Made by a program: the position numbers and the translations under genes. Shown in pieces: positions 1-64,000 of a stretch of DNA of 64,000 nucleotides; positions within the stretch are counted from its first letter, which is position 1, and each line of letters begins with the position of its first letter. The notes beneath the pieces are model-generated. The model did not search any database. It was not told where the DNA came from and saw nothing but the letters and a program-made list of their open reading frames with translations. This stretch comes from Podarcis cretensis (Eukaryota): the NCBI GenBank assembly GCA_951804945.1, contig OX638152.1, positions 43,958,001 to 44,022,000 of the forward strand, given 5' to 3'.

Positions 1-104
1 GGGGCTGAGAGACTTCAAGGAAGTGTGACTGGCCCAAGGTCACCCAGCAGCTGCATGTGGAGGAGTGGAGACGCGAACCCGGTTCCCCAGATTACGAGAC
101 TACC
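1..104 (-). mobile_element. Squam3-like tRNA/CORE SINE (partial, cut by window edge)
   Basis: Reverse complement of the 5' part of the copy at 8317-8577 (ggtagtctcgtaatctggggaaccgggttcgcg...gggtgaccttgggccagtcacac). Confidence 0.8.
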
Positions 105-455
105 ATGATATTGCATGGTAAAGTTACTTAAGTTTATATGCCCTAAATCCGTTTCTCAATGTTGTCTGTGCCATCTAAACTTACTGAGACCACATCCATA
201 TACTGGATAGTGTGAATGCACTGGTAGGCTCACAGTTAAATATACACAACCTGTTCCTCTGTACAAGGACCTGTGGATTAAGAAGAAAAGGGCAGTCCTT
301 CTGAATGTCAAAGACCCATCCAGTTCAGCATCTTTTTCTTACAGTGGCCAAGCAGATGCCTATGGAAAGCAGAACCCACAGAGAAATTTCCCCAGCTTCA
401 CTGAAATATCAAGAAGGGAGACCATATGGAAGAAACCACAGGGAAGATACTATTA

Positions 456-825
456 AAGGTAAAGGTAAAGGTACCCCTGCCCGTACGGGCCAGTCTTGCA
501 GACTCTGGGGTTGTGCGCCCATCTCACTTAAGAGGCCAGGGGCCAGCGCTGTCCGGAGACACTTCCAGGTCACGTCGCCAGCGTGACATCGCTGCTCTGT
601 CCAGAGCCAGAGCCAGAGCCGCACACGGAAACGCCGTTTACCTTCCCGCTGGTAAGCGGTCCCTATTTATCTACTTGCACCCAGAGGTGCTTTCGAACTG
701 CTAGGTTGGCAGGCGCTGGGACCGAGCAGCGGGAGCGCACCCCGCCGCAGGGATTCGAACCGCCGACCTTTCGATCGGCAAGCCCTAGGCGCTGAGGCTT
801 TAACCCACAGCGCCACCTGCGTCCC
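456..825 (-). mobile_element. Sauria (Squam1) SINE, variant subfamily, full length
   Basis: (AAAGGT)n tail, B-box ggttcgaatcc on the minus strand, shared core atttatctacttgcac/ctaggttggcagg; TSD aagatactatta at 444-455 and 872-883. Confidence 0.92.
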
Positions 826-1063
826 TATAGTCCTAAGATACTAGTCCTAAGATACTAGTCCCCCTAGTCCTAAGATACTATTAGGACTGGGCAAAATAGA
901 AGGAAATTTCTTCATTGTTTCCTATTCCTTTACTTCTCCACCTAGGAACTAGTAATTTTTCCTGTTAGTCTTGGCATTCATCCAATCCTCTACAGTCCCT
1001 TACGGCTCTGCCCAGTCCCCTTAGCCTCTTTTATTTCAACTATTCTTCTTTCTCTCCCTAACG

Positions 1064-1185
1064 CAGGGATAGGGAGCCTGTGGACCTCCAGACTACATCT
1101 TCCATCAGTTTGACCACTGGCCTGATAGGGCTGATGGGAGTTGGAGTCCAATATTATTTGGAGGTCTGGAAGATCCTCATCCCTG
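1064..1185. mobile_element. hAT-type palindromic MITE (degenerate; same family as 58265)
   Basis: CAGGGAT...ATCCCTG termini; internal gactacatcttccatcag / ctgatgggagttggagtcc inverted repeat. Confidence 0.65.
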
Positions 1186-2545
1186 TCCTAGTGTCTCCTG
1201 CCCTAGTGATCCTCCCATAAGAAAAAGATGCATTGTATTCTCTTATAGCCACATAAGGGAATCTGTGAATGACAATTGAATTTATTTTCACGTTGGCATT
1301 GCTGCTACACACTTCGCTTGCATTGGACATTTTATGTATAACAACATGTAAACATAGTCTTATTAAATATGTAAATAGTACCAGAACCCATTTTAGTGTT
1401 TCCTCCAAGCTGTAGGGGACAGGACTAAGAAAATAAAGTATGTGGACCTTATGTTGTAAGCAAGTACACTGTGATATTGTGCATCATCTTCACTATTCAC
1501 ATGGCGTAACATTAAAACAGGAGCCTTAGCTTAAAATTTCCATGTATTTTTGGAGCATGAGAGAATATTTAAGTCATAACTAAGTTTTTAATATCCATGG
1601 AGAGAGGGAAAAGAACTCATCCTATAAGCTGTTTCAAAAAGATAAGCGATTGTAAAAATTAGAATGATTCCCATTAAAGGTCCCCCCCCCATAATTCTAT
1701 TGTTTCTGCAATAATTTTTATACTACAGGTGCATGTACTTGTAAATGAGCTTACTCCTTGTGGAGGGGGGGACACACAATACTTAAACAGAAAGTAGTTA
1801 CTAAGTTGTCACTCCCTTAAATTATGGACAGTCATCCCCAGAATGACAAATTTTTAATGGACTACAGCAGCTGTCCTCACTGGTCATATAGTAGCTTTGA
1901 GCTTAACATCCCCCAAGGAATCTGATTTACACAGATAATGGATCTGGCAGCCAATCTTCCTGTTGGCAGCACATTGACATTTTATAATCAGACAAGCTAA
2001 ACATACTTCTATAATAAGAATGAAATACCCCTCCAGGAATAAACTCAATTTTGTATTATGCTATTCAAGAAAAGTATTATCACAGACAAAGTTAATTACA
2101 CAAAGAGTAATGTTCTAATGAGATTTTCAGTATGGAAATCTGTATGGCAGAGTGTCAGGATGCCCAATCATCCTTGGAGTTGTTATATTTGTAGTAGAGT
2201 TCAGGTCGTTTGTGACACCTTTTAAAAAGTGGACTTGCTAGAATGGAGCTTAACCTTTATCATATTTTCTCAGAGGTATTCAGCCAGAAGGATAAACTAC
2301 TTTATCTTTGTCATTAGCAGAAGCAACCTATCTACATTGGTTCAGTAATCCACCATCAGCCTAAGACTTGTATTGTTTTCTTCCTTAGTCAGCTAGTCTT
2401 TTTACATAATAGTTTGTTGGTTAGCATACCCTTTAAGTTGCTTCTGCTGAATTGAGGCCTGCACTAAACAACACAGAGCCAAACGCCCAGTACAGCATCT
2501 ATCATTATGAAAAACTCACATAACACATAGCAGAAAATTATGCGT

Positions 2546-2632
2546 GCTTGCAGGGGGTTGGACTAATGACACTTGCGGTCCCTTCCAGTTCTACAGTTCT
2601 ATACTTCTATATTTCTGTGATTCTGTTATTCT
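2546..2632 (+). mobile_element. CR1 LINE 3' terminus
   Basis: gggggttggact..ga....gcggtcccttccagttcta followed by degenerate (ATTCTRTG)-like repeats. Confidence 0.7.
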
Positions 2633-2679
2633 ATCCTAGCTACTGGTATATTAAATATGGCTTTGCATATGGCTCTCAG

Positions 2680-2909
2680 CAATGGCGTAGGAAACAGGGG
2701 TGGGCCGCCCTGGGTGCCACTCTGGGAGGGATGACAAGATAACCTCTGCCTCCCCCCAGCTGTAGAGCGGCTGAGGGCGCCCACAGTCCATATGGGCACC
2801 ACTCGCACAGCGTCTGTATGGCCTGCCGCTCTCTCGCTGTACGCCACACATGTGCAGTCCATACGGGCTGCGCCGCCCTGGGTCCCAGAGAGGGTTTCTC
2901 TGCCACTTA
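2680..2909. mobile_element. GC-rich hAT-type MITE
   Basis: CA(A)TGGCG...TGCCACT termini; 8-bp TSD gctctcag/gatctcag. Confidence 0.6.
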
Positions 2910-3136
2910 GATCTCAGTAAGATTTAAACAGGCTGTAACAGGAAGAGGTATGAATCTGTGCTCCATGGGGCCCCAAGTCCTTATTGTATTTCCTCAGATA
3001 GCCCTTTAAAATGACAACAATATGGCAACTGGGAGGCTGGCCTTTTGCAGCGATATAGGAGTCAGAGCTTGCCGGTTGTCATCCACACCATTATTGTATG
3101 TGTGAAGTATTTGGGGAAAAGCCTATGGCTATAGAT

Positions 3137-3490
3137 GGGACGTGGGTGGAGCTGTGGGTTAAACCACAGAGCCTAGGACCTGCCAATCAGAAGATCGGCA
3201 GTTCGAATCCCCACAACGGGGTGAGCTCCTGTTGCTCGGTCCCTGCTCCTGCCAACCTAGCAGTTCGAAAGCACATCAAAGTGCAAGTAGATAAATAGGT
3301 ACTGCTCCGGCGGGAAGGTAAACGGCGTTTCCATGTGCTGCTCTGGTCCGCCAGAAGCAGCTTAGTCATGCTGGGCACATGACCCGGAAGCTGTACGCTG
3401 GCTCCCTCGGCCAATAAAGCAAGATGAGCTCCGCAACCCCAGAGTCGGCCACGACTGGACCTAATGGTCAGGGGTCCCTTTATCTTTACC
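3137..3490 (+). mobile_element. Sauria (Squam1) SINE, full length
   Basis: gggacgtgggtgg head, gttcgaatcc B-box, ctttacc tail; TSD cctatg(g/a)ct(a/g)taga. Confidence 0.93.
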
Positions 3491-5029
3491 TATGACTGTA
3501 GAGGTGGGTGGAATACATTAGGCCAATTGACAGTTGTTACAAACCCTAGCCCTATCTCCTCCAAAGGGTAAGGAAGGAAGAATGATCAGTGGTACAGAAC
3601 TTTTTTCAGACCAACGGCTGCATTCCCTCATAGACAACCTTCCATGGGCCACATTTCAGATCTGATGTTCCCCTCAGCTCTACATCATTCATGGAGAATA
3701 CATTGATGTATAGGAGTTTGGAGCCTCAAGTGTTCTGCTCACAGTGCCTCCTTGGCAGTAGATACCCAGTATGAAGAATGTGCCCTTCATATTCTAGCTT
3801 TGCAATATTGATCAGCATGTCAACATGAGGTAAGTGATGTAATAAGGCAAGGAAACTCTTCATTCACAATGAAATCTGGGAGCTCCCAAGAGATCTACTG
3901 GAAATTGGATATATATCTGGGAATAAAAAGGGCATGATCTCAATAATAGTTGGATATTCGTGTATAATTTTATAATATGCATGTTTGATTATATTTTATA
4001 TATCAATTTCAGCTTGTCTTCTTAAATCCAGGGTAACTTATCTAATATTTATGAGAAGACCACAGTGATCAATTGGTGTGTTTTTTTGTTTTTTTAAAAG
4101 ATCTAATTACATACTCAAAAGTTGTAAGGCAAAATCTGCACTAATCTTATGAAATCCCAAGGCACTATGTTTCAGTTTGTCCCTAGAGCATGTATGCAAT
4201 TTCATTTTGCATGGCCATTAAACCTAACCTTAGAGAAAAACCTTCATACACAAAACAACATCTGTCACAACTGTTGCTTTGCTGCAAAAATTTAAAAGCT
4301 TGTGACTATATGTCACATAGCAGTGTTAAATGTTTATTTTTAAATGGAATACTTGCTAAAAAGCTCATTGCAGCATACACATTAAACTTCAAAATTACTC
4401 TAATATTATTTACAAATGTAATATTGCACTGTTAAAGTGCTAATAGAACTATTTAGTTCATGAATGCTAAACTTACTAACATTTTTGTTGTTGAACATAA
4501 TTGGAGAACACAGCATTTTCCTACCCTCAACATACAACAACAACAACAAAAAAAAAAAAAGCTCAGCTGCTATACACAATAGTCTAGTGCTACAGTAATT
4601 ATGTTGAATCTACATTTATGTTCATGTAAATTGGGTACTTCCCATTAATAATTTTAGATTTAAGCTCTGAAATCAATTTAGCACCAGTGTTAGTTGTGAA
4701 GTCTGTAATTGGAAGGGTTATCACAAGCCAAAGCCAAATCCATTTGAAAGTGTGGACCCAGTTTATAATGAACACACTTAGCACCGATCCTCCTCCTGCT
4801 AGTCCTCCTTTTTTTTTTTTTTTTACACACCTGGGAGAGAGGAATAGCAGTTGGGAGTGCTGGTGGCTATGAATATTCAAATACAGTAGTCATATCTGTA
4901 TGACTATTTAAATTGCATATGTTGTAATTAGTGCATTATCTGGAAATGTTGTGTTTTATTGTGTACATTTCCCTGATTCTGTGAGTTGCTTTGTATATGG
5001 TTTACCATGGAAACAGAGCATACAAATAA

Positions 5030-5215
5030 ACTATGATAATCCTTTAAAGTAGGCAAGCATTATTATTCCTATACTACAAATGGGGGTAGGGAGGCTGAGT
5101 CTGGGGAAGGAAAGAGACTTGCCTAAGGCCACTAGTGAGTTCATAGTTGCCTTGAGATTTCAGCTGGGGATGTCCCAGCTCAGAGCTAATTTTCTGCTAC
5201 ATTACATTACACCAG
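5030..5215 (-). mobile_element. Old CORE-SINE (MIR/Ther1-like) remnant
   Basis: attattattcctatactacaaatggggg...gacttgcctaaggccac CORE-like motif. Confidence 0.6.
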
Positions 5216-6077
5216 CTCTACAATATGTGTGTGTGTGTGTGTGTGTGTATTTTTAGAAGCAGTTTGAGTATGAAATCTATTCCCTAGACACATTCATATA
5301 CTTGAAATTATCATTTTAAGGCTGATTAAATAAGGATTAGTGCCAATGTTTTACTTATTAGTCTGTGCTTTCAGCTGGAACTGATGATGTAGTATGCGTC
5401 AATAACTAGTTCACAGCCTTTACATTTTACAAACTAAAATCTCTGCAGCAGAGTCCGTCTGCTTCAATATTTTGAGGCAACTCCCATGTATAAGAAAACC
5501 ATCCATTATATAATGATACAAGCTTAAAGTGGCATGTATCACAGCTGTTTGATTACTGCTGGGAAGATGACTTGCATTCCCCCTTATAGCCTTCTATCAG
5601 GATCCAGCAGTGATGGATTGGATTTCCCTTGCTTTAGCAAGATGATGGATTGCCCTAGCACGATGGATAAGAATGGTAGAGTGTGGGCTGAAATTAATTA
5701 ACATCACCAGTAAAAGATGCAGGAGTTGATCTATAGCATGATTTAAGATTGATGACTGCCAGCAAAATACGTCTAAAACTGTAATGCAAATAAAGGGGGC
5801 TTTAATCTGGGTGAATAGCATAATTACATTATCCATACAATCCTCACAAGGAAAAAAGCCTCAGTTAGAAACGGAGATTCAATGTCCATCCAGCCTCCCC
5901 GAATGCTCAAAATACAAAATTATCAAACTAAATGAAGGATTCCAAGATCAAATTTACTAGTCTCAGAATAATTTTGGCATTAAGATTCTGGATATATCTG
6001 AAAGTGCAATTGTAAATGAATGTTAAGACAATTCATAAGATGGGCCAGTTATTAAAAAAAAAAGTAGTTGTCTACAA

Positions 6078-6334
6078 CAGGGGTGGGGAATCTCAAGCCT
6101 TCCTCTGGGACTACGTACACAACATACTTTTAAAGCACATGCCTGCCAAATAAGCCTGGGAACTGCAGATTGTTAAGGGTCCTGGGAAATGTAGCTCTGC
6201 GAGAGATACACTACAGTTTCCAGGATTTACTTTAAAGGTCTATGGCCCCTGGAACTCTTCACAGATCATGCTCCTCACTGGTCCTCCTTGAGTTATTTTG
6301 TGTTGCTGGAATGCGTCCTTGAACTGTGCTAATG

Positions 6335-6381
<47 letters not shown>

Positions 6382-6549
6382 TGTTTGACTGGACTATCAT
6401 GGCCGGACTGCAGCCTACTCTACGAAGGTAAGGCACACATTGTTCCATCCTGTTTTGCCTTTTCTTCCAGCTACCACTGTCATACAACCCCTGGAAATTG
6501 CCCATGGGGGAATGCAGCCCTCAGGCTAAAAAATATATTCCCACCCCTG
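6078..6549. mobile_element. hAT (Charlie-like) non-autonomous element containing a nested repeat and (TG)n
   Basis: TIRs caggggtggggaat / attcccacccctg; 8-bp TSD gtctacaa/ttctacga. Confidence 0.7.
6336..6376. repeat. (TG)n microsatellite
   Basis: Seen directly. Confidence 0.95.
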
Positions 6550-7813
6550 TTCTACGACACTGGCTGAATTTAGACGTAATGGTAAACAATAGCTATGAAG
6601 CTGAGCCTGAACTAATCCCAGTCTCCTGTGCTCCTTTCTCTCTTCCCACACATCATGGCTGCAAATATAAGACTGGAAGTGTTTCCATCTATTTTCAACT
6701 TTGTTCAGTTGCCTGCTACGCCTGATACTGTGGCCAGTATTAACTATGTTTTAGTGAAACAAGTCAGGTCAAGCAGTATTTGAAGCTTGTTTCCCTAAAA
6801 CACAGTTAACAGTAACCATTGTTTCTATTTGGACTTAATGAGTAACCACAGTTAGTCGAAAATAGAAGGTAAACTTTCTGAACAGCTCCTTATAGCTATG
6901 CCAGAGAAGGAGACGAAAGGGAGGATTGCGGAAGCCTGGCAAGCTTGTGCATGCAATGCTAAACTATATTTCAGCATTGTGTACAAATCAGGCAACTGCC
7001 GGTTCTGTGGAACTTTGAGGTTGTTTGGTCTAAGCCAGAATATGAAACAATCTGGAAAGCTTCCTTTCAAATGCTGGCTAGCATTAAGGAAGGTTAATCT
7101 TCTTAGATGCTTTCAGATATGTAATTTTATTTGTATTCTATTGTTCTAAGGTTGGTGTGTTTGCTGCCCTAGGCTTCTTTGGGAGAAAGGATGGGATATA
7201 AATTTAATTCGTTCATTCATTAATCAAAGCTAACAAACCCTGACACTGACAGCCCACATATGGTTAGCAGGGCAGTCTGGGAGGAATATGTTAAGGAATG
7301 CAAAGGCTGGAGACAGAATGTACAATCTGAATGTACAAATTCAAATGGAAATTTCAAAAAAACCTGGATCACAATTAAGTGGCCATCAGTATTTATGCAA
7401 ACCAATATTGACTGCACAAGCAAGCACACAATGTACTGGATTATAGATTCATTCTACACATTTAGCCACCTTTGATCCCCACCTTGCACCTGTGGCTCCT
7501 AGAAGCTGTCAACATGCAACAGCAGCCACGCTCTGGGAAATGGCTTTGACTGGCTGGTAAACCAGGTGAGATTAGCTAATGGGTCTTGAAACCTCAGTGT
7601 TTTGTGGAAAACTGGGTAATTTATAGAAATCTGTTAAGGGAGGAAGGTGGAGAGTTTAAATTAAAAGAGTTTAAAGACTTATCAGGACTGTTAACATGGT
7701 TACAATATAATCAACTAAATGAAGTATATATAAAGAATAAAGAAACAGGTTTGGGGAACAGACATCACAACAAGAGAGACTTATTTGACTGCAATGTTAA
7801 AGTGATGTCTAAA

Positions 7814-8169
7814 AAGACTCTCCTCCCTGAAAGAGAGGGGAGTGGTTGTGGGCGGGAGCCCGAACACCGCTCCTAGCAGGGAGCGTTGCCCCCTGCCTCC
7901 AGCTCACCTGGCTGGCGCTCACGCCCCCCTCCCGGTGGCCGTCCAACCAGGTGCCATGGGGGGGCCGTGTCCAGCAGCCTTTATACTGCAGGGCCAGCCT
8001 CTCCCTGGCCTCATTTCTCTTCGTTGTCCTGTGCGCAATCCAATGCCTAAGCCAATACCTTTGCATTGCTGTAATCAATAAAGTTGTGGCCTTTTCTAGC
8101 CCATTAACCTTATATCACGTGTCCCTGTGTCTTCATTTCACTTCGCGGGGGTCGGGTCCTCGAACCACA
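7814..8169 (+). mobile_element. Gypsy-like 3' LTR (7847-8169) preceded by its polypurine tract
   Basis: TGTGG...CCACA termini, tttata about 7980, AATAAA 8077-8082, PPT aaagagaggggagtggt at 7830-7846. Confidence 0.75.
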
Positions 8170-8316
8170 ATGTATAAGATGTTTAATTAGAGTGGGAGAC
8201 AAAGATGAACACGTGAAAGCTTCAAGGATACATTGGGCAATGGACACTTGACATAACATAGAAATGGATGCATGGGGAAAATTGTGGAATATGAATATAA
8301 AATTTACAGCATGTAT

Positions 8317-8577
8317 GAGAGCCATTGTGGTGTAGTGGTTAAGAGCGGTAGTCTTGTAATCTGGGGAACCGGGTTCACGTCTCTGCTCCTCCACATGCAG
8401 CTGCTGGGTGACCTTGGGCCAGTCACACTTCTCTGAAGTCTCTCAGCCCCACTCACCTCACAGAGTGTTTGTTGTTGGGGAGGAAGGGAAAGGAGAATGT
8501 TTGCCGCTTTGAGACTCCTTAAAGGGAGTGAAAGGCGGGATATCAAATCCAAACTCTTCTTCTTCTTCTTCTTCTTC
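8317..8577 (+). mobile_element. Squam3-like tRNA/CORE SINE, full length
   Basis: tggtgtagtggttaagagc A-box, gggttcacgtc B-box, CORE gggtgaccttgggccagtcac, L2-like 3' end and (CTT)n tail. Confidence 0.88.
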
Positions 8578-9439
8578 AAGAGGAAATTATATGAAAATGT
8601 TATATAGATGGCATCTAACACCCAGTAGACTAGTTAAAATGTACAAATCAAAATCGAATATGTGTTGGAAATGTAAAGAGAAAGAAGCTACCTTTTTCCA
8701 TATGTGGTGGACCTGCAGTAAAGCAAAAGATTACTGGGAAATGATACAGAATGAACTGAAAAAGATGTTTAAGATAACTAATGAAATATGCAGAAATGGC
8801 AAAACTTACCAAAAGAATGAGAAATCAAGATAACAAAGTCTTTAAGGGGGAATGGGAATCATTTTTTGAATATTTACAAAGTCATCATAAAGAAAGTAAG
8901 ACATTAGCAGGATTAACATAAAAATGTGCAGTATTGACAACAATATGAATTTGATGGAAATAGATTTAAATTGGGATATGCAGGAAAATAGAGTAAATAT
9001 AAGGAATTGCAGAAAGAGTGGGAGGGAAGCTGAAATATGATATGTAAAGAAGATTCTGTTTGAAATGTTTATTTGTCATAAATGAAAATTATAAATAAAT
9101 TAAAAAAAAACAGAAACAAAAAAACCTTAATGAGTTGAGGGCTTGTGTGTCCCCTGCATGTGAAGACAGGCTCTGGCAGATTAAGCGGATAAGACCAATA
9201 GTGATTCCAATGATCAAGAAGGTGGTATCTGCATGTGCTGTCAAAAAAGCTAAAATTCCATTAATTGGCTGTTCAGAGGGAGAGGTTGATACATTATTAG
9301 AATGCTTAAGGAAGCCTGATTTGCGGGTACAAAACATCTCAATCGTATTGATTAAACACGTAAAGAAAATAAATAAAAGCAAACTTCTAAAGCAAAGAAA
9401 ACACAAACTTGTTTTTTAAATAAACTGCTTTCATATATG

Positions 9440-9509
9440 TTGGAAGCCGCCAAGAGTAGCTGAGTTAACCCAGCCAGATGCACAGGGTATATATAATAAA
9501 GTTATTGTT
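9440..9509 (+). mobile_element. L2 3' UTR stub
   Basis: Matches the 3' end of the L2 at about 10530-10600 (ggaagccgcc.agagt.gctg...cagccagatg...taataaa). Confidence 0.7.
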
Positions 9510-9586
9510 CAAAGACTGTTAAAAGCAAGTTTGGCAACCAAGTAAAGGAACATGGCATTAAAACACTAAATATTATTAATGCCTAG

Positions 9587-9838
9587 CAGGGGTCAGCAAA
9601 ATTTTTCAGCAGGGGGCTGGTCCACTGTCCCTCAGACCTTGTGGGGGGCCAGACTATATTTTTTTTGGGGGGGAATGAATGAATTCCTATGCCCCACAAA
9701 TAACCCAGAGATGCATTTTAAATAAAAGCACACATTCTACTCATGTAAAAACACACTGATTCCCGGACCATCCATGGGCCGGATTTAGAAGGCGATTGGG
9801 CCGGATCCGGCCCCCGGGACTTAGTTTACCTACCCATG
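9587..9838. mobile_element. hAT (Charlie-like) MITE
   Basis: caggggtcagcaaa / tttacctacccatg termini; gcctagca on both flanks. Confidence 0.75.
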
Positions 9839-10016
9839 GCCTAGCATGTCACTGGATGTAATCTACGGACTCTCTTCCCGTAATGGAAAACAGCACATCC
9901 TTCTCAGCCTCCTGGTTATTCATCTCTAGGACATACAGGCTTCACTTAGAAAGGAAAAAGATGAGGAAGGAAACTAGCACTTGGAAATTCTTCAGTTTAA
10001 AAGAATAATATGACAT

Positions 10017-10616
10017 AGAGTGGTGCATGCTCTGGTTATCTCACGCTTGGACTACTGCAACGCGCTCTACGTGGGGCTACCTTTGAAGGTGACCCGGAAA
10101 CTGCAATTAATCCAGAATGCGGCAGCTAGACTGGTGACTGGGAGTGGCCGCCGGGACCACATAACACCGGTTCTGAGAGATCTGCACTGGCTCCCAGTAC
10201 GTTTCCGAGCACGATTCAAAGTGTTGGTGCTGACCTTTAAAGCCCTAAACGGCCTCGGTCCTGTATACCTGAAGGAGCATCTCCACCCCCATCGTTCAGC
10301 CCGGACACTGAGATCCAGCGCCGAGGGCCTTCTGGCGGTTCCCTCATTGCGAGAAGTGAGGCTACAGGGAACCAGGCAGAGGGCCTTCTCGGTAGTGGCG
10401 CCCAACCTGTGGAACGCCCTCCCATCAGATGTCAAAGAGATAAAGAATTATCTGACATTCAGAAGACATCTTAAGGCAGCCCTGTTCAGGGAAGTTTTTA
10501 ATATGTAACGCTGTATTGTTTTTAACACTGATTGGGAGCCGCCCAGAGTGGCTGGGGAAACTCAGCCAGATGGGCGGGGTATAAATAATAAATTATTATT
10601 AAATTATTATTATTAT
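10017..10616 (+). mobile_element. L2 LINE, young 5'-truncated copy (ORF2 C-terminus, 3' UTR, TTA tail)
   Basis: [16 protein letters not shown]...LHWLPV...[13 protein letters not shown]; nearly identical to 54597-55149. Confidence 0.93.
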
Positions 10617-12569
10617 ATAAAAACTAAAGACGAATATTTCAACATCACACCCCAATAATAGGTCAGGAAATGATAATGTTGATAATTTCAACAAAAGGCC
10701 AATATAAAAAATGCCACAGGGCTAAGCTGTTGCCAGTAATGGTTGGCAAATCCAGGCTATTTCTATATTGAAGTATGAGTCATCTCCACCCGCTATGATT
10801 AGTTTGTCACCTGCTTCACAGACAAAATTCATATACACATCAACTTGAGAACCAGCAGTTTGAATACAGATTTAGATTTGAAGCCTGCATACCCCTGGTA
10901 ATTCATTCATTTCACCCTATTTTACTTTTCCCCTTTTTTGACATTTTTTTTGACATGGTGTAATACAAAAGATTTACAAGCAATGTGAAAACCATTTGTT
11001 TCAGACAAAAGGTACTCCATGAGCCACCTTCTATAGGATTTTTGTTTAAGTAATTGTATCATTATTTCTCCTTTTTTGGTACTCTTTTGTGATTATTCCC
11101 AGTTGTGTAATGGGCTAGCTTATTCCATGCAGTTTAGTTATGTCACTCATGTAATTCCCCCAGTTCCAATTCTTTGTCTCTAGAAGGAACATTATCTCCC
11201 TGTTAATTGCTTTAATTTATAAATCACTCAAGCATTGTATACTGAGAATACATTCCCTCAGCTGGTATGGTATAGCGAGTAAATGAGAACACTAGGTGTC
11301 ACTTGACCATTATAGCTAGAAGCAAAACTTTTACTTAGAAGAAACAAGGGCTTTAGAATCCAAATGTCAAAATCATTTAATTGAACTTAGCAAAGAAAGA
11401 AGCATACCAAAATCTGTTTCCTTCTTTTCTCCCCATATGCAGTGCACGTGATCAGACTTTCAAGTTGGTTAGGATACCAAAGTGATTTGATATGCCTAAA
11501 CTCACTGCAGACCAAAAACCTCTCTGAATATCATATATCAAAGAAGAGATATACCTGCCCATCGCCCCTGAAGTACAGAATTAGAGAACAACCAAAAGTA
11601 ACATACAACAAACTTAACACTTGGTGTTAAACATTGCCACCTATTTCCTTCTGCATCTACCCATGTGTATAGGAGTGTTGTCCAATAAACACTCATCCTG
11701 TAAGTGGATAGCTGTACAGTTGTGCTGTGAATTCCTGTTTCATCACATATTACTATTACTACTTAATGACACTCATATTAGGACTTGTCACAGCCAGACA
11801 TAGGGAGAAATGAAAGAAAAGCTGAATGCTCAGTTTACTGTATTTTTTGTTTTCATCTGTTCAGATTCCGTAGGCATTAAATGTTTAGTATAAAAAAGTA
11901 ATGGTTTTATCAGAAAGTATGATGCATATCCAAAATTGGCACTTTTTCTTTATTGTTTAAAGATAAGCAGATCCTCTTTTATTAATGATTGCACTATGCA
12001 TAATAAAATATTCACTACTCCATTCATCACAGACTAAAATCCATCCTTGACTGATAACTGGAACATTACTCGATTTGCTTAGCTTTTTACTGTCAAAAAA
12101 CAAACATTTGCTAAATGGCTTTCAATATTTTTGCACTGCAATTTGAAGAGTAATAAAACAAAATACCTGATACATAAAACTAGAATGAGTTTGAGACAAG
12201 GCAATTGAATTGCTCTCTTACTTATTACGGAGGCATTTATGTATATTAGGGATAGCTAAATGCTCATTGTATATTTTAGGTTATGTGTATTCTGTGGAAT
12301 CAGAAAGTATGACATTTGTCACAGATCCTGGCATAGGATTATCTAGGCTTTCATTGAAAATTTGTTTATATCTTTAGTCTTTCAGGTCAAAGCTTTGAAA
12401 GCTGTGGGAAGTGTCTTTGGAAGCTGATAAAAAGAAATGGATCCAGGCAGGGCTGTTATTGATTATGTGGGAGTCCATGTTTGCATGTTAAGAGGTGAAT
12501 GATTCTGGAAGTATCTGTTTCTGTTTGTAGTTAACCAAAGTTTGCCAGAGTGGTCGTTAACCCTGGCCC

Positions 12570-13106
12570 TGTTACTGTGTTCATAATAACTTGTCATAAG
12601 AGCTCACAGAGGGGGAATGGGTATGTGCACACCTGTCCACCCCATGTACTCCAGTTGTGCACACATTATCCTTCACCTTCCTGTGTTCAATAGAAATATC
12701 TGAAGGGGGCATGCCACCTCAATCTTTGAGTGGTGCAAAATTCCAGGAGTTTTAGGTGCTTACCCAGGCTTTGTGTTTCTTTTAGAAATGAGGCCCAACA
12801 GAGACTGTGTTGCTTTTATAATATATGCTTGATTTACATATATACACAACCTGAGCCTATGCTGGAGGGACTCCAAGCATTACACTATGAGAGAGTCTTA
12901 CTTCTCCCATAGCTGTAGCCTTGGACCCAAACAGACCACAGCAATGGCTCTATCTGCGGCTTGCTGTGTTTACCTGACTGGCACTATTTTCCTACAGCCT
13001 ACACCTACAGCATCCTCAGCTGGCATCCTAAACTCAACTCTGCTTTGTCTCTGCTAACTAGCTAAGAGCTCAGGGCAGGGCTCCACCCATTTTCTGGCTA
13101 GCACAC
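12570..13106 (-). mobile_element. Possible LTR remnant
   Basis: TGT start, CT-rich body, ends ...gcacaca next to the L2; no clear TSD. Confidence 0.3.
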
Positions 13107-13112
13107 AGTCTA

Positions 13113-13509
13113 GTTTCTGAGCACAATTCAAAGTGTTGGTGCTGACCTTTAAAGCCTAAACGGCCTCAGCCCACTATATCTGAAGGAGAGCATCCACCCC
13201 GATCGTTCTGCCCAGACACTGAGGTCCAGCTCCGAGGGCCTTCTGGCAGTTCCCTCACTGCGAGAAGCCAAGTTACAGGGAACCAGGCAGAGCACCTTCT
13301 CGGTAGTGGCACCTGCCCTATGGAACGCCCTCCCACCAGATGTCAAAGAGAAAAAGAACTACCAAACTTTTAGAAGACATCTGAAGGCAGTGCTGTTTAG
13401 GGAAGCTTTTGATGTTTAATAGACTATTGTATTTTAATATTCTGTTGGAAGCTGCCCAGAGTGGCTGGAGAAACCCAGCCAGATGGGTGGGGTATAAATA
13501 ATATTTCCC

Positions 13510-13557
<48 letters not shown>

Positions 13558-13587
13558 CATTATTATTATTATTATTATTATTATTGC
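13113..13587 (+). mobile_element. L2 LINE 3' fragment with expanded (TTA)n tail
   Basis: Homologous to 10200-10600; (ATT)n at 13511-13585. Confidence 0.92.
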
Positions 13588-14214
13588 TGATGTCCCATCT
13601 CGCTCTCTTTGTTCTCTGTTAATGGCTCGTGTCTCAGGCGAGCTCCTGAACGTGGGAAGCTAAATCCAGCAATTAAAAGACTGACTTCCAGTTTAACTCT
13701 CCATTGATTAAATTCTAGCACTTAATAAATCCAGGAATTTAGGGAAATCTGGCATCCACAAACCCTGGCACCCACAGTATGTTTGACTGAACAAGCTTAC
13801 AAACCTGCTCACACTCGAGAACCCATACAAGGCAGATTTCCCAGTCATGGAGAACTTTGCAAATGCATTCAGCCAAAGGCATTTACAAGCCCTTTCAGAC
13901 ATTCCTGCATAATGCAGGAAGCTTTGGTATGGAGCAAGCATGACCAGTATGTATGCGCCTACTCTCCAGTTTAATCTTTCACACATTCGTTTGAACACAA
14001 GAGTATGGCTGCTAAGTATGGTTAGTTTCAACAAGCCAGTTTCATAACCCATGAAACTGAGATGTTTTAAGTCCAGCTGGGTTCAATGGGAGAGAGGTGG
14101 AATGTGCTTATTTTTCCTGGATTGTGCCTTACTTTTTACAATGGCACAGTGGCATGAAAACAAAGTGTCCAAAAAATCCAAAACAAGAGTCCCAATCCTC
14201 CCTGCTCCACATCT

Positions 14215-14569
14215 AAAGGTAAAGGTAAAGAACCCCTGACATTTAAGTCCAGTCGCGAATGACTCTGGGGTTGCGGCGCTCATCTCGCTTTACTGGCTGA
14301 GGGAGCCGACGTTTGTCTGCAGACAGTTTTTCCAGGTCATGTGGCCAGCATGACTAAGCCGCTTCTGGCGCATGGAAACGTCGTTTACCTTCCTACCGGA
14401 GCGGTACCTATTTATCTACTTGCACTTTGATGTGTTTTTGAACTACTAGGTTGGCAGGAGCTGGGACCGAGCAACAGGAGCTCACCCCATTGCGGGGATT
14501 CGAACCACCAACCTTCCAATCAGCAAGCCCTAGGCTCAGTGGTTTAGACTACAGCACCACCCACGACCC
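14215..14569 (-). mobile_element. Sauria (Squam1) SINE
   Basis: aaaggtaaaggtaaag tail and family core. Confidence 0.92.
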
Positions 14570-17500
14570 TCATATAGAAAACAAGAATAGTAGTTTGGAT
14601 TAAGTAGTATTAAATGTTAAAGTTGACTATTAAATGATCAAAGTAATCAAAACAATTTTCGATTATCTGCATGTGTACCATTCATCTGCTACACCGATCT
14701 ATATATGCTAAGCTGCGAGTAGTCACTTGGCATTAAAATAATAAAAGGCAATGATTTCAGCTGTATAGTTCATGGGTTTTGCTTGAAAATGCTGCCAATT
14801 TACTCATGAATAAAGAGCCACTCTTTATTGGACTAAATATATTGTCAAAACCTGGGTAATTTATTCACACTGACAGAGAAAATTATTTTCTAAGTTTCAT
14901 CATTTTAATGCCTGTCTTGATTTGTAAATCAGCAGATAATTCTCTCCAGCTTTTTGAGGCTAGATAAAATTCAAGGGCACAATGTAGTCTTTTACAAATA
15001 TAACTACCAGCAAATTGTTTCAAGCACTATTATTCTTGGTGGGAAAATGAAATAATTGCAATTTATTAAAACAAGTCTGACATTTCCCCTCCAGCTTTAG
15101 TTGCAACAAGGAATGACCCAAGAACACACAAGGACACCACCTTACTGAACCTACGCAGGTCTGAGTTTGGTCCATACCAGGATGGGGAACTTCCTGCAAA
15201 CCACATATATGACACCTTGGTTTTCCAGGGAGGAAGTAAGCTGGGGTCTAAATGAAGATAATAAATAAATAATGCAATAAGTGTATGGCATAGGAGGTTG
15301 AGCATATGAATAATATAAAGTTCCAAAGGGGGGAAAAACAAGTTAGGTTTCCTGCTTTTTGGTGGGGTGGAGTGTTACTTTTTAGTATGCTGGCTGCTCT
15401 GTGGTAATTTCTGATCTAGTTCTATTAACTTCATTGCATTAAATAGAGTAGATAAATCATCAGCTGTTCTGCCTTTTAACTTAAAAGGTTCATGAAGTGG
15501 CTAATATCAGAAGTCAGAAGAAAGTTAATAGATGGTGAACAAAACAAGAAAGTTCAACCTTTTCCATCAAGGAGAGATTCTAGGATTCGAAGTACTAGCC
15601 TCCCTGGCTGCAACATGATACTGTACTATCTGAGTCAGTGGACAGATTCACTCAATTAAGGGCCACATTCCCACGAGGGGCACTGGGATTTGGAACCATG
15701 GCCTCCCTCCTCAGTGGGAAACAGGGCTCCATCGAGGAGCCTGAGTTCACCCACTGCTGCCACCTCCAACTTTTCAGGTCTCATGTAAGTGTTAGCCAGT
15801 GAGATGGAAGAAACTGCAGAGTAAGGCTCTGAGCCCTCCCGAGTATTTTGCATGTGCTCACTTGGAGGATCAGGCCCATGCGGCAAGCAGAGGAATGTTT
15901 GTGCATCCCTGTTAGCAGTATGTTTGTTTTAAATAAATTATTTACGCATTAAAAATAATGCAATTCTAAACTGCACTACTCCAAATCATTTTTTTTTAAT
16001 GCAAATAAAATTTAAATGTTGGCATTTAAAACAGCACACACTGAATCCAATTTGGGTGTTGTGTTAAGATACAAGTTAACACTGGCCCTGGAATGACCTC
16101 ACATTTGTTTCAGACAGGAAAGGAAAATCTTTGGCTAATTCCTCCACAAACGGTAGCTCTTAGGCTGTCTCCTCCCCACTGAGACTTCTCAATAATTAAT
16201 TGTGCTACAGACATCTCCAGTGAATTTCTTCATACCTGCTGGCTGGTTTGTCCTAAGGAAAAGCTACAGGCCAATCCAATTTCACTTTAACTAAATATTT
16301 CAAAGTGAAACAACATTTCTGAGGTCAAAATATTAGGTGTCTCAAAACTGCTAAAAAAACTGTGAAATCACTGACAGCTTGGTAAATGCAGGGAAAAGGA
16401 GTTCCAACCTAGCTGTCAGTAAACATGGATTTACATTGCCTAGGATACAGCCAGACAGCACATTTATTTTAATAACACTACACAGGTGTTCTGAAGGACA
16501 CTGAATGCAACAAAAAAACAATTTAACAAATTGTAACTGAGATGCAAATATGTTCGTTAAAAATATAAACTTTGCTAAAACAAATTCCACCATGAATTTA
16601 TTTGAACTGAGGAGACATGATAAAATAATTCTTTAAAGACGCAGTTAAATCTCTACCATCCTATACTGCATGGGTTTGCTACAGCGATCAATTTGCAGCT
16701 TCTGTCATAAACATGCTCTTATGATGACAGTGCATATATACCATTCTTATTTTCCATTCACAATTTTCCTGCAGCAGTGTTGTACTATTCTCAGAATAAC
16801 TGAAAGTCAGTGTATTATGTTGCTAGCAAAGTGTGACCACCAGCAGCATGCACATTTGAGAGCGTTGAAGAGACAACACAAGGAAGGTCAGCTTATCTTT
16901 GCATATCAGTTTTGTGGAATGTCAAAGGTATCATTTTTCAGGATGCCAGATCTTTAAAAAGCTAATTACAGCATTTATTCAGGAACGGAACAAACCTCTA
17001 TTATATATACCTTTGTTCTCTAAGTCAAAGATAAGCTGTTCTGTATGGAATAAATTTGCTGACTGTATACTAATGACACAAATGTACTTGTACCTGCCTT
17101 AGGTGTTCTATGTAGCTTGAGTGTGTGTGGATTTAATACAAAGAGGTAAAGAACCAGATTTAGGAAACAATAATAAAAATGATAGATTAATATATGACAT
17201 TGTTATTTGTAGCCAAATCTTATTATGATATTGAAAAATCAATCATTGAAGGCTTCCCACTGATTGAATACTTGGTATAGCACTTTATTTTAAAATATTA
17301 TGTATCACAAGTGAAGACATGTAATGATACTTCAATGGCTTAAAAAAAAAAGTCAGGAAAAACAATCCAGTAGGAACAAATGGGAATAATCGGAATGCTT
17401 AAAGCAGCAATTTTTGGAGGGGAGGAGGAACATGTAAAAAGCCTATTTTGGTGGTCCATTCTGAATGTAAAAAATGAAAAGTTTGGTCCTTAATTAGTAT

Positions 17501-18399
17501 GCTAAAATTCAGGGATAAAGAGCACAATTGAAATCTCCACCTGCTGCTAGAACACTTGCTCATTTGGAAACATATAAGAAAGTATATTCATTCAGTTACT
17601 TTCTGTGTGCATGCTGACTCATTCATATACAAAACTAGCATCCAGATTGTGACATTGAGGTTTTATTTTGTTTTTAAAAGAAGTCAACAGTAAATTTATC
17701 TTACTGTGCTTTGATGTATTTTGAGTATGTATTCAGTGCCTTATGGGATGAAAAAGGGCACACTAGCAAACAAAATGCTTAATCAAAGCAGTCATCTCCT
17801 GTTAACATCTCACAACACCAGTGGGTCAGCTGTACTTGATATCAGCCACCTAGGGAGCACCTTCTGTTCAAACCACATATAGCCTCCTTAGTTTGTTAAT
17901 GGTCCAATTTTTAGACTTAATTTTGGGACATTTTTTCACTCGATGCACAGAGTTTACATGTGAAGAGAAAAACATACAGCGATATGCAACTGAGTTTTTA
18001 AGAGTTCATTTCTGTAATACATGGGTACATAACTGAATTAGCATATGACAGGAACGGACTGGTTTGGGGTGATTTGATTAGATTGTTTGAGTTGTATAGC
18101 ATGAGTGAATCTCGAGTTTTTCCACTAGATGAGACAAAGGAAACACATGGATGTCACTTCTTAGAAATCTATGCTTTACTGCACGAAGGGATTTTGTGAT
18201 GGCCAAGATTGTGGCAGGCTAAACTTCTAACTGCAATTAGATGCATTACTGTGATGCCTTAGTATATTTGTAAACGTCTACAGTCTACAGAACAAAAAAA
18301 CTGGGCAATCTTCAGAGTCATTCTCCTGAGGAAGTAACAGAGCAGATGAGGAGAAGCAAAGCTAGCGAGCAAGGAACTTAGATGCAGTAATCTCATTAA

Positions 18400-18483
18400 C
18401 ATAGAATCACAGAACTGTAGAACTGGAAGGGATCCTCAGGGTCATCTAGTCCAACCCTCTGCAATGCAAGAATCTCAACTAAA
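18400..18483 (-). mobile_element. CR1 3' terminus
   Basis: atagaatcacagaactgtagaactggaagggatcc...catctagtccaacc. Confidence 0.75.
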
Positions 18484-18760
18484 GTTCATGTGTTGGTTAC
18501 TTCAAGACTGGATTACTGCAACATGCTTTTTGTAAGGCTTCCCTCACACCTTATCCAGAAGCTACAGCTAGTGCAGAATGCCACAGCACGACCGCAGACA
18601 GGAACAAGGCCTTGTCAACATATAAAACCAGTGTTCAGAGACCCACAATGGTTGCCTATCTTCCACCAGGCCAAGTTCAATGTCCTACTATTAGCATATA
18701 AATCTGTCAACAACTTGGAACCAGTTTACCTACAAGATTACCTTACCCCACTTATGCTCA
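18484..18760 (+). mobile_element. Older L2 ORF2 C-terminal fragment
   Basis: LVTSRLDYCN...KLQLVQNATAR...HIKPV..WLPI..AKFNVLLLAYK. Confidence 0.85.
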
Positions 18761-20599
18761 TGGTTGTGCATCTCTCATAGAAAGCAGCTGTAGGGTCATA
18801 CCAATGGATGCACCCTTGAGATGGGTAGACTTTTAATAGAAGAAAGGGTTGCCATATCCTCACCCCACATCCCAATATTCAACAGAAACCTCTCTTAAGC
18901 AACTGCCTGTTCCATGTGCTGGAACAATCAAAAACTGGAACAACAGGAGGATTCCAGCATTTCTCCCCCCATGCTCACATTTTCAAAAAGATTTCTCAAG
19001 CAGCTGCTTTCCAACTTCTACATGGCCACAGGCAGCAAAACAAATCAGAAAGAGCACCAAACAAGCGGATCCAAGTCCTGAAAATAAGACAGAAGAAGGA
19101 AAAATGCAATAAAGGGACGGAGGAAGAAGCAGCTCTTGGGAGTCGAGTGGCATGGTATCCGAACAGTTCACTTTTAAATCACGAGTCTCAATTCACTCAT
19201 CAGCTAAAACACTCCCAATTTATACCTTTATCAGAAACTGACATGCCCCAAATATCCAAGTATCCCAGATGTTTGTTACTCCACCCCGCAAAAGGGAAAG
19301 AGCATTGTTAACATCAGCGCTGATTGGGAAGTCAGCAGACCCATGAGAAAATGAAAAGTCTCTTCATACAAAGGGGCTTCCCAGAAGCTGAAATTAGAAA
19401 TCTCTCTTTGAATGCAAGGAAAGACAGGACAAGGAAAGATAGGAAACATTAGACTAACATACTCTGGGTAAGAAATGTGATCGTAAAGTAAAAGAGGGTC
19501 ATGCAGTTACACCAAGAAGAATAATGGAGTTTGTTGCTTCCTTTGTTATATATAGGCAAGAATAGAAGACTTGCCGTGGAGAAAATGGTATAGCACAAAA
19601 TAATTTGTCTATAAAAGAAATCAACTAAATATGTGCATTATATCAAAATTCATATTTGGAAAGGCATATGTATCCCCCCACTTCAATGCTATTGGCGGGA
19701 GGGAATAAGTATTTTAGGTTTTTTAAATGACAAGCACTCTTATTTTGGCAGCTGCTAGAATAGGGTGAAGAGGCTATGCTCTTAGAAAAAGGGGAAAAAA
19801 CTCTATGGTTATAGCATAACCCTTTTTATTACAACATAAATGTTTAGTTATTGCGGTTTTCAATATTGTTATTTCAATACTCAGTTCTGTACACTGTATA
19901 TGATGAACCTTGTGCCATTTGTACCCTGTATTTTGTACTTTTTTGGAAATAGCTAAAGCCTATAACTAATACAAATAATAATGTATCATATTGTTATATG
20001 AAAAGCAATTCCAGATATGCATGTTTCCATTCAGCAGGACACTTTCTGATTTTTAGAGCATGTGGATAACCAGCAAAAAACAGTGCATAAATAAATTCAA
20101 CAAACTAAGAGCAACCCCTTCACCCATCTTCTTGAATATTTAACCATCTTCCCTAGACACTGAATAATGTCCTGTTCTGGCCTGGCTGTAAGCCTGAGGA
20201 ATGCTGACAAAAGCCTGGAGGAATCTGACCTTCAGTGGGAATCATCTAGCACCTGGGAGCAGATCGCATTTCTGCAGTATTTGGGAAAGCTTCAGCAGGT
20301 GTGGAATTAATAAAATTAAGAGGCAGGCATGAATGCAAAGGATTGAAGATCATAACTATTTTGGTTTAACATGCATCCTTTAAGAGCAATGAGGAGGGGA
20401 TAATTCTAATTTCTTCAGTCAAGATGGAGCACCCCACGCCCATGGACAGTCATTCAAATTATCACCCCAAAGCACACCTCATCTTAACTAGGAACTGCAT
20501 TTGCTGGTAAGAAAGTATAGCTTGAGTACTGGCTGCTAATTACCATCCAGGATAGACCCAAATGTTCAGTCTCTGTCCCTCAGCTCAGTCCCCCACTAC

Positions 20600-20960
20600 T
20601 GAAGATGTTTTTAATAGCTTATCAGTTGACCCCCCTGGTCTGATAGTGCTGCTGCTTAATGTCAGATCAGTCTGGAACAAGACCATGCTGATCCGATATT
20701 TGATTGCGAATGAAAGAGTTGACCTGGCATGTATTACTGAGTGGAACTGACCTAAATCACACATGCCTGTCCAAGTACTCAGTACAGCACCAGGCCAGAC
20801 TGCAGGGTGGGTGGCCAAAAGGGTTGTTGCCTTTGTCCAAGTCCCACCTCCTTTACCAGAAAAGCTCTTGATCTTGGGCTTAGAAGGTTGCATTTGATTT
20901 TAGGCCAAAGAGATGGATTGGGGGTGCTGCTGGAGCATGGCCCACCCTGGTGGCCAGATT
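20600..20960 (+). mobile_element. L2/CR1-group ORF2 N-terminal AP-endonuclease fragment (degenerate)
   Basis: LLLNVRSVWNKT..I..LI.NERVDLACITEW matches APE motifs I-II (N.RS..NK; D...ITE[T]W). Confidence 0.7.
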
Positions 20961-21979
20961 AGAGCAGAAGAGGCACAAGTCTACAGGACTACAGCCTAAG
21001 GACTTCAAGAAAATCTAGTTACCTAAATAATAGTTTAGACAACAGAAGATTGGGATAGAAAAAACAACAGTTTGTATCGTGAACAAAGAAAAGCAAATAT
21101 TCCAAAAGTATTTGTATAACAATATAACAAACTGCTTATTGCTTGATAATTCAAAATTGTCTGAAAAGACTAACCTTTTTTCACTGATGTGGCAGAAAGA
21201 AATGTTTCTGTTCAAAATTGCTACAACCTAATGTCAATACAATACAATGAATGCAGGCCTGTTTTTGTTCCTCTGTTAAAGAAGTAATAAAACAATGTTT
21301 TTCAATTTCTTATAATGAATCAAGGATGCCATACATAAGAGCTCTTGACGGTGAGAAAACAGCACAGGTCAATGAGAAGTGTGTGCTTTGGTGGGAGTTC
21401 ATGAAGCACATTCATTTACATAATATATCAGATCAAAAGAGTGAGTAAAGTATAAAAAACCCTCATTCTATTACTCCATATTCTACATAAGGAATATTAA
21501 TATGGAGATTGTCATCTTTTATTCCCCCCCCCCTCTAGATATGGTATACATAGGTTTACTGCTTTTCAATTAACAAGTTTCATTTTAAGAATTATGGCTA
21601 AGATCTAGCCTCCTTGAGTGTCCAGAATAAACTTATAAAAATATATATGCTTCCAGACATCACAAACTCCTGTAACATGCTTTCCATAAGTTCATTACAC
21701 TTTGAATAAGAAGTCATTTCTTTTGTTAAAGCTATTACTAGTGATTTCCCTTTAGGTGAACTAATCACCACTGAATTTCTTTGGATGGACCTGAAGCTAG
21801 TTTTTAGTGAGAGAAAACTATTTTTCCCTCTACTAATTATCTCCACACCATGTTTGTAACCCTCTGTGTCTCAATAGTATTTCCATCCATCATGTGACAG
21901 CGCTCTCAGCATGGCAGAAGCTTGTTTCTCTTATTTAGAAATATATATGTACTGCAATGTATTGTTATTTAAGAAAATA

Positions 21980-22130
21980 AGGAGAACATGCTGGATCAGG
22001 CCAGTAGCTCATCTAGTCCAGCATCCTGCTCTCACAGTGGCCAACTAGATGCCCATCAGAAGCCTACAATTAGGATCTGAACACAACTCTCCCCTTCTGT
22101 GGTTTCTAGCAGCTGGCATTCCAAAGTGTG
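21980..22130 (-). mobile_element. CR1 3' UTR fragment
   Basis: Reverse complement of about 49380-49548 (gctggatcaggcca...catctagtccagcatcctg.tctcacagtggccaac). Confidence 0.75.
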
Positions 22131-25100
22131 CTCTCTCTGGAGTTATCAAAAACTCCAGAGGTGTAGCATGAATCCAGGTTCTGTTTCCTTGGAATGAGGT
22201 CAGTTTGAGCTTGTGGAATTTGTGGTATATGGTTTTATTAACAAATGTATACATGTGGTTAAAGGTACAGACAAAATTTAACACCAAGGGATGTTCTAAA
22301 GTCCATTGCTTCTCTTCATATTTCCAAGGGAGTACAACCAGCCCCTTCCTCCCCCCTCCAAAAAAATCTGTTAGCTTCCAGAGTCTCTAATGGAACCTGT
22401 CCTTCACTCTCTGTAAATCCAAAAACTGCTGATATATTGTTCTCTTTTTACATACACATTGACTATGTCACTTCCAGCTGGGGGTGGAGGAGAAACTGCC
22501 TGTCAACTGCCATAGTGTCTTGTCAACTTCCTGAAGAGTCTCCAGCTGTTTCTGTAACAACATATTGCCTTGCCTTACATAACAAAGTAGATACCTAATG
22601 GGCCTGGCCAGGGCTACTTAACAAAAGAAAGGTTTGACTGTTTAACAGTCCTTGTTTTTTCCAGATCCCAATCTTACAACTACAGAATCACATGGTTGGA
22701 AGGAGCTGTGAGAGTCAATCGATTCCAGCCACAATCTTGTAACAATATTCTCTGTCTCTCCTGTTTTCCAGTATATTTATAAAATATTGAGAATATTTAT
22801 GAAATTGAATAAGTAACAGGTATACATAATGTTTTACATGTAACATCTTATGTTGATTGATAATATATACACATTTCAACTGCACAGTAAAATACCCATG
22901 TTTTAGTACATTTTTTAACTATTCCAATTCTACACTGTCCGGTTTTGTTTTGTTTTTTAAATCCCCCAACTACCATCACTCTCTTTGACAGAAACCTCTC
23001 CTAAAGCATCTTTCATTTTTCCTATTAAACCTCTAATAATCTGAGAGTGACCAGTTTTTCTAGTAGTATTATATACAGAGCACATAGACAATACAGCTGT
23101 TCCTCAAATCCTCAGACATATGACTGCAGTTTAAAGAAAAAGCCTTTTATTCAAAAATCATATTTGAATTTGAATACATGAGAGAGACAGTTTTATAAAG
23201 TTTTATACATCTTTAGTATAGCCTTCTAAGGTGAGAAGTCCTAAACACCATGCTTAAAGGTCTAGAAGCCACTCCTTCCACATGCCATTACATAAAATTG
23301 AAGTCATAGGAATTTACCCCATAACTCCGTTTACAGAATGCTAACCAAAATGTTCACATAAATCTATACACTGATCAAAACCTGCCCTGTTCTGCCCTGT
23401 AGCTGGGAGGGAGCGGGAAAGGCTTGGAGGAAGGGATGGATTAAGCCCCTTCTGGCATAGGCCATTGGCCAGTCCACATACCATAAGACCTTGGAAGGAG
23501 AAAGAGGCAGCACCCTTGAAAAGCATATCAAGAAAACCACACTGTCTGCAAAATTATCGAGTTTTGCCATTTTAAAATAGAAGTCAGTATTATCAAATGA
23601 CAGACCTTAGGAACTGTTTCAGATATAGTTCACATTTTTCACAACAGGCATCAAAAGAAGACTAATCAAATCTTATTGCTGATAAAGCTGAAGCAAGACC
23701 ACTGATTTTAATTATTCTGATGTGCTATTTGTAAATTTAATCACAGATGAAGTTTGGCAAATGTTGTATTATATAACTACAAGGAAGAAATCTATTTATA
23801 AACATCACTTTAATGTTATATCATAGTCAATACACATTGCAAATAAACCTATGAACCTAGCTAGACAGATATGTCATGTTTTATTAGGCATTTTTGTTGT
23901 TTGTAAATTCCCAAAATTTGCAAACACCAAAGCCAATACTTTCTTCTTTTCTATACAACATCATTACAAATTAGGTCATTACAAAAAGATGGATTAATTC
24001 CATGCTGCTAACAAGTATATAAGAAAAGAATCCCTCAAATACTAATGCAACTATTGTTCTTTAAAGTTAAAATTATTTTTAAGAGCATTGTGTCCTTGTT
24101 TTTGTTTTGCAGTCTAAAATGTAGACAGTGATATAAGAGGAGCTCCAAGCATGTAATGTTTGCTTTTGGGAAATTTAAGCTGCTGAAAGTCTCTAGCACT
24201 GTCTGCCTGGATGCATCCTCATGCTCAACATTTATATTTCTAAATAAGCAGTATTACAGAAATGCCATAAGCCTCTAGTGTTTTCAGCTCACATATAAAC
24301 TAACCCGTGAAGGGTTGTCCATGAAATTTCCTACTGCTCTAGGAAATATGAAACAAAATTCATATCCTGCCTTTTCATAGAAAACTGCAAGATGGATAAC
24401 AGAAAAAGTATAAAAGAGAATTGGTCTCAGCAGGTCTTAGCAGAGACTAGATTTTTATTTGTCTCCCTCTATCAAAAGGATGGTAGCCTGGTCACTGAAG
24501 GACACTGGGCTAGAAAAAGAATGACCAGCAGACTAAGTTAATATGCCGAGTCTAAAAAGAGAAGAAGAAGGTGTTTTCCAAATATGCAGAGGGGAGATAA
24601 AAATGAAAGTTGCTGAGAAGAAAAATGGCAGGAATGCAGGAATGAAAGTGAAGGTGATTGCAAAGAGGGATCGTTTTAAGTCTGTTACCCAATTACAACA
24701 ATAAAAATGCATAAGGTTCAAAACATTAAAAAGACACTTAAAAGGCAAGAACAGCAGAGATCATAGATATAAAATGACCTTCACAAATAATATTTAGCAG
24801 GTAAGCCTTATAGAATAAAAAATGTCTGTAGCAGATGGTGAAAGACAACCAGAATAGTCATTTAGTCATCATGCAGCAAGGTATTTCACAGCATTGATGC
24901 AGTCCTTGGAAACACCCAGCTCTGTCAAATGACTCCCACCATTGGAGGGCAATAGAGAAGTGCTCCTCAATGTGATCTTAGGAATTGGATGGGATAGCAT
25001 GGGAAGAAGTGATTTAAGACTTTTACAGTAATCACTAACACTTTGAATTATGCCTAGAAAGAATCTTAAGAGCATCTAAGGTTTCCAAAAAAAAAAAAAA

Positions 25101-26002
25101 AAAAAAGGAGGATAATTTAGAATTAGACTAATATGTGACATCTTGATTAAAAATCGTCTAGGCGAACAGATCTATGACAGAGGAATAAATATTTACTACC
25201 TATTTTTGTACCTTTGATTTTCAGCATATTCATCACACACACCAATGTTTACGTTTATTGAGTGAAACCTGTCATGTCTACTTCTACTCTTTGTTATGTT
25301 CATTGTTTTGTTATCGTTAGTGTGGAGATTGAATGGCAGGTGACATTTTATAAATGTAACTAAAGTAAGACATTAATCAAATTAAAGTATCACAAGTCAT
25401 TTGCATTTTAAGTATAACTGAATATGTAACTACGAAAAGAAACTTCAAATTAGAGGGCATCATAAGCTACATTACCAACTTACTCTAATGAATAAATTGC
25501 ATAAATAGTTTTTGAATTCTAATATTCAAGATAAGTATGTTATTCAAAAATACTGTAAAATCTCCAAAATAATTATTCTATGTTAGCTGAAAATGAGACA
25601 AGGCAACAGAAACCTGTGTTGGGTCTGTCTTTAAACTGTGACAAAGAGCAGCTGTATGGCATGGGGAGTCCATCCATTTCACAACTATATCATGCCTTCC
25701 TGCCCCAATGCCTTTCACATCCCAAGACAATCCCTGAAGAAGATGTTATTCTACCACAGAGAAAGCTTGCATCCACAAAGACTGTACTCATAAGTCTTTC
25801 CTAATAGGCAAATAGTATTGAAAGGAAGTTTTCATTTAGAAAATAATAGGGAGCATTTTTTGTGTCCTATTGGGTTCCACTCTCTCCTGCTGTTAGTTTG
25901 GTCCATGAGCCACTCTTCATTGCTTGTGGCTAACTCCTGCCGGCTGATTTTGGGGCTCTAGATTATTTGTTTTGGTTTTTTAAGTGATATATTCCACAAG
26001 GC

Positions 26003-26082
26003 TGAAGCCTGATGTAGGCTGTAGTTCACAAAGCTTAGGCCACAATGGTTTTAGTATTTCAGGTGCTATAAGATCCTTTGTT
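26003..26082 (+). mobile_element. Decayed Penelope-like terminus with degenerate hammerhead
   Basis: gcctgatgtag...ttcacaaagcttaggc followed by ttagtatttcaggtgctataaga, the same layout as 27046-27126. Confidence 0.5.
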
Positions 26083-26553
26083 CAATGTGTCAAACTTGTT
26101 TTGATCTCAAATTGGTTATAAATAACAAATGAGCTTTTTTCTTCCAGCTATTGTGAACTTCTTAAAGAGCTATGCTAATTTATAGTAAGTGACACTGATT
26201 TCCCTATTGTGCCCTAAATTTGTACATCATTTTTGGAAAAGATCTAGCATAAATATAATCTTATTGAATATTCTTGTGGTTAGTACACACACTAGGCAAT
26301 TTAAATTTTGATTATTTCTTAAAAATGGAGTACTTCAGTCTTGCAAAGGTAACAATGTATCATAATTAAATATGTTCATTAACTAGCCAATTCAATTACA
26401 AACACATTTAAATTAAAAAAAGGATTATTGATGTTTCATTCAGGACACCAGGGGCAATATGTATGCTGATGGGTTTGAGTGTATCTAAAAGAGTAAATTC
26501 ATATTAATTTTAATAAAAGTTGGATCCAGGCTTAGTCATGCTTGGAGTTATAT

Positions 26554-27035
26554 TGTTATGACTTGTAGGTGCCAGGGTTTGGGGTTGCCAGATTCCCTAT
26601 AATTCCTGATAGCTGTTAGAATTTAATCAAGTCCCCTGGATCCAGCAGCAAATCAATTGCTGGATTAATCTGGCCAGCCTAATAATGGTAGCTAAGTATG
26701 AGTCATTAACTTAACAAAGGCAAAATGATCAGCCATAAGAAAGCGGGAGCTCTATGCCAGACACAAATGGGTGGAACCCAAACGTGAATTCTGAGTTGGT
26801 GGGGAGAGACCAAAGAGTTTTGGGTTTTTTGGATTTCAATTAGCATGTTTTAGGGGAAATGAGTTTTCAGTCTGTTAAATGCAGCAAGCTGGAGTAGAGG
26901 AACAGAGGTCCATGGCTGATTTCTGCTGCCTTCCAAGACTGTGGCCATGGGAGAAGCAATTGGTGTGTAATGCTGAGAGATCATCCGTCATAGTCTTGGG
27001 TTGCATTTACGTGTAAATAAACCAATATTATAAAA
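26554..27035 (+). mobile_element. LTR-like element whose 3' end is cut by the Penelope insertion
   Basis: TGTTATG start, AATAAA at about 27016. Confidence 0.45.
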
Positions 27036-27045
27036 ACAAAAAAAA

Positions 27046-28685
27046 TTCCTTCCAGTAGCACCTTAAAGACCAACTAAGTTAGTTCTTGGTATGAGCTTTC
27101 GTGTGCATGCACACTTCTTCAGATACACTGAAACAGAAGTTTCCAGACCCTTCTATATAGTGAGAAGGTGGGGAGGGGTATTACTCAGAAGGGTGGTGGG
27201 AATGGGTGATTGGCAGATAGCTGTGATGAGCCTGTTGACGACTCTTAACGACTGCAATAGGTCTTACAGGAAAAAGCAAGGGGTGAGAAGGTGAAAAATG
27301 GCTTTGTCATGTATAATGAGATAAGAATCCAAGGTCTTTGTTCAGACCAGGACTCTCCATGGTTTTAAGTTTGGTGATAAGTTGCAATTCAGCAGCTTCT
27401 CTTTCCAGTCTATTTCTGAAATTCCTTTGTAGTAAAACAGCTACTTTGAGATCTTGTATAGAATGTCCTGGGAGATTGAAGTGTTCTCCTACTGGTTTCT
27501 CTGTCTTGTGAGTCCTGATATCTGATTTATGTCCGTTTATTCTTTGGCGTAAGGTCTGGTCTGTTTGTCCAATATAGAGAGCTGAAGGACACTGTTGGCA
27601 TTTGATGGCATACACAATGTTAGACGATGAGCAATTAAATAGTCCCGAGATGGTATGTGTGATGTTGTTGGGGCCAGTAATGGTGTTGTCCGGGTGTATG
27701 TGGCAGCAAAGTTGGCATCTGAGTTTATTGCAGGCTCTGGTGCCAGTGTCTGTGTTAGGTCTGGTTGTAGTATTATTGTGGGTTAGGAGTTGTTTAAGAT
27801 TGGGTGGCTGTCAGTAGGCAATGAAAGGTCTTCCTCCCAGAGCTTGAGAAAGAGAACTGTCATTGTCCAGGAGAGGTTGTAGATCTCTGATGATGTGTTG
27901 TACTGTTTTAACTTGGGAGCTGTATGTGATGACTAGAGGTGTTCTGTTATTTTCTTTTTTGGGTCTGTATTGCAGCAAGTTCTCTCTGGGTATCAGTCTG
28001 GCTCTGTTGATCTGTTGTCTAACTTCATCTGCTGGGTATTTTAGTTCTAAAAAGGTTTACTGTAGATCTCTTAGGTGAGAGTCTCTGTCTGTAGAATTGG
28101 AACAGATGCGGCTGTAACGTAGTGCCTGGCTATATACAATGGACTGTTTGGTATGTTTGGGATGGTAGCTAGAGGCATGTAGATATGTTTGTCGGTCAGT
28201 TGGTTTACGGTATAAGGTGGTGTCTATGCGCCCATCCTGTATTTTTATAGTAGTGTCCAAAAAATGTATTTCTTGCATAGATTGATTCATTGTTAGGTTG
28301 ATTGTGGGGTGAAAATCATTGAATTTCTGGTGGAAGGTGTCCAGGGTCTGTTGACCATGTGTCCAGATGATAAAAATATTGTCAATGTATCGCAGGTACA
28401 AGAGAGGTTTGAGTGGGTAGGAGTTTAGGAAACGTTGTTCTAAATCTGCCATGAAGATGTTGGCATACTGTGGGGCCATGCGGGTGCCCATAGCTGTGCC
28501 GCTGATCTGAAGGAACAGGTCATCACTGAATTTGAAGTTGTTGTGGGTAAGAACAAATTGGCAGAGTTTGGTGGCAAAGTCCGCTGTGGTTTTATCTGAA
28601 ATGGTGTTCTTTATAGCTTGTAAACCATCGTTGTGTGGAATGTTGGTATACAGAGATTCCACATCCATAGTGGGTAGTATGTACT
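27046..28685 (-). mobile_element. Penelope-like element (Neptune type): 5'-truncated RT, Cys-rich linker, GIY-YIG endonuclease, hammerhead-bearing terminus; inactivated
   Basis: DVESLYTNI, GTAMGTRMAPQYANIFM, RYID(N), LYRKPTD, VYAIKC..C...YIGQT; premature stops at about 28057 and 27812. Confidence 0.93.
27089..27126 (-). ncRNA. Minimal type I hammerhead ribozyme, intact core
   Basis: GUAU-CUGAAGA-A-GUGUGCAUGCACAC-GAAA-GCUC|AUAC. Confidence 0.88.
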
Positions 28686-29105
28686 TTGCATCGAGTTCTG
28701 GCAGAAAATAAATGAAGTTAGAAACTTTCTTCTTCATCTAAAATAATAATAATAATTTGGTGGAAAAAGTTGGGGCCAGCCACAGCCCTCCATGCCTTTG
28801 TATCTGGCCTCCCGGACTTTCCGCAGGCCACACCCCATTCTTAGCTGCATCCTTCACCAGCCATACTTTGTGCCCTCCTTGAAAGTTCTTGCTTGACTGA
28901 GATGTGTCTGATAATGTGTTTGTTTCACCAAAGGAGGATAGACAAGGGTATGTAGGACTAGTCTGATATACTAAGGCAAACTTTGATTCCCCCCCTTTGT
29001 TCACTTTTGCATCTGGCCACACAAACCATTGATATATGGTGAAAGCTGCCCAGATGGGAATGTAGCCCTCAGTATATTAAAGGTTCCCCACTCCTGATTA
29101 GTGAC

Positions 29106-29305
29106 CACTGGTGGAGGAAGAGGAGTGTGGGGGAGCGCACCGCCCCCGGCAGCGTGATCCCAGTGGGGTGCCATCACGGCTGCCCCCCCCGCCCACGCTG
29201 GGTGCGACACCCCTGCAGGCAGCGTGCCACACCCCCAGGATGCGCACCAGCCCTGCTCCTCACTTCTCTCCACCCCCGGTGCCGGAGCCTAAAGCTTCGC
29301 CACTG
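29106..29305. mobile_element. GC-rich hAT-type MITE (same family as 60947)
   Basis: cactggtggag / cttcgccactg termini; TSD ttagtgac/tttgtgat. Confidence 0.75.
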
Positions 29306-29569
29306 TTTGTGATTCCTTGCATACAAAATAGCTGGATGGATCTGACCGAAATTTGTCAGGCTTAATCTGATTTTGAGGGGGTCATTTCCTTGCAAATATA
29401 ATCCACTTACTATGAAAAGGAATAAAGGTGATAACCATTTCTAGATTTCCATTATAGCCAGTGGTGGTGAAACAGCTTTGGATTTAGCAGACAGTAGTGG
29501 AATACATGGGGGGGAGGGGGGATGCCATTCACCTGATCTCCAATTAGTCACATCATCAATGCTTCAGAT

Positions 29570-29650
29570 GGGATTCCTGCATTGCAGGAAGTTGGACTAG
29601 ATGACTCTTGGGGTCCCTTCTAGCTTCAACTCTATCATTCTACGATTCTA
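29570..29650 (+). mobile_element. CR1 3' terminus
   Basis: attcctgcattgcaggaagttggactagatgactcttggggtcccttc...attctacgattcta. Confidence 0.75.
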
Positions 29651-31399
29651 TAACTAGGAAATTGAGGGAGGTGAGGCAAGGCTGAGGCAAGTTGGATGGA
29701 GCTAATCTGGTTCTCCTGGTGGTGTGTTTATACCACTTGGTAAGCAGCAAGGATGCAACTGGCCAGAGGTCAAGTGAGTGGTGGCACCCCACCACACAGT
29801 CCACTACAGTTAACAGATCAGATGTGCACCTGAATAACAAATCAAATTAAAATGACGCAGAACAGTTCTAAACAGACTGGGCTGCTTTCAAATGCTACCA
29901 AAACAAAGTGAATAATGTGCCCACTGATCAGCCATAGTAAGTACAACAGAGAATGAAAAATCACACTCAAAAGGAAACTATTTTGATTCTGTAAACATTT
30001 AGAGACTGTGCTGGGTTCCGGGGGCGGGGGGGTCATATTCACTTTCGAAACATCTGACTGATAAAAATATTTCAACTCTAAAGAATTAGTGCTTTTATTT
30101 TCATCTGGATAATTTCATGTGGTGGAAATGATGGTGATGGGGGAAATCTGCAAGTGTTATAATATATGAATATGTGGCAAACAAGAAATACTATTGTTTC
30201 TTATTTACAGAAGCTTTGACCTTCCAAATAGGAGTTTCATCAAAATTTATCTTTAAAGCATGTGAGGAGCATGAATATAAAAATATGCAGTTTGCTATCC
30301 ATGGTGCTGAAATTCCCTTCTAAATTCTTAAATATGATAGCATGATATTCTATACTTGCAAATCAGAAAAAAAGCTTTTAAAAATGAAAACAAGTTGAAC
30401 ACATTCATCATTAACTAAATGAAAGAAAATTAGGCATTGTTCAATGACACTGGAAAAGAATACACTGTAATTACCAATTTGGAAAGATTGATTCTCTTTA
30501 GGTCATAGGAGCTAAAAGAGAAAAAAAGAACTAAAGGTATACATTTCTTAACCAGAACATTCCTGATAGTTTCACCCACAATTTTTCACATGCAATGTCA
30601 ATTCGGCATTAAATATCTACTTTAATTCTTTTCATAGCTCATAATTTTATTTTTGAAGTCTGGATTACCAGTTAGCCTGTCCAATGCTTGAGGAGGAAAC
30701 AGTAATTTTCCAGAAAATTTTGCAGCTTTATGTATTCATTACAATACAAAGCTCCACAGCTATTCATCAAAAGTTAAATAGCTGGGTTCCTAGCATCCAT
30801 TCTTTCCATACAACAGTATTCTATTAAATAAGCTAGCTTTCCCACATCCCTCTACAGTCCTCTGTAATCTTCATAAATTTATATCTGAGCAGTGAGGGCT
30901 CTCTGCAGCAGCATGGCATGTGGTGCAGGGTAAGGCTGAAATATCATCCAGTGTCGTGCAAAAACAATATCTTTTGATGCAAGCCATTATGTAGTTCAAC
31001 ATGAGCTTTTTTCACTCTTAGGATGCATCAGTACATCAAATCAAGGTATAAAAAAGAAACCAGTGAATGCAAATGACAAAGCAGCTGTCTATTCTGGACA
31101 AAGATGCTTTTGAATTTAATTCCAAACCAGAATACTTTGAGATTGTACGGGAATTTGACACCCAGAAGTCATAAAATAATTATGATAATCTGCATGGGTA
31201 GACTAGGCTACAGAAGAATCAAAGATTAACTCAAAACAAGGATTTCACATAATTAAACTAAGCACATGTCCCTTTCTGTATCTGGTTTAGCACTATAGAT
31301 TCAGCTACAGAATCATCTGCCATAAGGATGCAACCAAAATACTATCAAGCAACACAGAGAATGTCCAACACTGAAATATTCTGAATATGGCAAAAGCAG

Positions 31400-31546
31400 T
31401 AATGTTTATTTATTTATTTAACCATAAAATTCATGCGTAAACAGAAATTTCTTGAAATGTATTGTGAAAGTCAACAATGAGGGAGTCAGATGTACCTGAC
31501 CAGGGAAGGCATTCCACCAACTGGGAACTGTCACTGAAAAGGCACT
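31400..31546 (-). mobile_element. Old L2 3' remnant
   Basis: (TTTA)n followed by gggaaggcattccaccaactggg...cactgaaaaggcac, the antisense of AFSV..P..WN.LP. Confidence 0.6.
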
Positions 31547-33116
31547 GTCGGAGGGGGAGGGTTCAACATTCATCCAATTTCACAGAAATTCACAATTTTA
31601 ACACACACGCACCCCTATTTTTATTAAATGGTAATAACTATTCTCTTCCCACTACTTTGGCAGTTTTATTTATTGCTGATTATATTGTTCAGCCTGTCAG
31701 CTTAGGGTCAACTCAAACATATATGTGTATAATTAAATGATAACAACAGTAAACAATAAATGGAATGCGTGAAGCAGTCATCTCAAATCAAGTGCCACAT
31801 AGAAAGCTTTCACATCATTTTATCTACAGAATGTTTTAATGGAAGCAATTCACATGTTCTACACAATCAATCAGGTGTCGGGTAATCAAATGAGACTGTG
31901 ACTGACATGTTTGCATGTGTGTATTAACCCTAAACTTCAGATTACACCACCTGAATAAGTAGAAATGCAGAAAGTACAGAATGTTATAATACTGCTATAA
32001 CTCACTTTAGCAGTCTTTATGCAGCCAACATAATTTCCCAAACAGGTGGCAAAATATAATCATCAACATCAGAAACAACATCAAATTGATTTCTTAAAAC
32101 AGGAAAAAGCATCAGTTTATAAATTAAGTGATTCAATAATTATTCCAACTGTCATCTTTATAAACATGACAAACACTGCTTTGATGACAAAATGCATAAC
32201 CTGACCTCAGTTAACCAAATAAATGAGGATGACTTTTATCAGTCACTGCAATAAATACTGAGAAAAACACAAATTCAAAATAAAAAGAAAACTACAGAAA
32301 ATCTGATTTAGACAATGACGTAATTGTTTTTTAAAAACAATATTCTGCACAGACTAGAGTATTCAGAGTCACATTACTGAATGCAGCCAGGAATTACAAA
32401 AATATTTATTCCCAATATTTAAAAGAAAATGTTTAAATTTGGCTAGACTGCCTCCACCATCAGGGACTGCTGAATGAAACAGAACAATATCACATTATTG
32501 TTTTCTTATTATATTACGTATTTCCACTACAATTCAGTTAAAACAATGCTTGTGTATAAGAAAATAAATTTCATAGTTTGACATTTCCAGACTGATTTAA
32601 GAACAATAGTTTGAAATTCACATTTGAAACTGGTTTACAGACACGTGATATTGTCACTCCATGATTAAGAATCTTCCCATCAATAGATTCTTGTCCCCCC
32701 CCCCAATACATTTCAAGTTTGTGTTTTCAGTATCTGGTATGCATTGGTAGAGCACATCCATCCAAATTCTGGCACCCATCTGCACTGTTGAGTCTTTGTA
32801 CCATGTCCTCTGAACTTATTTTGAATGGCTGCATGGCACTCTAATTTTCTATTTTTTTTTAATTCTACATTACTTTCTTTTGCTTGGTATTTTGCTAATT
32901 GTACTAACTGGCAAAAGCTCATCACACATCTTTGCAAATAAATTGATTACTACCAACTTCATGCCACTGGATTCAACAATATTTTGAACCATTTCCCTCA
33001 TTGTTTTGGTAGTACTAATGCTCAACACCCTGTGTAATTCAGTTTTTCTATCTAGTATTTACATTTCTGTCATGCACAATAACATTAAATAGACAATATA
33101 CCTGAAATCGGTTTAC

Positions 33117-33195
33117 CTTGTTTGAGTCTGATTATATAGAAGAATCTTTTGTTAGCTTACCTAAAAAGAAACAGAGAAAGGAGTTTTGTTAAATT
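33117..33195 (-). other. Candidate recursive splice site (AG|GTAAGC at 33161|33160) with 44-nt RS-exon 33160-33117
   Basis: Minus strand reads tttaacaaaactcctttctctgtttctttttAG|GTAAGCtaac...caaacaag|GTAAAC; stops in all three frames. Confidence 0.6.
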
Positions 33196-34289
33196 CAGTA
33201 GGTTACATGGCACTTTTAAAAGAAAAAAAAATGGTCTGGATGCAAGCAGTTTTTTAAAAAAGCTAGAAATAATTAATCCAAGCACTAAAGGGTTTTGCCT
33301 ATTCTCTGTTATTTGCTGCTGATACCCATTCCTCAACCCATGGTAGTCAGTGGGGAAGGCATCTGTCATTCCTACTATTTGTAGCTACTGACAGAACTAT
33401 CTTCCATGTGGTGGTTTCCCTTTTTAAAAATGCCTGGAAATCTTGGGGTTGAATTAAGCATTCTGTTCTTTGAAAGGAAAGAGCTTCCACTCATGGAAGA
33501 ATTCATGAGCTACTCAGTTTACAAAACAGAATGTTTGAATTCAACCACATTCCATTTCGCCAGTCATTTAATTGTATATGTCAGTTTTCCATTGTGCACA
33601 TTGTCCTTGTATACTCTTTTCTTACTCATATGTGACTTTGTATTTTGTAACAATCATCAACCACTTTACAAAAATGTTAGTGAAGAATAAGCACACACGG
33701 CACGTAAAAATTAGTTTCAGGAACTGGGTGTAAAGGGATCCGACCCAGGACACACACTGGAGCTGGGACAGGAATGTGGGCAAGAACACTGAGTGGGGTG
33801 AGGATGCTGAGAGCATCCCAGCAGCAGATTAAAGGGCAGAAACAGAGAGCATTCTTTCTCAGTCCAAGCAGCAGGAAGAAGGAGACACCAGCAAAGGAAC
33901 ACAGAGGTAGAGGGCAATAGGGCAGACTATGAATGGAACCAGGGCTGCTCCAAAAATAGCATTGGGATTGGGGGTAGGAAGGGACCTTGGGAAGGTCATA
34001 ATCCAAGTGGCAAATCAGTGCGAGATAAAGGGTAGGAAGGACAGATAGGAAAGGAAAGTGAGAGATTGAAATGACCAGAAACACTAAATTAAACAAACAA
34101 AAGGAGTGGTGTACACTGATGAAAAGGGGTAACAAGACTCTTGGAGTAAGGAGTTCTGAAGATTCCTGGGACATTAGAAGGTAGGCGCTGACACGGGGGT
34201 TAACTGGGATGGATAGGAATGATAGGATATTATTGAGAAATTCAGTCACTGTTGCAGCAACATCAAGTGAAGTAAATACTGATATTGTT

Positions 34290-34490
34290 TATTTGTTGTC
34301 ACATTTATAGCCCACTTTCTTCCAAGGAACTCCATGACGTGTATATGGTTCTCCTTCTACTCCTGTTAGAATCACAACAACCCTTTGAGGTAGATTAGGC
34401 TGAGAGGCACTATCTTGCCCAAAAGTAACCCAGAGAGCTTCATGGATGAGTGAGGATTTGGACCCTGGCTCCCTCCTTATCTAGTTCAAT
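34290..34490 (-). mobile_element. Old CORE-SINE (MIR/Squam3A-like)
   Basis: cacaacaaccctttgaggtagattaggctgagag...cttgccca...agcttcatggatgagtgaggatttggaccctgg. Confidence 0.7.
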
Positions 34491-35295
34491 GGATCATTAG
34501 TATAACCCTGTACAAGATTTCTTTAGTTTTAATGGACTATAATTTCATTTCAAAACCATAAAATTCACCCTTCACCACCAAGTATATAATAAAGTTATAG
34601 CTTGTGAGCTGCTATATGGTGGAAGATCCACGTGTATTCCAAAACAAAACTAAGTAGTGATGCTATGGCCAGCTCTTTCAAACTTCATGTTAGGCTCCAT
34701 TTCCTAACATTTAACACATTTTGAGAATAGCCAGGTCAAAATATTGTTTTTTTTTAAGCTACAAGATAAATGAAAGTGTTGCCACTACAGTTTACCAGTT
34801 TTATAGAAAGCACCAACATACAACTGGATTAATTAGAGACCTTTCCAATATGTAGTGTAGACAAAATTGCATGTATTAATTATTACTGAAGAACACACAC
34901 ACACACTCCTTCAAATAAGAAACAAGGTCAACTAACAGTATGCTTAGATAAATTAAGAATATGTCTTCATGTGTTTGGCTGATTTGTCTGCATCCCTTTC
35001 CCTCTGCCAGGAGATTTTCTAAAGGAGTATCAAGTACAAAGAAAGCTACAAAGTACTACTTATGCATAATAGAAATTCAATGCATGCTCCTTGTTTTATT
35101 TCAAAGCCGATTACTGAAGAGCTCACACTATGCTGAATTGTCTCTTCTGTAAATGGAAGCACTGCATCACATGCTTTTCCTGTATTACTCATTCAGTCAT
35201 TCATGGTTGGTCAACTTACAAAATCATACAAATCATTCAGTATCAATATTCAAAATCACATTAATTAAAATAAATATCCCTAAATATCATTGCTA

Positions 35296-35298
<3 letters not shown>

Positions 35299-35371
<73 letters not shown>
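35299..35371. repeat. Compound (TC)n(AC)n microsatellite
   Basis: Seen directly. Confidence 0.95.
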
Positions 35372-35374
<3 letters not shown>

Positions 35375-36031
35375 GGAGAGGGAGATTGAGAGAGAGAGCC
35401 AGCAGATTTGGAGTATTACTGTTTTTTGAGTTCCAGAAATGATGATTCCACCTATTCCAATATTCAGTTTTTCTATGAGCAAACTCTGTACCATTCTGTT
35501 TGAGAGAGGTCTACAGGGGTTTGTTTTGTATTTCCATGTTATTCATTACTAGCATCCTGATATGTATAAGGAAATCCTAGAAGTGTTCTGTGGTGTACTT
35601 TACATCATTTAAAAGAAAAAGAAAGAAAGAAAAGTATAGGAAAAGTATAGGACAGATACAATAAGGCTGCAATTTGCTTACTTCAAATAAATCTAAATGA
35701 GTACAGTTAGACTTACTTTGCAGTGGTAGCTTCTCAAAAAAGCACTTGAAAGACAAATAAGTCTGTGACAGCAGCAAAGACCTCTTCTCCCAGCACATTT
35801 AAGACTCAGTGCCAAGTTATCCAACCATCTTCTTGGTAGAAAGGATGGCTGCCAATTCAAGGCTACAACAGGAGGTCTCAGACTCACAATTAGTGCTTGG
35901 CCTTTGCTTCTCATCAGATTCAAGTGGCTCTCTGTAACTTCTTTGTAGCACAGACAGGATCAATATAATTTATATTATGCATCAATCTTGCATGTTTTAT
36001 TAAGATAAAAAAAAATGCAATATAATAATAA

Positions 36032-36503
36032 ATAGTAGATCTGTAGAGTTTGAAGGGATCCCAAGGGACCTCTAGTCCAAGTGTCTGCAAATTCAGGGAT
36101 CGCAGTTCACCCCTGGTCATCCAACCTCTGTTAAAAACCTCCAACAAAAGAGAGTCCGCTACCCTCCAAGGTAGTCCATTCCACTGCTGAACAACTCTTA
36201 CCATCAGAAAGTTCTTCCTTATATTTAGTCAGAATCTGCTTTCCCGTAATTTAAATTCATTAGTTTCAATCCCACCCTTTGGAGCAGCAGAAAACAAGCT
36301 TGCTCCATCTTCCATATGACAGCCCTTTAGATAGTTGAAGTTGGGTATCATATCACCTATCATCAATTAGTCTTCTCTTTTCCAGGCTAAACATACTCAA
36401 CTCCTTCAACTGTTCTTCGTAAGGCTTGGTTTCCAGACCCTTTATCATCATGGTCTTCCCCCTCTACACATGTTCCAGTTTGTAAATATTCTTCTTAAAT
36501 TGG
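36032..36503 (-). mobile_element. CR1 LINE 3' fragment
   Basis: Antisense reads VRVVQQWNGLPWRVADS..LEVF; CR1 3' end at about 36035-36080. Confidence 0.85.
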
Positions 36504-38057
36504 TATTCTTCTTAAACTGGTTTCTAACTAAGCTTTCAGAATTCTGCATCTCAGCTATTATAAGTATAGTAAATTATCACCCAATTCCAGCACCTTCTTG
36601 CCTGCTTGCTGTGTCTGAAGCCCTGGAACAAATGGAAGGAACTAGTGTTTCATGCAGCAGAAATGTCAAATTTGGTCACATCACTTGAACTGGTCAAACC
36701 TGTTTGCGTGACATGAATCTTCTTTCTGTGAGCATGACTTAGAGTCGACTTTGAAGTTTATAAATGGAACACCCACTAAATTAAGCAGAACAAAGAAGCA
36801 ACTGATAGCTGAAGTACTGGACCCAAATGTACTCATTAGCGTGTTCAGATTTGCTCGCACTTTTCTTTTAGGGCTATATACTTCTTTAGTTTTCTGAATT
36901 TAATAAGCAAATGAAGGAACTTTTTCAAGAAAAGAATAGGAAAGGAAAATTATTTACACTTCCATCACTCCAACATGCAATGCCACCTATTACATTCAGC
37001 TGACAAACATCTAAACACATTTGATATCTCTTTATCATAATAGGTAACTGATCAGATTAAATATCCAGGATGAAAGCATAAATACAATGAAATTTAAAGA
37101 AACTTTCTCCACAAGTGAAGATTGATTATAATATTTTCTTTAAACATGACCAACTGTTTAAGTTTGATGTTTTAACCATGTGATAAAACGGTCCACTGGA
37201 CATCAATTGTGTAGGCAGTACATTTTCATTGTTACTCCATTCCATTTGCACAGAAAGGTTAAACAGTGAAAGCCATTGATCAACCAATGTTCACCTGCTG
37301 TTCAGTGACCAGTCACTTGGAACAACCCCTACCAGCTTTTCGCCCAATTACCCAGCATAGCTTGAACCCTGGAGAATCCAAAATATATTGTTGCTGCCTG
37401 GCCCAACTGGAAAACAAGCATTTCATTTCTCATTTAGCAAGGTTAAAAATAATGCTTTTCATTATATTGCTTTTCTTCCTAAAATCAACCTTCAGAAAAA
37501 AATCATCCCTGTTGTCTTAGATTAAATTACTATTTCTGCACATTTTCTGACCAAAGTTTCTGGCATGCTATTAATATAAATGGTCCTCTTTTCGACCTGC
37601 TTTCAAAAGCTTTGCCTATGCCTTATGGTGGGTGCCAGGCATGTAGAAGCCCAGTTATTGATACCTTATGACCTCTCTGGGCAAAATTCTATTCTTGATG
37701 ACATTCACAAGGCTTCACTGTAATTTACCCATATAACTGTTTACAACTATCCTTTCTTGTAGTAGTTGCCATGAGGGCAAGGGAACACTTACATTTCTAT
37801 AATTTCTTCTAAAGAGTAATGACTGTTAACTGTACCATGTCTTTTTTGCATTATGTCACCAAGTAGGCTTCAACTGTTAAAAAAAAATTGTGATGGAAAG
37901 AACATAAAAATCAAATTAAATGCTCACAAGCATTTTGCAGTACATGTACACAAGTGCTTTGCTTTTGACACAACAACTGGTTAGGTTCTAAATGCTATGT
38001 CTGTAGAAGTGTTGATCTATTACCCTGATTAGTAGTTAACTTTCATTTCTTTTCTAG

Positions 38058-38137
38058 CTTTGCCCCTGGATAAGCTCAAGTATTCCCAAGAAGAAGCCCT
38101 GTTCAAGTACATTTGTCATGCGAACAACTATAATAAG
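38058..38137 (+). other. Candidate 80-nt internal exon (unassigned gene or lncRNA)
   Basis: ttaac-tttcatttcttttctAG|...aag|GTAATT; open frame LPLDKLKYSQEEALFKYICHANNYNK. Confidence 0.4.
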
Positions 38138-38782
38138 GTAATTTATCATACTCTGTCAAGAGTTTTATTCCAGAAAGACTGCTGCATTTTTATCCTTACC
38201 AAAAATTTTGCTGTCACTCTTACTGAAAAATTTGGTAGACATTTTGGACATGTTTAATAGCCATTCCAAACTGATAGTGGCAGATAATTAAGTTATCTGC
38301 TATCAAAATATCTTTTGTTCTCTAAAATGCTTATGATGAAATGAACCCTCAGGGTGACTTAATATGGCCTGTTCACAGAGTGTAATTGTTTGTACCTTTC
38401 ACTTTTCTCCATCTAAGTCAATAACCAGTGTAGAAGCCTTTTTTTATTTTCCTTGTTGGTCTCCAATCAGTTGCATCAATGGAGACTTTTCATTTGTTAA
38501 AACAACTATCAGTAACTTCAGGTGGGAGCAGACTCTAGGTTACTGGATGATGACAATAATCACAGTGACATATACAAATCCTTAATTGACCCATATTTGA
38601 AAATTAGTGCATAGTAGCAATTTTTCCATAGTTTTAATCTGAGACTCTTTCAACATTGTTTGGGAATGAACAAGGATCGCTACCCCACATCTGTAGCATG
38701 AATTTAGGGGGGGGTGGTTAACAAGTTAATTGACATTGTAATGCTCAATCTTCCTTGTATTGCAGTTTTTTAAGTCATATGA

Positions 38783-39738
38783 TGGAGTAGAACTGGATAT
38801 GGAACAACTGACTGGTTCAAAATTGGGAAAGGAGTACGACAAGGCTGCATTTTGTCTCCTTGCTTATTTAACTTATATGCAGAATTCATCATGCGAAAGG
38901 CTGGGCTGGATGAATCCCTAGCCGGAATTAAGATTGCCGGAAGAAATATCAACAACCTCAGATATGCAGATGACACAACCTTGATGGCAGAAAGTGAGGA
39001 GGAATTAAAGAACCTTTTATTGAGGGTGAAAGAGGAGAGTGCAAAATATGGTCTGAAGCTCAACATCAAAAAAACGAAGATCATGGCTACTGGTCCCATC
39101 ACCTCCTGGCAAATAGAAGGGGAAGAAATGGAGGCAGTGAGAGATTTTACTTTCTTGGGCTCCATGATCACTGCAGATGGTGACAGCGGCCACGAAATTA
39201 AAAGATGCCTGCTTCTTGGGAGAAGGGCAATGACAGGCCTAGACAGCATCTTGAGAAGTAGAGACATCACCTTGCCAACAAAGGTCCATATAGTTAAAGC
39301 TATGGTTTTCCCAGTAGTGATGTATGGAAGTGAGAGCTGGACCATAAAGAAGGCTGATCGCCGAAGAATTGATGCTTTTGAATTATGGTGCTGGAGGAGA
39401 CTCTTGAGAGTCCCATGGACTGCAAGAAGATCAAACCTCTCCATTCTGAAGGAAATCAGCCCTGAGTGCTCACTGGAAGGACAGATTGTGAAGCTGAGGC
39501 TCCAGTACTTTGGCCACCTCATGAGAAGAGAAGACTCCCTGGAGAAGACCCTGATGTTGGGAAAGGGCACAAGGAGAAGGGGGCGACAGAGGACGAGATG
39601 GTTGGATAGTGTTTTCGATGTTACCAGCATGAGTCTGACCAAGCTGCGGGGGGCAGTGGAGGACAGGTATGCCTGGCGTTCTCTGGTCCATGGGGTCACG
39701 AAGAGTCGGACACGACTAAACGACTAAACAACAACAAC
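38783..39738 (+). mobile_element. Bov-B (RTE) LINE, 5'-truncated, young
   Basis: GVRQGCILSP, NLRYADD, ESWTIKK, LRVPWTARRSN; (CAA)n tail; perfect TSD aagtcatatga at 38772-38782 and 39739-39749. Confidence 0.96.
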
Positions 39739-40245
39739 AAGTCATATGAATTCTGGTGTTCATAATGTAGCTACTCTAGAGCAGGCTCTATATTGTCATT
39801 CTTTGCCTTTCCCAGATTTTAATGTGATAACCCTTTTAACCATGTTATTTTAATGGCTAATTAGCTATAATAGATCAAAAGTCTGCCTTGCCCCTGTCCT
39901 ATCATTAAATGAAATGAAAAAAGAATACTATGCCTTTCAACCTTTCCTCTGAACGTGCTTCCTCTCTCTAGAACTCATGTTCTAATCCAACATAGCAAGT
40001 GCTCATATTATTCCTTAGATAGCAGTATAGGATTTGGAAGTGTATCCTGCTGAACAAGCCCAACCTCTATAACAGAGCTGGTGCCTCTTAGTAACTGAAT
40101 GCATGCATTCATACACACCCTGAAAACCAAGGAAGAACTTTATCTATCCTATGTTTGTGCTTTTGTGTATGTTGTGTTAATGCATGCAAAAACATTTACA
40201 AATGAAGTTAAAACTTTTATAAGGAAAGCGCCTTAAATTTAGTTA

Positions 40246-40345
40246 GACTACAACTCCCATCATCCCTAGCTAACAGGACCAGTGGTCAGGGATGATGGGA
40301 ATCGTAGTCCCAAAACAGCTGGAAGACCAAGTCTGGCCATGCCTG
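40246..40345. mobile_element. Partial copy of the 58265 hAT MITE family
   Basis: gactacaactcccatcatccctagctaacaggaccagtgg...atgcctg. Confidence 0.8.
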
Positions 40346-40579
40346 GATTAGCTTAAAAGGTTTGGTTTTGTGGGCTGCCTGCAGCTCACTTGCTGACAGT
40401 TAGCCATTCCTATTTTAGGTTGAACTAGTCCTACCCATCTCTCAATTTAAAAACAGATTTGAGTTTTATTAGTAGATCTTCCTTTCAAAGCAACAGAAGT
40501 AATCCAGTACACTTCAACATGTTCAGTCAGAGCCTTAGACATGACTAAAGGCACTATTTAGAATAATTTGCATCTTACG

Positions 40580-40667
40580 GTCAGCCCTATGTATGTCTAT
40601 TCAGAAGTAAGTCCCATTGAGTTAAATGGGAATTACTACAAAATAAACATGTACAGGATTTCAGCCT
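40580..40667. repeat. Short palindromic MITE-like repeat (related copies at about 43259-43345, 45170-45225, 46496-46710)
   Basis: cctatgtatgtctattcagaagtaagtcccattgagttaaatgggaattac...catgtacagga, an imperfect hairpin. Confidence 0.65.
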
Positions 40668-42649
40668 CAGAGACTATTGTACGAATGGAAGTTCAGTATG
40701 ATGGATTTTAAAATGGTCACAATATTTTATCAGCAAAACCACTGTATGCAGGGAACTATAAGAGGCTTCCCAGTGAGAAGCTAAGCACTTGACCTCTTCA
40801 CCAGAAACCAATAAATCAGGGTGCTAAACCAGCACAGCCCTGTCAAACTGCTTGTTCAGAATTTAAGTCAAAAGCACTTAGTTCTCAGTCTCCAGGTACG
40901 GTTTTCCGTACTAGGTTTGTAGAATTCTTACTGCTTTTTACACTATAATTCTCTTTAATTATGCCTGACATTTTGTCTATCACATAACTCAATAGAGAGA
41001 AATAATATGATCTCAGAGGAAAAGAGAAAAAAAGATCTAATATAATAGGATACCAAAAATAATTACACCACATGGTTTTATGAACTTTAAACTCCAATCA
41101 GTAGTGTACTATTAAAACTCCTACAATTACTAGTTGGAATACAAAAATAGTTTAATTAGCCTATAAAAACTAACTAATGCAATCATAAATGTGAAGCTTT
41201 GATTTCAATACCTTATACTCATCGCAGAATTAATGTCTCTTGCAAATATAATCATTAGGCACTTAGATTTGTTATGAAAACGGAAACTGAGGGTTGCCTC
41301 TGATGCTTATCCATGATTAATCATTATATAACTTCTTTATGGGGACTGAGGGAGAAAAAGAAAGTTTATCTAAAAGAAGCTTAGCAGCATGAAAATTGTA
41401 TGTTAAATACTTCAAAAGTTACATAGCTTTACACACCAATCCCTTCAGTGCAACTGCTTTAAAATGCTAATGAGTGTATCCGTTTCTCTGTTATTGGAGA
41501 AAACTGTCTAAGATCTATAAATGGGGGATGGGGTGGGTGGAACTCTCCCTTTTTTTGACAACTGCAAATTAGACCTGAGCTAAAATGGAACCCAACCTTT
41601 TTCTGATTTGGGTGCTGTGGAAGAGGACCAGCCTTTCTAAGATTGGATGAAGTCTTCAGCCATCCTCCTCATGACTGACTGCAGGTAGAAACCACTTGCC
41701 CCAGCTATATGAAGTTATTACAAAGCCAGTTCAGAATGTAGACTGGCATTCTCTTGGACGCCATGCAATGGGAACAAAGAAATTGGCTTTGAAACAAGGC
41801 AGTTCAAATATGAAGTAAAGGGAAAAGAAAGTAAGCAGAGTCTTCATGAAAGCTGTCACACCCATGTCCTTCTGCCATGCTTCATGTCCATCTGTAAGTA
41901 GCCAGTATAGTCCTACTATTTATTAAGAATAATAACAAAACAAATGGTTATATTTATTTATAGCATTGCTTCTCATTTTCACACTTTTGAAGTGAAAAGT
42001 TGAATTTCAAGAAGTGGGGAAAAGATTAGTAATCAGTTTCTCATGTGTATGTGCTCATTCAGGAACAAACACACACAATTACACCCACCCACACACCCTT
42101 TTGTAGCTCTAATTGATTATATACCAGCTTTAGGATTCTTTCTTTTTAACTGTGTGATTACAGCCAATCAAGGATTGAATATGATGCTATCATTTTGCTA
42201 TTTAACTGATTACTTTTGGCCATTTTTTCTTACTTGACAACATTTATGAGCGCTAATAAAGACCTCAAAATGCATCTCTCATGCAGTTCTAGTACATACG
42301 CAGCCTGGGATAAAGACACAGCTCATCACAACTAAGAGTTGGCTTATTTTTGTTACAAGGAAACCACCAGAATGGAGGAATGGTGATTTAGAGCAGGCTG
42401 CTGTGACTTTATGCTAATTGTACATAAATATATTTATTAAAAGAAACTTCAGTGGCTGTTTTTGATGGATAATGGATAACTCCTGAAGCCCTGCACTTAT
42501 CCATGTAAATTTCTGTAGGAATCTTACTCAATAATACCTCCTAATTTTGTACAAAAATACGTAGTTCAAAAAACTAGGTGGCAAGGCACTGAAAACTTTT
42601 TTAAGTGTTCCAACTTTAAATATGCCTAGCACAGACATATGCTTAGCAC

Positions 42650-42797
42650 CAGTGCTTTACTTCTGGGGGTACGCAGGGGTGCGCATACCCCTAAACATTT
42701 TGTGAATCTAAGTTTGGCTTTGTTGAGGGGTAGTATTTCAATATGAGTAGGAAAATGACAGTACCCCCTAGATATTTTTTTAGAAAAACACACACTG
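42650..42797. mobile_element. hAT-type MITE
   Basis: CAGTG...CACTG termini, internal gggggtac/gtaccccc; TSD cttagcac/cctaacac. Confidence 0.8.
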
Positions 42798-44126
42798 CCT
42801 AACACACACAGAGGGAGGTAGGGAGGAGGGAGAAATTTGTTTGAAATATGGCAGGCATATTTCAATGGCTGTGTCCGTTTTCACAAATTCTATTATTTTG
42901 TTTTTTTAAAAATGCCTAAGTTTCCAATCTCTTCCAACATAGTTTGGACAACGGGCAATAGTCTTTAGAATTTTTCTTTAGAAAAAAATTGCTCTTAATG
43001 CTTACTTGCTACCTACAAACTTCTTCAGAGCTCTTGCAAAATGTGTTTCAGTAGAATAGCACCAGAAAATTACTTTATTCCCCAGTGGGATCCAATTACC
43101 CTCTATATCATGAATTGGTTATTTTACCACCACTCTCTTGCTGCTGAGCTTATTTTAATTAAAGGCTATAGGAGCATACATTTGGTACAATTATTTTTAA
43201 GGAAGAATTAAAAGTAATTCAGTGTGTAAACTAGAGTTAACAATGTAGACAACTACTGAAGCTGCAATCCTATACCCTGCTTCCTTAAAGTACACATTGA
43301 ACTCTATGGGGCTTGATTTTTTAGTAGAGATGTGTAGGATTGCTCGTCTACTTTATCACATTGTTTAAACTGCCTGTACCATTTGCTATATTTTGTCATT
43401 TATTCATTACTTTAAAAGTTTTCCAATTTGAAGGGTAATAAAGTAAGAAGCTCCATTACATAACACACATGCATTATATAGCAGTGGATGAAGTCACTTT
43501 TGATGACTAGAAAACTTATGGTACATGTTCATAGAAGTCATGTACAGAGACTCTATATATATACTTTAACATATTCATCATGTCAGTAAGCACACCTTAT
43601 AAACATATTGTTATCAAGTAAATGTGCATGAAATTGTGGCTAAAATGTTTGGTTCTAAATTCTCACATCCTAATTGCTAAGGATATGAACAAGAGTTGAT
43701 CTGGAATCCATGACTACTTATACCTTAAACAGGTAGAATATTTAATCCACTATAACTGGAAGGTGGGATACTTGTTGTTTTCATAGGAAAAGTACCATGA
43801 GTGGAAATATGAAGCAGAATCAGGGACAACTAATATGAACCAGAATGAGATAATTGTGATTTCCATTACTTAATATTGTGATATAGTATATTTAGGTTGT
43901 GGGAAAAACAGAGTAACTATCATTTACTACCATCTTATTACCACCTTAAGATGCATCACTTTCTCTGACTGACCCTCCTTTCCCCATTCAACTTCACTTT
44001 TTCATAAATCCTATCTTTATCCCAATTATAAACCTGCAGACAAAGTATCTTAAAAAGTACAGTGTGCAGCTATTGTCAGCACTTTATCAACAATAAACAC
44101 TATAAATAAATATATTAATTAAAAAA

Positions 44127-44308
44127 TTGTCCAGTAGCACCTTAGAGACCAACAAAGTTTGTTCTGGATATAAGCTTTCATGTGCATGCACACTTCTTCA
44201 CTGGTATCTGAAAAAGTGTGCATGCACACAAAAGCTTATACCCAGCAAAAACTTAGCTGGTCTTTTTTATTTATTTCGCCTGTGTCAGACCAACATGGCT
44301 ACCTACCT
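44127..44308. mobile_element. Inverted pair of Penelope termini, each with a mutated hammerhead
   Basis: Left arm matches 27052-27121; right arm is its reverse complement. Confidence 0.88.
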
Positions 44309-44550
44309 CCATAAACACTATAATTATTGTTTAACCAATTGTGAAAACTTAAATAAAATGCCATTTAAATAAACTGATTTTATTACAGTTTAGCTACAAT
44401 TAACTTTTGCTCGGTTCTGCCAAATGTGTTTAGGATTGGACTACAAAGATAATATAACCATTGCTAGTGCCCCCTGATGGTGTGCAACACAGGCACCTGT
44501 TGTCATAAAGGCATTCACTTTATATGAATCAGTTCTTATGTTCTTTGCAG

Positions 44551-44609
44551 GTGTTGCCTGCATTAGGTCTGCAATAAAATGCTTTCGGATTTTTGCAAAC
44601 CAAAACATG
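44551..44609 (+). other. Candidate 59-nt exon
   Basis: ttcttatgttctttgcAG|G...atg|GTAAGA. Confidence 0.3.
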
Positions 44610-46104
44610 GTAAGATGAATACTGAGTTGCCCATGCCTTTTCTCTATTCAGCTGCAGTGGCAGAAGCAATGGGACGGGTGGAGTGCCGGCTCTTATGCTT
44701 CTGCCGCTTGAGGTGTGGACTTTATCCCATATCATGGGACGCCGGCTCCGAGGCCTACAATGCTGTGAGGTCTTCTTGAGTGAGTAGTGGAGAAGCTCAG
44801 CAGCAGGCCACCACCTGACCTGTGAGACAGCCACTGGAAGCTGAAAGGAGCTTGGCCAGAAGGGATTTGGAATCTGGAGGCGGTCCTCAGGATAAAGGCA
44901 ACCTGATCCCTAGTCCCTTACCCCTATGTAATAAAAAATGAAACACTCATCTCATTGTGCTTGGTAGCGGGGCAAGGAAGAGCTGAAAGCAAGAATTCTC
45001 ACCGGTGGCTCCCATACAAACATGCACAAGTCACTGTAGGAGGCAGAAGCATAGACACCGACATAACATCTGCATGAAGCCCCATAAACCCTTTGGGTGG
45101 CCCTGCAGAGCTAATCATGTGGGGAGAGTGTACTGAAGGCATCCTTTGCCCAGTTATCTGTTTATCCTAGGGCCAGTCCTAATCTTGAGCATATGTACTT
45201 GGGAGTAAGTTTCATGGGATTGTGTTGTTATTTGCTGATACAGTAAGCCTTAGCATCTGACCACTATACCTCTTTGTTTAAGGTGGATTCATTAGTATTC
45301 TCACTTGTAAAGCTATTGCCACATTTTAATGCTTTTGAATAATTTCCCAATACTGTTGAATGTAATATTTATGTAAATAAAATCAGGATACATTTGAATT
45401 TATATGAGTAATCTGCAAAAACATTTCCATAACCTGCTATTTTTACATTTATTTGCCTCCTAACAACTCTTCAGGTTACAAAAAACTAATACTTTATTTG
45501 TGCAAATAACAGACACATGGCTATAAATAATAATTATGGCATCATTTCTTCTTTCTAATTCTTATGTGTCACGGTATATTGCTTTTGGCAAAAGTATTTT
45601 CAAAATAAAAACTTGCAGTGCTGTATATATATATACACAATTCCTAAGATATATTGAGTTTTTAACACATATTTATGCTACATATTAGTTAGAAAATGAC
45701 ATCTTGTGAGCATCCATACCTCTAACTAACTTGATTATAAGCTCTCTGTAGTGATACAGTATAGTAAATTCAGCTCGAGAGTTTGACCATTTTATAGCAT
45801 TCAAAGAAGCACCATTGTTTTTTAAACTTATTTTAAATTTGATTATACTTTGTCCTAGGAGATTTCACTTTCTGAAGTAAAATTAAAAGCGGATAGAAAG
45901 CTGTTCAGCTGTTATCATGATACACATAAATACAGACAGAAAGCACTTCTATGGCACTTAATTCTTCTTTCCAATTTTTTTCTCTAATTAAGACATGTTA
46001 AGTTATTACAATGAAAAGCAAATGCAGGTGTTTAAGATTTCTTATATTCATCAGCAAATCTTTGACTTTTATGGAGAAAATGGAATTATGCTCCTAATGG
46101 TGTA

Positions 46105-46451
46105 AAAGGTAAAGGTAAAGGTACCCCTGACCGTTAGGTCCAGTCGCGGATGACTCTGGGGTTGCGGCGCTCATCTTGCTTTACTGGCCAAGGGAGCTGG
46201 TGTTTGTCTGCAGACAGCATGACTAAACCACTTCTGGCAAACCAGAGCAGCACACGGAAACACCGTTTACCTTCCCTCTGGAGTGGTACCTGTTTATCTA
46301 CTTGTACTTTGACGTCCTTTCAAACTGCTAGGTTGGCAGGAGCAGGGACTGAGCAATGGGAGCTCACCCTGTCACAAGGATTCAAACTGTCGACCTTCTG
46401 ATCGGCAAGCCCTAGTCTCTGTGGTTTAGATGACAGCGCGACCTGTGTCCC
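46105..46451 (-). mobile_element. Sauria (Squam1) SINE with small internal deletion
   Basis: (AAAGGT)n tail; perfect TSD tcctaatggtgta at 46092-46104 and 46453-46465. Confidence 0.93.
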
Positions 46452-46515
46452 ATCCTAATGGTGTAGGGGTATTAATTTAAATGGAAATATTAATAGTACA
46501 ATCCTATACGTGTAT

Positions 46516-46658
46516 TGGAGCAGGAACCGGCAAGCCACTCCAGTATCCCTGCCAAGAAAACTCCATGGACAAAGACAACAGGCATGAGTGCCTGGCGTGA
46601 TCTAGTCCATGGGGTCACGAAGAGTCGGACACGACTAAACAACAACAACAACAACAAC
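46516..46658 (+). mobile_element. Bov-A-like bipartite Bov-B derivative (5' UTR segment joined to 3' end)
   Basis: ggagcaggaaccggcaagccactccagtatccctgccaagaaaactccatggac joined to gtccatggggtcacgaagagtcggacacgact(AAC)n, the latter identical to 39686-39717. Confidence 0.8.
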
Positions 46659-47409
46659 ATACATTTATATTCCCAAAGTTAGTCCCACTGGCTTACTTCC
46701 AGATGTTCAGCCTACCTCTTGTAAAATGAAATGCTAAACATATATTTAATAAACACAAAGAACACTTCTACTTGATGTCTCCTTTGGAAAGTACAAACTG
46801 GTCACCATCAACAGTTGTTTTACTTCCTGGATTTTCCCTGGAAAGAGTACCATAAATGTGAATTTAATTATGAGAATATATGGGTTGGCATTTTGATGCT
46901 TTTTTAAAAAAGCAACAACAACAACAGAGGAATCAAACTATATTTTCTTTCATTATCTGCACTGAATAAAAAGAATCAGGTACCTTTTAGATATTACAAC
47001 AATGGTAAGAGAACTATTCTTGTATGGGATCATCTCAGAATATTGCTATAGCATTTAAGGGCATGCTACCATACCAGTGAGGCCAAGCTCATAAATCCTT
47101 AGTATTTAATTAGATCTATCCTGGTTGTGGAAAAGCCAAAGAAAAGCAGCTACATAACAATCACCTAACTTAACACCTTGATTTCAGAGATGCTGAATGT
47201 GTGCAGAGTGGGTTATACTCAATGTGGCATTATGTAGATTTCTCTTTGCCCAAGAGAACAATGTCCCCTACCCCACAGGGCTTTTGCATCACTTCTGCCA
47301 AGAGACCAACTGCTTTTGGCCTGCACTAAACTGTCATCAAATGGCAGCCATTCCATTAGGATACCTGAACTGTTCCAACCCACATGGCCATGATGAGAAT
47401 GGTAATGGT

Positions 47410-47600
47410 AATTAAGAGTTTTGGAGCATGGTACTATCAGTACACTGATGACACACAGCTCTTTTTCTCCATAACATCATGAGAGGGTGTGTAAGCCCTG
47501 GACCAGTGTCTTCAGGCAATGGTGGTTTGGAAGACGGACAATAAACTGAGCTTGGATCCTATCAATATAGAGGCTCTAGGGTAGGTGGTTCCTATGTACA
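47410..47600 (+). mobile_element. Old L2 RT fragment
   Basis: cagtacactgatgacacacagctc = QY(A/T)DDTQL; downstream resembles W...NKL.L.P. Confidence 0.65.
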
Positions 47601-47888
47601 GAATCTAGCCATTTGCCCAAGTGAAATCTGGTGCCTGTTACCACATGATGAATAAACAGACTTCTCTAGGCTTTGTGGATGTTTCTACTGAAAAACAATG
47701 TTGGATCCTATGATTGGAAGGAGAGAAAGAGGTGTTGCTTCATCCTATTTTAATCCTCTTGCTGCCATTTTGCAGCTCAGAATCAATTGCTTTCTCATCT
47801 CATCAGGTAGAATATACAGGTTCTTTCACTATGTAGGCAGAAAAGCAGCTTGCAGAGGGCAATTTTGAACAGACATATGACACCATGG

Positions 47889-48251
47889 CAGGGGTGAGCA
47901 ACCTTCCAGGAGCCAAATGCCAGTAGTGGGTGAAACCCGAGGCAATTCCTGGGCAGAGCCAAAGGCAAAAAGTGGGTAGAACAATGGGTGTCACTCTTAC
48001 CTGTGTACAGTAGGCAATATTCCATGCAATAGTCATAGGTCTCTACATACAAACAAACAAACATACTTCTTCCCATCCAGGCAAGAAAGAGATATTATCA
48101 CAGTTGAGGAAGACATACCAGACAGGCAAAAGTGCTTGAAGAGAGGGTAAAGACGGCCAGTGAGTGGGGTGACCTGAGGAGAGTCCCATTGACCAGAAAG
48201 AGTGTGTCAGCGGCCACATTCAGTTTCTGGGGCTAAGATTCCCCATCCCTC
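47889..48251. mobile_element. hAT (Charlie-like) non-autonomous element, degenerate
   Basis: caggggtgagcaacctt ... gattccccatccct termini. Confidence 0.55.
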
Positions 48252-48946
48252 TACTAGTGAATATGGATAAGCAGTTTCTTCTCTTCACCGAATTGGCAGT
48301 CTCCAATGGTACTTCCCAGCTTCTGCTTCTTCTTTTTTAAAAAAAAAAATTCAGGAGAGCATTTCCCCATCTCCCATGAACCATCTAATTTGACCCTGAG
48401 ATTAGCTTGCCTGGAGCTGACTTTAAGAACTATTTTTAATAAGTGAAGTAGATAAAGGTACTTCCAGACTTAAATAAGGAATACAATTAGACATAAGAAT
48501 TTGGGCTGTGATCCAAGAGACCTTGTTCCCACAGGGCCCTATTTCACATCTCTTGAAAATTTAATGAGACAGAGTAGCTAGGGAAGAGAAGGATTGGCAA
48601 ATGCAAATATTCAGAAATCTGGGCAAGAGAAAAAGCAGGTCAGGCTATGCTAGGTGGCAAGTTCATTAGCATTTCAAGGACACAGAAACACAAAATTTAT
48701 TAGTTTGAGGCAAATTTCAGTCAGTGATATAGTCAGGTGCAGAGGTGTCAGCTTGGGAGTATAATCTTCTTAAACTATATTTATTTTTGACTACTTTCAC
48801 CTTAGTCATATTATACAATCTTTCCTCTGGCCAAAGGGGAAAGAAAGAGAGAGGTAGAAGTCAAAGCAGTGATATGATGTATGCTTCTTTCCCTTCCTTT
48901 TCTTGCCAGAGACAGCTTGCATTAAATGCCTGAAACAGCCTATTAG

Positions 48947-48965
48947 GTGGTGGTGGTGGTGGTGG

Positions 48966-49006
<41 letters not shown>
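48947..49006. repeat. (GGT)n(ATT)n microsatellite
   Basis: Seen directly. Confidence 0.95.
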
Positions 49007-49008
<2 letters not shown>

Positions 49009-49550
49009 GTTGTAAAAGATTCGGAGAAGGGCAACCAAAATGAACAAGGTGTGGAGCGACTCCTCCATGAAGAAAGATGCAGAGTTTGGGTCTTTTTAGT
49101 TTAGAGAAAAGGTGAGTAAGAGGTGACATGATAAAGTTTATAAAATAATTGTGTCACAGTGAAAATGGATAAAGAAAAGTTTTTCTGCCTCTCTCATAAT
49201 ACTAGAACTTATGGGCATCCAATGAAGCTGAATGTTGAAAGATTTAGGATAGATACCTCAGGTACAGTACTTCTCCATGTGGTGCATAGTCAAACTATGG
49301 AACTCCCTCCTGCAGGAGGTATTAAGAGCCACAAGGAAAGGATGGCTTTAAAAGAGGATTAGACAAATCCACAGCTGGGGGCAGCTATGCTTCCAAATAC
49401 CAGTTGCTGGAAACCACGGGAGGGGAAAGTGCTTTTGTGCTCATGTTCTGCTCCCTGGTTTCCCACAGACATCTGGTTGGCTACTGTGAGAACAGGATGC
49501 TGGATTAGATGGGCCATTGGCCTGATCCAGCAGTCTATTCTTATGTTTTT
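49007..49550 (+). mobile_element. CR1 LINE 3' fragment
   Basis: LGLFSLEKR.VRGDMIKVYKI...TRTYGHPMKL; ends ttcttatgtt. Confidence 0.85.
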
Positions 49551-51193
49551 ATTACATATAAATATTTTTTTTAGATATTGCCTAACACTTAGAAACATAA
49601 CTTGTTTTCCCCCTTAAATGCAAAACACAAAAGGTTGCAGACAGCTCAGAATGCAAGAGTTCTAACCTGGTGTCAGGTGGTTGCATGAACCAGTCATACT
49701 TCCCCCCTCCAGATAGGTAGATAGGAAGATAGAATACACACACAAACACACACATTTCACCACTAAAAAACACACCAAACAAATCCTGATCTCCCTCTTT
49801 ATTCTACCTCTAGTTAGGACCACAGATTAGCTGGCAATTACTGGAGGTGATGTGGGAGGAAAATCCAAGATCTTACTCTACTTTCACACACAACCCACCT
49901 TCCAGTTGCTAGTAGTTATTGAAAGGTTGGATTCTTTGGCACTCCTGTCTTATAAGGGATTCCCTTCCAGAAGCATGCTTGAACACAAGAGTTGGAAACC
50001 TGTAGCCCTCCAGGGTTTAGGATTCCAAAGGAAATAAAATAAACAGGGCTTTGGGGACTAGCTTTCTTAAAAGAAATCTAGCAATTTTTAGAGCCGTATT
50101 CAAGTGGGAATTCTATGCTTTATTATACACATTTCCAAGAATCTAAAGTTGTTCCGTATTGTATAGCATGCCTCCTATTTCTTTTTCTCTTTTTGCGAAG
50201 CACAGCATTTGTACATTAAATGACTGGTGTAAAGTAAGTTTAAGGTCAGACACCATTTGGTTGTAAATCTTCCATATGTTTCCAGAATACATTAAACACA
50301 TAAATTCCAAAGCTCAGCTATTCTTAGCAGCTTCACAAACCTATTTCTAACACCTAACACATATCTTATAATCATTATGCAGAAGATTTTATTGCTTAGC
50401 GAAATACTATGAAGACCAGGGCTGGAAGCTAAAAGGACACAAAGGGCATAATTTGTAGGTAGATGTGTTAAGTAAGGATATGCTATATAATAAATGTTTC
50501 ATTCATATAATGATAAATATTCACAGTATGAGGGTTGCAACATCTGTGTTCTACTCCCCCCCCCCACTCCCAAATCAGATGGTGTAGAAACTGAAGATCT
50601 ATGCCTGGCTCTTGATATGAAACCATACAACACTGGAAGCCTTGAACACATAAGTTAGCAGCAGAATATGGTAGAACAGACAGGAAAACCCTGCTAAACC
50701 CAAACCACCTTCCTCAGGCATATCAGCTGCTCCTCCAGACCCGGTCGCAGGTTAAGAGAAGTCCTGCCAAATCAGACAAAGGGACCATATAAAAAAGAAT
50801 TGTTTTTGCAACAGTTGCCAGTTCCAAGGCCTGGGAAGTTTACAAGCAAAGTGTGAAAACAGTATCCTTTCCTGTTTAGCACTAGCATATCTTAAGTGCA
50901 ATGCCTCTAGATCCGTAATGGCTAATGTATGGAGAAACTGCTATCAACTCTGAATTAGCTTCAATCTTTCTAAAGCCACTTTAGACAGATTTTTAAGAAA
51001 TACCACCATTGCCCACCCAATTGCATCATCCCCCCCAAAGAGAAGCACCATTACCCTCCTTGGCACTGCATTTTAAAATATATCTGCTTCAGAAATTGAC
51101 ACAAACTTTTTCAAGCAACACTAGTCACCAGGGATAAAATGTGCAACAAATGTCTTGCAGGTCCTACTGAAAGTTATCTCTCTGTTTCATTCA

Positions 51194-51196
<3 letters not shown>

Positions 51197-51237
<41 letters not shown>
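51197..51237. repeat. (TA)n microsatellite
   Basis: Seen directly. Confidence 0.95.
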
Positions 51238-51238
<1 letters not shown>

Positions 51239-51851
51239 CTTGACCACTGTTTCAAATGCAGAGTTGCAATCACCACTCTAGTAGCATTTCTGTTTCTCAC
51301 AAAATGGCCCAATGGGAACAACACTACAATTTTATGTAGTGTTGTGCCTAGTAGCAGCTGGTAGGAGGAGAAAATGAGAAAGAGGAAAAGGAAATAGTCT
51401 TGACTATTCAGCTGCATATCTGACCTTAGGCAGGAGTGAAATTTTCTGTATTGGCCAGCATTTTTTCAGTCTTTTCCACCCTGCACTCTAAGTAACTTCA
51501 CTCCTAGTATCTAGGGTTTTCATATATTGAGGCTAATCACTGAAAAAAACCTGAAACCAAATATGGCCACCTCATATTCTTTCTTTTTGCTAGTTTTATT
51601 AAACCTTGGCATTATCAGCACCATGCTTTCCATGGTGGTTCCTTGTTTGTGGAATGCCCCCCTAGTCATGTCAGCCTTGAAATTAGTGACTGTGAGGGTA
51701 TGTGGTTGATTTTAGATGCTTTTATTGCTTGTTTTAAACATGTTTTTATTTCATTTTTAAAAATTGCATGATCTTAATATAGACCCTGGGCTACCTTGAG
51801 AAGAATGGCAGGATATCAATGTAATGCATACCAATAGGTAAAAGGTAAAAA

Positions 51852-52219
51852 GGGATGCAGGTGGCGCTGTGGTCTAAACCACTGAGTCTCAGGCTGGCGG
51901 TTCGAATCTGTGTGATGGGGTGAGCTCCCATTGCTCTGTCCCAGCTCCTGCCAACCTAGCAGTTTGAAAGCACACCAGTGCAAGTAGATAAATAGGTATT
52001 GCTGTGGCAGGAAGGTAAACAGCAATTCCATGCACTCTGGCTTCCATCACGGTGTTCCATTGTGCCAGTAGCAGTTTAGTCATGCTGGCCACATGACCCA
52101 GAAAGCTGTCTGTGGACAAACATCAGCTCCCTTGGCCTGAAGCAAGATGAGTGCCACACCCCATAGTCGCCTTTGAGTGGACTTAACCATCCATGGATCC
52201 TTTAACTTTTTTACCTTTA
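51852..52219 (+). mobile_element. Sauria (Squam1) SINE inserted at the tail of an old L2 remnant (about 51620-51825)
   Basis: gggatgcaggtggcgctgtgg head, ttacctt tail; TSD ca(t/c)accaata. Confidence 0.9.
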
Positions 52220-53563
52220 CACACCAATACAAATAATATTGCTGCCTCCCCTTTTTCCTGTAGGCTTAGTATACCCTTGGAAAGGCAACAGAAGAGCAGT
52301 GAAGGCAACAGGTGCTTGTGTTTTGTAAATGATATTTTAGACTGCATCCAAGACATCATTCCTTTGTGTCTTGCTTACTTGGAGCATGGAGAAAGGATTA
52401 GAGCCTTTTGGGGGCAAGGACAGAGATGTTCATGCATCCCTAATATTCACTACAAATATCTAACACTGCTGGTGGTGGGGAGGTCAGTGACAAATCAGCA
52501 CTGGCAGGGAAGTTGCCTAAAACACAGCTTGTCCCTCAGCATCCATCTACTCTTGCTATGTGCAGCCATAAATAGATTTGGACATGCTCTGGTAAGTGCA
52601 GTGGGCCAATGAAAAAAAATTGTTTCATTTGAAACAGAAACTAAGTAAACAAACTAGAAGTTTTTTTTTTTTTAAAAAAAAGGCTTGAGTGGCACTTAGA
52701 AAAGGTGAAAGGTATGTGAACACTGGAGCTTTCTTAGCAATATATTCAAATTATTTTTATTCTTGTCTTCATTTTGAAGGACAAAGTACTAGAAGTCTAG
52801 GCAAGAGGAAGCAGTTTGTAATAATGACAAGATGCACTTAGGCAATCAGATGATTACCTACTGCATCCTTTAACCAAAACCATCAGCAGGAAGTTAGATG
52901 TTGTATGGTAGATGACTGCTGAGAAGCACCCCCATGAAAAGTCCCTTCCACTAGTACTGCATACTGAAGAATGTAAACATTATTTCTAGTGTGTATCAAC
53001 ACAGTTTGCAGATTTGTACAAAAGCAGTTTAAAGGGAATTCCTTGCATGGTACTGGATTTCCAATAGTGGCTGTGTCCTTTGCTTTAAAATGCTCCCATG
53101 CCTAATCCCCAGGTTTTTTTTTAATTTAGATAATTTTATGGAGCAGTCTGGAGACTTGGTGGGGATGAGTTCTGAACAGAAAAAAATGTGGGTGAATACC
53201 TTACGGGTTATATTTTGAATCATGTACAATATGTAGATTTCTTGTTTGCATTATCAGAGTTTCAGTGTTAGATTTTACACAATGCTAACACAACTCTGTA
53301 TAAACCTATGCAAAAACAAACAAACCATCCAATGTGTAATGTCCATTTTACACTTAGGAGTAATCAATGCTCTGGAACACTGTGCCTATTTAAATATGGT
53401 AGGCACTAGGTACCTTCTTTGCACTATTTCAACACCTACTTTTCGTTTGTTTTGTCATGTAATTTTATCATGTATGCATGTTTTCAAATTCTACCCATCT
53501 CTATTTTTGATAACTCAGTTGTCTATTTAACTTTTTAAAATAAATACTATTTTATCTGATTTT

Positions 53564-55149
53564 TGTGAAACCAACCACCTGTCTCCTGGATCCTTGCCCA
53601 TCCTGGCTTATAAAAGCTAGCCGGGAAGGACTGGGCAATGGGCTTCGTGGGGTGGTGAATGCTTCCCTCCGTGAGGGAGGCTTCCCAGACCCGCTGAAAG
53701 AGGCGGTTATTAAACCGCTTCTTAAAAAACCATCTTTAGATGCGGCCACGATGGCCAACTATCGTCCAGTCTCAAATCTTCCATTCTTGCGCAAGGTGAT
53801 TGAGCGAGCGGTTGCCGAACAACTCCAGGCACGCCTGGAAGAAGCGGACCATTTGGATCCCTTCCAGTCGGGATTCAGGCCTCATCATGGGACTGAAACT
53901 GCCTTGGTCGCACTGGTTGATGATCTCCGGCGGGCTAGGGACAAAGGTGAGAGCTGTTTCCTAGTTCTGCTGGATCTCTCAGCGGCGTTTGATACCATCG
54001 ACCATAACATCCTTCTGGACCGTCTTGAGGGGCTGGGAGCTGGGGGCACTGTCATACAGTGGTTCCGCTCCTTCCTCCTGGGCCGTGTTCAGAAAGTGGT
54101 GGTGGGGGATGAGTGTTCAGACCCCTGGGCTCTCACTTGTGGGGTGCCTCAGGGTTCTGTCCTCTCCCCCATGCTTTCCAATATTTACATGCAGCCGCTG
54201 GGAGAGATCATCAGGAGGTTTGGGCTGGGTGTTCATCAGTATGCGGATGATACCCAGCTCTACCTCTCTTTTAAATCAGAACCAGTGAGGGCGGTGAAGG
54301 TCCTGTGTGAGTGTCTGGAGGCGGTTGGAGGATGGATGGCGGCTAACAGATTGAGGTTGAATCCTGACAAGACAGAAGTACTGTTTTGGGGGGACAGGAG
54401 GCGGGCAGGTGTGGAGGATTCCCTGGTCCTGAATGGGGTAACTGTGCCCCTGAAGGACCAGGTGCGCAGCCTGGGAGTCATTTTGGACTCACAGCTGTCC
54501 ATGGAAGCTCAGGTCAAATCTGTGTCCAGGGCAGCTGTTTACCAGCTCCATCTGGTACGTAGGCTGAGACCCTATCTGCCTGCGGACTGTCTCGCCAGAG
54601 TGGTGCATGCTCTGGTTATCTCCCACTTGGACTACTGCAATGCACTCTACGTGGGGCTACCTTTGAAGGTGACTCAGAAACTACACCTAATCCAGAATGC
54701 GGCAGCTAGACTGGTGACTGGGGGCGGCCGCCGAGACCATATAACACCGGTCTTGAAAGACCTACATTGGCTCCCAGTATGTTTCCGAGCACAATTCAAA
54801 GTGTTGGTGCTGACCTTTAAAGCCCTAAACGGCCTCGGTCCAGTATACCTGAAGGAGCGTCTCCACCCCCATCATTCTGCCCGGACGCTGAGGTCCAGCG
54901 CCGAGGGCCTTCTGGCAGTTCCCTCATTGCGAGAAGCAAAGCTACAGGGAACCAGGCAGAGGGCCTTCTCGGTAGTGGCCCCCGCCCTGTGGAATGCCCT
55001 TCCAGCAGATGTAAAAGTGATAAACAACTACCTGACATTCAGAAGACATCTTAAGGCAGCCCTGTTCAGGGAAGTTTTTAACGTGTGATATTTTACTGTA
55101 TTTTTGGTTTTTATGGAAGCCACCCAGAGTGGCTGGGGAGGCCCAGCCA
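53564..55149 (+). mobile_element. L2 LINE, young 5'-truncated copy with uninterrupted 507-aa RT ORF
   Basis: PTTCLLDP, QSGFR, LDLSAAFDT, GVPQGSVLSP, YADDTQLY; 3' UTR runs into the gap. Confidence 0.96.
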
Positions 55150-55335
55150 NNNNNNNNNNNNNNNNNNNNNNNNNNNNNNNNNNNNNNNNNNNNNNNNNNN
55201 NNNNNNNNNNNNNNNNNNNNNNNNNNNNNNNNNNNNNNNNNNNNNNNNNNNNNNNNNNNNNNNNNNNNNNNNNNNNNNNNNNNNNNNNNNNNNNNNNNNN
55301 NNNNNNNNNNNNNNNNNNNNNNNNNNNNNNNNNNN
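55150..55335. other. Assembly gap (N run)
   Basis: Run of n located at the L2 tail. Confidence 1.
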
Positions 55336-55814
55336 TATGAAGCAGTCTATACATTTTGTTAAATAAATAAATGGCTAAAATAATCAAATTACAATTGCTA
55401 TTACAATCCCCAATGGGTTCTCAGTTTTATCTGTGCTCTGCAATTATTATGCACATTGCATGAGAATGAATTCCAGGGACTTCAACTTCATCTGAGAATA
55501 TTGCCATATCCTCCAACATTGGACAGCTGAAAAGAGAAGTGACTTACTGTAACAGTGGCAACCCTTTTCTCACACTAAGTACCCTATTCTCATACCTTCC
55601 ATTTTGTCTTCTTCCTTGTTTCTTGTGCATTATATTCATTATATTATATTCTGTAATAGCCTGTCCTCCACTGATATCTAAAATAGAATGTGTGAGTAAA
55701 CTGAAAGCCATGTTACATTGTCTTATGAAATAAAAAGAATGCTCAAATATTATATTATTATTAATAATAAATGACATCCTGTCCTTCCTCCCAAAGGAGC
55801 CCAGAGTGACAATC

Positions 55815-56436
55815 TGTCAAGGCAGGAGTCGGGAGCAGGTCAGCAATAATTTACAGGGTGTTAATGAAGTTAACTCTTTATTCAAAGAAACATAACAGCT
55901 CATGCCTAGTTGAGCACAGTAACTCTTCAGAGTTTCCCAGAAGCTCTTGTCCCAATGAGGCAGTTGTGAGGACTGAAGATCCTCACCTTCCCACAGCTGT
56001 CTAAGTCTCTTCTTCCCCCAGGTCCCTCTCAAGCAACCTAATATTTTTTCACCTTGTCTGTCTTTGTTCCACCCTCTTAATAACTCTTTGTGTTCTGGGA
56101 GACAAGCGGGTGTGTGTGTGTGTGTGAGCTGGTCGCAGCAGGAGTGGGAGACTCCCTGGCTTCTTCAGCAGCCAGCCTCATCTATGCTTCCTGGCTCCCC
56201 TCCACTTCAGCCTCTGATTCTGATTCTCAAGTGCTCTCTGCCACATGCTCTCCCTGCTTGCTGAACCCTGTTGCTCTTTTGCTTCTGACACCTGCTCCTC
56301 CCAGTTTGCTCCCTAGTATTCCTCTGACCACTCATTGTGGTTCCACCATCAGTCCCCTGGCCCTGAGCCTTCTTCCCTTGGGGTTTCCCCAGATAGTGCC
56401 TTCCACCACTCCTCTGTATCCAGCCAGAACATGACA
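55815..56436 (-). mobile_element. Solo LTR (Gypsy-like)
   Basis: TGTCA...TGACA termini; 5-bp TSD caatc/caaac; TTTATT (antisense polyA signal) at about 55877. Confidence 0.75.
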
Positions 56437-58264
56437 CAAACACACACAGGAGAAAACAAAACATCTGAAAACTATCTAAAAGCAACCCAAGTAAAGCCCT
56501 AGATATTTTTATTATACAATAGATGCAAATCAAGTTCAGCAACATTAACTATTTCAACAGGATGCTAGTAGGGGGGACTCGAGGGGGGACTTTGGTAATA
56601 TGGCGCTCTCCCCGCCCCCCATTCTATGCAAGCTCTCCAGTGCACTATGTCATAGTTGCAGCAACTCAATCACCTGTGTGACTGGGACCCAACTTTGAGT
56701 AGGTACATGTATAAACATTGTTGTTGTTGTTTATGCTCCCTTGGCACTGCACCCATTGTAGGGGAACTGCTTGCACTGCCCTAAATATGGCACTGGTGGC
56801 ATAGATGGAAGGGAGGAAATGCCTCTGGAGGCAACATCTTCCATCTTAAATACGTTCCACATATTTTATATCACAAATTGCTTGATCCTGAACCTCTTAA
56901 AGCACAAGCATGCCCATATGGACAAAGGTGTGCCCAATATTAACAGAGGTAGAGCAAAGGAAAGTCTGCTAAGTAATGGTGCTCACTATCAATCTACTTT
57001 TGGAATCAGGCAGAGTAAATAAAACGGGAAAGAGTCTTATAGCTTGTGACTGACATTTAGTCTCAGCCAAGCACTGAATGAAGACAGTAGGATAATATAA
57101 CAATGCTATATTGCCTGAGTGGATGCAGTGACATGGTTCCTTTGTGATTGAGGCAGGGCAGCCTCTGCTGAGAAAAGGGAGTACACAGGGATGAAAATAT
57201 TGTCTCACCGCAGCATGCCACAAGCAAAATAGATTGGGGACTACACTCACAAAGAATGTAGAATGGACAGCATGTCCTGGTTGCTGACTTGTTAGTCATT
57301 CAAGATATACACAGTCCAAAAAGGACCCACCTGGTAATTTCCTCTGGCTATTACTGTGATCTTGACCTGAACTAAGCAGGAAATCAGTGGCACTGCTGTT
57401 GATGAAATGCCACAGAATAGATAGCCAGTAAAGAGGGGGAAAACAATATCATGTCCTCCCATATTTCACTCCTTTGCAATTTTTACTGTTCTGAAAATAA
57501 TTAGCCCCACTACAAAAGGACCCAAAGAGTGGTTATTCCAAAGACCCTCCAACCCTCCAGCCAAGAATAGGCTAGTTTTTGTCTGAAGGAGGGAGTACAT
57601 ACCTACAATGCAAATACTTTGAGAAATTAAATGCAAATACATTATGCAATCTAAGAGATAGGCAGGAGAAAGGAAGGAGAAGGCAATCCCTAAGACATAT
57701 TATGTTGAAATCCGATTGGGGAAGCAGTATGTAAATCTAAGGATTGCCACATTATGGTTTGATGTTATATGTGAATCAACTCATAGTTTGTAGCTAGAAT
57801 TCTTTTCTCACAGTGCCTTTGGCAGCATTGAGCTTCATCAAAACAACTTGGGCTATTCCCCCATTTACATGTTATTCACCTTCATTCAAAAAACCAGAAT
57901 TCTACAGTAACATAAGCCAAGTATTAGGGCAGGGCAGAAGTCCAAATATTTGAGGACCCCAAAAATAATATAACCATACAAGTGATACATGGCACACATT
58001 GCAAAAAATGAATACAAGCAACAACAAAAAGCTTCAAGACAAGCAGACATTGGGAAGCAATGAGGCAATTTCTTTTTAATGAATCATAGTACTCAGATCC
58101 CACTGGATTTGCCACTCAATCTCAAAGCCTGATCTATGCTGCTAGTGAGTTGGGATAAAGCAGAGGTGACCTCCTGTCTCTCTGGAGGTCAGCCCCTGTG
58201 CCCAGTGTGGTGGGAAGGTACCACTACTGGTAGCCTGTTGGAAAACTCCAGAGACCCCCCAAGG

Positions 58265-58400
58265 CAGGCATAGGCAAACTTGGCCCTCCAGCTGTTTTGG
58301 GACTGCAATTCCCATCATCTCTGACCACTGGTCCTGTTAGCTAGGGATCATGGGAGTTGTAGTCCCAAAACATCTGGAGGGCCAAGTGTGCCTATGCCTG
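58265..58400. mobile_element. hAT-type palindromic MITE, complete
   Basis: About 55-bp inverted repeats caggcataggcaaacttggccctccag...; TSD ccccaagg/ccctaaga. Confidence 0.9.
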
Positions 58401-60441
58401 CCCTAAGAGGACTAGTGTAATATTCAGCTTCCTCTAGAGTTGCTGCAGCAGAACAAAAAATGTCCATCCACCTTCCACCCTGGCTGGTGCAAGAAACAGA
58501 GCACTTTGGGTCCACTGGGTTCCATACTGGAACCAGTATGGCCTTCTGCTCTCTAGAAAGGACTTATGGTTGCTTCGTTATCTTTTAAAAATATGTACAG
58601 GTATGTACGTAAAAGCAAAACCAACCAACCAACAAAACTTTAAAATGGTAGTGGACTATATAAATGCCCATCACATTTCAATGTAAGAATTCCATTTGTT
58701 GGATTATTCTAGTAGATGAATAGTAGAAGTGTATCCATCATGAAACAGGTGGAATATCTTGATGTGTATATTCAGGTGGATAAACAGATTCCTCCTGTTT
58801 GACTGGGATGTAAATATATAGCAAGAAGATGTAAAGGAGAGATTAAACCCAAATGCAACAATTATGTGACTGTTTTATAATCTGTAAGGATTAAAAATTT
58901 GTACATGTATCCATTTCAAGTTACATTTCCCTTTAAACTTCTTGGTAAGGCAGCTTTATTCAACATTTGCTACATTTAGGTGACTTGCTGAAGGAGTCTG
59001 ATAAATGAAGCACAATTAGGAGGAACTCATTCAAACCTTTTGCCCATGTTAGCTATGACCTGCACAAAGTGACATTAATAATCACTAAAAAGATTGTGAT
59101 TCTTTCAAGATGCATTTTGAGGTCAATAATACATTAAAGCACTGATGTGAAATGGGTGGGGAAAGCATCATAGAGATAATAAGGTAGGAATAAAATTACT
59201 AAATCAATAAAGAATATCTAGAATGTCTAAGGAGATAAATTGCACTGCATCCAGTATGTGTACCAGTATATTGTCAGTCTCTATCTTTAGACCAGATACA
59301 GCTCTTGCAAAATATTAATGATCCTGAAAATATTCCTCCTAGCAAATCATTATATTATTCAGAACATTTTTCAAAATGGATGTATTTTACATGCCAAATT
59401 CTTTTCCTCACCCCAGACAAAAATATCAGTTTGGATTCATTTTGCTACTCTTTTGCTAAGGGGGAAAACAATCCCCCCCCTTCACAAAGTTCATGTCCTA
59501 AGGGATTGAGATTGATTGCTTCACACAATACACAGTGACAAAAAGATTTACCGTTTTTTATCAGAGCTGCTGGTACAGGCACAGGCGTCCTGTGGTATTA
59601 CTTCAAAGCCAGTGCACATTTTAAGATGAATTGGTCCTGAGGAAGACCTCTGGTGAGCTACCAAGCTCAAACCGTAAAGTCACAATTTGTTCTGACATTT
59701 TATTTCATTGCCTCAGCCTGTCTTTCCATTTCATACATTTAATAACAAGCTGATAGATATTTTTTTACATTAGACACGTCAGGATTTTATTGAGAAAAAG
59801 TATTATAGTGTAGCCCACAAATAAACAGAGACTGAATAATACCTAGCATGATATGTAAATGAATGCATAAATTAAAAACCCAAAATAATAGCAGTTGCTT
59901 TCTTAGAGCTGTATATGAATGAATGATAAACCTGAAATAAGCTTCACAAGTTATGAAATATCTATGAAATATTTACAGGAGAAAAATCATTTTGTACAGG
60001 ACACACGTGTTATTTCTTTAGAAATATATTTCATTGTTTTATTTGTGTCTATTAAATACATTGTGTTTTTGTTTTGTTTTTTGCATGTCCATTTGATTTA
60101 AAACATTTTATCTAACCAAAGTCTTTTGATATTTAAGATGCAACAATTCTACAAGAAATATGTACCATGGGACAAATAAGAGCAGCTCTCCTACCTATAT
60201 GATCACATGCTGAAGAGCAGAATGAGGTCATGCTCCCCCCCTCCCAAAAAATGAACACAGTGCTTACTGATCAGAGGTGGTGGTGGTGCAGGGAGAGGAT
60301 GTTGGAAAAAATCCTACTCTGCAGCTCTGCATTATATACTATCATTTGTTGTGCATATTACCGATGTATCATAGTCCTAATGGAACATTAAATATTATTC
60401 CTCCTCCTAACAAAAACTAATTTCTACATTATTAAAACAAT

Positions 60442-60528
60442 AAGGAGTCTTGTGCCACATTAAACACTAAACTGATTATAGTATAAACTATTGTGGACTA
60501 TGATCCACTGAATCAGATGCATGAAGTA
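60442..60528 (-). mobile_element. Decayed Penelope-like terminus with degenerate hammerhead
   Basis: gagtcttgtgccacattaaacactaa...gtggactatgatccactgaatcagatgca; minus strand CUGAU..GUGGA..UCCAC. Confidence 0.5.
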
Positions 60529-60946
60529 TTATCTTGTTGTTTGTGTGTGTGTGAGAGAGAGAGAGAGAGAAAGAAAGAGGGGGGTTATATAAGGACATCT
60601 CTAGAAAGTTTATTAAAAACAAACAAACAACCCTGATATACAAATGACTCAAATATACAAGAAAACCATCACGCCAAAACTACCAAAAATTAACATGAAA
60701 TTCAACTAAAAATACTGTATCATAGGATACCAAGGAATAAGGTTCAGTTTTGATGATAAGAAAACACTTGAGCAAAAAGAGATATCTTCAAGATGTCTAA
60801 CACAAATGGCATGTGGTACTTGTAATATGATGCATGTATGAACAGAGCTGGGGTGTGGATGTGGGTGCAATCATAAATAGTGAAGCCAGAGAAAAAGAGA
60901 AAATAGAGAAGGTTAAGACAGTGATAATTACACTACTAGCAGCAGC

Positions 60947-61185
60947 CAGTGGCGGAGTAAGAGGAGTGGGGGGGGGGAGTGCACCACCCGCAGCAGCGCA
61001 ATCCTGGTTGGGTGCCATCGTAGCTGGCCCCCCCACCTGCGCTGGGTGCCACGCCCCTGTGGGTGGCCCGCCACGCCCCAGGTGGCATGTTACGCTCCTG
61101 CAGGTGGCGCACCATGCCCCCAGGACGCCCACCATGCCCGCCTGCTCTCCACCCCCTGGTGCCAGATCATGAAGCTCCACCACTG
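60947..61185. mobile_element. GC-rich hAT-type MITE (same family as 29106)
   Basis: cagtggcggag / ctccaccactg termini; TSD gcagcagc/gcagtggc. Confidence 0.78.
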
Positions 61186-61455
61186 GCAGTGGCTATTCAC
61201 AAAAGAATTGAAGTTGATAACAGAGACATCCTGGCATTTGAAAGCTGATCAACACATTGGTGTGATTAAAAAAAACCAAACTCACACAACTTTGCCATTT
61301 GAAACCCCATGTGATACAACTGAACCTTTTGATGAATTGTAATTCCTCAATTTCACATTTCACTTTCCTTTTGATGTCCCTTTGTTCAAAGATGCCCACT
61401 TGAAGGTCAGTTAGACTTTTCACCTGCTGCTATTAGTGATGTGAGATGTACATCC

Positions 61456-61456
<1 letters not shown>

Positions 61457-61496
<40 letters not shown>
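61457..61496. repeat. (ATT)n microsatellite
   Basis: Seen directly. Confidence 0.95.
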
Positions 61497-61499
<3 letters not shown>

Positions 61500-61746
61500 C
61501 AAAGAGACTGGGCAGTTTGTCCCATGTGGGATGCAAAATGGCATTGCTGGCAGATGATATACCACATTAAAACATGGGCAAGCAAATGAAGCCCTGATAT
61601 TGCAGATGACTGTAAAAGAGCTGCCAGAGTTGATATGGTGACAGAGTTGGCATCTGCACCTGCAAACAGGACCTGGTATCTGTTGTATGGCTTGTTGCTA
61701 CTAATAAATAGCTGTTTCAGGTTGGCAGGCTGTCTGTAAACAAATA

Positions 61747-62722
61747 ATAGAATAGTAGAGTTGCAAGGGAAGCCTGAGGATGATCTAGCCCAACCCCCTG
61801 CAATGGAGGAATCTCAACTAAAGCATCCATGACAAATGGCCACCCATCTGCTTAAAAACCTCCAATGAAAGAAAGTCCACCACCCTCTGAAGGAATCCAT
61901 TCTACTGTTGAACAGCTCTTACCATCAGAAAGTTCTTCCTGATGTATAGGTGGATGTATAGCAATTGGTTTGGGTCCTATCCTCCAGAGCAGGAGATAAC
62001 AAGCTTGTTCCATCCTCCATGTCACAGCCCTTTAGATATTTGAATTTCACCCCTCTGATGCTGCAGATGAGATTGTTGTAAATCACATGCCTGTCTGGGA
62101 CGAGTCTGGGAAAGGGAGAGAGTCTTATCTCTTCCGCTGCTGGTACTATTACACTGTACTTTCGTTTTTATTTCATTCTGTTTGTTCTCTCAGAGCTGGA
62201 GAGAACGGACACCATTATGCTTTTGTCTGTACATAGTGTGTAAATAAATAGTAGATTAGTTCTACGATGTCTCACTCTTCTTGCTGTGTTATGCCAGAAG
62301 ATTAGTGTGCATATACCAGCTGGTATATGTTGCTAGGAATTGCACTGGAAGAGAAGGGAGATGCCTTTTCCAGAGCTGCGTGGACCAGAGGACGCTCAGA
62401 GTTTCAGGGGCTTGCAGGCAGCCCCAGGACATTTTCCCAACAATCTCCTCTCAGTCTCCTTTTTATCAGGCTAAACATACAACCTCAAACATTCCTCATA
62501 AGGCTTGGTTTCCAGACCCTTGATCATCTTGGTCACTCTTCTTTGCACATGTTCCAACTTGTCAATATCCTTCTTAAATTACAGTGCTCAGATCTGGACA
62601 CAGTACTCCAGGTGCAGCCTGGCAGAAAAGAGCAGTACTTTTACTTTCCTTGATCTGGACACTATACTTCTGTTGATGCAGCCTAGAATAGCATTAGGTT
62701 TTTTTTTCTTTTTCTTTTTGCT
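61747..62722 (-). mobile_element. CR1 LINE 3' fragment interrupted by a partial LTR
   Basis: Homologous to 36032-36503; homology breaks at about 62045 and resumes at atctcctctcagtc (about 62443). Confidence 0.85.
62045..62442 (+). mobile_element. Partial LTR inserted into CR1
   Basis: AATAAA at about 62243, ends ...cccaACA exactly where CR1 homology resumes. Confidence 0.55.
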
Positions 62723-64000
62723 GCTTAAAAATACAAGTAAACAATGGCAGTGTTCTTGCCCATGATGGTTACTGATGATATGTGTGATTGGTTTCAGCTG
62801 GAAACTGTAAGTGACAACAAGCGGTCTTCTGCAATTTTTATTTTCAAGATTTGTTCTGTAGAATATTACTCCTCACAATCAGCCCGGTCTAGTTGATTCA
62901 GTTTTTAACTTCATTGAGTGGGTGTGCTAGTCTAAGCCATGTCTGATGTATTTTTTTTTTTTTGGTCCAATATGTAAACAGATGCAACTGTATCATAGAT
63001 CTTGGCTGTAGATAATGGATTTGAGTTCTAGTTGGAAGCTAGAAGCATGTAAGTATGTATATTGAAAGTCAGATGCTTACATGCCCATTGTTCAGTGATG
63101 AAGCTGTTTTCAGAAGCTGAAAGCAAGAAGTTTTGCTTGGGCTGGTCTCAGAATGATGGTCTATTGCACCAAATGATAAAAGAAGAGAGAGGCTTTGGCG
63201 GACAGGAGATGATAAAGGATTGTTCTAAGTCAGAGTATTCTAGAATACTGTGGCATACTGTGAAGCTATGTGAGTGCCCACGGCAGTGCCCTTGATCTGA
63301 AGAGACATTTATTTATTTAATGCATTTTTACCCTGTTCTTCAGCCCAAAAATGATTCACAGAGCAGCTCACTCCCTGAAAATGGAAAATAGGTTCAGACA
63401 TGTGTTAGGAACAACTGTCTCCAAGAAAAGCATGGCAACACACTTTATACACTCTCAGGGAGTGGTTCTGTATGCATATTTTATTTATTTATACAGAAAT
63501 TTCTATCATGCCCTTCTTGCATCTATGGATTTCTCAGGGTCAAAATTTCAGTTCACAGTCTTATGTAAAACATAACAATACATTTTAACATTACAGGAAT
63601 AACAACACCAAGTAAAGACCAGAGATAAAGCAACGTCTTTAAATAAAACAGCAGAAAAGGCGCACCAGAATAAAAATCTATTTACCAAATGGCAAAAAGC
63701 CAGAGAGAGGAAAACCCACACTTCACAAAACAAGATGTCCCAACATATTGTTGTAGCTATTAGATGGCTCTATCTCTTGCTGCCATCAGCCATTCCCCAC
63801 TCTAGGTAGGACACAGAGAGGAATATATCTTTCTTGCCTTAGGAAGAAAGCACAAAAGCATGGATGGAGGTGAACTCTAAAGCATCCTACACCCACACTG
63901 TTCAAGACTTTAAAGGTAATTTGCAATTACAGGCTTATGGGATGACTTACAGAGGACTCCATCTATGGCTGTACCTTGCCAACAGGACCTTCTTGGTGGC

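Follow-up and report, generated by a model that had tools for sequence, protein, structure and literature searches.

Lizard orthologue of the CADM2 recursive splice site RS2, recognized from the genome sequence of Podarcis cretensis

A candidate recursive splice site in the lizard Podarcis cretensis is, judged by sequence identity, gene and position, the orthologue of RS2, the second recursive site in intron 1 of human and mouse CADM2. The original prediction had allowed for either an orthologous or a new lizard site; being the CADM2 RS2 orthologue, it is not a new element. The site lies in a stretch of 64,000 nt (contig OX638152.1 of assembly GCA_951804945.1, here C4; positions 43,958,001 to 44,022,000), which was analyzed at its full length and is called the window below. 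In the lizard, RS2 is very probably a waypoint, as it is in mammals, through which a first intron of about 191 kb would be removed in three steps. This proposed function rests on homology, from which we infer that the site is used in lizard RNA.

Host gene

The host gene of the window is CADM2, and the window lies wholly inside intron 1 on the minus strand. A minus-strand exon at C4:43,892,933 matches the CADM2 entry of the PDB (3m45) with an E value of 2.5e-27; the next best match is CADM3 (2e-11), and CADM1 and ROBO2 also fall far behind. An exon scan placed it in a minus-strand run of immunoglobulin (Ig) exons at 43,892,933, 43,859,263, 43,852,723 and 43,804,504, with one more at about 43,840,400, and a search with the C2-set Ig family gave weak minus-strand matches at 43.85 and 43.84 Mb. 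At the other end of the intron, a CpG island at 44,113.5 to 44,115 kb holds CADM2 exon 1, which has 61 coding nt (MRLKPSVVLRLYSLCGILIQ) and ends CAAG/GTACCA (a slash marks a splice junction throughout). By eye, this exon resembles the human CADM2 exon 1 of a published reporter (PMC6224609), and both end CAAG/GTA in phase 1. The CpG island of the main CADM2 promoter together with exon 1 occupies C4:44,113,702-44,115,400 on the minus strand.

The downstream end of the intron was set at a candidate microexon of 27 nt (C4:43,923,047-43,923,021, minus strand; AATKSKAK) with strong splice sites. Of the 16 candidates considered, two of which measure 27 nt, it was chosen for those splice sites and for its likeness to the human exon 2 peptide, and it is the likely CADM2 exon 2. 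With this inferred microexon as its downstream end, intron 1 measures 190,654 nt. The intron is thus a first intron of more than 50 kb in a brain-expressed gene, where the length threshold, for first or second introns, is that of the mouse study (PMC8797253) and brain expression is taken from mammals (10.1101/2025.08.14.666599). The original prediction had placed the site in a giant minus-strand intron and had listed CADM2 among its possible hosts; the intron of about 191 kb and the exon match (E value of 2.5e-27) bear out both proposals.

Other hosts were considered and rejected. The Sulfotransfer_2 matches on C4 that HS6ST3 would be expected to give are found at 76.6 and 96.3 Mb, a long way from the window at 44.0 Mb. 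ROBO2, raised by the Ig matches, reaches an E value of 8e-4 at the exon versus 2.5e-27 for CADM2. A further Ig exon, found at C4:42.71 Mb, is encoded by the plus strand and is unrelated.

Lizard CADM2 exon 3 (C4:43,892,933, minus strand) itself begins with GT (CAG/GTAGCC). Splicing of an exon that ends in AAG to this start would create a weak donor (U1 duplex of -6.2 kcal/mol), and exon 3 resembles in this respect an annotated RS-exon of the type repressed by the EJC.

Anatomy of the site

Every feature listed in the original prediction was found at its minus-strand coordinates when the sequence was reread (Table 1). The RS-exon contains a TAA stop in each of its three frames, and the TGCATG downstream is an RBFOX-type motif. 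At the junction, a strong pyrimidine tract and a YAG stand directly before GT(A/G)AG. Among the 14 AGGT(A/G)AG sites of the window, RS2 alone has a strong tract (18 of 19 pyrimidines; the next best has 13), and in 60 dinucleotide shuffles made in 1-kb blocks, a YAG/GTRAG with at least 19 of 20 pyrimidines never occurred and one with at least 18 of 20 occurred in a single shuffle. TGCATG taken alone is common, with 25 copies on the minus strand of the window.

Table 1. Features of the RS2 region on the minus strand (window coordinates unless marked C4)
Feature	Position	Strand	Basis or remark
Window in CADM2 intron 1	1-64000 (C4:43,958,001-44,022,000)	-	Intron from C4:44,113,701 to ~43,923,048
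Branch-point-like TTTAAC	33188-33193	-	Sequence motif; the A at 33189 is the candidate branch point, 29 nt ahead of the junction
RS2 3' splice site: polypyrimidine tract 33183-33163 (21 nt) plus AG	33161-33183	-	19/20 pyrimidines
AG/GTAAGC junction	33161/33160 (33160 is C4:43,991,160)	-	Sequence
Partial donor GTAAGC; would become AAG/GTAAGC once joined to exon 1	33155-33160	-	Lizard exon 1 ends AAG
RS-exon of 44 nt (RE2 orthologue)	33117-33160	-	Alignment by eye with mouse and human exons
Block TATAATCAGACT inside the RS-exon	33125-33136	-	12/12 with mouse RE2; last 10/10 with human RE2
TAA in frame with lizard exon 1, within block TATAATCAGACT	33134-33132	-	Sequence
Native downstream donor AAG/GTAAAC of the RS-exon	33111-33119	-	Mouse counterpart AAG/GTAAAA
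Second possible donor CAG/GTATAT, after 33102	33096-33104	-	Sequence; 59-nt exon, 15 nt past the native donor
TGCATG (taken as RBFOX-type)	33071-33076	-	Sequence; 41 nt after the native donor

Orthology with mammalian RS2

In mouse, RS2 is reported as AG/GTAAGC followed by AAG/GTAAAA around a 42-nt exon (chr16:67142893-67142934, minus strand; Moon and Zhao 2022, PMC8797253); its U-rich 20-mer, with a 3' splice site MaxEnt score of 11.73, is similar to the lizard tract, and the site was validated in mouse cortex (PMC8797253). Human RS2/RE2 is placed at hg38 chr3:85,511,857 (Boone et al. 2025, 10.1101/2025.08.14.666599), and the human RE2 exon sequence is available from a reporter in Table S5 of Blazquez et al. 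2018 (PMC6224609). Conservation of the AG/GTAAG junction in other amniotes had been suggested as a check on the lizard site, and AG/GTAAGC is present in the published mouse RS2, as is the GTAAGC in the human exon. The lizard exon matches that of mouse in about 31 of 44 columns (by eye, with the mouse exon taken from two overlapping primers) and that of human in about 30 of 44 (by eye, with the reporter exon), with one 2-nt gap in each alignment. Common to all three species and in register are the GTAAGC start, the internal (TA)TAATCAGACT and the CAAG/GTAAA end.

The letters shared among the three exons, used as a search pattern, occur at one place in the 1.5-Gb genome, which is the RS2 site, and a reversed control pattern gave no match. 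The block TATAATCAGACT has one copy in 647 kb on both strands. Given an AG/GTAAGC site, the rough chance of finding the two 3' blocks is 1e-10, a figure that is indicative only, as the blocks were picked post hoc. The site also lies on the sense strand of intron 1, is the second of two sites there, and is similar to RE2.

That the AG/GTAAG is a chance motif unrelated to the known sites has a probability close to nil. AG/GT motifs with weaker tracts are indeed common and show no strand bias (65 sense versus 70 antisense with at least 13 pyrimidines), but a chance origin is at odds with the coincidence of gene, strand, intron and order and with an in-register identity to mouse and human that is unique in the genome, and this reading is refuted by the orthology evidence.

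Two-site architecture of intron 1

The mammalian intron carries a second element, RS1, and its lizard counterpart lies outside the window at C4:44,067,136-44,067,071 on the minus strand, 76 kb upstream of RS2. It consists of CAG/GTGAGT, a 66-nt exon, a native donor TTG/GTAAGT and a TGCATG at +28, and translation into its exon would meet an in-frame stop immediately past the junction (GE, then stop). In mouse, RS1 is described as AG/GTGAGT followed by TGG/GTAAGT around a 73-nt exon, with MaxEnt scores of 10.47 for the rebuilt donor AAGGTGAGT and 10.24 for the native donor TGGGTAAGT (PMC8797253); the human RS1 exon is likewise 73 nt long. By eye, the lizard exon and the mouse RS1 primer have CTTTAT and TCCTGT in common.

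The sense strand of lizard intron 1 contains exactly two YAG/GTRAG motifs preceded by at least 15 pyrimidines in 20, and these are RS1 and RS2. The same motif is absent from the antisense strand of intron 1 and from both strands of the 306 kb upstream. Further recursive sites were sought among 18 YAG/GT motifs of intron 1 with at least 16 pyrimidines, of which only RS1 and RS2 have a GTRAG donor. The order along the gene is exon 1, RS1, RS2 and then exon 2 or 3, dividing the lizard intron into segments of 46.6, 76.0 and 68.1 kb (24, 40 and 36%); coordinates published for human give 279, 273 and 214 kb (36, 36 and 28%) (10.1101/2025.08.14.666599).

Donor competition and the proposed splicing route

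With the AAG contributed by lizard exon 1, the rebuilt donor would be identical to the 9-mer of mouse RS2, AAGGTAAGC, for which a MaxEnt score of 10.22 is reported, against 8.38 for the mouse native donor AAGGTAAAA (PMC8797253). At the lizard site, the rebuilt donor is stronger than the downstream one: the rebuilt 9-mer scores 10.22 and the native donor was compared with it by U1 5'-end duplex energy. With pseudouridines ignored, the rebuilt donor reaches -9.5 kcal/mol, against -6.8 for the native and -7.2 for the second possible donor. After an included RS1 exon, the duplex of the rebuilt RS2 donor falls to -8.0 kcal/mol. The native donor of exon 1, AAG/GTACCA, has a U1 duplex of -5.6 kcal/mol, weaker than either rebuilt donor.

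If the lizard follows the mammalian route, the 44-nt exon would be recognized by exon definition, with the strong AG acceptor at one end and the exon's donor AAG/GTAAAC at the other, and exon 1, ending CAAG, would splice onto the RS2 AG either directly or after a like step at RS1. The rebuilt AAG/GTAAGC would then be expected to outcompete AAG/GTAAAC, and exon 1 would next be spliced to either the 27-nt microexon or exon 3; with the rebuilt donor in use, the RS-exon would be removed and the mRNA would bear no sign of it. Junction reads from mouse cortex number 219 up versus 22 down at RS2 (PMC8797253), and the native donor may similarly win in a minority of lizard transcripts. Such a minor product would read MRLKPSVVLRLYSLCGILIQGKLTKDSSI followed by a stop and would give no CADM2 protein from the normal start.

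Reading frame and the poison-exon label

Exon 1 ends in phase 1, and inclusion of the RS-exon reads GKLTKDSSI and then a stop; the frame is shifted, and the stop is codon 30, which lies 88 nt past the ATG. Stops less than 150 nt from the start mostly escape nonsense-mediated decay (NMD), according to a review (PMC8082775), so inclusion in the lizard would abolish the normal protein and may spare the RNA; NMD of the RS-exon transcript may be weak, the stop being start-proximal. For a transcript that contains RE1 together with RE2, Boone et al. mention a stop codon in each (10.1101/2025.08.14.666599). The mouse and human RE2 exons are 42 nt long and, read by eye in the exon-1 frame, free of stops, unlike the 44-nt lizard exon. 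The original prediction called this a poison exon, a description that suits the lizard copy, with its premature in-frame stop, but not the element as a whole, as neither the stop nor the frameshift is conserved across the orthologues. That the reading frame is not conserved suggests that selection maintains the splice signals rather than a poison function.

Downstream of the exon, the original prediction had listed a further donor and an RBFOX motif. Both are present in the lizard, but neither has a counterpart in the approximately 100 nt of human intron that follow RE2 in the reporter (PMC6224609). In the lizard, TGCATG recurs after donors, at +28 of RS1, +41 of RS2 and +32 and +113 of the microexon, with a chance of 2.7% per site within 50 nt. 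As the RS2 motif prompted the look and is missing after human RE2, this recurrence stays a lead.

These observations bear on a very unlikely reading in which the RS2 orthologue is mainly a regulated poison cassette exon, possibly promoted by RBFOX, that adjusts how much CADM2 is made, and in which recursive skipping plays a secondary part. It draws on the 44-nt length, which brings both the frameshift and the stop at codon 30, on the TGCATG motifs 28, 41 and 32 nt past the RS1, RS2 and microexon donors (2.7% per site), and on transcripts containing RE1 and RE2 that were reconstructed in human neurons (10.1101/2025.08.14.666599). However, the rebuilt donor is stronger than the native one, the stop, at 88 nt past the start codon, falls in the <150-nt zone where NMD often fails, and the mammalian exon is, by eye, in frame and stop-free, with TGCATG missing from the approximately 100 nt of human intron.

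Sequence context and related genomes

In DNA-like runs aligned to 31200-35200, depth rises only at approximately 31470-31600 (about 5-fold) and at 34280-34550 (up to several hundred-fold). The flat depth between these two peaks places RS2 in about 2.7 kb without high-copy repeats, and the repeat-poor setting noted in the original prediction is thereby upheld. Short repeats flank the RS2 region at 34280-34550 and 31465-31550, the former probably a SINE. Elsewhere in the window, stop-to-stop frames resembling retrotransposon reverse transcriptases lie at 10014-10508 (plus), 27307-28737 (minus), 38783-39727 (plus) and 53544-55088 (plus), and from their appearance we take these to be L2/CR1-like, Penelope-like with a GIY-YIG-type part, and RTE/BovB-like elements. 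A search of 28000-38000 against Rfam gave no matches.

A second, congener-like organism (organism B), about 1.5% different, has 60 differing places in 4,001 bases. Among the 40 of 75 rows listed, two changes (33094 and 33151) fall within 33071-33195 against approximately 1.9 expected, so no local constraint is detectable by a test of little power, and the splice signals of RS2 are untouched in those 40 listed rows, which again has little power. In the same organism, 85 other letters replace 12 bases at 33363-33376, some 200 nt on the 5' side of the RS2 acceptor, indicating that the flank tolerates insertions. A search for orthologues from other vertebrates, made via host DNA in metagenome contigs, returned no matches. 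No RNA data set was listed as matching 32400-34000, and two contig sets guessed to be RNA (X6 and X7) had nothing aligned at RS2, a result that is uninformative either way.

The lizard intron, at 191 kb versus 767 kb in human, could have outlived its need for the site, such that RS2 would be a conserved relic and lizards would splice the shortened intron without using it; the lack of excess conservation in the underpowered comparison with organism B is compatible with this. We regard it as highly improbable. Mammals and reptiles separated about 320 million years ago, and most intronic sequence would not persist that long, yet the element has retained its two splice signals and its internal block since the split, and its partner RS1 has been kept as well. 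The RS2 acceptor is, moreover, the strongest RS-type motif in the window, and in mouse, introns with recursive sites begin at 51 kb (PMC8797253). Conservation as a working recursive site is the reading that we retain.

Comparison with known recursive sites

Mouse Cadm2 RS2 is the closest characterized counterpart: both are the second site in intron 1, with a U-rich tract, AG/GTAAGC, the rebuilt donor AAGGTAAGC, a native AAG/GTAAA and the 12-nt block. They differ in the native donor (GTAAAA in mouse versus GTAAAC in lizard), in the exon (42 nt and stop-free in the exon-1 frame versus 44 nt and stopping at codon 30) and in the distance from exon 1 (about 477 kb versus 123 kb). Use of the mouse site was demonstrated with junction reads and RT-PCR (PMC8797253), and use of the lizard site is predicted by homology. 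Human RS2/RE2 shares with the lizard element its start, a 10-nt internal block, its end, an exon 1 ending in AAG and a two-site intron 1. At the level of the class, the lizard site has the expected makeup of the vertebrate cryptic RS-exons that Sibley et al. reportedly defined in 2015, by the account of later papers: an AG/GT within the long first intron of a gene expressed in brain, an RS-exon, and a strong rebuilt donor with a weaker one downstream. No class-level difference separates lizard RS2 from that group.

The human RS2 exon is included when the first exon of a minor promoter rebuilds a weak donor, AGT/GTAAGC, with a score of 5.3 (PMC6224609, 10.1101/2025.08.14.666599), and the region of this promoter and RS2 has been described as the main GWAS hotspot of CADM2 (10.1101/2025.08.14.666599). 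The lizard window yielded no such promoter by CpG islands (observed/expected ratio at most 0.41 in 2-kb bins), a result compatible with a non-CpG promoter. To our eye, the human minor-promoter first exon (the sequence in Blazquez 2018 Table S5) looks like the end of an LTR12-type retroviral LTR. Such an origin, which is our assumption, would make the minor-promoter switch primate specific and absent in lizards.

Implications

Among the matches listed, no report of recursive splicing in lizards was found, and the supplements of Sibley 2015 may show reptile alignments. A further, very unlikely idea is that squamate RS2 acts as a regulated off-switch, in which the 2-nt length change would put the TAA of the TAATCAGACT block in frame and RBFOX-type motifs 28 to 41 nt past RS1, RS2 and the microexon would couple recursive splicing to neuronal RBFOX levels. 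As the lizard intron is about 4 times shorter than that of human, removal in steps may be less needed; if the off-switch idea were true, the retention of both waypoints in a four-fold shorter intron would argue that regulation, and not length, retains them.

The recursive element itself is published and tested in mammals, and what the lizard copy contributes is comparative and modest. RS1 and RS2 remain, in the same order, in an intron of one quarter the human length, and the block of 10 to 12 nt kept within the RS-exon between lizard and mammals is a candidate exon-definition element.
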